This document shows, in pieces, positions 1-64,000 of a stretch of DNA of 64,000 bases. The stretch spans positions 24,986,001-25,050,000 of the forward strand of contig OZ024752.1 in the NCBI GenBank assembly GCA_964016885.1, written 5' to 3'. Made by a program: the position numbers and the translations under genes. The stretch comes from Eledone cirrhosa. Taxonomy: Eukaryota. The notes under the pieces are model-generated. The model did not search any database. It was not told where the DNA came from and worked only from the letters and a program-made list of their open reading frames with translations. Numbering within the stretch: the stretch's first letter is position 1; each line of letters opens with the position of its first letter.

Positions 1-845
1 TCTCCAACATTCTCCAACACACTGCCTTGCAATGTGGAACACTGCACGGCTTTGATCTTTCCATCGCAGAACATTGGCAAACCTCCTACTCTCAGCCTCC
101 CTGCGTGCTAAGTACACCTGACATCTACTTTGTCTCTTAGTAGCTGTATATCCTTCTCTACTCCCACACTTTTTACAAGCTTTCCATGCTAGTCTTTTGC
201 CTCTAATGGCCTTATCTACTGTGCTGTTCCACCACCAGGTCACTCTCTGTCTGGTTGGAGCTCTGCTCCAGCCACAAGTTTCATCAGTAGCCTGCAGTAA
301 GTTGTCATGTAAGAAATTCCAGTTATCATCTATGTCATATATCTCTAAATCGTCTTCTTTTTCGTCATACACATCTTAAAGGGCTTTCCTAAATTTGTAT
401 TTTAGTGAAAGGTGTTTTAGCTTCTATACCTTTCTTTTACACACCTTCCTGTATGTCTCATTCCATCTCTTGCTTACTGAGATATCATAACGTCTAAGCT
501 ATGCTGTGGGGTACATTCTTCCTCAGGGTATGTCTTGTTATTTTACACCATCTGCCTGTCCCGCTGCCTAACTAGTAAGAAGTCAATATGGCTTATGTGC
601 TCGCCTGATTTGTAGGTTATTAGGTCGTTGGCAGGTTTCTGGAAGTTAGTGTTGCAAATAGTCAGTGTACTTGCATCACAAAATTCAAGAAGTGTCACTC
701 CTTCTTCATTTCTTGAGCCGTAACCATGCCCACCATGTACCCCAATGTAACCATTCTGGAGCTGCCCAACATGACCATTGAAGTCCCCTGCTAGCATAAC
801 GATGTCTCCATCCTCTGTCTTTGCTGTTATTTGTAAAAGTTGCAT
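1..845 (-). mobile_element. RTE-clade LINE fragment (subfamily B), AP-endonuclease and linker region, decayed
   Basis: ORF 543..935 contains AGDFNGHVG, NTNF, ITYKSG, IDFLLV endonuclease motifs; near-identical to 36930-37776. Confidence 0.9.
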
Positions 846-910
846 ATATATATATGTATATATATATATGTATATGTGTATGTGTGTGTGTATATATTTA
901 TATATGTATA

Positions 911-1538
911 TGTTAAACCGGTGTTGACATATCACCAGGAGAGAAGATGATAGCTACATTAGAAAGTGCTATCAGAATGAATTTTTCGCTAAACTGTCAT
1001 AGAGCAGACCTCCCAAGAGATAGAAGGATATAATTTACAGAGCTTGCTTGAATACCACTGCTTACATTGGAGAGAATTGCTCTGGACAGGAAAGGTGATA
1101 TCTACAGTTTATCAATATAGAAATATAAAATTTCCACTGTTAAATCTATCTCTGCTTCTAAAGTATTCTGTATTATCTCATACTGTTTCTTTTTCATTTC
1201 AGAATACCAGATGACAGTGGGATAAATTATTATTTTCAATATTGAATACATCACCTCCATTTATCATAATTTTAAGACTAAAACATTTTAAACAGAACTT
1301 ATATAACACTTTTTATATAAATCAATTACTGTGAAATATTTCCTCAGAACTGAGTTTATTTTCATCACTATGAGATGATTTTGTATTTTAACTAAACTTG
1401 GGTGAAACATAAGTTTGTATTATCTTCAGATATTAACTGAAATTACAGTTGAGGGAAATATAGAAGAAATATTTTTAGGAATATAATATAAGAAATCTTT
1501 CATGAAAAACATTTGTATATTCTGTTGAAGAAAATATC
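911..1538 (+). repeat. Conserved ~630-bp leader of the ZNF cassette (copy 1 of 4)
   Basis: GTTAAACCGGTGTTGACAT-initiated block recurs at 16203, 25017 and 40597, always after a (TA)n/(TG)n tract and before a ZNF ORF. Confidence 0.9.
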
Positions 1539-2568
<1,030 letters not shown>

Positions 2569-2611
2569 TAATTCTCTTGGAGTAGTACCTTAATTGTCCA
2601 CAAACGTATAC

Positions 2612-5600
2612 TTCATCATCATCATCACCGTTTTACGTCCGTTCTTCCACGCTAGCATGGGTTAGACGGGTTGTCCTGTTGTGGGCAGTGTCTGGTCGGC
2701 TGACCATGCCTTGCTCATACAGGAACTGATTTGGCTTGCTTTCTACAGCTGGATGCCCTTCCTAACACCAACCTCATATACAGTGAGTGCTGGGTACTTT
2801 TTTTCCGTGGCGCCTACACGTCCACTTTATAGTGTGGGCTGGGTGCTTTTTTTCCATGGCACCTCCACGACCACCTTGGTGGGGGGCGTGGGGGCATATT
2901 GTCTATATGCTTCAGCTTGTACCCATGGGAGGTTGGGTACTCTGTATTACTGCGTGACGCCAGAAGTCACGGTCGTGTGTTATTGTCTTTGAGAGGTGTA
3001 ATTGGGTAAGGTCGGCTTTTATCACCTCATCGCAGGTCATCTTGGGTCTCCCCACTCCGCGGTTTCCATCAACTTCTAGTGCTCTGCACCTTTTTATGCA
3101 GCTATCATCCTTCATACGCATCACATGTCCATACCAGCGCAACCGCCTCTCCTGCACACAGCATTTGATTCCTCTTATGCTCAGTCTCTCTCTCAATTCA
3201 TTTATGCTTTGTCGTTCACGTATATTATTGTTACACATCCATCGGAGCATGCAGGCTTCGTTTCTCTCTAATCTACGTAAGTCTTCCACCTTCAGCGCCC
3301 AGGTCTCGCTACCATGCAACATCGCTGTTCGGATACACGCATCATACAGTCTGCCTTTCATTCTGAGGTAGAAGCCTTTTGCAGCGAGCAGTGGTAGTAG
3401 TTCCCTAAACTTCTTCCATCCCGTTCTTACCCTAGTTATTGCACTTTCTGAACACCCACCTCCGTTGCTAATTCGGTCACCTAGGTAACAGAAGCTGTCA
3501 ACTGTTTCTACAGGGCCCTCCCAGAGATTGGTGGTACTTGTTTCCTGTGGCTGTTTGCTGTTTGCTGTCTCAGCACAGCTGCTGCATGTTAATCCTACAT
3601 TCTTAATTAAGCTTCCTGAGATCCCGCTACATCTCTTGTGTACCCATTGTTTGCATTTGGGGCAGAGAATGGAGTTCCTACCTACACCTTTCCTACATAC
3701 TGAGCAAGGCCATTTCCCTGAGGGGATCTGGGTTCTGTTTTCTCGTCTACTTACAAGGACCTTAGTCTTTGTCATGTTGACTTTGAGACCCTTTCTTTCT
3801 AGTCCCTGCTTCCAGGTTTGGAATTTATTCTCTAGTTCTACCATAGATTCAGCTATGAGTGCGAGGTCATCAGCATACAGGAGTTCCCATGGGCATCCGG
3901 TCTTAAACTCCTCCGTTATTGCCTGCAGGACTATGATGAACAGGAGAGGGCTAAGAACAGAGCCCTGGTAGACCCCAACCTGTACGCTAAATTCCTCGCT
4001 ATACTCATTGCTAATCCTAACTTTGCTGACTGCTCCCCTATACATGGCTTGTACCGCTTTCACAAGCCATTCATCTACTCCTAGTTTTCTAAGAGCCCAC
4101 CAGATTACAGCGCGTGGAACTCTGTCAAAGGCTTTCTCAAGGTCGACAAATGTCAAGTAGAGTGGCTTACTTTTAGCGAGGTACTTTTCCTGTAATTGCC
4201 TCACAAGGAAGAGGGCATCAGTGGTGCCTCTTCCTGGTACAAACCCAAATTGCATCTCGTCTATTTTCACCCGGTCCCTAATCAGCTGTGCTATAACTCT
4301 TTCTGTTACTTTCATGACCTGGTCCATCAACTTTATACCTCTATAGTTTCCTCTATCTAGTGCATCACCTTTATCTTTGTAGCAGGCAGTTGACAATGAT
4401 GCTACTGCACCAATCTTTTGGTATGACACCTAGTATTACCTGGTTAACGATACGTATGCTATACCCGATGGACCGGTTGCCTTCCTCATCTTCATATCTT
4501 TGATTGCCTTACTTACTATGCTGCTGCTGACTTGTACTGCTGGCCCCTCTATAGGGTCTACTTGGGGTAGGGTCTCTTCTTCCCATGCATTCTGCTCATT
4601 TCGTAATCTATCATAATGGCTCTTCCATGCATCTTTCTTCTCAGCACTGTGAGGGCAAGCTCACCTTTATCATTCCAGATACACTTCTCTCCAATGACAT
4701 CACAATTCTCTCTGACACGCTGCCTCGCAATCTTGAACACCTCCTGTTTCTGGTCCTCACGTTGCAAAACATGCTTGAATTTCCTATCCTCTGCTTCCCT
4801 CCTAGCTCAGTATACTTGTCGCCTAGCTTCCCTCTTGGTCTCTATGTAATGTACCCTGCTTCCCCCGTTCTTCCATTCTTTCCATGCCTGTCTCTTGGCC
4901 TTAACTGCCTCATCTACCTTATTGTTCCACCACCAAGTCACTCTCCTCCTGCTTGTAGTCTTACTCCAGCCACAGATCTCATCCGTCGCCTCTAGTAAGT
5001 TATTTTTTAGGAACTCCCAGTGCTCTTCTATATTGAATGTGTCTATTTGTTCTTCTTTACTGTCGTAGGCGTTGAGTAAAATATCTTTAAATCTGTTACT
5101 GACTGAGGGGTCTTTCAGCTTCCAGATCTTTCTTCTCCAGGTTGGCCTTTGTTTCCATGTTCGTCTAGTTCTGACCGTGATGTCGCTGACAACTAAGCTA
5201 TGTTGGGAGGTACATTCCTCACTAGGGAAGGCTTTTGTGTTTATGACCATCCATCTGTCACGTCCTCTGATGAGGATAAAATCTATCTGACTAGAATGCT
5301 CCCCTGATCTATAGGTGATCAGGTGTTTGTCGGGTTTTTTGAAGTTTGTGTTACATATCGACATGTCTTTGGCGTCGCCGAATTCTAGAACTCTGAATCC
5401 TTCTTCATTTCTTGTGCCAACCCCATTGCGTCCATGGACTCTATTGAAGCCATCACAGTGTTTACCTACGTGTCCGTTAAAATCTCCTGCAATGATTAAG
5501 AAGTCATTGTCGTTTGTTAGAGCAGTAGTGTGCATTAGGGACTTGTAAAACCTATCCTTAAGTTCGTCTGGCAACCCCGATTGAGGTGCGTAAGCTGATA

Positions 5601-6608
5601 CTATTGTGGTAATTGTTTTATTCAGGTCTAGTCTGAGTTTAATGATTCTTGCATTTACCCTTTTCACTGAGATTACTTTATCTACCCACTTGTCAGCAAG
5701 TAGAATACCTACTCCACCCATCCCATCGTCATTTCCCACCCAGAAAAATTTGTAACACTGACTTTTTCCAACAAGGACTCTAGCAGACTCTCCTCTCCAT
5801 CTAGTCTCTTGCACACAGCATACATCAATTTCCTTTCGCTCTAGCATCTCTATGATTTCGCCTGCTCTTCCTTTCATTGTGCTTACATTGATGGTACCAA
5901 CTCGGAGTTTTGGGCATTTATCAACATTCGTGGCGAAGGGTCGATTTTTGCAGAATTGAAGCTTCACATGGGTGCTTGGTAGCTCGCGGATCCATATTCA
6001 TTTTCATATATTAATTCAGGGTTGCTCCATTTATTCTCAGCTCATCCATACATAACGGTAGGAAAATTCAGGGCTAGAAGAAAAGTGGTGGTGGTAATAA
6101 TGGAAGGGTGTGTTGGGCTGGGACGGGGGAGGAGAGAGGTAGGTAGTAGTAGAAATGGCAGGATTTGTTGGGGTTGGTAGTGGGTGTGGGGGGCATGCTG
6201 AGGTTTGATTGGTCGAATAGGCTATGGTGGTGTGAGGGGGTGGGCGGGGGGAAATTGTGAGGTAGGTAGCCAAATCATAGCCTGTAGCATCTCATTGCAA
6301 AATAGACCGATAGGAGTAGATCACTTTGAAGAGAAAGTGAACTGATGAATAAAACAACACTAATAATAGTGTAAGAGAGGAGAGTAGATGACTTCGTAGA
6401 GAGACAGCATGGTAGAGAAAATGAGGGTAAATAATTAATGTGTTGTGGAAGCTAGTGAAGTGATAAATACAGCAACAATTGTGTGAGCAGAACATTTGCA
6501 ATTGGGGAAATAGAGGGATACCTGGAAGATTTGGATGGATGGATGGCTGGAACATGGTTAAGCAGCTCTAGTAATTCATTTTAGCCTTTCAGAGTCAAGT
6601 GTGTCTTA
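2612..6608 (-). mobile_element. Near full-length RTE-clade LINE (subfamily A), frameshifted
   Basis: EN ORF 4807..5967 (GTINV, VQET, GDFNGH, IDFI); RT ORF 2912..4429 ([24 protein letters not shown]); (CAT)n 3' tail at 2613-2627; 5' UTR matches 43330-43900. Confidence 0.95.
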
Positions 6609-7356
6609 AAAGTTAAACAGAAATAACAACAGAATCGGTACAGTATATGGAAGGGATATATTAGGTTAACACTTGATATAACAGGAAGAGGGTCTTAACA
6701 TTTTGGATGCTGGTCCTTCATTAGAAGAAAGAATGAGAAATAAAATAGATTGAGGGGACGGGTGGGTTGGAATTGGAAAAATTGTCTTTAGATAAAAATA
6801 TCTATGTAATGTAATGTAATACAGCCAAAATGGGAAAATACTTTGAAAAGAAGATGACCCTGAAATGGCAATACAAATGGAATAAAACAAGTTTCGAGTA
6901 AATCGGAGCAGGTGTTCCCGAGATATGGGGCTTCTGGGGTACCTTCATAAATAGAGAGAAAGAGCGAGAGGAGGGAGAGTGGTTGTGACAGAACAGATTG
7001 AAAGAGAGAATAGAGAGACAAAGAGAGAAGGAGAGAGAGGGGGAGAGAGCTGGTGGTGTTGTGTATATACATATATATATATGTGAGTGTGTGTGTGTAT
7101 ATATGTATATGTGTGTGTGTCTATAACCAGTATATATAGATCACAGACACCCACATATATATATACAAACACATACATATATATATATATATGTATATAC
7201 ACACACACATTTATATATATATATATACACACACACGTATATATATATATGGGCCTTCCAGTTTCACATTATATACATGTCTGTATGAAATTATATTGTG
7301 GTGAACGTTACCCAACGGGTCACAGGTGGTCTACATACATACATATATATATATAT

Positions 7357-7748
7357 ATCATCATCATCATCATCATTTGACGTCCGCTTTTCCCTGCTTG
7401 CAAGGGTGGGACAGGAACTGATTCTGGCTTGATCTCTACAGCTAGATGCCCTTCCTAACACCAACTTCATTTACAGTGAGTGCTGGGTGCTTTTTTGCTG
7501 TGGTGCCTACACGAACACTTTACAGTGACTGCTGGGTGCTTTTTTGCTGTGGTGCCTACACGACGACTTTGCAGTGGAATGATAGGGACGCCAGTCCTAT
7601 CATCTCATTTCTACAGCTGAGTAAACTGGAGCAATGTGAAATAAAGTGTCTTGCTCAAGGAAACAACACACCACCCGGTCTGAGAATTGAACACACAACC
7701 TTTCGATTACATGGCTTAGTGGCTCTAACCACTAAGCCATGTGCCTCC
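7357..7748 (-). mobile_element. tRNA-derived SINE with CORE-like body and RTE-derived 3' tail
   Basis: A/B-box-like head, CCTTGAGCAAGACACTT body, RTE tail and (ATG)n end; same family at 29178 and 48240. Confidence 0.8.
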
Positions 7749-7811
7749 ATATATATATATTTATATCATGCAAGAATTTGTTGGTGATTCCTCTCTCTCT
7801 CACTTCCACAG

Positions 7812-8809
7812 AATCTCTGTATTGGACAACAAGACTCAGTACAGTGTCTCCTTCATATGTTGGACTACCTCAACACTAATGATACTCTTACAGGTAAGTA
7901 CATATCCATCAAAGCTGGAGGTGAAGCAATTATCAAAGTACTTTAACATCTTTTTAACTGTTTTATCACTACAGGAAAGAAGCCCAGACTTGTTCAAGAA
8001 AGTTGTACTCTACAAAAAGGTAGCAGACTTGATTGTGGGAACTATTGTCCTATCAGCCTATTAACCCTTTAATGTTCAAACCGGCCAGAATTCTTTACCT
8101 CTTTGTGTTGAAAGTGGCTGTAACTGGTCGCTCAAACTGATGTTATGGTATTGTCCTCAAAATAAATACTTTCAAAATCTCATAGATTCGATATTATGTA
8201 AGATAAAGTCTTTACTGTGAAAATACAATAGTATATATAGAGTAATGTAAATGTTATGTGAGATATTATGTGAGGTAAAGTCTTTACTGTGAAAATACAA
8301 TAGCATATATAGAGTAATGTAAATGTTATGTGAGATATTATGTGAGGTAAAGCCTTTACTGTGAAAATACAATAGCATATATAGAGTAAAGTAAATGTTA
8401 TGTGAGATATTATGTGAGGTAAAATCTTTACTGTGAAAATACTATAGTATATATAGAGTAATGTAAATGTTATGTGAGGTAAAGCTTCTTCTTCTCTCTC
8501 TCCCTCACACACTTTCTCTTCCTCTCTCTCTAGAAAGCCAGATCCTTTCTCAACCATGGAACAATGTATTACTTGATGTCCTGTTTAGGGGTCACAAACT
8601 GTCAGATTTCTCTGACCCTATGCTTTCGCTCATCATCAAGGTCTCCCTTTATTTATATCCCTACTTTGTGTGGTTGGTTCCTAGATCATGATCATAACAC
8701 CGTCATCCTGAAATACCACATCCACCAGATGCTGAAGAATGCACACGCCATGTTAAAAGCTGGTCAAATCCAATCAGATCAAGTCCTCATGAAGAGTCTG
8801 TTGCACAAG
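7812..8809 (+). pseudogene. Three exon-like segments (7812-7893, 8534-8640, 8685-8809) of an unidentified spliced gene; possible USP-like QQD box
   Basis: AG acceptors and GT donors; exons 1 and 2 are phase-compatible (NLCIGQQDSVQCLLHMLDYLNTNDTLT-ESQILSQPW...); inverted duplicate at 47844-50045. Confidence 0.4.
8195..8485. repeat. 72-bp AT-rich tandem repeat (~4 units)
   Basis: Unit TTTACTGTGAAAATACAATAG...TGTGAGGTAAAG with period 72; inverted longer array at 48900-49655. Confidence 0.9.
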
Positions 8810-8955
8810 GTAAATAGTATGTGTGTGTATATGTGTGTGTGTGTGTGTATATATATGTGCATGTGTATATATATGTGTGTGTTTGTATATATGTGTGTGT
8901 GTGTATAAATGTGTGTGTGTATATGTATATATGTGTGTGTGTGCGTGTATATATA

Positions 8956-8990
<35 letters not shown>

Positions 8991-9339
8991 GTGTGTGTAT
9001 ACATATATATATATGTGTGTGTGTGTGTATACATATATATGTGTGTGTGTGTATATATATATAGTTAGAGAGGTGTGTATATAATAAATAATGTATATAA
9101 TCTACGCCTAATCGTGATTAAAACTTCTACTTTGCAGCTTTCGACTGTAGCTGGCAGCTGTGATGGTAACAAGAATGTAGTACTCAATATAGGATACATG
9201 ATAGAGAGTAGCATTGAGGAAGGGGAAAATACATAATGAAAAAAGCACCAATATATATATAGCATATATATATACATACTATATATATATATATATATAC
9301 ATACTACATATATATATATATATATAAAAGGAAAACAGA

Positions 9340-10032
9340 AATAACAACACAATCGGTACAGTATATGGAAGGGATATATTAGGTTAACGATTGATTTAGC
9401 AGGAAGAGGGTCTTAACGTTCCAGACGCTAGTCCTTCATCAGAAGAAAGAATGAGAAATAAAATAGATTAAGGGGACGGGTGGGGTGGAATTGGAAAAAT
9501 GTCTTTAGATAAAAATAACAGGTCCATTCATGTTGACATCTCTTGCAAAACTATATATAATGATATTAATAAATGGAAACTATATTTATAAAACCATATT
9601 TATTCTATTATACATATTCCAAGGGTACCAAAACTTTGGTACGCTCTCATCAGATAAAATACAAAGTTTGTTTTATAAACAGTGACATACCCAGGAATGA
9701 TACATTAACGGTCCAAGTTTCTCCTGGATAGAAAAAGGAAAAAGAGAAAAAGGGAAGAAAGGAAAAAACAAATATTTCAAATTATTTTGATGAATATGCA
9801 GATGATAATTTACCACAATTATTACAGTGATATGGCTTTTCTCCAGTATATATATATGTTTCTATGTAGTTAATGTAGCAATGAAAGAGAATAATTTCTC
9901 CCCAATATCACAATGGTATGTCTTCTCACTCATATGAATGTATTTGTGTTTAATTAATTCACCATTTTGAGATAATGTGATATGACTTTGTTATGGTTTC
10001 TCACCTGTATGGGTATATTTGTGTCTAGTTAA
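9340..10032 (-). repeat. Orphan, inverted 3' tail of a ZNF cassette (end of last finger, tail, two mutated hammerhead motifs)
   Basis: Reverse complement of the block at ~42290-43005. Confidence 0.85.
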
Positions 10033-10036
10033 TTAG

Positions 10037-10799
10037 CCGAATTAGCAGCGGAGGTGGGTGTTCAGAAAGTACAATAACTAGGGTAAGAACGGGATGGAAG
10101 AAGTTCAGGGAACTACTGCCACTGCTAGCTGCAAAAGGCTTTTCCCTCAAAATGAAAGGCAAACTATATGATGCGTGTATACGAACAGCAATGTTACATG
10201 GTAGTGAGACCTGGGTGCTGAAGGTGGAAGACTTACGTAGATTAGAAAGAAATGAAGCCTGCATGCTCCGATGGATGTGTAATAGTAATATACGCGAACG
10301 GAAAAGCATAAATGAATTGAGAGAGAGACTGAGCATAAGAGGAATCAAATGCTGTATGTAGGAGAGGCGGTTGCATTGGTATGGACATGTGATGCGTATG
10401 AAGGATGACAGCTGTATAAAGAGGTGCAGAGCACTAGAAGTCAATGGAAACCGCGGATTGAGAAGACCCAGGAAGACCTCGGATGAGGTGATAAAAGCCG
10501 ACCCTACCCAATTACACCTCTTAAAGGCGATGACACACGACTGTGACCGTGGAGGCGCCATGGCAAAAAAGCACCCAGCCCACACTGAAAAGTGGACGTG
10601 TAGGCGCCACGGAAAAAAAGCACCCAGCACTCACTGTAAATGAGGTTGGTGTTAGGAAGGGCATTCAGCTGTAGAAATCAAGCCAAAAACAGTTCCTGTA
10701 TGAGCAAGGCATGGTCACCGACCAGACACTGCCCACAACAGGACAGCCCGTCTAACCCATGCTAACATGGAAGAACAGACTTAAAACGGTGATGATGAT
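10037..10799 (+). mobile_element. RTE-A 3' fragment
   Basis: LHGSETW and WYGHVMRM motifs, family-A 3' UTR, (GAT)n end. Confidence 0.9.
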
Positions 10800-10997
10800 T
10801 ATATATGTATATACATATATGATTGATAGCAGATGTTCTGGTGAAATAGTAGTTTTACTACTACAGATTGTAATGGAACTCTTAGTAGACACAATTGTAA
10901 AGTAAGAATAGATATGACAGTATAAGACTGATGTAGGGGACCTCAAATGTTAAGGTTGTCTTTATGCGGGTATGTCAATATTTATAAAACAAATCTG

Positions 10998-11063
10998 TAT
11001 TTTATCTGATGAGAGTGCACCAAAATTTGCCTTGGTTGCCCTTGAAATATATATAATAAAATA
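10998..11063 (+). ncRNA. Minimal type I hammerhead ribozyme motif (ZNF-tail family, orphan copy)
   Basis: Stem I TATTTTAT/ATAAAATA, CTGATGA, stem II, GAAA, palindromic stem III ATATATAT, AUA triplet. Confidence 0.7.
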
Positions 11064-11214
11064 ATTATGGTTTTATAATTATAGTTTCCATTTATTAATA
11101 TATTGTATATATATATATATAATTGTTACACATGAGATACAATTAGATTAATTAAAGTTATAATGAAGACAGCAGGGACTCGGTGTCGTTGAGACTGATT
11201 CAACTCTGTTACCG

Positions 11215-11505
11215 GTGTCATCAACCCCCGTAAGGATAAAAGGCAAAGTTAACCTCGGCAGGATTTCAACTCCGTTCATAAAGGGAGGTAACTCTATGCT
11301 ACAAAGCATGGCGTCCGGTATTTTAAATAATTGTTTCTACTTTTGGCACAAGGCCAGCAATTACACAGTGCAATAATGATACTTTATTTTATCGACCCCG
11401 TAAGGATGAAAGGTAAAATTAACCTCGACGGGATTTGAACTCAGACCGTAAAGGGACGCGACTATGCTGGAAAACATGGCGTCCAACTCCCTACCGATAC
11501 TGCAA
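11215..11505 (-). mobile_element. Tandem partial tRNA-derived SINEs (Meta-domain-like)
   Basis: Reverse complement of GAGTTCAAATCCCG...CCTTTCATCCTTACGGGGTCGATAAAATAAAGTACC; also at 27315, 30738 and 49025. Confidence 0.7.
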
Positions 11506-12062
11506 ATAATAAAGACAGTCATGATAACAATAACCTGAAATATTGGATTACGTCGATTGCTCTCCCTAATATTACATCAAGATTGACTATACGGAATGAC
11601 CAGTTCTATCCAGGGATGAACCAACAAACCTAAATGTATATATATATATGCAAGCGGGAGAATGATATTCTGACGGTCTTCCAGTTTATTCTGAAGTCTG
11701 TACAAAAGATTTGCTGTTGAATGTATAACTAAACTTTGGAGATTTTAAACAAAAAACTAAGTTGTAATGGATAATATCACTGCTATTTCTAGCAGTTAGA
11801 GAGACTACGTAGAGGTTTGCTTATTGATATATAATTGATATTTTACTGAGTGATACTTTCTGATTTACAATCAATTAAATATGATTGGAACTGTGTCTGA
11901 ATGTATTAAATTATATCAGGGAATTTTAATGTATGACACCGGTACGAGAGTTGAAACATTCCCAATGACACTGAGTACCTGCTGTCTTAATTATAACTTT
12001 AATTAATCTAATTATATCTTGTGTAACACTTATATATATATATATGAAGATATATATATATA

Positions 12063-13707
12063 TATGAAGAAGGGGAAGGCAACCGGTCCATCGGGTATAG
12101 CTGCCAAGATGCTGAAGGCATCTGGGTCTATAGGTCACACTATAACCACACGTATTGTTAACCAGGTAATACTAGAAGGTGTCATACCAAACGATTGGTG
12201 CAGTAGCATCATTGTCAACTGCTACAAAGGTACAGGTGATGCACTCGATAGAGGAAACTATAGAGGTATGAAGCTGATGGACCAGGTCATGAAAGTAACA
12301 GAAAGAGTTATAGCACAGTTGATTGGGGACCGGGTGAAACTAGATGAAATGCAATTTGGGTTTGTATCAGGAAGAGGCACCACTGATGCCCTCATCATAG
12401 TCCTGCAGGCAATAACGGAGGAGTTTAAGACCGGATGCCCATGGGAACTCCTGTATGCTGATGACCTCGCACTTATAGCTGAATTTATGGTAGAACTAGA
12501 GAAGAAATTCCAAACTTGCAAGCAGGGACTAGAAAGAAAGGGGCTCAAAGTCAACATGACAAAGACTAAGATCCTTGTAAGTAGAGGAGAAAACAGAACC
12601 CAGATCACCTCAGGGAAATAGCCTTGCTCAGTATGTAGGAAAGGTGTAGGTAGGAACTCCATTCCCTGCCTCAAATGCAAACAATGGGTACACAAGAGAT
12701 GTAGCGGGATCTCAGGAAGCTTAATTAAGAATGTAGGCTTCACATGTAGCAGCTGTGCTGGACAGCAAGCAGTCACAGGAAATAAGTACCACCAATCTCT
12801 GGGCGGGCTCTGTAGAAACAGTAGACAGCTTCTGCTACCTAGGTGACCGAATTAGCAGCGGAGATGGGTGTTCAGAAAGTACAATAACTAGGGTAAGAAC
12901 GGGATGGAAGAAGTTCAGGGAACTACTACCACTGCTAGCTGCAAAAGGCTTCTCCCTCAAAATGAAAGGCAGACTGTATAATGCGTGTATCCGAACAGCA
13001 ATGTTACATAGTAGTGAGATCTGGGCACTGAAGGTGGAAGACTTACGTAGATTAGAAAGAAACGAAGCCTTCCTGCTCCAATGGATGTGTAATAGTAATA
13101 TACACGAACGACCAAGCATAAATGAATTGAGAGGGAGACTGAGCATAAGAGGAATCAAATGCTGTGTGCAGGAGAGGCGGTTGCGTTGGTATGGACATGT
13201 GATGCGTATGAAGGATGACAGCTGCATAAAAAGGTGCAGAGCACTAGAGTCGATGGAAACCGCGGTGTGGGGAGACCCAAGATGACCTGGGATGAAGTGA
13301 TAAAAGCCGACCTCACCCAATTACACCTCTCAAAGGCGATGACACACGATCGTGACATCTGGATTCACGCAGTAATACAGAGTTCCCGACCTCCCATGGG
13401 TACAAGCTGAAGCATATAGACAATATGCCCCCACACCCTCCCACTGCAAGGTGGTCGTGGAGGTGCCACGGCAAAAAAGCACCCAGCCCACACTGTAAAG
13501 TGGATGTGTAGGCGCCACGAAAAAGCACCCAGCACTCACTGTAAATGAGGTTGGTGTTAGGAAGGGCATCCAGCTGTTGAAATCAAGCAAAATCAGTTCC
13601 TGTATGAGCAAGGCATGGTCAGCCGACCAGACACTGCCCACAACAGGACAACCCGTCTAACCCATGCTAGCGTAGAAGAACGGACGTAAAACGATGATGA
13701 TGATGAT
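12063..13707 (+). mobile_element. 5'-truncated RTE-A copy with an internal RT deletion
   Basis: RT motifs with TTDAL joined directly to IIVLQ; YADD; full 3' UTR and (GAT)n tail. Confidence 0.92.
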
Positions 13708-14244
13708 ATATACAATTTTCTTTCCCTGACATCAGTCTCACACTGTCATATCTATTCTTACTTTACAATTGTGTCTACTAAGAGTTCCATTTCAATCTGT
13801 AGTTGTAAAACTAGTATTTCACCAGAACATCTTCTATCAGTCATTTATAGACAATATATATATTTTAAACCACATATCACCCTAATATATATATATATAT
13901 TTCCTCTCAAATCTGTAGCTAAAGACATAACGTCAGCCTCACAACTTCATTCTGACAAGATATCAATTTATGACTAAAGATGAAGAAGATACACCAATGT
14001 TAATGTCGTGAAATAAAGCTGGTAACATCTTTGAAACTTCTAATTTGATAACAAAGAGATTATTTCTTTGGTTGTTTAGTAAAAACTAACAACACAACAT
14101 ATTGATTATATCTGAAGGAGGTAAGTTGACAAAGATTTACTTAATGTCTATATTAATGTGTGTAAATAATATAATTATTTATATTTAGCTGTACCTTGTT
14201 ATTGCTTTAAGTAAATTAAAGATATTTTTATTATTTAAATTACC

Positions 14245-15640
14245 TCTGTCCGTTTTTCAATGCTGGCATGTGTTGGATGGGTCATTTTAAGCACAACATC
14301 TCCCCACTCGCTTGTTCCTTCGTTATCTCTTCTGTGAGTCTCAGCAATTTGAGATCAGCTCTCACCACATCTACCCTGGTCTTCCTTGGTCTACCTTTAC
14401 TATGGTTTCCCTCCTCTGGTATTCCCTGGCACTTTAACCAGTGATTACCATCCATGGATATCATATATCCGTACCAAAGCAGTCTTCTCTCTTGCACACC
14501 ACTTTGGATTCCTCTGAAGTCCAATTTCTTCCTCATTTTATCCAAGCTCTGCCTTCCTCTCACATTTACGTTGCACATCCAACGAAGCATGATTGCTCCA
14601 TTTCTATCCAGCTTATGCATGTCTTCTGCAGTTACTGCCCATGTTTCACTTCCATGCAGTATTGCACTTTACACACAGGCATTGCACAGCCAAAATTTTT
14701 GTACGTCGGGAGAAACCTTTATTTGCCAACAGTGGAAGTAGCTCGCTAAACTTCAATCATATCCTCTCTTACGAAGCACCCTCCTCCACTACTAATTAGG
14801 TTACCTAGATAGCGGAAGCTATCATTGTGTACAGATTATGCCTACTCCTTTTCTACATATGCAGTAGGGTCACTTATCCTTTAGTTCTTTTATGGATTCA
14901 GCTATAAGGACCAAATCATTCACATAGACTGTTTCCTGTGAACAGCTAGACTTAAACCCATTGGTTATGGCCTGGAGAACTATGATGAACAGTAGTGCGT
15001 TGTGAACTGAACCATGATGAACGCCTACCGTACGTTGAATTCCTCATTAAACTCCCTTCCTACTCTCACTTTACTGACAGCTCCTCTGTACATCGCTTGC
15101 ACTGCTCTCACAAGCCATTCTCCACCTAAATTTCTGAAGGACCACCAGATAACAGAGTGAGGTACTTTGTCAAAGGCCTTTTCTAGATCTACAAAAGAAT
15201 ATGGAAGTTGAAGGACCCCACAGCCAGTAAGGAAGAGCAATTAGAGACGTACAATATAGAGGAACAGTGGAAATTCTTGAAAGTGAACCTGCTGAAAGCG
15301 ACGGATGAAATATGGGGCTGGAGCAGACCTATAGGCAGGAGGAGAGTAACTTGGTGGTGGAACAGTAAGGTAGAGGAGACAATGAAGGCCAAAAAGCAGG
15401 CTTGGAAAGTATGGCAGGATGGGGGTAGTAGAGAGCACTATCAAGTGGCCAGGAGAGAAGCTAGGAGACAAGTGTACCTTGCAAGAAGGGAAGCAGAGGA
15501 TAGAAATATCAAGCATGTTCTACAACAAGAGGACCAAAAATGTGAGGTGGGCAGGATTGCTAGACAATGTGTCAAGGAAAATCGTGATATTGTCGGGGAG
15601 AAGTCAGTCTGTAATGATAATGGTGTACTTGCCATCACTA
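14245..15640. mobile_element. Decayed RTE (subfamily C): 3' part on minus (14245-15190) fused to linker part on plus (15190-15640)
   Basis: FVDLEKAFD and WYG motifs on minus; VTWWWNSKV motif on plus; related structure at 32322-34332. Confidence 0.8.
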
Positions 15641-16839
15641 TTCAACAGACCCCATGAGGTCTACAGATACACCCAGAGCGATTGGAACCCTACTACTACA
15701 GAACACAAATGTGGAAGATTCACTGCTGTCTGCAGGCCATGGTAGTTCACAGTTATTACAGATCATTCAGAGATATACAAACCATATCTTACTAACTACG
15801 GTCTCACAACTACTACCACAGACTCTCACAACTACTACCACAACAATTATCTGTCGCTCGCTGTTTTCACAACAACAACAACAACAGCCTCACATCAGCA
15901 GCATTAACTACATTAACAACTCTTGGTAACTGTTTTATATGTACTTTTTAATTGATTCACGTGAAGTAAACTATATATAACCAAATCACTTATTCTTATA
16001 TAGTCATTCTTTTATTCTTTATATTCTCGTTATTACACCTATTCCTATTATACATTTATTCTTATTATTCATGTTACCTCATCTAACAATTATGTTAAAT
16101 CCTTCTAACTAATTTCTTCCTAAACCCATCGTTAAATATGTATATGTGTATATGTATATATATGTGGGTGAGTGTGTGTGTATATATATTTATATATGTA
16201 TATGTTAAACCGGTGTTGACATGTCACCAGGAGAGGAGATGATAGCTACGTTAGAAAGTCTTATCAGAATGAATTTTTCCCTAAACTGCCATAGAGCAGA
16301 CCTTCCAAGAAATAGAAGGATATAATTTACATAGCTTGCTTGAATACCAGTGCTTACATTGGAGAGAATTACTCTGGACAGGAAAGGTGATATCTACAGT
16401 TTATCAATATAGAAATATAAAATTTCCACTGTTAAATCTATCTGCTTCTAAATTATTCTGTATTATGTCATACAGTTTCTTTTTCATTTCAGAATACCAG
16501 ATGACAGTGGGATAAAATATTATTATCAATCTTGGATACATCACCTCTATTTATAATAATTTTAAGACGAAAACATTTTAAACAGAACTTATATAACACT
16601 GTTTATATAAATCTATAGTTCAATTACTGTGAAATATTTCCTCAGAAATGAGTTTATTTTCTTCACTGTGAGATGATTTTGTATTTTAACTAAACTTGGA
16701 TGAAACATAAGTTTGTATTATCTTCAGATATTAACTGAAATCACAGTTGAGGGAAATATAGAAGAAGAAATATTTTTAGGAATATAATATAAGAAATATT
16801 ACAAGTAAAACATTTGTATATTCTGTTGAAGAAAAAGTC

Positions 16840-18440
<1,601 letters not shown>

Positions 18441-18763
18441 TAAAGTCATATCTCATTATCTCAAAATGGTGAATTAATTAAACACAAATACATTTATATG
18501 AGTGAGAAGACATACCACTGTGATATTGGAGAGAAATTATTCTCTTTTATTGCTTCATTAACTACATAGAAACATATATATATATACTGGAGAAAAGCCA
18601 TATCACTGTAATATTTGTGGTAAATTATCATCTGCATATTCATCAAAATAATTTGAAATATTTGTTTTTTCCTTTCTTCCCTCTTTCCTTTCACTAACCA
18701 GGAGAAACTTCAACCGCTAAGGTATCATTCCTGGATACGTCGCTATTTATAAAACAACCTTTG

Positions 18764-18824
18764 TATTTTATCTGAGGAGAGCGTACCAAAGTTTTGGTAC
18801 TCTTGAAATATATATAATAGAATA
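18764..18824 (+). ncRNA. Minimal type I hammerhead ribozyme motif in ZNF copy 2 tail
   Basis: TATTTTAT-CTGAGGA-GAGCGTACCAAAGTTTTGGTACTCTT-GAAA-TATATAT-A-ATAGAATA. Confidence 0.7.
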
Positions 18825-18863
18825 AATATGGTTTTATAAATAGTTTCCATTTATTAATATCAT

Positions 18864-18922
<59 letters not shown>

Positions 18923-18925
<3 letters not shown>

Positions 18926-21900
18926 TTATCTATCAAAGGCAGATTGTTGTTGTGTGTGTGTGTGTACATGTTCCATGTTTATACATTTGCACAATTGCAA
19001 ACCGATTCGACTCAACGTCTGTAAGAATGTTGTAAATGGTGTAACTTAGGTAAACGACTATTTATTTATTTCAAAATCACCCTCAATTACGGAAATAATT
19101 GATAAAACTAAATACATGACGCTTTACCCCTCTAATACAATCTGAATTCCTCTGGCTACTCCCCTTAAAAATCGAAAAAAAGAATACATGCTGCAACTTT
19201 CTCTTATATGCGCTTATAAACCCCTTCCTGACTTACTTCTTTAGAGAAAGAGAGAAAAAAATAAAGGAGTGAGCCAGAGAGTGAGAGACAGCGACAAATG
19301 TTAAATACATGACGCTTTACCCCTCTAATACAATCTGATTCTTCTCTCTACTCCCCTTAAAAATCTGAAAAAATACATACATCCTGCTACATCATATCAA
19401 ACAACATTTATTCAAAAGCAACAGATAAATTTATTCAACAACAAAAATAGCGACAAATCTTTTTTAACACGTTTATTGAGTGAAAAAAAAACCACATAGG
19501 GATTTTTGGCCAAACAACTTACACTTGCTGACAGAAGCGCACTTTCAACAAACTGTGAGTTATTTATTTTCCGTTCGTTCACCGATTTTTTCCCCTGCAG
19601 AACGCAGACAGTTTTCAGCCTTATACTTTCAAAGGCAATTTTGCTGTAGAAGTAACTTTCACCCTTTCTTTTTCACATAAAATGTCATCTAAAAAGAGAA
19701 GTCGCCTCGGTCGCCATACCACGTCAGCGGCGGCGCAGACGGCGATTACAGCAAACGAGTCCCCCGAGGAAACTGCTTTAAGACTTTCACAGAGCGCCTT
19801 ACATTCATCGGAATTCAGAGCTGCTGAAAGTTTTCAACAACGCACCGCACGCCTAGCCAAGATGGCTTCATACGACGCCTCGATACGTGCTGCGATGTGC
19901 GATTCAGAGCGGGCGATACGTCATTCCAAAAAAAAAACACTTCTACTGCTGCTTCCGGGACTTCAGAGGGCCCGGAACAAAGGTCGACTCGCCTGGCTAG
20001 AAACGCTGCTGCTACTACTGCTTCCAGGGCTTCAGAGGGCCCACAAAAATGGTCGACTCGCCTGAATAGAAACGCTGCTGCTACTGCTGCTTCCATGGCT
20101 TCAGAGGGCCCGGAACAAAGGGAGGCTTGACTGAATAGAAACGCTGCAGCTACTGCTGCTTCCAGGGCTTCGGAAAGTTTGGAACGGCGGATGAATCGCC
20201 TTGCTAGGAACGCTGTGGCTATGACTGCTTCCATGACTTCTGAAGATGAAGACGGGCGGTCCATTAGGATTGCAAGGGTGGCTTCTGCTACATTCTACGT
20301 TGGAGCGGAACATTCTACGTTGCAAACACTGACGCTGACACTTTTGACTGGGACGTGCTGCTCGGTCTTCAAAACATGCTTCATGAGCACAATAGTTATA
20401 TTCGCAGTTTCAAATATGCCTTGGAAACAAACCCTTCACCAAACTTCACCATTGTCATTTATGCTGACAAAAGACCTTCTAGGGAGCACGCACGTCGTTA
20501 TAACGCTCCTTCGTGCAATGAAGTGGCCGTAGTTATCCATGGTGAACAGCACAATAAGCGAGACATAGTTCTTCAAAGCCGTGACAGTGGTATTCGACGT
20601 ATTAATGAGACGCATCGTTCATACGACGCCCTGCAGTATCCCCTTCTTTTTGCATACGGAGAAGACGGGTACCATATCGGCATTTCTCAGCGCAAACCAA
20701 ACGAGCCCACTTCTGCGACATCTAAAACTGTTTCATGTATGGATTTATATTCATACCGCTTCATGACGAGGCCTAACGATTTCAGCACCCTGCACAGGTC
20801 ACGGGAACTGTTTGCAGATGACATGGCTGCAAAAATGGAGTCGGAGAGACTGTGCTTCATAAAATTGAATCAGAAGCAGCTGCGCTCAGACTCCTACATC
20901 CATTTGCGTGATGGCATCAGGAATGACACTGACCCCCGGAACATCGGCAAAATGTGCATTCTCCCCTCAACCTATACAGGAATGGGGGGGGGTACATACA
21001 CGAGCGAACACAGGACGCTATGACGTTCGTTCGGCATTATGGGCGCCCCAATTTATTCATCACGTTTACGTGTAACCCCAAGTGGGTTGAGGTTACGCGG
21101 GAACATATCCCAGGGCAGCAGTACTGCCATCGGCATGATATTATTGCCAGAATTTTCAGGCAGAAGCTGGCTAAGCTAATTGAGCTAATCAAAAAAGGGA
21201 AGGTTTTCAGGCCTGTTAGGTGCCACATGTACACTGTTGAGTGGCAGAAAAGAGGGTTGCCACACGCGCACATTTTCGTTTGGTTGGTCACCAAAATAGA
21301 CCCTACAGTTCTAGATAACGTCATCGCAGCGAAAATACCAGACCCCGTTGTTGACCGGCAGCTGTACGACATTGTGAAAGCACACATGGTGCACGGTCCG
21401 TGCGGTCCCGGTTTTCAAGAGTTCTCCTCATGCTACAAAGACCATGTGTGCACTAAACGATACCCAAAGAGGTTCCAGACCGGCGGCGACGGATACCCAC
21501 TGTACAGACGAAGGCAGCCTGAGAACGGTGGATTCACTATAACGTTACGGGGTCATAAAGTTGATAATAGGTGGGTGGTCCCGTACTGTCCATTTCTGAT
21601 GAAAACTTTCAACGCTCATATAAATGTGGAGTTCTGTCATTCAGTGAAGTCAATAAAGTACATATGTAAATATGTTAACAAGGGTTCCGACGCTGCCATG
21701 TTCGGCCTTCAAAACGACAATAGCAGGGACGAGGTGTCGGAGTACATGGCAGGTCGATATATCAGCAGTGGTGAAGCTTTTTGGTGGATATTCGGGTTTC
21801 CACTTCACCAAAGGCACCCAGCCATCATACAACTAGCGGTTCATTTGGAAAACGGCCAGTGGGCTTACTTTACTGAACAGACTGCTGCTCAATTGGCGGC

Positions 21901-24653
21901 CAATCCAAAAGAAACAACTTTGACTGTTTTTTTTAAGCTTTGCTAACTTGACACATTTGCCAAAACACTTTCATATCCTCAGGTCCCGTCCTACTACGTG
22001 TGGTCAAACAACACTTGGGTGGGTAGGAAGTCAGGTCAGGATGTTGAAGGACATCCTGGTGTCAAGTTTGACAGTTGTTTAGGAAGAGTGTACACTGTAC
22101 CTCCCAACCAGCATGAGTGTTTTCACCAACGCCTTCTCCTCCATGAGGTTTTTGGGTCACAAAACTTTCGAGACATAAGAACTGTTGACGGTGAATTATG
22201 TGATACTTTTCGGGAGGCCTGCTTTAGGCGTGGCCTTTTGGAGGATGATTCACAATGGGGCGCTACTATAGCAGCGGGCGTTTTGTTGAAATCTCCTAAA
22301 AGACTAAGATCGCTTTTCACTATTCTACTCCTATGGTACGACTTGGGTGATCCGGCCTCTTTATGGCTTAGCTACAAAGATTACATGTCTGAAGATTTCC
22401 TGCATCATGCTCAGTTGCTAAACCCATCAGTGGATGTCGGGTACAGTGACCGCATTTACAACAGGGCGCTGCTTGAAATCGAAGATACTGTTCTCGATAT
22501 GGGCGGTAGTTCGTTGGCGGTGTATGGCCTACCTTCAACAAACCGGGAAGGCACAAACACTCTGTCTTCGGATTTGCTACGTGAGACATCTTATAATGTT
22601 GACGAGCTTACTTAGTACATAGCGGAGAATGAGCCAAAGCTCCTTCCAGAACAGAAATTCGCTTACAACTTCGTTGTTAATTCTGTCCGGGGCAAAGCTG
22701 GGGGATTTTTTTCCTGGACGCTCCTGGAGGGACTGGGAAAACTTTTGTCACCAAATTAATATTAGCTGAGATTAGGCGAACAGAAGGCATTTCAAGCTCC
22801 CGCTTGACTTAGCGAAGACTGAGACACCCACTTGCAACATCAGTAAGAGCTCCGATCAAGCAGAAGTGTTCAGACGATGCAAGCTTATAGTTTGGGACGA
22901 ATGCACGATGGCCCAAACCATTGATGCGCTAGATAGAACTATGAGAGACATCAAAGAATCTACGGCTCCCATGGGAGGCATAACACTTCTTCTTTCAGGA
23001 GACTTCAGGCAAACGCTTCCCGTTTTTCCCAAGAGGACTAGAGCTGATGCAGTACGTGCGTGTCTTAAGTCATACTAACATGCGTGCTCATATGCGAGGT
23101 GATATCGCATCAGCAGCATTTTCTCACACCCTCCTTGCACTTGGCGAAGTCAAAACGCCCGGGGATGAAAAGGGTAATATTGCCATCGACTCACTTTGTA
23201 CCGTTGTTAGTACGTCTTCTGATCTCAGGGATGCAGTGTTCCCAGATCTTCAAGCAAATTATCAGAATATGCATTGGCTTGCCCAAAGAGCTATTCTGGC
23301 CCCGAGGAATAAAATTGTTAACCATATTAATGATCAAATGCTAAAACTCATTCCTGGGGATGGCTACGTATATAAGTCTATTGATAGAACTCCTGACCCC
23401 GAGGACGTCATCAACTATCCAATAGAGGTACTAAATTCCTTTGAGCCCCCAGGATTACCCCCACACATTTTGAAACTTAAAGTTGGTGCCCCTATAATGC
23501 TCATTCAAAATTTGGTTCCACCAAAACAATGCAAAGGCACACGTTTGGTCGTTAAGTCCTTAGCTTCCAATCTGATTGAGGCCACGATAATCACAGGGTG
23601 CGGTCGGGGCAAGGTTGTGCTCATACCAAGGATGCATCTTTTCCCATCAGGAGCAGACCTACCTTTCACATTTCGGAGGTCCCAGTTCCCGGTCAGGCCA
23701 TGCTTCGCAATGTCAATTAACAAAGCGCAGGGGCAAACACTGTCTGTCGCGGGAATACATTTGGGGGAGCCGTGTTTCTCTCATGGACAGCTTTACATTG
23801 GCTGCTCGCGTGTCGGCAGCAAGAGTGATGCTTTCGCGTTCATTCCGCAAGGGAAAACAAAAAAACATTGTGTACAAGGAGGTTTTATAGGATTACCTTG
23901 ATTACAAATTTTATAACGTTTTTATTTTTTTATTTTTTGCCTTTTCGTGAATACTTTCTAAGTAGGTTAACCTTCACTGCAGTGCACTGGACACTCCCCA
24001 CCATCGGCTGTACAAAGGCTCATTCTCGCGGCGCTACAAAGCTTCATTGCAACTCCGACCCTACTCAAATATCAGCTGTTGCTCCTCACCAACCCCCGTT
24101 TGGTGGGCCTCGGAGGACCGTGGACAGGTTAGTATTTCACCTCCGTACGACTCTCAAAGGGTGAACAATGCTTTAATGATGGGATTTACATTTTTAGGCG
24201 GTTCAAACACCTAGCCTCCGATCAGCTCTATTTCCCTCTCTCCATCGGCACAGCAGCAAGCTCATCTTCTACGTCCGATGCACCATACAATGACCCCTCT
24301 TCCTCTTCCAATGTTTTCAGGCCCCTGTTTGCGGTTCCCTCATTCCGCCCCCTCCCCATTAAAACATGTCATACAGAACAACTCCATCGCAGCTCTGTTG
24401 TTCGGCTGGGATCGTCTACGCGCGTGTTGTGCAAGTACTGTGAAACAATAAATTTCAACACTTCTTTGCACAGAGATAATATCAATAGGCGAAACTACAA
24501 TTGTCACTGCTGCCACAGCTCCTGCTTCGGCAGTCGAGGTCTGCAATTCATTCACCCAGTGCCTTGCAGACAAAAAACTGGTGCCATAAAATGGGTGGTG
24601 CAACCTAACTTTAGTAACTTACTAACTCCGAGAAGTGCCGGGCTTTAATGCTA

Positions 24654-24654
<1 letters not shown>
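18923..24654 (+). mobile_element. Helitron, formerly autonomous, with decayed Rep/helicase
   Basis: 5' A|TC at 18923; subterminal hairpin and CTAG|T at 24651-24654; Rep motifs FITFTCNPKW, VEWQKRGLPHAH, KYICKYVNKG; Pif1 motifs DAPGGTGKT, IVWDEC, GDFRQTLPV, AMSINKAQGQT, HGQLY. Confidence 0.93.
19682..23901 (+). pseudogene. Helitron RepHel (HUH nuclease + Pif1 helicase), fragmented by frameshifts, stops and deletions
   Basis: Collinear ORF pieces at 19682, 20355, 20954, 21998, 22866 and 23047. Confidence 0.9.
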
Positions 24655-24717
<63 letters not shown>

Positions 24718-24740
24718 TATATATATATATAAAATATATG

Positions 24741-24807
<67 letters not shown>

Positions 24808-24847
24808 GTATATATATATATATGTATATATATATATACATATATAC

Positions 24848-24942
<95 letters not shown>

Positions 24943-25016
24943 AATATATATATATATATATGTGTGTGAATATATATATATATATGTGTGTGTGTATATA
25001 TATATATATATGTATA
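24655..25016. repeat. Long (TA)n microsatellite
   Basis: About 360 bp of nearly pure TA. Confidence 0.97.
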
Positions 25017-25676
25017 TGTTAAACCGGTGTTGACATGTCACCAGGAGAGGAGATGATAGCTACATTAGAAAGTGCTATCAGAATGAATTTTTCGCTAAAC
25101 TGCCATAGAGCAAACCTCCCAAGAAATAGAAGGATATAATTTACAGAGCTTGCTTGAATACCAGTGCTTACATTGGAGAGAATTACTCTGGACATGAAAG
25201 TTGATATCTACAGTTTATCAATATAAACATATAAAATTTCTAGTTAAATCTATCTCTGCTTCTAAAGTATTCTGTATTATCTCATACTGTTTCTTTTTCA
25301 TTTCAGAATACCAGACGACAGTGGAATTATTATTTTCAATCTTGGACACATCACCTCTATTTATCATAATTTTAAGACGAAAACATTTTAAACAGAACTT
25401 ATATAACACTGTTTATATAAATCTATAGTTCAATTACTGTGAAATATTTCCTCAGAACAGTTTATTTTCATCACTATGAGATGATTTTGTATTTTAACTA
25501 AACTTGGGTGAAACATAAGTTTGTATTATCTTCAGATATTAACTGGAATCACAGTGGAGGGAAATATAGAAGAAGAAATATTTTTAGGAATATAATAAAA
25601 GAAATATTTTTAGGAATATAATATAAGACATATTACAAGTAAAACATTTGTATATTCTGTTGAAGAAGAAATAATT

Positions 25677-26273
25677 ATGGAAAAAAAGTTGATTGAGAAG
25701 ATTAAATGTGAAACACAATCTAAAGTGTTTAGTATTCTTGGTGAAAGGACAAAGGTTAGAGAAGAGAAGCCATATCACTCTGATATCTGTGGTAATTCAT
25801 TCAATAAACATAGTACCTTAACTACTCACAAAGTTATACATACAGGAGAGAAGCCATATCACTGTGAAATCTGTGGTACATCCTTCTCTGATGGTAGTAC
25901 CTTAACTAAACACAAACGTATACACACAGTAGAGAAACCATATCACTGTGATATCTGTGGTAAAACATTCCTTCGAAGTGATACATTAACTAAACACTTA
26001 CGTACCCATACAAGAGACAAGTCATATCATTGTGATATCTGTGGTACATCATTCTCTGTAAGCAGTCACTTAACTAGACACAAACGTACACATACAGGAG
26101 ACAAGCTATATCATTGTGATATCTGTGGTAAATCATTCTCTGATAGTACCACCTTAAGTAGACACAAACGTACCCATACAGGAGAGAAATCATATCACTG
26201 TAAATCATTCTCTCGGAGTAGTACCTTAATGTCTCACATACATAACCATACAGGTGACAATCCATATCACTGA
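25677..26273 (+). CDS. C2H2 zinc-finger protein, cassette copy 3 (6 units, 4 intact)
   Basis: 198-aa ORF with C2H2 repeats and TGEKPY-type linkers. Confidence 0.8.
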   Translation: MEKKLIEKIKCETQSKVFSILGERTKVREEKPYHSDICGNSFNKHSTLTTHKVIHTGEKPYHCEICGTSFSDGSTLTKHKRIHTVEKPYHCDICGKTFLRSDTLTKHLRTHTRDKSYHCDICGTSFSVSSHLTRHKRTHTGDKLYHCDICGKSFSDSTTLSRHKRTHTGEKSYHCKSFSRSSTLMSHIHNHTGDNPYH

Positions 26274-26480
26274 TATCTGTGGTAAATCATTCTCCATTTC
26301 TAGTAGTATAACTAGACACAAATATATCCATACAAGTGAGAAACCATAACAAAGTCATATCTCATTATCTCAAAATGGTGAATGAATTAAACACAAATAT
26401 ATTCATATGAGTGAGAAGACATACCATTGTGATATTGGGGAGAAATTATTCTCTTTCATTGCTACATTAACTACATAGAA

Positions 26481-26542
<62 letters not shown>

Positions 26543-26824
26543 TGGAGAAAAGCCATATCACTGTAATAATTGTGGTAAATTATCATCTGCATATTCATCA
26601 AAATAATTTGAAATATTTGTTTTTTCCTTTCTTCCCTTTTTCTCTCTTTCCTTTCACTATCCAGGAGAAACTTGAACCGTTAATGTATCATTCCTGGGTA
26701 TGTCACTATTTATAAAACAAACTTTGTATTTTATCTGATGAGGGCGTACCAAAGTTTTGATACCATTGAAATATGTATAACAGAATAAATATGGTTTTAT
26801 AAATATACTTTCCATTTATTAATA

Positions 26825-26860
<36 letters not shown>

Positions 26861-26963
26861 TTGCAAGAAATGTCAACATGAATGGACTTATTATTTTTAT
26901 CTAAAGACATTTTTTCCAATTCCACCCCGCCCGACCCCTTAATCTATTTTATTTCTCATTCTT

Positions 26964-26999
26964 TCTTCTGATGAAGGACTAGCGTCCGAAACGGTAAGA
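26964..26999 (+). ncRNA. Second minimal hammerhead motif (Penelope-type) downstream of ZNF tail
   Basis: TCTT-CTGATGA-A-GGAC-TAGC-GTCC-GAAA-CGGT-AAGA; six copies in the window, consensus stem III ACGT. Confidence 0.6.
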
Positions 27000-27076
27000 C
27001 CATCTTCCTGCTATATCAATCGTTAACCTAATATATCCCTTCCATTTACTGTACCGATTGTGATGTTATTTCTGTT

Positions 27077-27117
<41 letters not shown>

Positions 27118-27314
27118 GTATATATACTATATATTGGTGCGTTTTTTATTATGTATTTTCCCCTTCCTCAATGCTACTCTCTATTATGCAACCTATATTG
27201 GGTACTACATTCTTGTCAACATCACAGCAGCCAACTATAGTTGAAAGCTGCAAAGTAGAAGTTTTAATCACGATTAGGTGTAGATTATATTCACTATTTA
27301 TTATATACACGGTG

Positions 27315-27510
27315 GATTGGCGGTGGATTGGCAGTATCGGTAGATGGTCGGACGCCATGCTTTGCAGCATAGTTACGTCCCTTTATGATCTGAGTTCAAA
27401 TCCCGCCGAGGTTGACTTTGCCTTTCATCCTTACGGGGTCGATAAAATAAAAGTACCAGTAATGCACTGAGTAATTGCTGGCCTTGTACCTAAAGTAGAA
27501 ACAATTATTT
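27315..27510 (+). mobile_element. tRNA-derived SINE (Meta-domain-like)
   Basis: TGGCAGTATCGG A-box-like, GAGTTCAAATCC B-box, conserved CCTTTCATCCTT body. Confidence 0.75.
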
Positions 27511-27545
27511 ATTAAATACACAGTTCTCTAACTATATATATACAT

Positions 27546-27580
<35 letters not shown>

Positions 27581-28221
27581 CACATATATATATATACACA
27601 CACATATATATATATACACACACATATATATATATACACACACACATATATACACACACATATATACACCCACACGTACACATATATATACACATACAGT
27701 AACAGAGAAGACCCGCCTTGCCAGTAGGCATCTCTAACAAAATACACCCCGTCCCACCACCACCACCCCCACCCCATCCACACCACCCCGTCCTATGTAA
27801 AGTTATGTTGGTGCCGCGCCATCCGGGCCGAAACAAATGAGATCGTGTAGGTGTCACGACAAAAAAACACACAGTCCACGCTGTAATGTGGCCGTGTAGG
27901 CAACACGGTAAAAACCTCCCAGACCCACACTGTAAATGTGGTTGGTGTTAGGAAGGGCATCCAACTGTAGAAAACCTGCCAGACAGTCCTATGCGAGCAA
28001 GACAATCACTCTTGCCTCAAGTGGGACTACCCCCGTCCAAACCCATGCAAGCGTGGAACACGGACGTTAAACGTTGATGATGATGATGATGATACACACA
28101 TATATATATATATATACACACAGACACACACACATATATATATATATATACACACACACATATATATACACATACACACACACACACATATATATACACA
28201 TACACACACTCACATATATAT

Positions 28222-28261
<40 letters not shown>

Positions 28262-28519
28262 ACACACACCCACACACACATATATATATATACACACACA
28301 CACATACTATTTGCCTTGTGCAAGGACTTGATCTGATTGGATTTGACCAGCTTTTAACATGACGTGTGCATTCATCAGCATCTGGTGGATGTGGTATTTC
28401 AGGATGATGTTGTAGTGATCATGATCTAGGAACTGGTTTATGAAGGAACGGTAGACACAGGCATATATAGAGAAACAAATGGCTATGTTATATACACAAG
28501 ATGTGGAGGTGGGCAGTAA

Positions 28520-28655
28520 TTAAATTTCGACCAGCTAATCCCATATTCCTGGTTTGTGTCCTTAAGCTGCCAGATTTTATTTCCCAGCATTGTTGAGTTC
28601 TCTAGTCTACGGTTCTTCATAGAGTGGCTGTGAACATACCATCTTTTTTTTAATC
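28520..28655 (-). mobile_element. Penelope-like GIY-YIG endonuclease C-terminal remnant (second copy 48065-48195)
   Basis: Minus-strand translation of the 48 kb copy: KKRWYIHSHSMKIRRLENSTTLANKMWQLKDTNQEYGISW, resembling the PLE K.R...H..S....ST.L...W.LK.....I.W pattern. Confidence 0.55.
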
Positions 28656-28917
28656 TTTTATGTATATATATATATATATCAAAAGCATGTATTGAGTTAG
28701 AAACTCAAAATAGTCTCATTACAGCTAACTCAATACAAGCTTTTGATATATTCGGCTCCGTTAATTCGTAGAGCTATTTCAAATGTCGTGTAGACCCGGC
28801 TGCTATTTTTAGTGGCGTGAGTCTGTGCGACACGCTAAGTTCGGGAACCATGTGCATTATATATACACATACGTTCCAGTTTTCTATTTGATTTAGAAGT
28901 GAGGAGGATACTAATTT

Positions 28918-29004
28918 CATCACCCACTGATGAGCCTGGAATTTGGTATTTCGCTCCACAAATAATATTGCGAAACGGTTCTATAAAAGACCGTTTGGGT
29001 GATG
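28918..29004 (+). ncRNA. Type I hammerhead ribozyme with full stems
   Basis: 9-bp stem I CATCACCCA/TGGGTGATG, CTGATGA, G-C-closed stem II, GAAA, stem III ACGGT/ACCGT, GUU triplet. Confidence 0.75.
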
Positions 29005-29177
29005 GTAGTTACCACAATACTGGTATGTATTTATTTTTCTTAATTTATTCTTAAATTGGAATTGTCTGAAGTTAGTAATTTTTTCACCTTAGCGATTTTG
29101 GTCCATTACGATTTGAACACATATATACATATATGTCTGTGTTCATTTTTCCTTTTTGTTCAATTATATATACATGT

Positions 29178-29560
29178 AGGCACATGGCTTAGTAGTTAGA
29201 GCATTGGCCTTGCAATCGAAAGTTTGTAAGTTCAATACTCAGACCGGGTGATGTGTTGTTTCCTTGAGCAAGACACTTTATTTCACATTGCTCCAGTTTA
29301 CTCAGCTGTAGAAATGAGATGATAGGACTGGGGTCCATATCATTCCACTGCAAAGTGGTCGTGTAGGCACCACGGCAAAAAAGCACCCATCCCACACTGT
29401 AAAGTGGACGTGTAGGTGCCACGGCAAAAAAGCACCCAGCACTCACTGTAAATAAGGTTGGAGTTAGGAAGGGCATCCAACTGTAGAGATCAAGCCAGAA
29501 TCAGTTCCCGTCCCACCCTTGCAAGCAGGGAAAAGCGGACGTAAAATGATGATGATGATA
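29178..29560 (+). mobile_element. tRNA-derived CORE-like SINE with RTE tail
   Basis: Same family as 7357-7748; ends CGGACGTAAAA(TGA)n. Confidence 0.8.
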
Positions 29561-30259
29561 TATATATATGTATATATGTATGTATGTATACCACCAGAGA
29601 AGACCCGCCTTGCCAGTAGGCATCTCTAACAAAATACACCCCGTCCCACCACCACCACCACCACCCCCACCCCATCCACACCACCCCGTTCTATGTAAAG
29701 TTATGTTGGTGCCGCGCCATCCAGGCCGAAACAAATGAGATCGTGTAGGTGTCACGACAAAAAAACACACAGTCCACGCTGTAATGTGGCCGTGTAGGCA
29801 ACACGGTAAAAACCTCCCAGACCCACACTGTAAATGTGGTTGGTGTTAGGAAGGGCATCCAACTGTAGAAAACCTGCCAGACAGTCCTATGCGAGCAAGA
29901 CAATCACTCTTGCCTCAAGTGGGACTACCCCCGTCCAAACCCATGCAAGCGTGGAACACGGACGTTAAACGTTGATGATGATGATGACCACCTGTGATCC
30001 GTTGGGTAACGTTCACCTCAAAATAATTTTATACAGACATGTATATTATGTGAAACTGGAAGGCCCATATATATATATACGTGTGTGTATATATACATAT
30101 ATAAATGTGTGTGTGTATATACATATATATATATATGTGTGTGTGTGTGTATATATATATGTGGGTGTCTGTGATCTATATATACTGATCATAGTCACAC
30201 TCACATATACATATATATATACACACACACACACATATATATATATACACAACACCACC

Positions 30260-30317
<58 letters not shown>

Positions 30318-30737
30318 ATGTCTCACTTTCAATCTATTCTCTCAGAGCCACTCTCTCTTCCTCTCTATCTCTCTATCTCTCTATTTATGAAGCTACCCCA
30401 GAAACCCCATATCTCGGGAACACCTGCTCCGATTTACTCGAAACTTGTTTTATTCCATTTGTATTCCCATTTCAGGGTCAACTTCCTTTCAACGTATTTT
30501 CCCATTATGTATTACATTACATTACATAGATATTTTTATCTAAAGACATGTTTTCCAATTCCAACCCGCCCGACCCTCAATCTATTTTATTTCTCATTCT
30601 TTCTTCTGATGAAGGACCAGCGTCCAAAACGTTAAGACCCTCTTCCTGCTATATCAAGTGTTAACCTAATATATCCCTTCCATATACTGTACCGATTGTT
30701 GTGTTATTTCTGTTTAGCTTTTATATACATATATAAA

Positions 30738-31090
30738 TCGACCCCAGTGCGTGACTGGTACTTTATTTTATCGACCGCGTAAGGATGAAAGGCAAAGTTA
30801 ACCTCGGCGGGATTTCAACTCAGATTATAAAGGGAGGTAACTCTATGCTTCAAAGCATGGCGTCCGACCCTCTACCAATACTGCCAATCCATCGCCCGAG
30901 GTATTTTAAATAATTGTTTCTACTTTTGGCATAAGGCCAGCAAATTACACAGTGCATTACTGGTACTTTATTTTATCGACCCCGTAAGGATGAAAGGCAA
31001 AGTTAACCTCGACGGGATTTGAACTCAGACCGTAGAGGGACGTAACTCTTCCAGAAAACATGGCGTCCATCTCTCTACCGATACTGCCAA
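30738..31090 (-). mobile_element. Tandem partial Meta-like SINEs
   Basis: Duplicate of 11215-11505. Confidence 0.7.
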
Positions 31091-32321
31091 ATAATAAAGA
31101 CAGTCATGATAACAATAACCTGAAATATAGGATTACGTCGAGTGCTCTCCCTAATATTACATCAAGGTTGACTATACGGAATGACCAGTTTTATCCAGTG
31201 GTGAACCAACAAACCTAAATGTATATATATATATATATGCAAGAGGGAGAATGATATTCTGACGGTCTTCCAGTTTATTCCGAAGTCTACAAAAGATTTG
31301 CTGTTGATTGTATAACTAAACTTTGGAGATTTTAAACAAAAAAATAAGTTTTAATGGATAATATCACTGCTATTTCTAGCAGTTAGAGAGACTACGTAGA
31401 GGTTTTCTTATTGATATATAATTGATATTTTACTGAGTGATACCTTCTGATTTACAATCAATTAGATACGATTGGGACTGTGTCTGAATGTATTAAATTA
31501 TATAAGGGACTTTTAACGTATGACACCGGTATGAGAGTTGAAACATTCAGAACGACACCGAGTACCTGCTGTCTTTATTATAACTTTAATTAATCTAATT
31601 ATATCTCTTGTGTAACAATTATATATATATATATACACAATTTTCTTTTCCCGACATCAATCTTACAGTTATATCTATTCTTACTTTACAATTGTGTCTA
31701 CTAAGAGTTCCATTACAATCTGTAGTAGTAAAACTAGTATTTTACCAGATCATCTGCTATCAGTCATTTATAGACAATATATATATTTTAGACCACATAT
31801 CAAGCTAATATATATATATTTCCTATCAAATCTGAAGCTAAAGATATAAAGTCAGCCTCACTACTTCATTCTGACAAGATATCAATTTATGACTAAAGAT
31901 GAAGATACACCAACGTTAATGTCGTGAAATAAAGCTGATAACATCTTTGAAACTTCTAATTTGATAACAAAGATTATTTCTTTGGTTGTTTAGTAAAAAC
32001 TAACAACACAACACATTGATTATATGTGAAGGAGGTAAGTTGACAAAGCTTTACTTAATGTCTATATTAATGTGTGTAAATAATATAAATACGTGAACTC
32101 TTCAACGATCCAGTAATTAACCAGATTCCACTGTTACATGTGATATAAAATATATTGTTATCATGACTGTCTTTATTATTTAAAATACCTACGTCTATTT
32201 AATTATCTTGTTCACTACCTTACATTATAAAATATAGTTTATATTTAGCTGTACCTTGTTGTTTTAGGGAAGTTTTGTTCGTTTTAGTCTAAATCTGTTT
32301 TCATTTAATTTACTCCATCTA

Positions 32322-34332
32322 CATCATCATCATCATAGTTTTACGCCCGTTTTTCAATCCTGGCATGGGTTGGATGGGTCCTTTTAAGCACATCTCCCCA
32401 CTCGCTTGTTTCTTCGTTATCTCCTCTGTGAGCCTCAGCAATTTGAGATCAGCTCTCACCACATCTACCCAGGTCTTCCTTGGTCTACCTCTACTATGGT
32501 TTCCCTCCTCTGATATTCCCTGGCACTTCTTTAACCAGCGATCACCATCCATGCATATCACATATCCCTACCAAAGCAGTCTTCTCTCTTGCTCACCACT
32601 TCGGTTTCCTCTGAAGTCCAATTTCTTCCTCAATTTATCCAATCTCTGACTTCCTCTCACATTTACGTTGCACATCCAACGAAGCATGGTCGCTCCATTT
32701 CTCTCCACCTAGATAGCGGAAGCTATCATTGTGTACAGTTTATGCCTACTCCTTTCCTATATATGCAGTAGGGTCACTTATTCTCTAGTTCTTTTATGGA
32801 GTCAGCTATAGACTGTTTCCCATGAACAGCCAGTCTTAATCCCATTGGTTATGGCCTGGAGAACTATGATGAACAGCAGTGGGTTGTGAACTGAACCATG
32901 ATGAACATCTACCTGTACATTGAATTCCTCACTAAACTCCCTTCCTACTCTCACTTTACTGACAGCTCCTCTGTATATGGCTTGCACTGCTCTCACAAGC
33001 CATTCTCCACCTATATTTCTGAAGGACCACCAGATAACAAAGTCAGGTACTCTGTCAAAGGCCTTTTCTAGATCTACAAAAAGCTAAATAAAGCAACTTA
33101 ATCTTGGCTATGAATTTCACTTGTAGTTGTGTCACTAACAAGTTTCATCAATAATTCCAAAGAGAATATCAATTATATGTGTGTGTGCGTTGAACAATGA
33201 ACATAAAACAAAAGACTACCTTGAGGAGAAGAATATGGAAGTTGAAGAACCCCACAGCCAGAGACAAATTTAAAAGCTTATTACTCCATGCTTTTGACAG
33301 TAAGGAAGAGCAATCAGAGATGTGCAATATAGAGAAACAGTGAAAATTCTTGAAAGTGAACCTGCTGAAAGCGACGGATGAAATCTGTGCCTGGAGCAGA
33401 CCTGTAGGCAGGAGGAGAGTAACTTGGTGGTGGAACAGTAAGGTGGATAGACAATCAAGGCCGAAAACCAGGCTTGGAAAGAATGGCGGGATGGGGGAAG
33501 TAGAGAACACTATCAAGTGGCCAGGAAGGAAGCTAGGAGACAAGTGTACCTTGCAAAAAGGGAAGCAGAGGATAGAGAGATCAAGCATTTTCTACAAGAA
33601 GAGGACCAAAAACGTGAGGTGTTCAGGATTGCTGGACAATGTGTCAAGGAAAATCGTGATATTGTCGGGGAGAAGTGAGTCCGTAATGGTAATGGTGTAC
33701 TTGCCCTCACTTTTACTGATAAGATAGCTTGGAAGTGTCACTACAGGAGACTACTAAATGAGTAGAATAAATGGGAAAAAGATAGTCTGTCCCAAATCGA
33801 TCCAATAGAGGGACAAGCAGTGCAAGTTAAAGGTAGTATAAGTAAGGCAATCAAAGATATGAAGACAGGCAAGGCAGCTGGGCCTTCGGATATAGTTGCT
33901 GAGATCTTGATAACATCTGGAATGGTGGGACATACTATGGTCACCCAGATAGTAAAACAAGTAATACAGAATTGGGTCATACCAAAGGACTGGTGTAGCA
34001 GCATCATCATTAACTGCTACAAGGGTAAAGGGGATGCTCTAGATAGGGGAAACTGTAGAGGCATGAAGTTAGTTGACCAGGTCATGAAAGTGACAGAGAG
34101 CGAATTGATCTGGATGAAATGCAGTTTGATTTTGTGTCAGTTAAAAGTACCACAGATGCTCTTTTCCTTGAACGACAACTACAGGAGAAGTACCTAGCTA
34201 AAAGTAAACCCCTCTACTTAGCTTTTGTTGACTTGGAGAAAGCCTTTGACAGAGTCCCCCGCACCATTATCTGGTGGGCTCTTAGAAAACTAGGTGTAGA
34301 TGAATGGCTTATGAGGACTATACAAGCCATGT
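32322..34332. mobile_element. Decayed RTE-C, head-to-head inverted pieces (minus 32322-33160, plus 33170-34332)
   Basis: (CAT)n tail; RT motifs on both strands; paralogous to 14245-15640. Confidence 0.8.
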
Positions 34333-34763
34333 ATGTGTATATGTGTATATATATAAATGTATATGTATATATATATATATGTATAAGTATGTATACGTAC
34401 ATACATATATGTAAACAAACATCCCAAATTAAGCCGTACATTGTCTAGCAACCATCGTTGCTCATTTGTTCAACACACCGAGCATTATAATAATGTTCAG
34501 TGAATCCATACATACATGTATATATATATATACATATACTACTGTACATCTGTATACATATATGTATGTACGTATAGATACTTATATTTAAGTAACAGCC
34601 GTACTAAGAGTGAGAAATGAAATTTCGTTTCATTTTTTTGGTTTATCATTTTCGGTACCCCGGCCGATTAACTCACTCGATATGCAAATTAGGCTGCTCA
34701 GCCGTTAATATGCATAAGGAAAGTATATACTTTCAAACATTCAATCATCTGGCAGGAAGGTAT

Positions 34764-34806
34764 ATGTTGCTGATGATAGCTAATAAGCTTGAAACTAGTA
34801 CAGCAT
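34764..34806 (+). ncRNA. Minimal hammerhead motif within an inverted/direct-repeat Penelope-like remnant (34412-35075)
   Basis: ATGTTG-CTGATGA-TAGCTAATAAGCTT-GAAA-CTAGT-A-CAGCAT; palindromic ACTAGT stem III; GUA triplet. Confidence 0.65.
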
Positions 34807-35099
34807 TCCTTTGTCAGTGTTGAACAAATGAGCAACGATTGTTGCTAGACACTGTATGGCTTAATTTGGGATGTTTGTTTACAAACACACCGAGCATTGT
34901 AATAAATGTTCGGTGAATCCATACATACATGTATATATGTGTGCATGTATGTATATATATATACATACTACTTTACTTCTGTATACATATATGTATGTAC
35001 GTATACATACTTATATTTAAGTAACAGCCGTACTAAGAGTGAGAAATGAAATTTTGTTTCATTTTTTCCGTTTATATATATATGTATATATATATATAT

Positions 35100-36513
35100 G
35101 TGGATCAGGTTATGAAAGTGGCAGAAAGGATATTAGCACAACTAATTAGAGAAAGGGTCAAACTAGATGAGATGCAGTTTGGTTTTGTGCCTGGGAAAAG
35201 TACAACAGATACCCTCTTATTGGTGAGACAATTACAAGAGAGCTTCTTAGAGAATAATAAGCCACTATACTTAGCCTTTGTTGACCTAGAGAAGGCCTTT
35301 GATAGGGTACCCCGATCTGTCATCTGGTGGTCCCTAAGGAAACTAGGTATTGAGGAATGGCTTGTGAGGACAGTGCAAACTTTGTACAGAGGTACTGTCA
35401 GTAAAGTCAGGGTAGGAATGGAGTTTAGTGAGGAATTCCAGATACAAGTAAGAGTACATCAAGGTTCGGTCCTCAACCCACTCTTGTTCATTATAGTCCT
35501 CCAAGCCATAACAGAGGAGTTTAAGACTGGCTATCCATGGGAACTTATCTATGCTCACGATCTGGTATTTATAGCAGAATCAGTAGAGGAGCTATAGAAT
35601 AAATTCTGGCTATGAAAACAGCAGTTGGAATTAAGAGGACTGAGAGTGAACCTAACTAAGACAAAAGTGTTGATGAGTAGAAAAGAGGACAAAACTCTGA
35701 TTCCGTCAGGGAAATGGCCATGTTCGATATGCAGAAAAGGAACTGCCATAAATTCTATAAAATGCACACAATGCAGATCCTGGGTACACAAGAGATGTAG
35801 TGGGATATCAGGCAAACTAACAGGTAGGGAGAAATACGTATACAGTAGATGTACAGGGAAATTAGACAGTAGAAGTCGCAGTGATAGACACATTTTTCAA
35901 ATGCAGGCGGGTGCTATAGAAGTGGTGGATAGCTTCTGGTACCTAGTAGATCAGATTAGCATGGCAGGGTGGGTGTTCCGAGGCCATAGTATCTAGAATA
36001 AGGACAGGTTGAAAGAATTTTAGGGAGCTGCTTCCTCTGTTGTCGAAGAAGGGTTTCTCTCTTCGTACGAAAGGCCGGTTATATGACGCCTGTGTGAGGA
36101 GCGCGATGCTGCATGGTAGTGAGACATGGGCTGCAACTGCAGAGGATATGCGATGGCTGGAGAGAAATGAGGCAAGCATGCTCTGTTGGATGTGCAATGT
36201 CAATGTGTGTGAACGACCCAGCATGGATGTGTTGAGAGAGAAATTGTGTCTGAGAGGGATAGAATGTAGTGTGCGAGAGAGGAGACTGAGGTGGTATGGT
36301 CATGTGATGCGCATGGAGGATGACTGATGGTTGAAGAAGTGCCAGGAAATGCCAGTTGAAGGAAGACGTATTAGATGTAGACCACGAAAAACATGGGCGG
36401 AGGTGGTGAGAACATACCTCAGATTGCTGAAGCTCACGGTGGAGATGACGACGGACTGTGATAAGTGGAGATATACTGTGCTGAATAACACCTGTCCCAC
36501 CGTTGCAAGCTGA
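35100..36513 (+). mobile_element. RTE-B RT/C-terminal fragment, decayed
   Basis: [35 protein letters not shown]; in-frame stops. Confidence 0.9.
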
Positions 36514-36514
36514 T

Positions 36515-37776
36515 CCATCAGTTTTATACCCCTATAATTGCTCCTCTCCAGAGGATCCCCTTTACTTTATAGCAATTTATGTGAATACTGCTGCACCAGT
36601 CTTTGGTTTGGACACCACCATATATAGCCTGATTGATGATGCGTGCAACCAGTTTAGTGCCTACATCCCCTGATGCCTTCAGCATCTCAGCAACTATCTC
36701 CGACGGTCCAGCATCCTTACCATTTTTCGTTTCCTTAATCGCCTCTTGGACCCTATATTCGTCAATCTCAATAGCTGGTCCCTTTGTCGGATCTACTGAG
36801 AGTAATTTCTCTCTCTCCCATTCGTTCAGTCCACATTCATCAGTCTCTCATAATGACATTTCCAGGCCTCCTTTTTCTGATCATTCGTGACACTAAGTAC
36901 ACTGGCATCATTCCGGACACATTTATCTCCAACAACATCCTGATTTGCATTGACACACTGCCTTGCAATGTGGAACACTGCACGCCTCTGATCTTCCCGT
37001 TGCAGAATATTGGCAAATCTCCTACTCTCACCCTCCCAGTGTGCTAATTACACCTGATGTCTTGCTTCTCTTTTAGCGGCTGTATATCCTTCTCTACTCC
37101 CACCCTTTTTCCAAGCTTTCCATGCTAGTCTTTTGTCTCTAATGGCCTTATCTACTGTGCTGTTCCACCACCAGGTCATTCTCTGTGTGGTTGGAGCTCT
37201 ACTCCAGCCACAAGTTTCATCAGTAGCCTGCAGTAAGTCAGGTAAGAAATTCCAGTTATTATCTATGTCATACGTCTCTAAATCGTCTTCTTTTTCGTCA
37301 TACACATCTTGAAGGGCTTTCCTAAATTTGTTTCATATTGAAAGGTCTTTTAGCTTCCAGACCTTTCTTTTACACGCCTTCCTGTATGTCTTATTCCATC
37401 TATTGCTTACTGAGATAGCACTAACGACTAACCTATGCTGTGGGGTGCATTCTTCCCCAGGGTATGCCTTGGTATTTGACACCATTTGCCTGTCCCGCTG
37501 CCTAACTATTAAGAAGTCAATCTGGCTTATGTGCTCGCCTGATTTGTAGGTTATTAGTTGGTTGGCAGGTGTCTGGAAGTTAGTGTTGCAAATAGTCAGT
37601 GTACTTGCATCACAAAATTCAAGAAGTGTCACTCCTTCTTCATTTCTTGAGCCATAACCGTGCCCACCGTGTACCCCAATGTAACCATCCTGGAGCTGTC
37701 CAACATGAGCATTGAAGTTCCCTGCTAGCATAACGATGTCTACATCCTCTGTCATTGCGGTTGCTTGTAAAAGTTG
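36515..37776 (-). mobile_element. RTE-B endonuclease/linker fragment, inverted relative to the adjacent RT piece
   Basis: AGNFNAHVG, NTNF, TPQH and TWWWN motifs; paralog of 1-845. Confidence 0.88.
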
Positions 37777-37788
37777 CATATATATACA

Positions 37789-40418
37789 TATCATCATCAC
37801 CGTTTTACGTTCGTTCTTCCACGCTAGCATGGGTTAGACGGGTTGTCCTGTTGTGGGCAGTATCTGGTCGGCTGACCATGCCTTGCTCATACAGGAACTG
37901 ATCTGGCTTGATTTCTACAGCTGGATGCCCTTCCTAACACCAACCTCATTTACAGTGAGTGCTGGGTGCTTTTTCGTGGCGACTACACGTCCACTTTACA
38001 GTGTGGGCTGGGTGCTTTTTTGCCGTGGCACCTCCACGACCACCTTGCGGTGGGAGGAGTGGGGGCATATTGTTTATATGCTTCAGCATGTACCCATGGG
38101 AGGTCGGGTACCCTGTATTACTGCGTGACGCCAGAAGTCACGGTCGTGTGTCATTGTCTTTGAGAGGTGTAGTTGGGTAAGGTCGGCTTTTATCACCTCA
38201 TCCCAAGTCATCTTGGGTCTCCCCACTCCGCGGTTTCCATCAACTTGTAGTGCTCTGCACCTTTTTAAGCAGCTGTCATCCTTCATACGCATCACATGTC
38301 CATACCAGCGTAACCGCCTCTCCTGCACGCAGCATTTGATTCCTCTTATGCTCAGTCTCTCTCTCAATTCCTTTATGCTTTGTCGTTCACGTATATTACT
38401 GTTAAACATCCATCGGAGCATGCAGGCTTCGTTTCTCTCTAATCTACGTAAGTCTTCCACCTTCAGCGCCCAGGTCTCACTACCATGCAACATCGCTGTT
38501 CGGATACACGCATCATACAGTCTGCCTTTCATTCTGAGGGAGAAGCCTTTTGCAGCTAGCAGTGGTAGTAGTTCCCTAAACTTCTTCCATCCCGTTCTTA
38601 CCCTAGTTATTGTACTTTCTGAGCACCCACCTCCATTGCTAATTCGGTCACCTAGGTAGCAGAAGCTGTCTACTGTTTCTACAGGGCCCTCCCAGAGATT
38701 GGTGGTACTTGTTTCCTGTGGCTGTTTGCTTGCTGTTTCAGCACAGCTACTGCATGTGAATCCTACATTCTTAATTAAGCTTCCTGAGATCCCGCTACAT
38801 CTCTTGTGTACCCATTGTTTGCATTTGGGGCAGAGAATGGAGTTCCTACCTACACCTTTCCTACATACTGAGCAAGGCCATTTCCCTGAGGGGATCTGGG
38901 TTCTGTTTTCTCGTCTACTTATAAGGACCTTAGTCTTTGTCATGTTGACTTTGAGGCCCTTTCTCTCTAGTCCCTGCTTCCTAGTTTGGAATTTCTTCTC
39001 TAGTTCTGCCATAGATTCAGCTATAAGTGTGAGGTCATCTGCATACAGGAGTTCCCACGGGCATCCGGTCTTAAACTCCTCCGTTATTACCTGCAGGACT
39101 ATGATGAACAGGAGAGGGCTAAGAACAGAGCCCAGGTGGACACCAACCTGTACGCTAAATTCCTCGCTATACTCATTGCTAATCCTAACTTTGCTGACTG
39201 CTCCCCTATACATGGCTTGTACCGCTTTCACAAGCCATTCATCTACTCCTAGTTTTCTAAGAGCCCACCAGATTACTGCACGTGGAACTCTGTCAAAGGC
39301 TTTCTCAAGGTCGACAAATGCCAAGTAGAGTGGCTTACTTTTAGCTAGGTACTTTTCCTGTAATTGCCTCACAAGGAAGAGGGCATCAGTGGTGCCTTTT
39401 CCTGGTACAAACCCAAATTGCATCTCGTCTATATTCACCCGGTCCCTAATCAGCTGTGCTATAACTCTTTCTGTTACTTTCATGACCTGGTCCATCAACT
39501 TTATACCTCTATAGTTTCCTCTATCTAGTGCATCGCCTTTACCTTTGTAGCAGTTGACAATGATGCTACTGCACCAATCTTTTGGTATGGCCCCCTCTAG
39601 TATTACCTGGTTAACGATACGTGTGGTTATAGTGTGACCTACAGACCCAGATGCCTTCAGCATCTCGGCAGCTATACCCGATGGACCGGTTGCCTTCCCT
39701 ATCTTCATATCTCTGATTGCCTTACTTACTACGCTGCCGCTGACTTGTACTGCTGGTCCCTCTATAGGGTCTACGTGGGGTAGGGTCTCTTCTTCCCATG
39801 CATTCTCCTCATTTAGTAATCTATCATAATGACTCTTCCATGCATCTTTCTTCTCAGCACTTGTGAGGGCAAGCTCACCTTTATCATTCCGGATACACTT
39901 CTCTCCAATGACATCACAACTATCTCTGACACACTGCCTTGCAATCTTGAATACCTCCTGTTTCTGGTCCTCACGTTGTAAAACATGCTTGAATTTTCTA
40001 TCCTCTGCTTCCCTCCTAGCTAAGTATACTTGTCGCCTAGCTTCCCTCTTGGTCTCTATGTAATGTACCCTGCTCCCCCCGTTCTTCCATTCTTTCCATG
40101 CCTGTCTCTTGGCCTTGACTGCTTCATCTACCTTATTGTTCCACCACCAAGTCACTTTCCTCCTGCTTGAGGTCTTACTCCAGCCACAAACCTCATCCGT
40201 CGCCTCTAGTAAGTTATTTTTTAGGAACTCCCAGTTCTCTTCTACGTTAAATGTCTCTATCTGTTCTTCTTTACTGTCGTAGGCGTTGAGTAAAATATCT
40301 TTAAATCTGTTACTGGTTGAGGGGACTTTCAGCTTCCAGATCTTTCTTCTCCAGGTTGGCCTCTGTTTCAGGGCTCGTCTAGTTCTGACCGTGAGGTCGC
40401 TGACAACTAAGCTATGTT

Positions 40419-40419
<1 letters not shown>
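37789..40419 (-). mobile_element. 5'-truncated young RTE-A copy inserted in a TA microsatellite
   Basis: Uninterrupted 690-aa ORF, complete 3' UTR and (CAT)n tail. Confidence 0.95.
38083..40155 (-). CDS. RTE ORF remnant: linker, reverse transcriptase with embedded Cys/His finger, C-terminus
   Basis: [46 protein letters not shown]. Confidence 0.9.
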
Positions 40420-40476
<57 letters not shown>

Positions 40477-40485
40477 TATATATAC

Positions 40486-40519
<34 letters not shown>

Positions 40520-41233
40520 GTATATGTGTATATATATATATATATATGTGTGTATATGCATATATGTGTGTGTGTATATATATTTATATATGTATATGTT
40601 AAACCGGTGTTGACATGTCACCAGGAGAGGAGATGATAGCTACGTTAGAAAGTGCTATCAGAATGAATTTTTTGCTAAACTGCCATAGAGCGGACCTCCC
40701 AAGAGTTAGAAGGATATCATTTACAGAGCTTGCTTGAATACCCGTGCTTAGATTGGAGAGAATTGCTCTGGACAGGAAAGTTGATATCTAGTTTACCAAT
40801 ATAGAAATATAAAATTTCCACTGTTAAATCTATCTCTGCTTCTAAAGTATTCTGTATTATCTCATACAGTTTCTTTTTCATTTCAGAATACCAGATGACA
40901 GTGGCATAAATTATTATTTTCAATCTTGGATACATCACCTCTATTTATCATAATTTTAAGACTAAAACATTTTAACCAGAACTTATATAACACTGTTTAT
41001 ATAAATCTGTAGTTCAATTACTGTGAAATATTTCCTCAAAACTGAGTTTATTTTCATCACTATGAGATGATTTTGTGTTTTAACTAAACATGGGTGAAAC
41101 AAAAGTTTGTATTATCTTCAGATATTAACTGAAATCACAGTTGAGAGAAATATAGAAGAAGAAATAATTTTAGGAATATAATATAAGAAATATTACAAGT
41201 AAAACATTTGTATATTCTGTTGAGGAAAAAATC

Positions 41234-42259
41234 ATGGAAAATATGTTGACTGAGAAGATTAAATGTGAAACACAATCTAAAGTGTTTAGTATTCCTGGTG
41301 AGATGAGGAAGGTTAGAGAAGAGAAGCCATATCACTCTGATATCTGTGGTAAATCATTCAATAAACGTAATACCTTAATTACTCATAAAGTTATACATAC
41401 AAGAGAGAAGCCATATTGTGATATATGTGGTAAATCATTCTCTGATGGTAGTACATTAACTACTCACAAACGTATACATACAGGAAAGAAGCCACATCAC
41501 TGTGATATCTGTGGTAAATCATTCTCTGATAGTAGTGCCTTAACTAGTCACAAGCGTACCCATACAGGAGACAAGCCATATCACTGTGATATCTGTGGTA
41601 AATCATTCTCTCAGAGTGGTACCTTAACGTCTCACATACGTACCCATACAGGCAAGAAGCCATACCACTGTGAAATCTGTGGTAAATCATTCTATGATGG
41701 TAGTGCCTTAACTACACACAAACGTATACATACAGGAGACAAGCCATATCACTGTGATATCTGTGGTAAATCATTCTCTGATAGTAGTGCCTTAACTAGT
41801 CACAAACGTACCCATACAGGAGACAAGCCATATCACTGTGATATCTGTGGTAAATTATTCTTTGTAAGTAGTCACTTAACTAGACACAAACGTACACATA
41901 CAGGAGACAAGCCATATCATTGTGATATCTGTGGTAAATCATTCTCTGATAGTACCACCTTAACTAGACACAAAAGTACCCATACAGGAGAGAAATCATA
42001 TCACTGTGATATCTGTGGTAAATCATTCTCTCGGAGTGGTACCTTAACGTGTCACAAACGTACCCATACAGGTGAGAAGCCATATCACTGTGATATCTGT
42101 GGTAAATCATTCTCTTGGAGTAGTACCTTAATGTCTCACATACGTACCCATACAGGTGAGAAGCCATATCACTGTGATATCTGTGGTAAATCATTCTCTC
42201 AGAGTGGTACCTTAACGTCTCACATACGTACCCATACGGGTGAGAAGCCATATCACTGA
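41234..42259 (+). CDS. C2H2 zinc-finger protein, cassette copy 4 (11 units, 10 intact); best candidate functional gene
   Basis: 341-aa ORF of tandem C2H2 fingers with conserved Cys/His. Confidence 0.88.
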
Positions 42260-42666
42260 TATCTGTGGTAAATCATTCTCCATTTCAAGTAGTTTAACTA
42301 GACACAAATATACCCATACAGGTGAGAAACCATAACAAAGTCATATCTCATTATCTCAAAATGGTGAATTAATAAGACACAAATACATTCATATGAGTGA
42401 GAAGACATACCACTGTGATATTGGGGAGAAATTATTCTCTTTCATTGCTACATTAATTACATAGAAACATATATATATATACTGGAGAGAAACCATATCA
42501 CTGTAATATTTGTGGTAAATTATCATCTGCATATTCATCAAAATAATTTGAAATATTTGTTTTTTCCTTTCTTTCCTTTTTCTCTCTTTCCTTTCACTAT
42601 CCAGGAGAAACTTGGACCGTTAAGGTATCATTCCTGGGTATGTCACTATTTATAAAACAAATTTTG

Positions 42667-42726
42667 TATTTTATCTGATGAGAGCGTACCAAATTTTGGT
42701 ACCCTTGAAATATATATAATAGAATA
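42667..42726 (+). ncRNA. Minimal type I hammerhead motif in ZNF copy 4 tail
   Basis: TATTTTAT-CTGATGA-GAGCGTACCAAATTTTGGTACCCTT-GAAA-TATATAT-A-ATAGAATA. Confidence 0.7.
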
Positions 42727-43329
42727 AATATGGTTTTATAAATATAGTTTCCATTTATTAATATCATTGTGTATATATATAGTTTTGCAAGAGATGTCAA
42801 CATGAAAGAACCTGTTATTTTCATCTAAAGACATTTTTTTCAATTCCATCCCATCCGTCTTTATATGTATTTATTTCTCATTCTTTCTTCTGATGAAGGA
42901 CTAGGGTCCGAAACATTAAGACCCTTTTCCTGCTTTATCAATCGTTAACCTAATATATCCCTTCCATATACTGTACTGATTGTGTTGTTATTTCTGTTTA
43001 CCTTTTACAAATCATCTACTCTCTTCCTCTCTCCTACACTATTATTAGTGTTGTTGTATTTATCATTTCACTGTCTCTACGAAGTCATCTACTCCTATCA
43101 GTTTATTTTGGCATGAGATGCTACAGGCCATGATGGCTACCTATTCACTCCTATAGGTTATTTTGCCATGATGGCGACCCTCTCTCTATGATGGCTACCT
43201 TCTCTCTCTATGTATATATATCTCTATAAGGGCTATACCCACTCTCTCTATCTATCTCTAAGCCACCTATTACCTCCCTTTCCCTCTCACCCATTCCTTC
43301 CTCACTCATCTTGAAGTTCTTGAAGAGAT

Positions 43330-46300
43330 AAGACACGCTTGACTCTGAAAGGCTAAAATGAATCTCTAGAGCTGCTTAACCATGTTCCAGCCATCCATCC
43401 ATACAATCTTCCAGGTATCCTTCTATTTCCCAATTGCAAATGTTCGACTCACACAATTATTGCTATATTTATCATTTCACTAGCTTCCATAACACATTTA
43501 TTTTTACCTTCATTTTCTTTTCCCATGCTGTCTCTCTACGAAGTCATCTACTCTCTTCCTCTCTCTTACACTATTATTAGTGTTGTTGTATTTATCATTT
43601 CGCTGTCTCTACGAAGTCATCTACTCCTATCGGTTTATTTTGCCATGGCTACCTACCTCGCAATTTCCTTCCCGCTCCCTCACACCACCATAGCCTATTC
43701 GACCAATCAAACCTCAGCATGCCCCCCCCCCCCCCGCCACTACCAACCCCAACAAACCCTGCCATTTCTACTTCTACCTAACTCTCTCCTCCCCTGTCCC
43801 AGCCCAACACCACTGTGCTTCTAGCCCTGAATTTTCCTACCGTTATGTATGGATGAGCTGAGAATAAATGGAGCAACTCTGAATTAATAGATGAAAATTA
43901 TTATGAATCCGCGAGCTACCAAGCACCCATGTGAAGCTCCAATTCAGAGACAGGAAGCACATACACACCCCTGCAAAAATCGACCCTTCCCTACAAGTGT
44001 TGATAAATGCCCAAAACTCCTAGTTGGTACCATCAATGTAAGCACAATGAAAGGAAGAGCAGGAGAAATCGTATAGATGCTAGAGCGAAAGGAAATTGAT
44101 GTATGCTGTGTGCAAGAGACTAGATGGAGAGGAGAGTCTGCTAGAGTCCTTGTAGGAAAAAGTCAGTGCTACAAATTTTTCTGGGTGGGAAATGACGATG
44201 GGATGGGTGGTATAGGTATACTACTAGCTGACAAGTGGGTAGATATAGTAATCTAAGTGTACAGGGTAAATGCAAGAATCATTAAACTCAGACTAGTCCT
44301 GAATAAAACAATTACCACAATAATATCAGCTTACACACCCCAATCGGGGTTGCCAGACGAACTTAAGGATAGGTTTTACGAGTCCCTAATGCACACTACT
44401 GCTCTAACAAACGACAATGACTTCCTAATCATCGCAGGAGATTTTAACGGACACGTAGGTAAACATTGTGACAGCTTCAATAGATTCCATGGAGGCCATG
44501 GGGTTGGCACAAGAAATGAAGAAGGATTCAGACTTCTAGAATTCTGCGACTCCAATGACATGTCGATATGTAACACAAACTTCAAAAAACCCGACAACCA
44601 CCTGATCACCTATAGATCAGGGGAGCATTCTAGTCAGATAGATTTTATCCTCATCAGAGGACGTGACAGATGGACGGTCGTAAACACAAAAGCCTTCCTT
44701 AATGAGGAATGTACCTCCCAACAGAGCTTAGTTGTCAGCGACCTCACGGTCAGAACTAGACGAACCTGGAAACAGGCCAACCTGGAGAAGAAAGATCTGG
44801 AAGCTGAAAGACCCCTCGGCCAGTAACAGATTTAAAGATATTTTACTCAACGCCTACGACAGTAAAGAAGAACAGATACAGACATTCAATGTAGAAGAGC
44901 ACTGGGAGTTCCTAAAAAATAACTTACTAGAGGCGACGGATGAGATCTGTGGCTGGAGTAAGACCACAAGCAGGAGGAGAGTGACTTGGTGGTGGAACAA
45001 TAAGGTAGATGAAGCAGTTAAGGCCAAGAGACAGGCATGGAAAGAAATGGAAGAACGGGGGAAGCAGGGTACATTACATAGAGACCAAGAGGGAAGCTAG
45101 GCAACAAGTATACTTAGCTAGGAGGGAAGCAGAGGATAGAAAATTCAAGCATGTTTTGCAACGTGAGGACCAGAAACAGGAGGTGTTCAAGATTGCGAGG
45201 CAACGTGTGAGAGAGAATTGTGATGTCATTGGAGAGAAGTGTATCTGGAATGATAAAGGTGAGCTTGCCCTCACAGTGCTGAGAAGAAAGATGCATGGAA
45301 GAGCCATTATGATAGATTACGAAATGAGCAGAATACATGGCAAGGGGAGACCCTACCCCAAGTAGACCCTATAGAGGGGCCAGCAGTACAAGTCAGCAGC
45401 AGCGTAGTAAGTAAGGCAATCAAAGATATGAAGATGGGTAAGGCAACCGGTCCATCGGGTGTAGCTGCCGAGATCCTGAAGGCATCTGGGTCTGTAGGTC
45501 ACACTATAACCACACGTATTGTTAACCAGGTAATACTAGGTGTCATACCAAAAGATTGGTGCAGTAGCATCATTTTCAACTGCTACAAAGGTAAAGGTGA
45601 TGCACTAGATAGAGGACACTATAGAGGTATGAAGCTGATGGAACAGGTCATGAAAGTAACAAAGAGTTATAGCACAGTTGATTAGGGACCGGGTGAAACT
45701 AGATGAGATGCAATTTGGGTTTGTACCAGGAAGAAGCACCACTGATGCCCTCTTCCTTGTGAGGCAGTTACAGGAAAAGTACCTAGCTAAAAGTAAGCCA
45801 CTCTACCTGGCATTCGTTGATCTCGAGAAAGCCTTTGACAGAGTTCCACGTGCTATAATCTGGTGGGCTCTTAGAAAACTAGGAGTAGATGAATGGCTTG
45901 TGAAAGCTGTACAAGCCATGTATAGGGGAGCAGTCAGCAAAGTTAGGATTAGCAATGAGTATAGCGAGGAATTTAGCGTACAGGTTGGTGTCCACCAGGG
46001 CTCTGTTCTTAGCCCTCTCCTGTTCATCATAGTCCTGCAGGTAATAACGGAGGAGTTTAAGACCGGATGCCCATGGGAACTCCTGTATGCAGATGACCTC
46101 ACACTTATAGCTGAATCTATGGCAGAACTAGAGAAGAAATTCCAAACTTGGAAGCAGGGACTAGAAAGAAAGGGTCTCAAAGTCAACAGGACAAAGACTA
46201 AGGTCCTTGTAAGTAGAGGAGAAAACAGAACCTAGATCCCCTCAGGGAAATGGCCTTGCTCAGTATGTAGGAAAGGTGTAGGTAGGAACTCCATTCTCTG

Positions 46301-46913
46301 CCCCAAATGCAAACAATGGGTACACAAGAGATGTAGCGGGATCTCAGGAAGCTTAATTAAGAATGTAGGCTTCACATGTAGCAGTTGTGCTGGACAGCAA
46401 GCAGCAAATAGCCACAGGAAACAAGTACCACCAATCTCTGGGAGGGCTCTGTAGAAACAGTAGACAGCTTCTGCTACCTAGGTGACCGAATTAGCAGTGG
46501 AGGTGGGTGTTCAGAAAGGAAAGTACAATAACTAGAGTAAGAACGGGATGGAAGAAGTTCAGGGAACTACTGCCACTGCTAGCTGCAAAAGGCTTCTCCC
46601 TCAAAATGAAAGGCAGACTGTATGATGTGTGTATCCGAACAGCAATGTTACATGGTAGTGAGACCTGGGCGCTGAAGGTGGAAGACTTACGTAGATTAGA
46701 GAGAAACTGTAAAGTGGACGTGTAGGCGCCACGGAAAAAAAGCACCCAGCACTCACTGTAAATGAGGTTGGTGTTAGGAAGGGCATCCAGCTGTAGAAAT
46801 CAAGCCAAAATCAGTTCCTGTATGAGCAAGGCATGGTCAGCCGACCAGACACTGCCCACAACAGGACAACCTGTCTAACCCATGCTAGCATGGAAGAACG
46901 GACGTAAAACGGT
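43330..46913 (+). mobile_element. Near full-length RTE-A copy, decayed, with C-terminal deletion; duplicated 5' UTR pieces at 43010-43200
   Basis: EN and RT ORF pieces at 43891-46725; 3' UTR to 46913. Confidence 0.93.
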
Positions 46914-47025
46914 ATATATATGTATATATATATACATATAGTAATAATAATAAAATTGAAGACTAAAATCCAAAGAGGGCTCGATAAGGAAAATATATAT
47001 CAAATATACAAGAACCGTAGAGCAA

Positions 47026-47431
47026 ATATTTATTAAAATAACAGATTAAAGTTTAAGCAAAGAATCGTTGCTTTCACCCTTAACGGGATCTTCTGAAACT
47101 AACAAAGTCAATCTGTAAACGCAGAACTGGATATTTCAAAAAACGTTGCAACCGGTACGACCTCTTTTATACCATAAACGTGGTTTTGTCTTTGCGTGTA
47201 ATTATTTTTCACCGCTCCTATTAATGACGTATTATTCGTTTTTTCCCGTTCTTTGCCAGCGAACGTTACCACGAACCAAAGTATCGTCTTCCTGTCTTCC
47301 TCAGGTTGCAACGTTTTTTGAAATATCCAGTTCTGCGTTTACAGATTGACTTTGTTAGTTTCAGAAGATCCCGTTAAGGGTGAAAGCAGCGATTCTTTGC
47401 TTAAACTTTAATCTGTTATTTTAATAAATAT
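47026..47431. repeat. Long inverted repeat: 128-bp arms, 150-bp spacer
   Basis: 47026-47153 is the reverse complement of 47304-47431 with one mismatch seen. Confidence 0.92.
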
Positions 47432-47794
47432 ATATACATATATATATATATGTATGTATATATACTATATATATATTGGTGTATTTTTCATTATGTATTT
47501 TCCCCTTCTTCAATGCTACTCTAAATCATGCACCCTATATTGAGTACTACATTCTTGTCAACAAAACAGCTGCCAGCTACAGTTGTAAGCTGCAAAGTAG
47601 AAATTTTAGTCATGATTAGGCGTAGATTATATACATTATTTATTATATACACACCTCTCTAACTATATATATATATACACACACACACATATATATATAT
47701 ACATACACACACATATATATACAAACACACACACATATATATACACACACATATATATATACACACGCACATATATATACACACAGACACACAT

Positions 47795-47825
<31 letters not shown>

Positions 47826-48239
47826 CACACTCATACTATTTACCTTGTGCAACAGACTCTTCATGAGGACTTTATCTGATTTGATTTGACCAGCTTTTAA
47901 CATGACGTGTGCATTCTTCAACATCTGGTGGATGTGGTATTTCAGGATGACGGTGTTGTGATCATGATCTAGGAACTGGATTATGAAGGAACGGTAGACA
48001 CAGGCATATATAGGGAAACAAATGGCTATGTTATATACACAAGATGTGGAGTTGGGCAGTAATTAAATTTCAACCAGCTAATCCCATATTCCTGGTTTGT
48101 GTCCTTAAGCTGCCACATTTTATTTGCCAGCGTTGTTGAGTTCTCTAGTCTACGGATCTTCATAGAGTGGCTGTGAATATACCATCTTTTTTTAATCTTT
48201 TATGTATATATATATATATATATATACATATATACATGG

Positions 48240-48610
48240 AAGCACATTGCTTAGTGGTTAGAGCATTGGCTTTTCAATCGAAAGGTTGTGAGTTCAATTC
48301 TCAGACCAGGTGATGTGTTGTTTCCTTGAGCAAGACACTTTATTTCACATTGATCCAGTTTACTCAGCTGTAGAAATGAGATGATAGGACTGCGGTCCCT
48401 ATCATTCCATAGCAAAGTGGTCATGGAGGTGCCACGGCAAAAGAGCAGCCAGCACTCACTGTAAAGTAGTTGTGGGGGTGCCACGGCAAAAAAGCACCCA
48501 GCACACACTGTAAATAAGGGCATCCAGCTGTAGAAATCAAGCCAGAATCAGTTCCCATCCCACCCTTGCAAGCAGGGAAAAGCGGACGTAAAATGATGAT
48601 GATGATGATA
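48240..48610 (+). mobile_element. tRNA-derived CORE-like SINE with RTE tail
   Basis: Paralog of 29178-29560. Confidence 0.8.
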
Positions 48611-48899
48611 GTTCTGGTGATAAACACAGTGAAGGAGGCAGTGTCTGGGTCAAGTCTCGCCATAATTGGCCCCATTGCGCTTTGCTCCGATGAGGACTGT
48701 TGGATATTTTTTAGCTGGAGGCCCTTCCTAACACCAACCACACAAAGCAAGGATATAAATAAAGGCAGACTTTACCTTGATGATGAGGGAAAGAATAGGG
48801 TCAGAGAAATCTGACAGTTTGTGACTCCTAAACAGGACATCAAGTAATACAAGATTCCATAGTTGAGAAAGGATCTGGCTTTCTAGAGAGAGAGGAAGA

Positions 48900-49655
48900 G
48901 AAGCTTTACCTCACATATCATTTACATTACTCTATATATACTATTGTATTTTCACAGTAAAGACTTTACCTCACATAATATCTCACATATCATTTACATT
49001 ACTCTATATATACTATTATATTTTGCCGAGGTTGACTTTGCCTTTCATCCTTACGGGGTCGATAAAATAAAGTACCAGTAATGCACTGGGTAATTGCTGG
49101 CCTTGTGCCTAAAGTAGAAACAATTATATTTTCACAGTAAAGGCTTTACCTCACATAATATCTCACATAACATTTACATTACTATATATATACTATTGTA
49201 TATTCACAGTAAAAGCTTTATCTTACATATTATCTCACATAACATTTACATTACACTATATATACTGTTGTATTTTCACAGTAAAGGCTTTATCTTACAT
49301 ATCTCACATAACATTTACATTACTCTATATATACTATTGTATTTTCACAGTAAAGGCGTTATCTTACATAATATCTCACATAACATTTACATTACTCTAT
49401 ATTTACTATTGTATTTTCACAGTAAAGACTTTACCTCACATAATATCTCACATAACATTTACACTATATATATACTATTGTATTTCCATGGTAAAGGCTT
49501 TACGTCACATAATTATCTCATAACATTTACATTACTCTATATATACTATTGTATTTCACAGTAAAGGCTTTATCTTACATAATATCTCACATAACATTTA
49601 CATTACTCTATATATACTATTGTATTTTCACAGTAAAGTCTTTATCTTACATAAT
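48900..49655. repeat. 72-bp tandem repeat (~9-10 units) interrupted by a SINE fragment at 49025-49125
   Basis: Reverse complement of the 8195-8485 unit. Confidence 0.9.
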
Positions 49656-50104
49656 ATCGAATCTATGAGATTTTGAAAGTATTTATTTTGAGAACAATAC
49701 CATAACATCAGTTTGAGTGACCAGTTACAGCCAGTTTCAACAGAAAGAGGTAGAGAATTCTGGCCGGTTTGAACATTAAAGGGTTAATAGGCTGATAGGA
49801 CAATAGTTCCCACAATCAAGTCTGCTACCTTTTTGTAGAGTACAACTATCAATGCTTTCTTGAACATGTCTGGACTTTTTTCTTGTAGTGATAAAACAGT
49901 TAAAGAGATGTTGAAGTACTTTGATAATTGGTTCACCTCCAGCTTTGTTTGATATGTACTTACCTGTGAGAGGATCGTTGGTGTTGAGGTAGTCCAACAT
50001 ATGAAGGAGACACTGTACTGAATCTTGTTATCCAATACAGAGATTCTGTGGAAGAGAGAGGAATCACCAACAAATTCCTGCTTGATATAAATATATATAT
50101 ATAT

Positions 50105-51460
50105 CTAAAGTCTGTCTTAAGCCAGAAGGCTCATTTGGCCGGAGCTTATCCTGGTTTCATGGCGTGAAGTGACTGAGAGTACAAGACTCCCCCCCTGGAC
50201 AGGACACCAGTCCATTGCAGGGTTATGTAAAGTATATATTAAGCAACAGAGTACAAGACTCCCTCCTGGACAGGACACCAGTCCACCGCAGCGTTATGTA
50301 AAATATATATTAAGCAACTGTGAGTACAAGACTCCCTCCTGGACAGGACACCAGTCCATCGCAGGTTTATGTAAAGTATATATTAAGCAACTGAGAGTAC
50401 AAGACTTCCCCCATGGACAGGACACCAATCCATTGCAGGGTTATGTAAAGTATATATTAAGCAACTGAGAGTAAAAGACTTCCACCTGGACAGGACACCA
50501 GTCCATCGCAGGTTTAAGTAAAGTATATATTAAGCAACTGAGAGTACAAGACTTCCACCTGGACAGGACACCAGTCCATCGCAGGTTTAAGTAAAGTATA
50601 TATTAAGCAACTGAGAGTACAAGACTTCCCCCTGGACAGGACACCAATCCATTGCAGGGTTATGTAAAGTATATATTAAGCAACTGAGAGTACAAGACTT
50701 CCCCCTGGATAGGACACCAGTCCATTGCAGGGTTATGTAAAGTATATATTAAGCAACTGAGAGTAAAAGACTTCCACCTGGACAGGACACCAGTCGTTGC
50801 AGGGTTATGTAAAGTATATATTAAGCAACTGAAAGTACAAGACTCCCCACTGGACAGGACACCAGTCCATTGCAGGGTAATGTAAAGTATATATTAAGCA
50901 ACTGAGAGTACAAGACTCCTCCTGGACAGGACGCCAGTCCATTGCAGGGTTATGTAAAGTATATATTAAGCAACTGAGAGTACAAGACTCCCCCCCCCCT
51001 GGACAGGACACCAGTCCATTGCAGGGTTATGTAAAGTATATATTAAGCAACTGAAAGTACAAGACTCCCCACTGGACAGGACACCAGTCCATTGCAGGGT
51101 AATGTAAAGTATATATTAAGCAACTGAGAGTACAAGACTCCCCCCTGGACAGGACACCTGTCCGCCGCAGGGTTATGTAAAGTATATATTAAGCAACTAA
51201 GAGTACAAGACTCCCCGCTTGACAGGACACCAGTCCATTGCAGGGTGATGTAAAGTATATATTAAGCAACTGAGAGTACAAGACTCTCCTTTGGACAGGA
51301 TGCCAGTCCATTGCAGTGTTAAACCTCCAGCTATTACTGGTACTCATTTTCAGCTGAGTATACTGGAGCAACATGAAATGAAGTGTTTTGCTCAAGAACA
51401 CAACACGCAACTGAGGAATAAGTAAGTAAGTCCAACACCCTTACCACTAAGACACGTACC
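50105..51460 (-). mobile_element. SINE whose central domain is amplified into a ~72-bp minisatellite (~16 units, 50172-51320)
   Basis: SINE head/CORE at 51320-51460, unit CCTGCAATGGACTGGTGTCCTGTCCAGG, tail at 50105-50170. Confidence 0.75.
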
Positions 51461-51587
51461 GCCACACACACACATATATATATATGTATGTATGTAGACC
51501 ACCTGTGACCCGTTGGATAACGTTCACCTCAAAATAATTTTATACAGACATATATATAATGTGAAACTGGAAGGCCCCTATATATAC

Positions 51588-51649
<62 letters not shown>

Positions 51650-52360
51650 GTGTGTGTGTATATACATATATATATATGTATGTGTGTGTATATATATATA
51701 TGTGAAACTGGAAGGCCCATATATATATATACGTGTGTGTGTATATATATATATAAATGTGTGTGTGTATATACATATATATATATATATGTATGTGTTT
51801 GTATATATATATGTGGGTGTCTGATCTATATATACTGGTCATAGACACACACATATACATATATATACACACACACTCACATATATATATATTCACAACA
51901 CCACCAGCTCTCTCCCTCTCTCTTTCTCGCTTCATCTCTCTCTGCCTCTCTTTCAATCTATTCTGTCACAACCACTCTCTATCTCTATTTATGAGGGTAC
52001 CCCAGAAACCCCATATCTCGGGAACACCTGCTCCGATTTACTCGAAACTTGTTTTATTCCATTTGTATTCCCATTTCAGGGTCAACTTCCTTTCAAAGTA
52101 TTTTCCCATTATGTGCCCTTTTGGCTGTATTACATTACATTACATAGATATTTTTATCTAAAGACATTTTTTTCCAATTCCAACCCTCCCGTCCCCTCAA
52201 TCTATTTTATTTCTCATTCTTTCTTCTGATGAAGGACTAGCGTCCAAAACGTTAACACCTTCTTCCTGCTATATCAAGTGTTTACCTAATATATCCCTTC
52301 CATATACTGTACCGATTGTGTTATTATTTCTGTTTAGCTTTTATATACATATATAACATA

Positions 52361-54445
52361 CTAGCATTAAAGCCCGGCGTTGCTCGGGGTCATTAAGTTT
52401 GGTTGCACCACCCATTTTATGGCAGCACTTTTTTGTCTGCCAGGCATTGGGTGAATGAATTGCAGACCTGGAAGCAGGAGCTGCGCCAGCAGTGACAATT
52501 GTAGTTTCGCCTATCGATATTATCTCTGTGCAAAAAAGTGTTGAAATTTATCGTTTCACAGTACTTGCGCAACACGCGCGTAGACGATGCCAGCCGAACA
52601 ACAGAGCTGCGATGGAGTTGTTCTGCATGGTTGTCTGTGTGTTTTCTAAATTTAAGACAGTAGGGAGGGTTGTGATATGAGGGAGAGTTAGCTGTTGTTT
52701 CTAGCAGGTTTAGTGACCTCATAGAGGATATGTGTTTTCTAAATTTAAGACAGTAGGGAGTGGTGTGATATGGGGGAGAGTTATCTGCTGTTTCTAGCAG
52801 GTTTAGTGACCTCATAGAAGATATGTTTTCTAAATTTAAGACAGTAGGGAGGGGTGTGATATGGGGGAGAGTTAGCTGCTGTTTCTAGCAGGTTTAGTAA
52901 CCTCATAGAGGATATGTGTTTTCTAAATTTAAGACAGTAGGGAGTGGTGTGGGGAGGGGTGTGATATGGGGGGAGAGTTAGCTGCTGTTTCTAGCAGGTT
53001 TAGTAACCTCATAGAGGATATGTGTTTTCTAAATTTAAGACAGTAGGGAGTGGTGTGGGGAGGGGTGTGATATGGGGGGAGAGTTAGCTGCTGTTTCTAG
53101 CAGGTTTAGTAACCTCATAGAGGATATGTGTTTTCTAAATTTAAGACAGTAGGGAGTGGTGTGAACGGACAGTATCACCATCAAGCTTGGAAAGAGAAAG
53201 TAGCAGAAAGTATGAAGTTGTATAGATTTTGAATGGTAGTAGAAAGTGTTCAGCAGTTTAAATGAGAGAGAAAAATCGTAAAATATTGAGTTTTATAAAT
53301 TTTTTGCGTAATTGTGGGTGAAATTGAAAAAATTATCTGCGTCAAGATGCAATCGAAACTATTTTGAATACTGAATTGTAAATTTCAATTGAAAAAATTC
53401 TATATCGTAGATTTTTATAACGAAGGAGCATGACCACACACTGAGCTTTATAGATTACTAGCAGTAAAGCCCGGCGTAGCTCGGGGTCGCTCAGTAGCTG
53501 TGTTAAAGTTACAATGTTAAGTTTCTTTCTTGGCTTAAAAACTGTAGTGTCTACTGTGCAGACTTGCATGTGGTGTTTTTGATTAATATTCCCTCAACCA
53601 ACAATATGCCTTATGAAGTTAAGAAAACATAACGATAACCCGAATGTTATAACAAAAGAGGATGCTGGGGATAAAAACTGCACTGGTTATTTATTAACAA
53701 AGATCGAAAATGTAAACACTGCAACGCAGAGAAAAACATTAGCGTAACCAAATTATCAGTTATGTCTGTCTGCACGCCTATATCACCTCTCTGCACGACT
53801 GTCTGTCTGCACGCCTATATCACCTCTCTGCACGACTGTCTGTCTGCACGCCTATATCACCTCTCTGCACGACTGTCTGTCTGCACGCCTATATCACCTC
53901 TCTGCACGACTATCTGTCTGCACGCGTATATCACCTCTCTGCACGACTGTCTGTCTGCACGACTATCTGTCTGCACGCCTAACGACGAAATATTTGCTTG
54001 TTTTACGTAGTCTTTAAATAGACTTGTTTTCAAGTAAAAATATTGTTTTAAAATGCTTTTAAATGGAAATGAAGCAAAACGGAAGCTTAGTGTTCGAACT
54101 GATGAATTGTGCAGGTCAATATTTTGCTGGCTCGACAACTGTTCGTGTATTGTGTTAATGTCATTTTAAACGCTGAGAAAGCCAGCGTAATTTTTTACGT
54201 AAGACGCTCAATGTAAACAGAACAAAGGGAAATAACTGATAACTTACGCTCAAAAATCGATACATTATATTCGATTTCGTCACATAGGGTGGGTCAATTT
54301 GAAATATTTTTTTTCCGATGTCTTCGCTAGGGCTCAATGTACAAGTATAGCAATTTCGGTGCAATTCCGTGAGAGATTCTAAGAGGAGATGTGTGCCAAA
54401 AATCGATAGACAGACAGACAACCACAGTTTTATATATATAGATGA
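52361..54445 (-). mobile_element. Non-autonomous Helitron with two successive 3' ends and internal tandem repeats
   Basis: 5' TCATCTATATATATAAAACTGTGGTTGTCTGTCTG; hairpin+CTAG ends at 53458 and 52361; 52361-52630 matches 24370-24654; ~90-bp repeats 52635-53165; ~35-bp repeats 53765-53980. Confidence 0.8.
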
Positions 54446-54593
54446 TATATATGTATATACACATATGACTGATAGCAGATGTTCTGGTGAAATAGTAGTT
54501 TTACTACTACAGATTGTAATGGAACTCTTAGTAGACACAATTGTAAAGTAAGCATAGATATGACAGTGTTAGACTGTTGTCGGGGTGATAAAA

Positions 54594-54637
<44 letters not shown>

Positions 54638-54935
54638 AGCGAAACCTGTCCACACCTCGAACCCAGGATGACACCAAAAAGTCAAATTCTAGGTCACCCC
54701 CCCTTTTGGCGTTGACAGCTGGATGCGTGGACGATCCCTCGAGGCAGGGGACGGAAAGCTGAGGATATAAATAGCCGGTGGAAGAGAGAACAATATAGAC
54801 TCAGTCGGACTGCAACAAACTTTAACCACAAACGAATTTAGCTGGTCGTTCGCTGTTTTCACATCAACAACAAAATCATTGTTAACCTTCTCAACTCTTG
54901 GTAACTGTTTTATTGTAATTTATATATATATATAT

Positions 54936-55171
54936 ATTATTAGAAATGTAAGCTATCGCCGTATTTTGACTAAAGAAATTAAAGAAATTATTTAGCCTGA
55001 TAGTGGGGTTAAGAACCCTCGGAGAAATGGAAAAAGATGAGTATTGACGTACATGGGAGTCAATACTCATCTTTTTCCATTTCTCCGAGGGTTCTTAACC
55101 CCACTATCAGGCTAAATAATTTCTTTAATTTCTTTAGTCAAAATACGGCGATAGCTTACATTTCTAATAAT
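54936..55171. repeat. Perfect palindrome: 113-bp arms, 10-nt loop
   Basis: 54936-55048 is the reverse complement of 55059-55171. Confidence 0.93.
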
Positions 55172-55372
55172 TTCAAACCAACTCGCTGTTTCGAAAATAT
55201 TCTTACTTGATATATATATATATATTTAACGAAGAGTATTATATGAAATTGTTAAATGGATTAACACGGTTATTAGATGAAATAACAATAATAATAAGAA
55301 TAAATGATTTGGTTTATATATGGTTTGCTTCACGTGAATCAATTATATATATATATACATGAGACTTTCTCA

Positions 55373-55865
55373 GGTTTCTCCCTGTGTACGAAAGTCCGGT
55401 TGTATGATGCCTGTGTGAGGAGCGCGATGTTGCATGATAGCGAGACATGGGCAGCAACTGCAGAGGATATGCGATGACTGGAGAGAAATGAGGCAAGCAT
55501 GCTCCGTTGGATGTGCAATGTCAATGTGCGTGAACGACCCAGCATGGATGTGTTGAGAGAGAAACTGTGTCTGAGAGGGATAGAATGTAGTGTGCGAGAG
55601 AGCAGACTGCGGTGGTATGGACTTGTGATGCACATGGAGGATGACCGATGGGTGAAGAAGTGCCAGGAAATGCCAGTTGAAGGAAGACGTGGTAGAGGTA
55701 GACCACGAAAAACATGGGCGGAGGTGGTGAGAACAGACCTCAGATCGCTGAAGGTCACGATGGAGATGACGAGGGACCGTGACAAGTGGGGAGATACTGT
55801 GCTGAATAAGACCCATCCCACCCTTGCAAGCAGGGAAAAGCGGACGTAAAATGATGATGATGATA
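55373..55865 (+). mobile_element. RTE-B 3' terminal fragment
   Basis: MLRWMC, RGRGRPRKTW, CGGACGTAAAA(TGA)n end. Confidence 0.9.
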
Positions 55866-56789
55866 TATATATATATATATATATATCATCATCATCATCA
55901 TTATATATATATATATGTGTGTGTGTACTCGATTGTACCATCAATTTCCGAGGGTCCGTGTGAATATGTCATTTATTTTGTCTGACCCGTTTAGCTTGAC
56001 TCGCTTTTTTGGGTTAGGTGATTAATGGCTTCTTGACCGTCTTCTCAGTTTGTATGGCCTTTATAAGCTATGCTTATTGCTTTGGTCTCTTTAGCCCATG
56101 GAATGCTTGCCAGCATGACTCGGAATTTGCGCTGCGTTTCGCTATTTCTACCCGCCAAAATGCGATTCTCACTGAATATATATAGTAGTAACCTATATTC
56201 TGTAACTGAATATATAATGTAGTAACCTATATTCCGAGGACTCATGGATACATTCTCCGTGCGTTATTTGGCTCAGTTCAACCAATCGCTACCAGCGAAG
56301 CAAAATGTATCTCACTGGGAAAACAACAACTGGACTTGTCAGCATTTCCACCATTTCTCCTATGGATTCGCCAGAATTATAGAATTACCACTTCAACTAC
56401 TACCCACCTACATATTCAACTTACTTTTTTTTCAAAGCAACTAGCCATTTTTTCTTGGCTGCCTAGCACCTGCGGCAATTCATCTGCGAGGCGGTTCCGC
56501 CGCCGACCCTTAAGGTTGCGAGTAGGCGCCGGGGAAACCGACCGCCCACGGTTATAATTACTCGGCCAGGGGGTCCTGTCTATTATATAGAGTAAGCTTG
56601 ATCGGACGAGCACGAAGAAAACGGTTACGGGTGCTATGCGTTGCGGCTTGTGACTATTCCGTTTTCAAGGCAGGTACGTGCCGGCTTACCCTATGCGATG
56701 TCGGCTGTCTCCGTCTCGAACGATATGTCGACCTGTACTCGTCCGCCCCGCCTGCACGTTAACGCCCGCCCTCCGCCTGAGCCCCTTCT

Positions 56790-58118
56790 CCCGCTCCAGC
56801 GCCATCCATTTTCGGGTCCGGTCGATTCGGCAGGTAAGTTGTTACACACTCCTGAGCGGATTCCGATTTCCGTGGCCACCGTCCTGCTGTCTATATCGAC
56901 CGACACCCTTTCGGGGATCTAATGGGCAAAGCGTAGGGCACCTTAGCCGGACGTTCGGTTCATCCCACATCACCAGTTCTGCTTACCAAAAGTGGCCCAC
57001 TTGGCACCGTGCATTCGTCGCCGAGACGGCGGCCGCCTCCGATCGGGAGAGAAAGCGGCCCGTTTCGCCCATTCCGAGTTCGAGAGTAGATCGAGGCCGT
57101 CAACGTCCCCGACTGGGACTCCTCGGTCCGTGTTTCAAGACGGGTCGGGTAGGTTGCCGATGCTCGTCGCAGACCTGCAGCAGCGGACGGCTCGTGATCC
57201 TGGTCCGCCCAGCGACCCGCTCACTCCTGCTCCGCAAAGAGAGCAAAAGAGAAAAAGCAAACGGGGCGAGCGAACGAGGCGGCCGCTTTCTCGAAAGCCG
57301 ATCAGACATTTTAAGGATATAAAAAACCGACCTAAGCATATACGAACGGCGCTGCGGCTGATAAAGGAACACGCGCGTTTGTCCCGTCCCCGCCTGTTAG
57401 CCGTGCCTGGGACGATGAAAACCACCGCCGAGCGACGGGCCTGGTCGAGAGAAGCGCTGTTTTCGGAAACCCGCTTCGAAAGCGAACCGGGATGGTTCGT
57501 TTTCTAGGCGGGCCACCGCTCTGCGAACTGCGGACACTGCGCGCCATCCAGCCTGACGGGAACGGGTCGCTACCACGGATCGAAGGGGAAGTGTGTCCGA
57601 TGCCGGCACCCCGCGAATCGTAACGCCGGCGAGGCGGTCGGCGGTCCCCTCGCGATCGCGGTGAATGGTCCTACCCGTTTAACCCCTGGGCGGTTTCACG
57701 GTCTCTTGAACTCTCTCTCCAAAGTTCTTTTCAACTTTCCCTCGCGGTACTTGTCGGCTATTGGACTCGTCCCGGTATTTAGCCTTGGATGGAGCTTACC
57801 ACCCGCTTTGGGCTGCGTTCCCAAGCAACCCGACTCTCGGGCCGAAGAAAGAGACACTGTCGATCGCCGCCGGCTCTGAATGGGCCTGGCACCCGCTTTG
57901 GGCAGCCCCGATCGAGGGGACTCCGAACCTAGCCGGGCGAAACGAACGACCGTGTACGACCCTTGCGCCACAGCTCTCGACGACCTGCTTGCGGACGACG
58001 AGATTCAGCGTTGGGCTCCTCCCAGTTCACTCGCCGTTACTAAGGGAATCCCGGTTGGTTTCTTTTCCTCCGCTTAGCGATATGCTTAAGTTCGGCGGGT
58101 AGTCGCGTCCGAGTCGAG
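56790..58118 (-). rRNA. 28S rRNA 5' portion, inverted, with an internal deletion near 57113 (pseudogene)
   Basis: ACCCGCCGAACTTAAGCATA, GAAAAGAAAC, GTCTTGAAACACGGACC, GGTAAGCAGAACTGG and AAAATGGATGGCGCTGGAGC on minus. Confidence 0.92.
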
Positions 58119-58349
58119 GGCAGCTATTCGCATACGCCGAATACGCTGAATACGAAGAACGACGAGGACGGTAAGAAGAAGAAGGCGGCATTGATAAAGA
58201 AGAGGTTGGCGGCGGGCGCCGAGGCGGAATGTGGAAAAAAACGAGAGAAATGGGAAAAAAAGAGGCGGCATCGAAATCGTTTCTCGTCGGTCGACACGAA
58301 GGCTTTGTGTTTTTGGCGACTCGCAGAGCGAACGCCGGCCGACGAACAA
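58119..58349 (-). other. Probable ITS2 3' part
   Basis: Non-conserved sequence immediately 5' of the 28S start on minus, ending at the inversion breakpoint. Confidence 0.55.
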
Positions 58350-59232
58350 CGTACCTTCGGAAGAAGGATTGGCTCCGAGGACCGGGTCGGTCGGGCCGTG
58401 TGTGTGTCGGCCTGTCGGCCGTCTTGTTTTTTTTTCCAAAAACTCGGGATCGGTCGCGCGGCACGTCTGTACGCGAAGCGGTGAACCGGTACGGGGCTGT
58501 AGCGTTGGCGTCGGACTCGACGTTCGAGCGTCGGTCGGGTGGTCGATTTGCGCCCGTTTCGTTTGCGTTCGTTTCGTTTTTCCTTGCCCTTCTTTCGGTT
58601 GGCGGCGAGGAGAGAGAGGAAGAAGGCGGCGGCGGCTGCGGGTTGGTCGCGCGGAGGCGGACGGGGTTTGTTGAAAGATTACCGCGGAGGAGGGATGAAG
58701 GCGTAGCAGTGGACGGAGGGGGAGGAGACGCTTGTCGCTCGCAAGGGCGGTTTGTGTTTTTTTTTTTCTTTCGTTTTTCTGCTCGCTTTTGTTTTGTTCT
58801 TTCGGTTTTTTTTTTCTCTTTACCTTTACTGTTCGTCGCAGTGCCGGCGGCTCGCGCGTCGTCGTCGTCTTTTTTTCTTCGTTTTCTTCGTTTTTGTCGG
58901 TCGGAAACAAAAACGGGGGGCTTGGAGAGGCGCTAGCTTGGCGTTGGCGAGCGGCGTTTCGGTCGGTTACTTTTTGCGACGTTCGATGCGTAGTGGGCGC
59001 GAACAACACGGCTCCACGCCCGGGACACCGTGGAGCGACACGGCTTCGGGCTCGTTGGCGCGTCGGTTTGCTTCCTTTCTTTCTTGTTCGCGAGGAGGAG
59101 GGCGGTTGCCGAGACGCGCGGCAGGCGTTCGGCCGGCGGCGAACGGTCAACTCGGAACTGGTACGGACCGGGGGAATCCGACTGTCTAATTAAAACAGAG
59201 CATCGCGTAGCCGGCCGAGCCGCATAGACGCG

Positions 59233-59264
<32 letters not shown>

Positions 59265-59280
59265 AGTGAAGAAATTCAAC

Positions 59281-59318
<38 letters not shown>
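58350..59318 (+). rRNA. 28S rRNA central portion (expanded D8) up to the R2 target site
   Basis: AAGGATTGGCTC, GGGAATCCGACTG, CAAGCGCGGGTAAACGGCGGGAGTAACTATGACTCTCT. Confidence 0.93.
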
Positions 59319-59553
59319 CTTTGCGGCGCCACCCTTGACGTGGGAAGAGAGCTTAAATCCGTGGTTAGAGCTATACGAGTGAGTCAGCCCGACGCATTTC
59401 TTTTTGCGGTTTAACGCGTTACCGTACCTTTGGACGTTTGACTCCTTTCAGCTGGGGCCGGGGGGTCGGTTCCGGGGTGCGGGTTCGGGTTGACTCGGTA
59501 GGTTTTACCATACTCGGTTGGTCTGCCACATTAAGGATGAACTAATTGGCGCC
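59315..59553 (+). ncRNA. Predicted HDV-like (CPEB3-like) self-cleaving ribozyme with enlarged P4
   Basis: P1 CTCTCTT/AAGAGAG, P2 GGCGCCA/TGGCGCC, P3 CCC/GGG, L3 TTGACGT, P1.1 G-C, J4/2 CTAA (C59542). Confidence 0.65.
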
Positions 59554-60500
59554 TAAATTATGATTGTAATAATTATATAAAAATCATATATCCGTACGGT
59601 AGCTGGGGGCCGTTTTTAAACCAGTAACCGAGGGGTTGGGATGGGCCCCTTAGGTTTACTAACTACGGCGGGCCGCTGTGGTGGCTCCGTGATCATTACA
59701 GTTGGGTGTGATGGGATGGGGAGTCGCCGTGGTGGCTTGCTGTGGTACTAAACCACCCTCGAGGGCTGACACGGAGCCGGGATACGCCCTCTGGATTAGA
59801 GCCGGCTCAAACCTTTTTTTTTGTGGGCGCGGAAGTGCCTTGAAACTCTCTCCCTAGTTTGTTTTTTTTTATTAACTCGGTGAGCGGTCGGATATAATAT
59901 CCGAGAAGGAAAGGTAAGACGCCTCCGCCGTTCCGCTAGTCTGGTGGTTCGCCTTGGGAAAGCGATAGTACCACCTTATCCCCCCCGTCGCAGGGTTACG
60001 CGTTGCTTAAAGAAAAGCGCTCCTTTTTCTTTTTTTATTTTTTGAACTATTATTATTAACAGTTTCGTTAATAATATTTTATGAATAGGTAGGGAGTGAT
60101 AAAATGGCTTCTGGAGCGCCCCACAATTTTTTTTTTTTTTTTATAGAGTACGATGTATGACCAGGGAGTTTGGTGCCTCCCTGCGCGGGATTCGGGCAAC
60201 AGGATCTCCGCGCGGGGTTCGGTTCCGGATGCTTACTTGGTGCGTACAACCAGATTGACAAAGTGGCACGGCCGGGAGGGCTTAGTGTCTTGCATGGTTC
60301 GCTCGCTGAGGTGGCTCCCAGCCAGCACTCGCGAGGTCCATGGCTTGGCCTGCTCTTTTGGCGTGACCAACCAAATTTGACTGGGCACGCCGTTCATGCC
60401 ATTGTTGCTTGATGACGTTGGCCCGTGGGACCACCCACATTAAACAAAGGGAAAGGCGGCTTATACTTTGCAAAAAGTATTAGCTAATAGCCAGCTAACC
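59319..60500 (+). mobile_element. Non-coding 1,182-bp insertion at the R2 site of 28S (putative non-autonomous R2/SIDE-like element)
   Basis: 28S breaks after GACTCTCT and resumes at TAGCCAAATGCC (60501) with TAAGG lost; no ORF longer than 80 aa in the track. Confidence 0.85.
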
Positions 60501-60540
<40 letters not shown>

Positions 60541-60575
60541 CGGATCAACGAGATTCCCACTGTCCCTATCTACTG

Positions 60576-60610
<35 letters not shown>

Positions 60611-60617
60611 CGGATCG

Positions 60618-60657
<40 letters not shown>

Positions 60658-61194
60658 TTTTGTGAGGGCACACGGTAGGCGTAGCATAGGCGGGAGCAAT
60701 CTTGCGTCTCTCGGCTGGCGGCAGCGTCGTTTGCGGGTCGCTTGCGGCTTTGCGGCGGCGTTCGCCGTCTGTCGGGTACCGTGCGCGTTTGCGTCGATGA
60801 AAAACCGCCACTTCCGTAGTTTCTTCGCTCACTCGATTGAGAAGGGACGGGGCCGTCGCCGAGCGGTGGTTCATTTATCTGGTGCGAAGCGTGCGGTGCA
60901 TGTCGCGCGCGCACACGTTGTGCGCCGACGCAGCCGATGCGCGACCCTTAGTCGAGAACAGTGTCGGTCGGGGAGTTTGACTGGGGCGGTACGTCTGTCA
61001 AAGGGTAACGCAGGTGTCCCAAGGCGAGCTCAGCGTGGACGGAAACCACACGTTGAGCAAAAGGGCAAAAGCTCGCTCGATCTCGATTTTCAGTACGAAT
61101 ACGGACCGCGAAAGCGTGGCCCATCGATCCTTTCCGAATAGCGGCGAGCTATGCGTCCGCCGAGAGGTGTCAGAAAAGTTACCAAAGCGGCGTC

Positions 61195-61232
<38 letters not shown>

Positions 61233-61274
61233 CGAAGCAGAATTCGCAAAGCGTTGGATTGTTCACCCACTAAC

Positions 61275-61321
<47 letters not shown>

Positions 61322-61870
61322 TCCTACCGATGCATTGCGTGTAGGCGGCGGCGGTGGCGGCTGCAGCCACCTTCTCGAAGGCGGCTGCGGTCGGCGTCGC
61401 CGCCGGCAACGTCAACTCGGCTACGGCTATCCCGTCCAGTACGAGAGGAACCGCGGGATCAGAGCAACGGTTTGCGCGCTCGCTCGATAGAGCGGTGGTG
61501 CCAGGCTGCCTCTGAGCGATAACGGCTGAACGCCTCTAAGCCGGAACCGTAGCCGGACCCGAGTTGTTTTTCGAAAGCGTCTCAACCTTCTTAAGGCGCA
61601 TGCCTTAGTTTGGCGATTGCCGTCCGTTCGGCGAAGTCGCTTCCCTTTTCGGGGTGCGCGTCGTCGTCGGCGGCAGCGTCAGCGGAATTGCCATTCTGTG
61701 ACGATTGCGACGATTCGTCGTCGTTGTCGTCCGTTCGATTTGTCGAAAGAGATCGAGACGAAAAGGATCGCTTGTATACGACTCGACTTGCCGTTCGGAG
61801 TGACGTGCTTAGTAGAGCAGCTACCACACTGCGATCTATTGAGTCTCTTCTCACGAACGACACGATCCGC
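60501..61870 (+). rRNA. 28S rRNA 3' portion with a deletion in the peptidyl-transferase centre (pseudogene)
   Basis: GAAAGAAGACCCTGTTGAGCTTGACTCTAG, GATGTCGGCTCTTCC, sarcin-ricin loop AGTACGAGAGGAACC at 61438-61452, GCGATCTATTGA near the 3' end. Confidence 0.93.
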
Positions 61871-62214
61871 CCACCGAGGCGGCAGACAGGAGAAAAAGGA
61901 AATTTGAAAATCGGCTAAGGAAATTATGAACGAACGAACGAACGAACGAGAGATAGCAGCAACTACCGGGTTGGAGCAATGACTCGGTTTTCTTTCGACG
62001 GGTTAGCGTAGTAGCAACGACGACAACGACAAGTCCGCTCCTTAGCCGCCGCCGCCGCCGCCAATTGTTAGGTTCGTTCTTTATTACACTTCCACCGCTG
62101 CTACTGCAAACCACCAACCACTTTCCGCGCGCCAACTTTTACGACGATCTCGCTCGCCGCTCGTTTGCCAGGTTGCGCCAACGACCATCAAGGTCGATCG
62201 ATTAGCATCGAAAA

Positions 62215-64000
62215 TAGAGAGAGTTCGCGGTGAATGCGACGACGACACAGCCTTGATTCGAGTGACGCCGCCGCCGCCGCCGATCCGTCTTCCGAGTTGC
62301 TTATTTTTTTTTCGTATGTTACACGTAGAGAGAGAGTTCGCGGTGAATGCGACACGGCTTTCGTTAGAGTGCCGCCGCCGATCCGTCTTCCGAGTTGGTT
62401 ATTTTTGCGTGTGATACACGTAGCCGCCGCCGCCGCCCATCCGTCGTCCGAGTTGGTTAGTTTCGCGTATGTTACACGTAGAGAGAGAGTTCGCGGTGAA
62501 TGCGACGACACAGCCTTGATTCGAGTGACGCCGCCGCCGATCCGTCTTCCGAGTTGCTTATTTTTTTTTCGTATGTTACACGTAGAGAGAGAGTTCGCGG
62601 TGAATGCGACACGGCTTTGGTTAGAGTGCCGCCGCCGATCCGTCTTCCGAGTTGGTTATTTTTCACGTGTGATACACGTAGCCGCCGCCGCCCATCCGTC
62701 GTCCGAGTTGGTTAGTTTCGCGTATGTTACACGTAGAGAGAGAGTTCGCGGTGAATGCGACGACACAGCCTTGATTCGAGTGACGCCGCCGCCGATCCGT
62801 CTTCCGAGTTGCTTATTTTTTTTTCGTATGTTACACGTAGAGAGAGAGTTCGCGGTGAATGCGACACGGCTTTGGTTAGAGTGCCGCCGCCGATCCGTCT
62901 TCCGAGTTGGTTATTTTTCACGTGTGATACACGTAGCCGCCGCCGCCCATCCGTCGTCCGAGTTGGTTAGTTATGCTTGACGCGTAGCAGGCGGATTCTG
63001 TTTCGTGTGTGTGTCTGTGTGTGATGCAAGCCGCCCATCCGTCGTCCGAGTTGGTTAGTTATGTTTGACGCGTAGCAGGCGGATTCTGTTTCGTGTGTGT
63101 GTCTGTGTGTGATGCAAGCCGCCCATCCGTCGTCCCAGTTGGTTAGTTATGTTTGACGCGTAGCAGGCGGATTCTGTTTCGTGTGTGTGTCTGTGTGTGA
63201 TGCAAGCCGCCCATCCGTCGTCCCAGTTGGTTAGTTATGTTTGACGCGTAGCAGGCGGATTCTGTTTCGTGTGTGTGTCTGTGTGTGATGCAAGCCGCCC
63301 ATCCGTCGTCCGAGTTGGTTAGTTATGCTTGACGCGTAGCAGGCGGATTCTGTTTCGTGTGTGTGTCTGTGTGTGATGCAAGCCGCCCATCCGTCGTCCG
63401 AGTTGGTTAGTTATGCTTGACGCGTAGCAGGCGGATTCTGTTTCGTGTGTGTGTCTGTGTGTGATGCAAGCCGCCCATCCGTCGTCCGAGTTGGTTAGTT
63501 ATGCTTGACGCGTAGCAGGCGGATTCTGTTTCGTGTGTGTGTCTGTGTGTGATGCAAGCCGCCCATCCGTCGTCCGAGTTGGTTAGTTATGCTTGACGCG
63601 TAGCAGGCGGATTCTGTTTCGTGTGTGTGTCTGTGTGTGATGCAAGCCGCCCATCCGTCGTCCGAGTTGGTTAGTTATGTTTGACGCGTAGCAGGCGGAT
63701 TCTGTTTCGTGTGTGTGTCTGTGTGTGATGCAAGCCGCCCATCCGTCGTCCGAGTTGGTTAGTTATGTTTGACGCGTAGCAGGCGGATTCTGTTTCGTGT
63801 GTGTGTCTGTGTGTGATACAAGTTATGTTTAAAGTGCTAGCCGATGATGGTGTGTGTGTCTGTGTGTGATACAAGTTATGTTTTAAGTGCTAGCCGATGA
63901 TGGTGTGTGTGTCTGTGTGTGATACAAGTTATGCTTTAAGTGCTAGCCGATGATGGTGTGTGTGTCTGTGTGTGATACAAGTTATGCTTTAAGTGCTAGC
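62215..64000 (+). repeat. rDNA intergenic spacer subrepeats: 255-bp composite (~3 copies), 88-bp (~10 copies), 53-bp (to window end)
   Basis: Periods measured directly (62472/62727; 63001/63089; 63815/63868); located downstream of the 28S 3' end. Confidence 0.85.

Follow-up and report, generated by a model that had tools for sequence, protein, structure and literature searches.

An R2-site insert in truncated ribosomal DNA

The window (the whole stretch of 64,000 nucleotides that was analysed) holds a rearranged piece of ribosomal DNA (rDNA) with an insert at the R2 target site of 28S, and the 5' end of this insert together with the adjoining 28S forms the fold described below. The features, in order along the window, are as follows.

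56792..58351, minus strand: inverted rDNA piece, the end of ITS2 and the 5' part of 28S, missing ~0.5 kb internally
58350..59321, plus strand: the 28S 3' half that lies upstream of the R2 site; 963 of 969 aligned bases agree with the complete unit next to it
59299..59317, plus strand: native 28S hairpin, whose 3' arm overlaps P1, a predicted competitor
59314..59315, plus strand: predicted self-cleavage site, before C1, placed from geometry and relatives
59315..59321, plus strand: P1 5' strand, from 28S positions -11 to -5
59322..60500, plus strand: non-autonomous R2 element (SIDE), 1,179 nt, no long ORF
59325..59331, plus strand: P2 5' strand, six firm pairs and a loose seventh position, partner 59547-53
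59332..59344, plus strand: P3-L3-P3' (CCC UUGACGU GGG), with P3 at 59332-34/59342-44 and L3 at 59335-41
59345..59353, plus strand: P1 3' strand (AAGAGAG) and the 3' side of P1.1
59354..59541, plus strand: P4 domain, 188 nt, with a U59354-A59541 pair
59542..59553, plus strand: J4/2 with the predicted catalytic C59542, then the P2 3' strand
60501..61868, plus strand: 28S on the downstream side of the R2 site, lacking 34 nt through a deletion at 61184

In the Rfam LSU alignment, 28S flanks a gap of 1,182 nt at the R2 site, and the insert at 59322-60500 has no long reading frame, which excludes a coding role. Its 5' part (to about 59809) corresponds to the 5' end, the first ~490 nt, of an R2 lineage from the same genome (lineage B), and its 3' part (from about 59813) to the lineage-B 3' UTR; the lineage-B ORF has been lost at the join (about 59809-59813), and both ends match lineage-B R2 at 69-90%. 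Insertion at the R2 site, a canonical 3' junction (at 60501), an R2 ribozyme joined to a 3' UTR with the ORF gone, and several independent insertions with varying junctions are the features of a SIDE, and all were found here. The insert is an R2-site element derived from a full-length R2 by gene loss, i.e. a SIDE.

Judged from its sequence, the copy in the window sits in a truncated rDNA pseudogene. No 18S or 5.8S was found in the window, and the 34-nt deletion is absent from all 14 other units that were checked. The next rDNA unit along the contig is complete and holds another SIDE copy. The truncation and inversion of its rDNA unit make it probable that the window copy is silent and not transcribed, and a function would apply to the family. 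The region 56486-58351 is the left edge of the rDNA array, in which a spacer-like repeat piece and inverted ITS2/28S are joined to the 3' half of 28S, and past the 28S lie spacer subrepeats (62216-64000) with 255-bp (2.9 copies), 88-bp (10 copies) and 53-bp units. We also noted two long C2H2 zinc-finger array frames (17087-18364 and 41174-42259) and two LINE copies (2912-5997 and 38083-40617), each with a reverse transcriptase followed by a PHD finger.

Two full-length R2 lineages, A and B, are present in the genome; they encode zinc fingers and a reverse transcriptase, share 48% amino-acid identity, and bear the same ribozyme. The best PDB matches of the lineage-B protein were R2 proteins (E 1.6e-114), a protein search returned only three distant relatives at about 30% identity, and the lineage-A 3' end gave no BLAST match to the SIDE. 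A whole R2 frame (1,214 aa, lineage A) was seen at only one of 13 loci checked, L133:764-4405; no whole lineage-B ORF was seen in the nine loci with that lineage, where the longest frame had 995 aa. The L133 frame, which lies in 28S, has three zinc fingers, a reverse transcriptase and an endonuclease motif and is a candidate for an active element of lineage A. An ATG follows P2' by 6-13 nt in both lineages. SIDE, lineage-B and lineage-A copies are stacked head-to-tail at several loci (L042 on C2, L043-L045 on C18, L050 on C7 and L138 on C3), and lineage-A 5' ends bear a short copy of the downstream 28S target, which may regenerate the target for further insertions in front. Near-full lineage-B copies also lie outside rDNA (L134 and L135, on C5 and C18); the element 3' end abuts unrelated sequence there, and on this sequence evidence they are off-target insertions. 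A ribozyme fragment from L3 to J4/2, likewise outside rDNA (L051, about 3900-4100, on C12), is flanked by a ~14-bp direct repeat resembling a target-site duplication.

An HDV-like fold with two reversed pairs

An earlier note on this DNA had described an HDV-like arrangement in the order P1-P2-P3-L3-P3'-P1'-CU-P4-CUAA-P2', and every element was found, at the coordinates listed above. Together they make a nested double pseudoknot with P1, P1.1, P2, P3 and P4 in HDV-like order. P1 (59315-21 with 59345-51) consists of seven of seven Watson-Crick pairs; its 5' strand, which had been called 28S-like, is derived from 28S and is in fact 28S itself. The P1 3' strand is followed by the CU dinucleotide (59352-53), in which C59352 pairs with G59337 to form P1.1 and U59353 faces U59336. 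In HDV position numbering, which we assume to apply to this fold, G59337 is G22 of P1.1, and U59335 and G59340 form a predicted reverse wobble; C59542 we take, by analogy, to be the general acid. The first pair is C1-G and the P1.1 pair is G22-C38, whereas canonical descriptors demand G1-Y and C22-G, and the fold is therefore classed as a variant rather than a canonical HDV-like member. Published descriptors fix both G1-Y and the P1.1 C-G (PMC6326823), G1 appears among the invariant nucleotides in one account (PMC8495972), and the 5' purine is termed a structural requirement in another (PMC11331408).

The remaining helices mostly agreed with the earlier description. P2 pairs where it had been placed, but the seventh of its claimed base pairs (59331/59547) forms in only 18 of the 27 rows compared below and is unpaired in 9/27, so that P2 is best taken as a helix of 6 bp with one loose position beside it. 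The U before P2' that had been called atypical is unremarkable: this fifth J4/2 base varies (U, G or A), and one extra J4/2 position belongs to the HDV-like motif as described in PMC10879173. The P4 domain, put at ~190 nt, measures 188 nt and folds as claimed (-79.9 kcal/mol; 200 dinucleotide shuffles give z = -4.8), with helices ATCC/GGAT (59357-60/59535-38), GAGTCAGCCCGA/TCGGGTTGACTC (59381-92/59485-96) and GTGG/CCAC. It comprises a covarying base helix, a conserved UAA/GAA internal loop and a long variable distal part. We do not regard its length as a novelty: P4 spans 100-244 nt across copies, and R2 P4 is known to be 'highly variable' (PMC3774820).

A descriptor search, which the earlier note had proposed, returned a single match in the window (59332/59542) compared to a mean of 0.03 in shuffled sequence (n = 30), using a relaxed HDV descriptor that was composed with the hit known and permitted the P1.1 pair in either orientation. 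Taken with the shuffle comparison for P4, this rules out a chance fold. Rfam gave no ribozyme family in the window at the gathering score and, in two ribozyme regions searched at E up to 10, still none at the fold; the CPEB3 ribozyme likewise had no Rfam match to it. Nested folding, a model outside which pseudoknots lie, favours the native 28S hairpin (59299..59317, presumably helix 69) over P1, and cleavage may therefore be slow or context-dependent.

Compensatory change and the register of the predicted cut

Forty ribozyme rows were gathered, and dropping four without a J4/2 match left 36 rows with 26 distinct cores. Pairs were counted on 27 of the 40 rows, six rows truncated in P2 and three near-duplicates being left out as well. 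Across the 42 named pairs, 93.0% of cells were paired, versus 82.8% when shuffled and 33-45% when slid. Both-sided change was seen in 20 of the 42 pairs, including all seven in P2, and the P2 changes amount to about four or five events, not 27. The covariation score was reached by none of 500 shuffles, in a test that is inflated by the relatedness of the rows. P2 occurs as GGCGCC/GGCGCC, GGCACC/GGUGCC, AACGCC/GGCGUU and CCACAC/GUGUGG, and the base of P4 as AUCC/GGAU, GUCC/GGAC, GUCA/UGAC and AUUC/GAAU. In lineage A and in the SIDE, each P2 strand forms 6-7 of 7 pairs with its own partner but 1-2 of 7 crosswise. The covariation analysis that had been suggested thus gave a divided answer: P2 and the P4 base covary, whereas P3, P1.1 and P1 hardly vary in the genome and therefore show conservation, not covariation. 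At the level of sequence comparison, these data establish that the fold has been maintained by compensatory change in two R2 lineages.

Within the core, G22 was kept in 25 of the 26 distinct cores and C38 likewise in 25/26; U20 was present in 26/26 and G25 in 25/26. All four bases occur at L3 position 23, and the rest of P3, L3 and the CU barely varies. C59542 was invariant in 32 of 32 aligned rows (in the 36-row set the predicted catalytic C belonged to the anchor), the J4/2 adenosines were kept in both R2 lineages, and P1' stayed complementary to 28S -11 to -5, including a U-A to U.G change. The swapped P1.1 pair reported earlier is therefore real and kept in both lineages. The C at position 1 is present as well, as a lineage-wide oddity rather than one peculiar to a single copy. 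Since C1 and G22-C38 are found in both R2 lineages, they do not reflect decay of the window copy, and a copy-specific origin is excluded.

In plain-junction copies the predicted cut corresponds to 28S target position -11. We examined the register because the CU in these copies could face -12 and -13, so that the RNA would start with a purine. In such a register, the same ribozyme would have P1 extended by A.C and G.U, G22 would wobble with U, and the cut would fall before a purine at -12/-13. It would satisfy the 5'-purine rule, the target bases -12 and -13 can face the conserved CU in plain-junction copies, and cutting at -13 is known for R2 (PMC3774820); however, it requires a P1 of 8-9 bp, and R2 P1 helices are typically 6-7 bp as described in the same paper. 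The symmetrical UAA/GAA loop and the U-A pair immediately 5' of the predicted catalytic C (the base after CU with A, in 27/27 rows) suit -11.

The junctions themselves can be read in more than one way. The 5' junction is plain in 10 of 17 rDNA-flanked SIDE and lineage-B rows, and the window copy has 2 extra nt in a dinucleotide repeat. Duplications in 4 of the 17 rows start at -25, -25, -20 and -21 and are longer than a cut at -11 supplies; one of these four rows also holds a piece starting at -13, which speaks for the shifted register. Duplication length has been tied to the cut site, and long 28S-like additions are described in sea squirt junctions too (PMC3774820). Five non-rDNA copies that retain part of P1 begin at -9, -9, -9, -10 and -11, and none of the five clearly has 28S further upstream; since 5' truncation is frequent, these ends give a lower bound. 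One of them, the ectopic L134, is ambiguous: a start at -13 followed by the loss of 2 nt would explain it too.

Relatives outside the genome bear more directly on the register. We sought a generic core (CCC UUGNCGY GGG N6G CU UAA) and found it in 109 metagenome stretches, of which 80 were examined; because G37 is fixed by this pattern, the matches do not bear on whether the two flips are coupled. A 7-bp P1 lay upstream in 54 of the 80 stretches (shuffled flanks 1.4, maximum 6), and P1, P2 and J4/2 were all present in 46 of 80, compared to 0 in 200 shuffles. The J4/2 pattern used here (R-A-C-N-A-A) was the third and was picked after inspecting the misses of two earlier ones, which needed GAA before C and matched only 6/80. 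Replacing the catalytic C in the pattern by A, G or U gave 0, 0 and 1 matches. The matches fall into clusters of related copies, and their distinct P1 helices number 11. Among 37 distinct relatives, position 1 was C in 37/37, and position -1 was U in 35, A once and never G. Since -1 is never G, the CU cannot extend P1; with P1 always starting from C and -1 mostly U, the helix stops at C1-G37, freeing C38 for G22. On these alignments, the metagenome relatives favour cleavage 11 nt upstream of R2's target site; we consider the -12/-13 register unlikely.

In the genome itself, 27 of 27 exact matches to the generic core carry the R2 P1' strand. The exact R2-type core was found in no metagenome contig, and the generic core in no viral contig. 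The 400-nt flanks of the metagenome relatives contained no 28S, and Pfam matched none of 56 frames (56 of the 89 listed, from 25 loci). Dozens of these loci (L139-L218) hold compact HDV-like folds with the flipped core, L139 and L159 having a minimal P4 hairpin. Two related AT-rich loci apart from the main cluster, L190 and L198, also have the flipped core, with a 3-nt J1/2 and a GAA-CUAA junction resembling the R2 form.

The fold might instead be kept as a structural element (in R2 protein binding, RNA stability or translation start) that cleaves poorly or never, with RNA 5' ends arising from other processing, e.g. at -25, the 5' edge of the 28S hairpin. In favour of this, the fold departs at two positions that the literature gives as conserved, the native hairpin competes with P1, duplications start from -25 in two rows, and the R2 ribozymes of silkmoth and horseshoe crab are described as showing little or no cleavage in vitro. 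Against this stand the retention in both lineages of the predicted catalytic C, of U20/G25 and of the J4/2 adenosines, the continued complementarity of P1' to 28S -11 to -5 even through the U-A to U.G change, and the precedent of active fungal ribozymes with C-G at the cut (PMC5640933). We therefore regard a non-cleaving fold as quite unlikely.

Spread of the family and comparison with known systems

A search of the 3.0-Gb genome, in which 40 of 51 candidates were scored, found at least 12 near-full SIDE copies on six contigs, each covering at least 1,180 of 1,221 query bases. These copies are 89.4-97.9% identical to the window copy, while the upstream 28S is 99.4-100% identical in nine rDNA-flanked copies (ten were compared, the tenth being ectopic). 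One copy, L012, sits in a (CA)n tract with an exact element 3' end and no rDNA, and some copies are near-identical duplicates (C4, C12 and C25). The divergence of the elements against uniform flanks, the varied junctions and L012 point, as far as sequence comparison goes, to spread by repeated retrotransposition with some later duplication. It is very improbable that the SIDE is dead and owes its multiplication solely to duplication, as DNA, of rDNA units with inserts, its ribozyme being an inherited relic: such a history has been proposed for a degenerate R2 of a stick insect (PMC4370867) and would fit the near-identical duplicates, the lack of an intact parent ORF at the nine lineage-B loci and the pseudogene unit in the window, but not copies that differ by 2-6% plus indels from the window copy between nearly invariant 28S flanks, the several distinct 5' junctions, or L012.

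We therefore return to the self-cleaving reading and consider it likely that the 5' HDV-like fold of the SIDE is a ribozyme that cuts at -11, with C1-G37 beside G22-C38. The proposal of the earlier note, an R2-type 5' ribozyme that uses 28S as P1 and would cut near 59314/59315, is backed by its context, by compensatory change and by the outside relatives; that note had recognised neither the carrier as a non-autonomous SIDE nor its rDNA unit as a pseudogene. In intact rDNA units, RNA polymerase I would read through the insert, 28S positions -11 to -5 would quit the native hairpin and pair as P1, C59542 would serve as general acid, and the freed RNA would begin with 7 nt of 28S. R2 protein from elsewhere would bind the SIDE 3' UTR and copy the RNA into a further R2 site. 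The cDNA would then anneal upstream through its 7 nt of 28S, yielding uniform junctions without target positions -4 to -1, and slippage in the dinucleotide repeat would yield +2 junctions such as that of the window copy. The reversal of the two neighbouring pairs at the P1/P1.1 stack, relative to G1-Y and C22-G, may keep a purine-pyrimidine stack. Read-through, folding with 28S as P1, cleavage at -11, mobilisation in trans and cDNA annealing follow the model set out in PMC3774820, and all of these steps are inferred by analogy for this SIDE.

The R2 5' ribozymes described by Eickbush, Burke and Eickbush (2013, PMC3774820) likewise have a nested double pseudoknot at the 5' junction, a P1 from 28S, a variable P4, and mostly uniform junctions with occasional 28S duplications. 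The text of that paper gives cuts at 0 and from -9 to -36, specifically -13, -25, -27, -28 and -29, whereas the cut predicted here is at -11 before C (its figures may show -11). Other differences from the ribozymes described there are the G at L3 position 22, with C as its partner, and the very short J1/2 (2-4 nt) of the SIDE and lineage B.

The R2Dwi_SIDE of Drosophila willistoni (Eickbush and Eickbush, 2012, PMC3414825) is, as described, also a non-coding R2-site element that joins a 5' ribozyme to a 3' UTR, both of R2 type, has diverged from its parent and varies at its junctions. It measures 529 bp, compared to 1.16-1.24 kb here, and takes its P1 from the element and not from 28S. The present SIDE further differs in having no poly(A) tail at the 3' junction, a non-insect host and a ribozyme activity that is only predicted.

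Fungal HDV variants (Li and Breaker, 2017, PMC5640933) share the C-G first pair and are shown to cleave at the P1 base. They also have an internal loop in P4, called loop E, and an extra nucleotide between P2 and P3, of which the conserved UAA/GAA loop at the foot of P4 and the loose seventh P2 position seen here may be counterparts. Unlike the fold here, they have no described tie to R2 or rDNA. The mammalian CPEB3 ribozyme (PMC4836649, PMC9901934) resembles the fold in its 7-nt L3, in a P1.1 of one Watson-Crick pair plus U.U, and in a P4 pair directly before the catalytic C, but it has C22-G37 in place of G22-C38, starts with G and has a short P4. Compensatory double mutants of its single-pair pseudoknot are described as showing rescue, the G-C swap itself not being named in that text (PMC9901934).

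R2 ribozymes with a 28S P1, SIDEs and C-G variants are each already known. No natural G22-C38 ribozyme, nor this element, was reported in the literature searched, though one may be present in figures, in subscription papers or in the supplements to PMC3774820 and PMC5640933. Within the same scope, neither their combination in an animal R2, nor the reversed P1.1 pair, nor the -11 site was found. We lean towards reading C1-G37, G22-C38 and the UAA/(G)A loop as one coupled, inverted-core HDV-like subclass, shared by the R2 lineages and unrelated non-rDNA metagenome elements (these probably being the fungal variants), which descriptors built on G1 and C22-G miss and whose R2 members would cut before a pyrimidine at -11.

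The SIDE places such an element outside Drosophila, the only genus for which R2 SIDEs are reported in PMC3414825, where they are called uncommon. It also lends itself to a double-mutant test for coupling between the flip of the cleavage-site pair and that of the P1.1 pair. If the reading is true, standard searches miss a class of ribozymes, and an R2 cut before a pyrimidine would bear on R2-based insertion templates, whose 5' ends are designed around a purine as described in PMC11331408. Two positions of the HDV fold held to be 'invariant' would then be loosened in a natural animal retrotransposon.

Follow-up and report, generated by a model that had tools for sequence, protein, structure and literature searches.

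A 28S rRNA gene of Eledone cirrhosa is interrupted by DNA that is not ribosomal, which raises the question of what this insert is and how it came to lie there. We analyzed it within a 64,000-nucleotide stretch of the genome assembly (hereafter, the window), in which the 28S gene, recognized by an Rfam large-subunit (LSU) match, occupies 58887-61868 of the + strand. The gene restarts at 60501, at the downstream half of the R2 target, and together with the Rfam match this bears out the initial annotation, which had placed the insert at the R2 retrotransposon site. We propose that the insert is very probably a non-autonomous R2 retrotransposon (SIDE) that arose by one internal deletion and likely spread via pre-rRNA, a predicted ribozyme and R2 protein acting in trans. 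The features to which we refer below are as follows.

56736..58350, - strand: inverted, internally deleted end of ITS2 and 5' part of 28S (Rfam and unit mapping); the host unit is a rearranged pseudogene
58887..59314, + strand: 28S upstream of the R2 site, with a two-base junction duplication at the end (Rfam LSU)
59315..59321, + strand: 28S bases -11 to -5, predicted to form the 5' strand of helix P1 of the ribozyme
59322..60500, + strand: the entire element, very probably an R2 SIDE, 1179 nt (genome copies, alignment, tree)
59325..59356, + strand: 5' half of the predicted ribozyme core, with P2 5' strand (59325-31), P3/L3/P3 (59332-44), P1' (59345-51) and one-pair P1.1 (G59337-C59352)
59357..59538, + strand: predicted P4 domain, conserved three-way junction and SIDE-specific hairpin expansion of variable length (~59390-59484), with covariation across the SIDE and both R2 families
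59539..59553, + strand: J4/2 with predicted catalytic C59542, and P2 3' strand
59560..59809, + strand: decayed start of the parent ORF (60 codons), with the deletion's 4-nt microhomology at its end (alignment, translations)
59810..60382, + strand: 3' UTR inherited from the parent, since diverged and in part remade by internal repeats
60383..60500, + strand: terminal 118 nt, three conserved hairpins, putative R2-protein binding signal
60501..61868, + strand: 28S downstream of the R2 site, then spacer repeats (Rfam LSU)
C2:7575.7k (L016/L019), C3:366051.5k (L020), C7:29286k (L080) and C25:6657k (L147): older SIDE subfamilies with an internal 28S piece

With junction positions in 28S numbered backwards from the R2 target nick, the 5' junction of the window insert retains 28S to -5 plus a two-base duplication, and four target bases are missing. 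The loss of five bases (TAAGG) that had been read at this junction is corrected accordingly, and the element proper begins at 59322. The longest frame inside the insert, over all frames, is at most 104 aa, and tblastn with six R2 protein pieces of the same genome detected no reverse transcriptase or endonuclease remnant (best E 0.67). The initial description of the insert as lacking an ORF and such remnants thus stands, but it is not free of coding ancestry: an alignment to four parent copies and the translations identify 59560-59809 as a frameshifted, stop-ridden relic of codons 1-60 of the parent R2 ORF, in which the start codon is retained and stops and frameshifts follow. Poly(A) is absent from the insert, as had been noted, but the parent family has none either.

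The rDNA unit that hosts the window copy has two deletions in its inverted part, ~780 nt of 28S missing at the turn and neither 18S nor 5.8S, and it abuts AT-rich repeat DNA. Because its unit is rearranged and without 18S, the window copy is probably not a source copy but a fossil, though a young one; its flanks are 0.0% diverged from the empty (uninserted) unit. On the 3' side of the 28S gene, 62200-64000 is a spacer of nested tandem repeats with units, judged by eye, of ~266, 88 and 47 nt. The 18S genes measure ~2.85 kb between terminal motifs (C12:25069074-25071933), much longer than usual.

Ancestry in a resident R2 family

Two coding R2 families, the parent R2-1 and R2-2, occur in this genome at the same 28S site as the SIDE. 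Both encode a reverse transcriptase (RVT_1); R2-2 has three N-terminal zinc fingers, and R2-1 copies have two by pattern with a third visible in the sequence. The families are 53% identical in the C-terminal half and have target and ribozyme core in common.

The insert is of bipartite ancestry. Its blocks 1-90, 164-336, 496-687 and 1048-1180 match both ends of coding R2-1 copies: the first ~490 nt align to the R2-1 5' end (predicted ribozyme and 60 ORF codons), and the remaining ~690 nt derive from the R2-1 3' UTR, which matches in blocks at 79-81% identity, with no match to the R2-2 3' UTR. Over well-aligned 5' columns the SIDE is 71-74% identical to the resident R2 5' end. At the deletion joint the R2-1 alignment leaps from codon 60 to ~170 nt into the 3' UTR; a 4-nt microhomology is common to both sides, and the exact fusion is intact in the oldest copy. 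A plain 5'-truncated R2, of which the insert would be wholly 3' UTR, was rejected because the insert's first 490 nt match the R2 5' end instead.

An autonomous R2 sharing both ends was found in part: R2-1 is a coding family, but an unbroken ORF is lacking in all 15 of the longer R2-1 copies examined. R2-2 has the one intact R2 ORF seen (1214 aa, L094:2764-6405, at C2:166.89 Mb); the best solved relative of its protein is zebra finch R2Tg (E 5e-142). Searching proteins with R2-2 returned no relative above 41%, and therefore no intact parent protein came from that search. One R2-1 copy (C10:26.69 Mb, L082:1952-4936), with an ORF of 995 aa in an element of 3818 nt, agrees in both lengths and in visible sequence with R2-1_ECi, which Table S2 of PMC13188248 assigns to Eledone cirrhosa, in line with an octopod host; in this copy an internal deletion removed the zinc knuckle and endonuclease. 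The intact 1214-aa R2-2 is absent from the six cephalopod rows of that table that were compared.

The R2-2 5' end opens with a mimic of the target's downstream half (L093, C2:251.16 Mb; L084-L087, C18:15.043-15.076 Mb), so that the insertion site is regenerated, and the SIDE and R2-1 insert at the R2-2 head. A head-to-tail array of R2-1, R2-2 and SIDE pieces extends over 30 kb on C18. At least three old R2-1-like elements lie head to tail at C3:332.083-332.093 Mb (L148), spaced by ~4.3-4.6 kb and with no 28S match there.

Copies, junctions and flanks

The insert is multi-copy; a single copy matching an unrelated locus would have told against the initial reading. As a query against its own 3.0-Gb genome it gave 74 matches, 12 of them near full length at 84-100% identity. 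We examined part of these DNA matches and of 93 protein matches; 15 of the 17 copies tried possess both ends, giving at least 15 full-length copies (1.15-1.38 kb), and these were used for the tree. They form one clade with 100% bootstrap in both halves of the element, which shows a single origin, and are 84.2-100% alike. The branching is a ladder from old to young subfamilies. Identity to four R2-1 copies is 66-73% (~30% diverged), and those copies are 82-96% identical among themselves. The older subfamilies carry an internal ~85-nt 28S piece whose end is a degraded version of the R2 target; this piece is missing from the subfamily of the window copy. On C7, a complete R2-2 is inserted in the internal target of a SIDE, so that one retrotransposon lies within the parasite of its relative.

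The 28S motif upstream of the target has 17 exact matches in the assembly, followed by a SIDE in 13, a coding R2 in three and neither in one, a filled share that differs from the share in the animal because the sole empty unit adjoins an assembly gap and the bulk of the rDNA is presumably missing from the assembly. Units mapped by BLAST and motifs contain or adjoin five copies near the window and on C25; four filled units and the empty one carry 18S, 5.8S and 28S motifs in order. Near-identical copies (a trio on C4 and pairs on C12 and C25, at 99.9-100%) are plain duplicates, indicating that DNA-level copying of whole units is also at work. Among reads compared with the insert only, contigs of run X1 cover 30/30 bins and those of X4 27/30 (one study, both runs perhaps being the assembly's source), and RAD-seq runs X5 and X6 from another study cover 6/30 bins each with 16 and 8 reads. 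The main SIDE variant in X4 reaches a depth of 126-139 versus 3-6 for side contigs, which hints, without amounting to a count, that the assembly under-represents one SIDE subfamily. One further 28S copy (L031, C1:80.9457 Mb) has only ~12 foreign bases at the R2 site, perhaps the scar of an abortive insertion.

Comparison of junctions across the 15 full-length copies, a check proposed with the initial annotation, revealed fixed 3' and varied 5' junctions. The 3' ends lie at the target's downstream half in 13 copies, at the target mimic heading R2-2 in one and in a (CA)n tract in one. At the 5' end, nine copies have the standard four-base deletion without duplication, which is also the junction of R2-1, four have 28S duplications of three kinds, one has a larger deletion and one is off-target. 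The last 1-3 bases of the SIDE differ between subfamilies, and one 5'-truncated copy joins 28S at a point well upstream of the R2 site. Divergence between distinct copies is 1.1-18.4%, and between their 28S flanks 0-3.1%. A lineage that changes while it repeatedly enters homogenised 28S genes should leave such a pattern, although gene conversion of the flanks could add to this gap. The youngest copies lie in 28S with 0-0.2% decay. The fixed 3' and varied 5' junctions, the off-target and 5'-truncated copies and the divergence of inserts relative to flanks point to retrotransposition.

Predicted ribozyme and terminal hairpins

Both ends of the SIDE have conserved RNA folds. At the 5' end, 59325-59560 folds far better than shuffled sequences (z -4.08), and the minimum free energy fold includes P2, P3 and P4 of an HDV-like ribozyme. 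By HDV numbering, L3 retains both active-site bases, U and G; P1.1 consists of one G-C pair, and J4/2 carries an invariant C with two As after it. The C (C59542) is invariant in 22/22 aligned copies, and its predicted catalytic role is drawn from HDV and R2 ribozymes as described in PMC3774820. P1', the seven bases after P3, has a sole full (7/7) partner in the upstream ~110 nt, namely 28S bases -11 to -5. The ribozyme is accordingly modelled as borrowing host 28S for the 5' strand of P1, with a predicted cut just before 59315 (-11).

Pairing over 22 copies (SIDE, R2-1 and R2-2) holds in 96.5% of 740 cells, compared with 32-41% in slid controls, and 13/34 pairs show double changes; the model was drawn from the same sequences, and kinship inflates the pair-shuffle test. 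Five P2 pairs, for which the aligner had offset the R2-2 rows, are outside these counts and were read from the motif table. The basal pair of P4 switched from G-C to A-U inside the SIDE lineage, when the ORF had already been lost. Shared variants occupy 4/68 columns of the ribozyme core versus 140/882 elsewhere (p 0.023), a modest conservation test (p 0.02-0.04). P1 and P1.1 are invariant, and complementarity is thus their one line of support. R2 elements of Octopus vulgaris, O. sinensis and O. rubescens have the same P1', and a P3 that is changed but paired. An Rfam scan of the insert gave no family at the gathering score and one chance match at E 5, so the ribozyme call is a product of manual modelling.

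Other registers were considered and rejected. A P1 with the cut at -13 would require the two R2 families and the three Octopus species all to carry a fixed mismatch, and it loses the G-C P1.1, and a cut at -28 has no partner sequence. The initial P2 register left 8/22 cells unpaired at the top pair, compared with two in the bulged register. Five off-target copies (two SIDE, three R2-1) retain at most six upstream 28S bases, which fits a cut near -11. Three duplication junctions extend to about -20 or -25, past the predicted cut, suggesting that some templates were uncut or differently cut and carried more rRNA.

The terminal 118 nt fold into three hairpins common to the SIDE and R2-1, with 97.3% of cells paired and 6/29 pairs with double changes, and have no R2-2 match. 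This segment is no less variable than the rest (21/114 columns), only compensated. These hairpins are likely the signal bound by the R2 protein.

Origin, spread and relation to known elements

We propose the following history for the SIDE. A single internal deletion fused the 5' 490 nt of a resident R2-1 to its 3' UTR. Copies in intact units would be co-transcribed with pre-rRNA by polymerase I read-through, and the predicted HDV-like ribozyme, whose P1 takes its 5' strand from seven host 28S bases, would cleave the transcript ~11 bases upstream of the target nick. The R2-1 protein would bind the terminal hairpins and carry out target-primed reverse transcription; copy DNA carrying the seven host 28S bases could then anneal to the target, which would reproduce the usual four-base deletion. 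Certain copies later multiplied together with their rDNA unit.

One alternative source of many similar copies is a dead R2 derivative multiplied along with rDNA units at the DNA level. Identical copies in duplicated units, the lack of an intact parent ORF among the R2-1 copies, a main rDNA array left unassembled (the gap beside the sole empty unit) and a precedent described in PMC4370867 are in line with it. However, the six kinds of 5' junction, the variable terminal bases, the exact-ended copies outside rDNA, the copy at an R2 head and the 5'-truncated copy call for separate insertion events, and compensatory changes arose inside the SIDE lineage. We consider this explanation highly improbable and largely refuted for the family, while it holds for some individual copies. 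A switch of helper, in which R2-1 is now dead and the intact R2-2 mobilises a true SIDE, draws on the intact ORF seen in R2-2 only, on the young copies in barely decayed 28S and on the target, ribozyme core and C-terminal similarity common to the two families. The SIDE 3' end, however, retains the R2-1 hairpins with covariation and does not match the R2-2 3' UTR, and an intact R2-1 may itself be unassembled because assemblies lose most rDNA; assemblies are often without full-length R2, as stated in PMC13188248. We regard the switch as very unlikely. A more elaborate scenario builds on it: the SIDE would be an old hyperparasite that has overtaken its parent, holding most assembled 28S sites, completing its ribozyme with host rRNA, once invaded by R2-2 in its internal target and, with the parent decayed, now moved by R2-2 protein. 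It would then amount to a natural change of helper and to a ready-made minimal template RNA for R2 proteins with three zinc fingers. We think this unlikely.

Other classes of insert fit less well. A neighbouring large-subunit rRNA position is a group I intron site known from protists, and a self-splicing intron would be a structured, ORF-less insert at almost the same position. Against this, target (exon) bases are deleted, the insert does not end in G, it shows no group I core in that Rfam gives no intron match even at E 5, and alignment to R2 accounts for its full length; the probability of an intron is vanishingly small. A SINE, which would have a tRNA, 5S or 7SL head and a polymerase III promoter, was rejected, since the insert has no notable Rfam match and its head is R2-derived.

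The reading as a SIDE moved by R2 protein, in keeping with the earlier view of a non-coding, R2-mobilised rDNA parasite, is thus supported by the copy number, the origin of both ends in a coding R2 and the R2-type junctions. As far as its sequence can tell, the insert has every feature of R2 SIDEs as defined on Drosophila willistoni in the account of Eickbush and Eickbush 2012 (PMC3414825): an R2 5' end, an R2 3' UTR with conserved fold, no reverse transcriptase or endonuclease coding, the 28S R2 site with a fixed 3' junction (13/15), independent R2-type 5' junctions and a predicted HDV-like double-pseudoknot fold. R2Dwi_SIDE, as described there, likewise joins an R2 5' ribozyme to an R2 3' UTR without an ORF, is multi-copy at the 28S R2 site with compensated folds and R2-type junction variation, and is ~25-30% diverged from the parent ribozyme region. 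The Eledone SIDE is longer (1.15-1.38 kb versus 529 bp), its subfamilies form a ladder at 84-100% identity whereas R2Dwi_SIDE varies by under 3%, and it is predicted to need host 28S for P1 whereas the Drosophila ribozyme cuts at the element's own end. Unlike R2Dwi_SIDE, it has no poly(A), has off-target copies, retains a decayed ORF start and almost the whole 3' UTR with a readable deletion joint, and has a ribozyme known here by prediction.

R2s that cleave inside 28S (Eickbush, Burke and Eickbush 2013, PMC3774820) are described as also taking the 5' strand of P1 from 28S and as having a uniform short target deletion with occasional tandem duplications of upstream 28S. Cut sites given in that text are -13, -25, -27, -28 and -29 (range 9 to 36), compared with the predicted -11; unlike the R2s in that text, the Eledone ribozyme is predicted to have a C-G pair at the cut and a swapped, G-C P1.1. 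A C-G pair at the cleavage site, though unusual, is reported in fungal HDV variants (Li and Breaker 2017, PMC5640933), which are active in cleavage and, by their description, also have an additional unpaired base near P2/P3 and, at the foot of P4, an internal loop rich in purines; that description does not link them to R2 or rDNA, and the likeness is one of description. R2-1_ECi, of the SIDE's parent family, and the Octopus R2s (Hassan et al. 2026, PMC13188248) have the same P3-L3-P1' motif and, unlike the SIDE, are coding elements. Two other non-coding R2 derivatives are described outside Drosophila: R2Br-deg of Bacillus rossius (PMC4370867), which unlike the SIDE is full length, with an inactive ribozyme and a spread ascribed to recombination, and the internally deleted R2-2_MUn of budgerigar (PMC5035012), which unlike the SIDE is described as one copy. 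A CR1 SIDE (PMC6740152) is another near case.

R2 SIDEs are described as rare, with one true case among 39 Drosophila species in the account of PMC3414825. The open-access literature searched showed true R2 SIDEs for D. willistoni only and none outside Drosophila, and its main texts nothing combining R2, octopus and 28S. Term searches found no mention of non-autonomous R2 in the main text of PMC13188248 or in the review PMC13580325, nor of 'cephalopod' or 'octopus' in the former main text. The class is already known; what is new here is an R2 SIDE family in a mollusc.

If this reading is correct, then because the SIDE is ~30% diverged from its parent and has no reading frame to protect, the parts it retains would mark the RNA signals that R2 needs, namely the ribozyme, the folded beginning of the ORF region and the three hairpins at the 3' end, and these would bear on template design for R2-based gene insertion. 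Its predicted ribozyme offers a direct test of an HDV ribozyme with a C start and swapped P1.1 in animals. For the animal, the SIDE may inactivate some host rRNA genes. A long-lived SIDE family in a mollusc would mean that this strategy is no fly oddity, and that it works too for R2s whose ribozyme borrows host rRNA.
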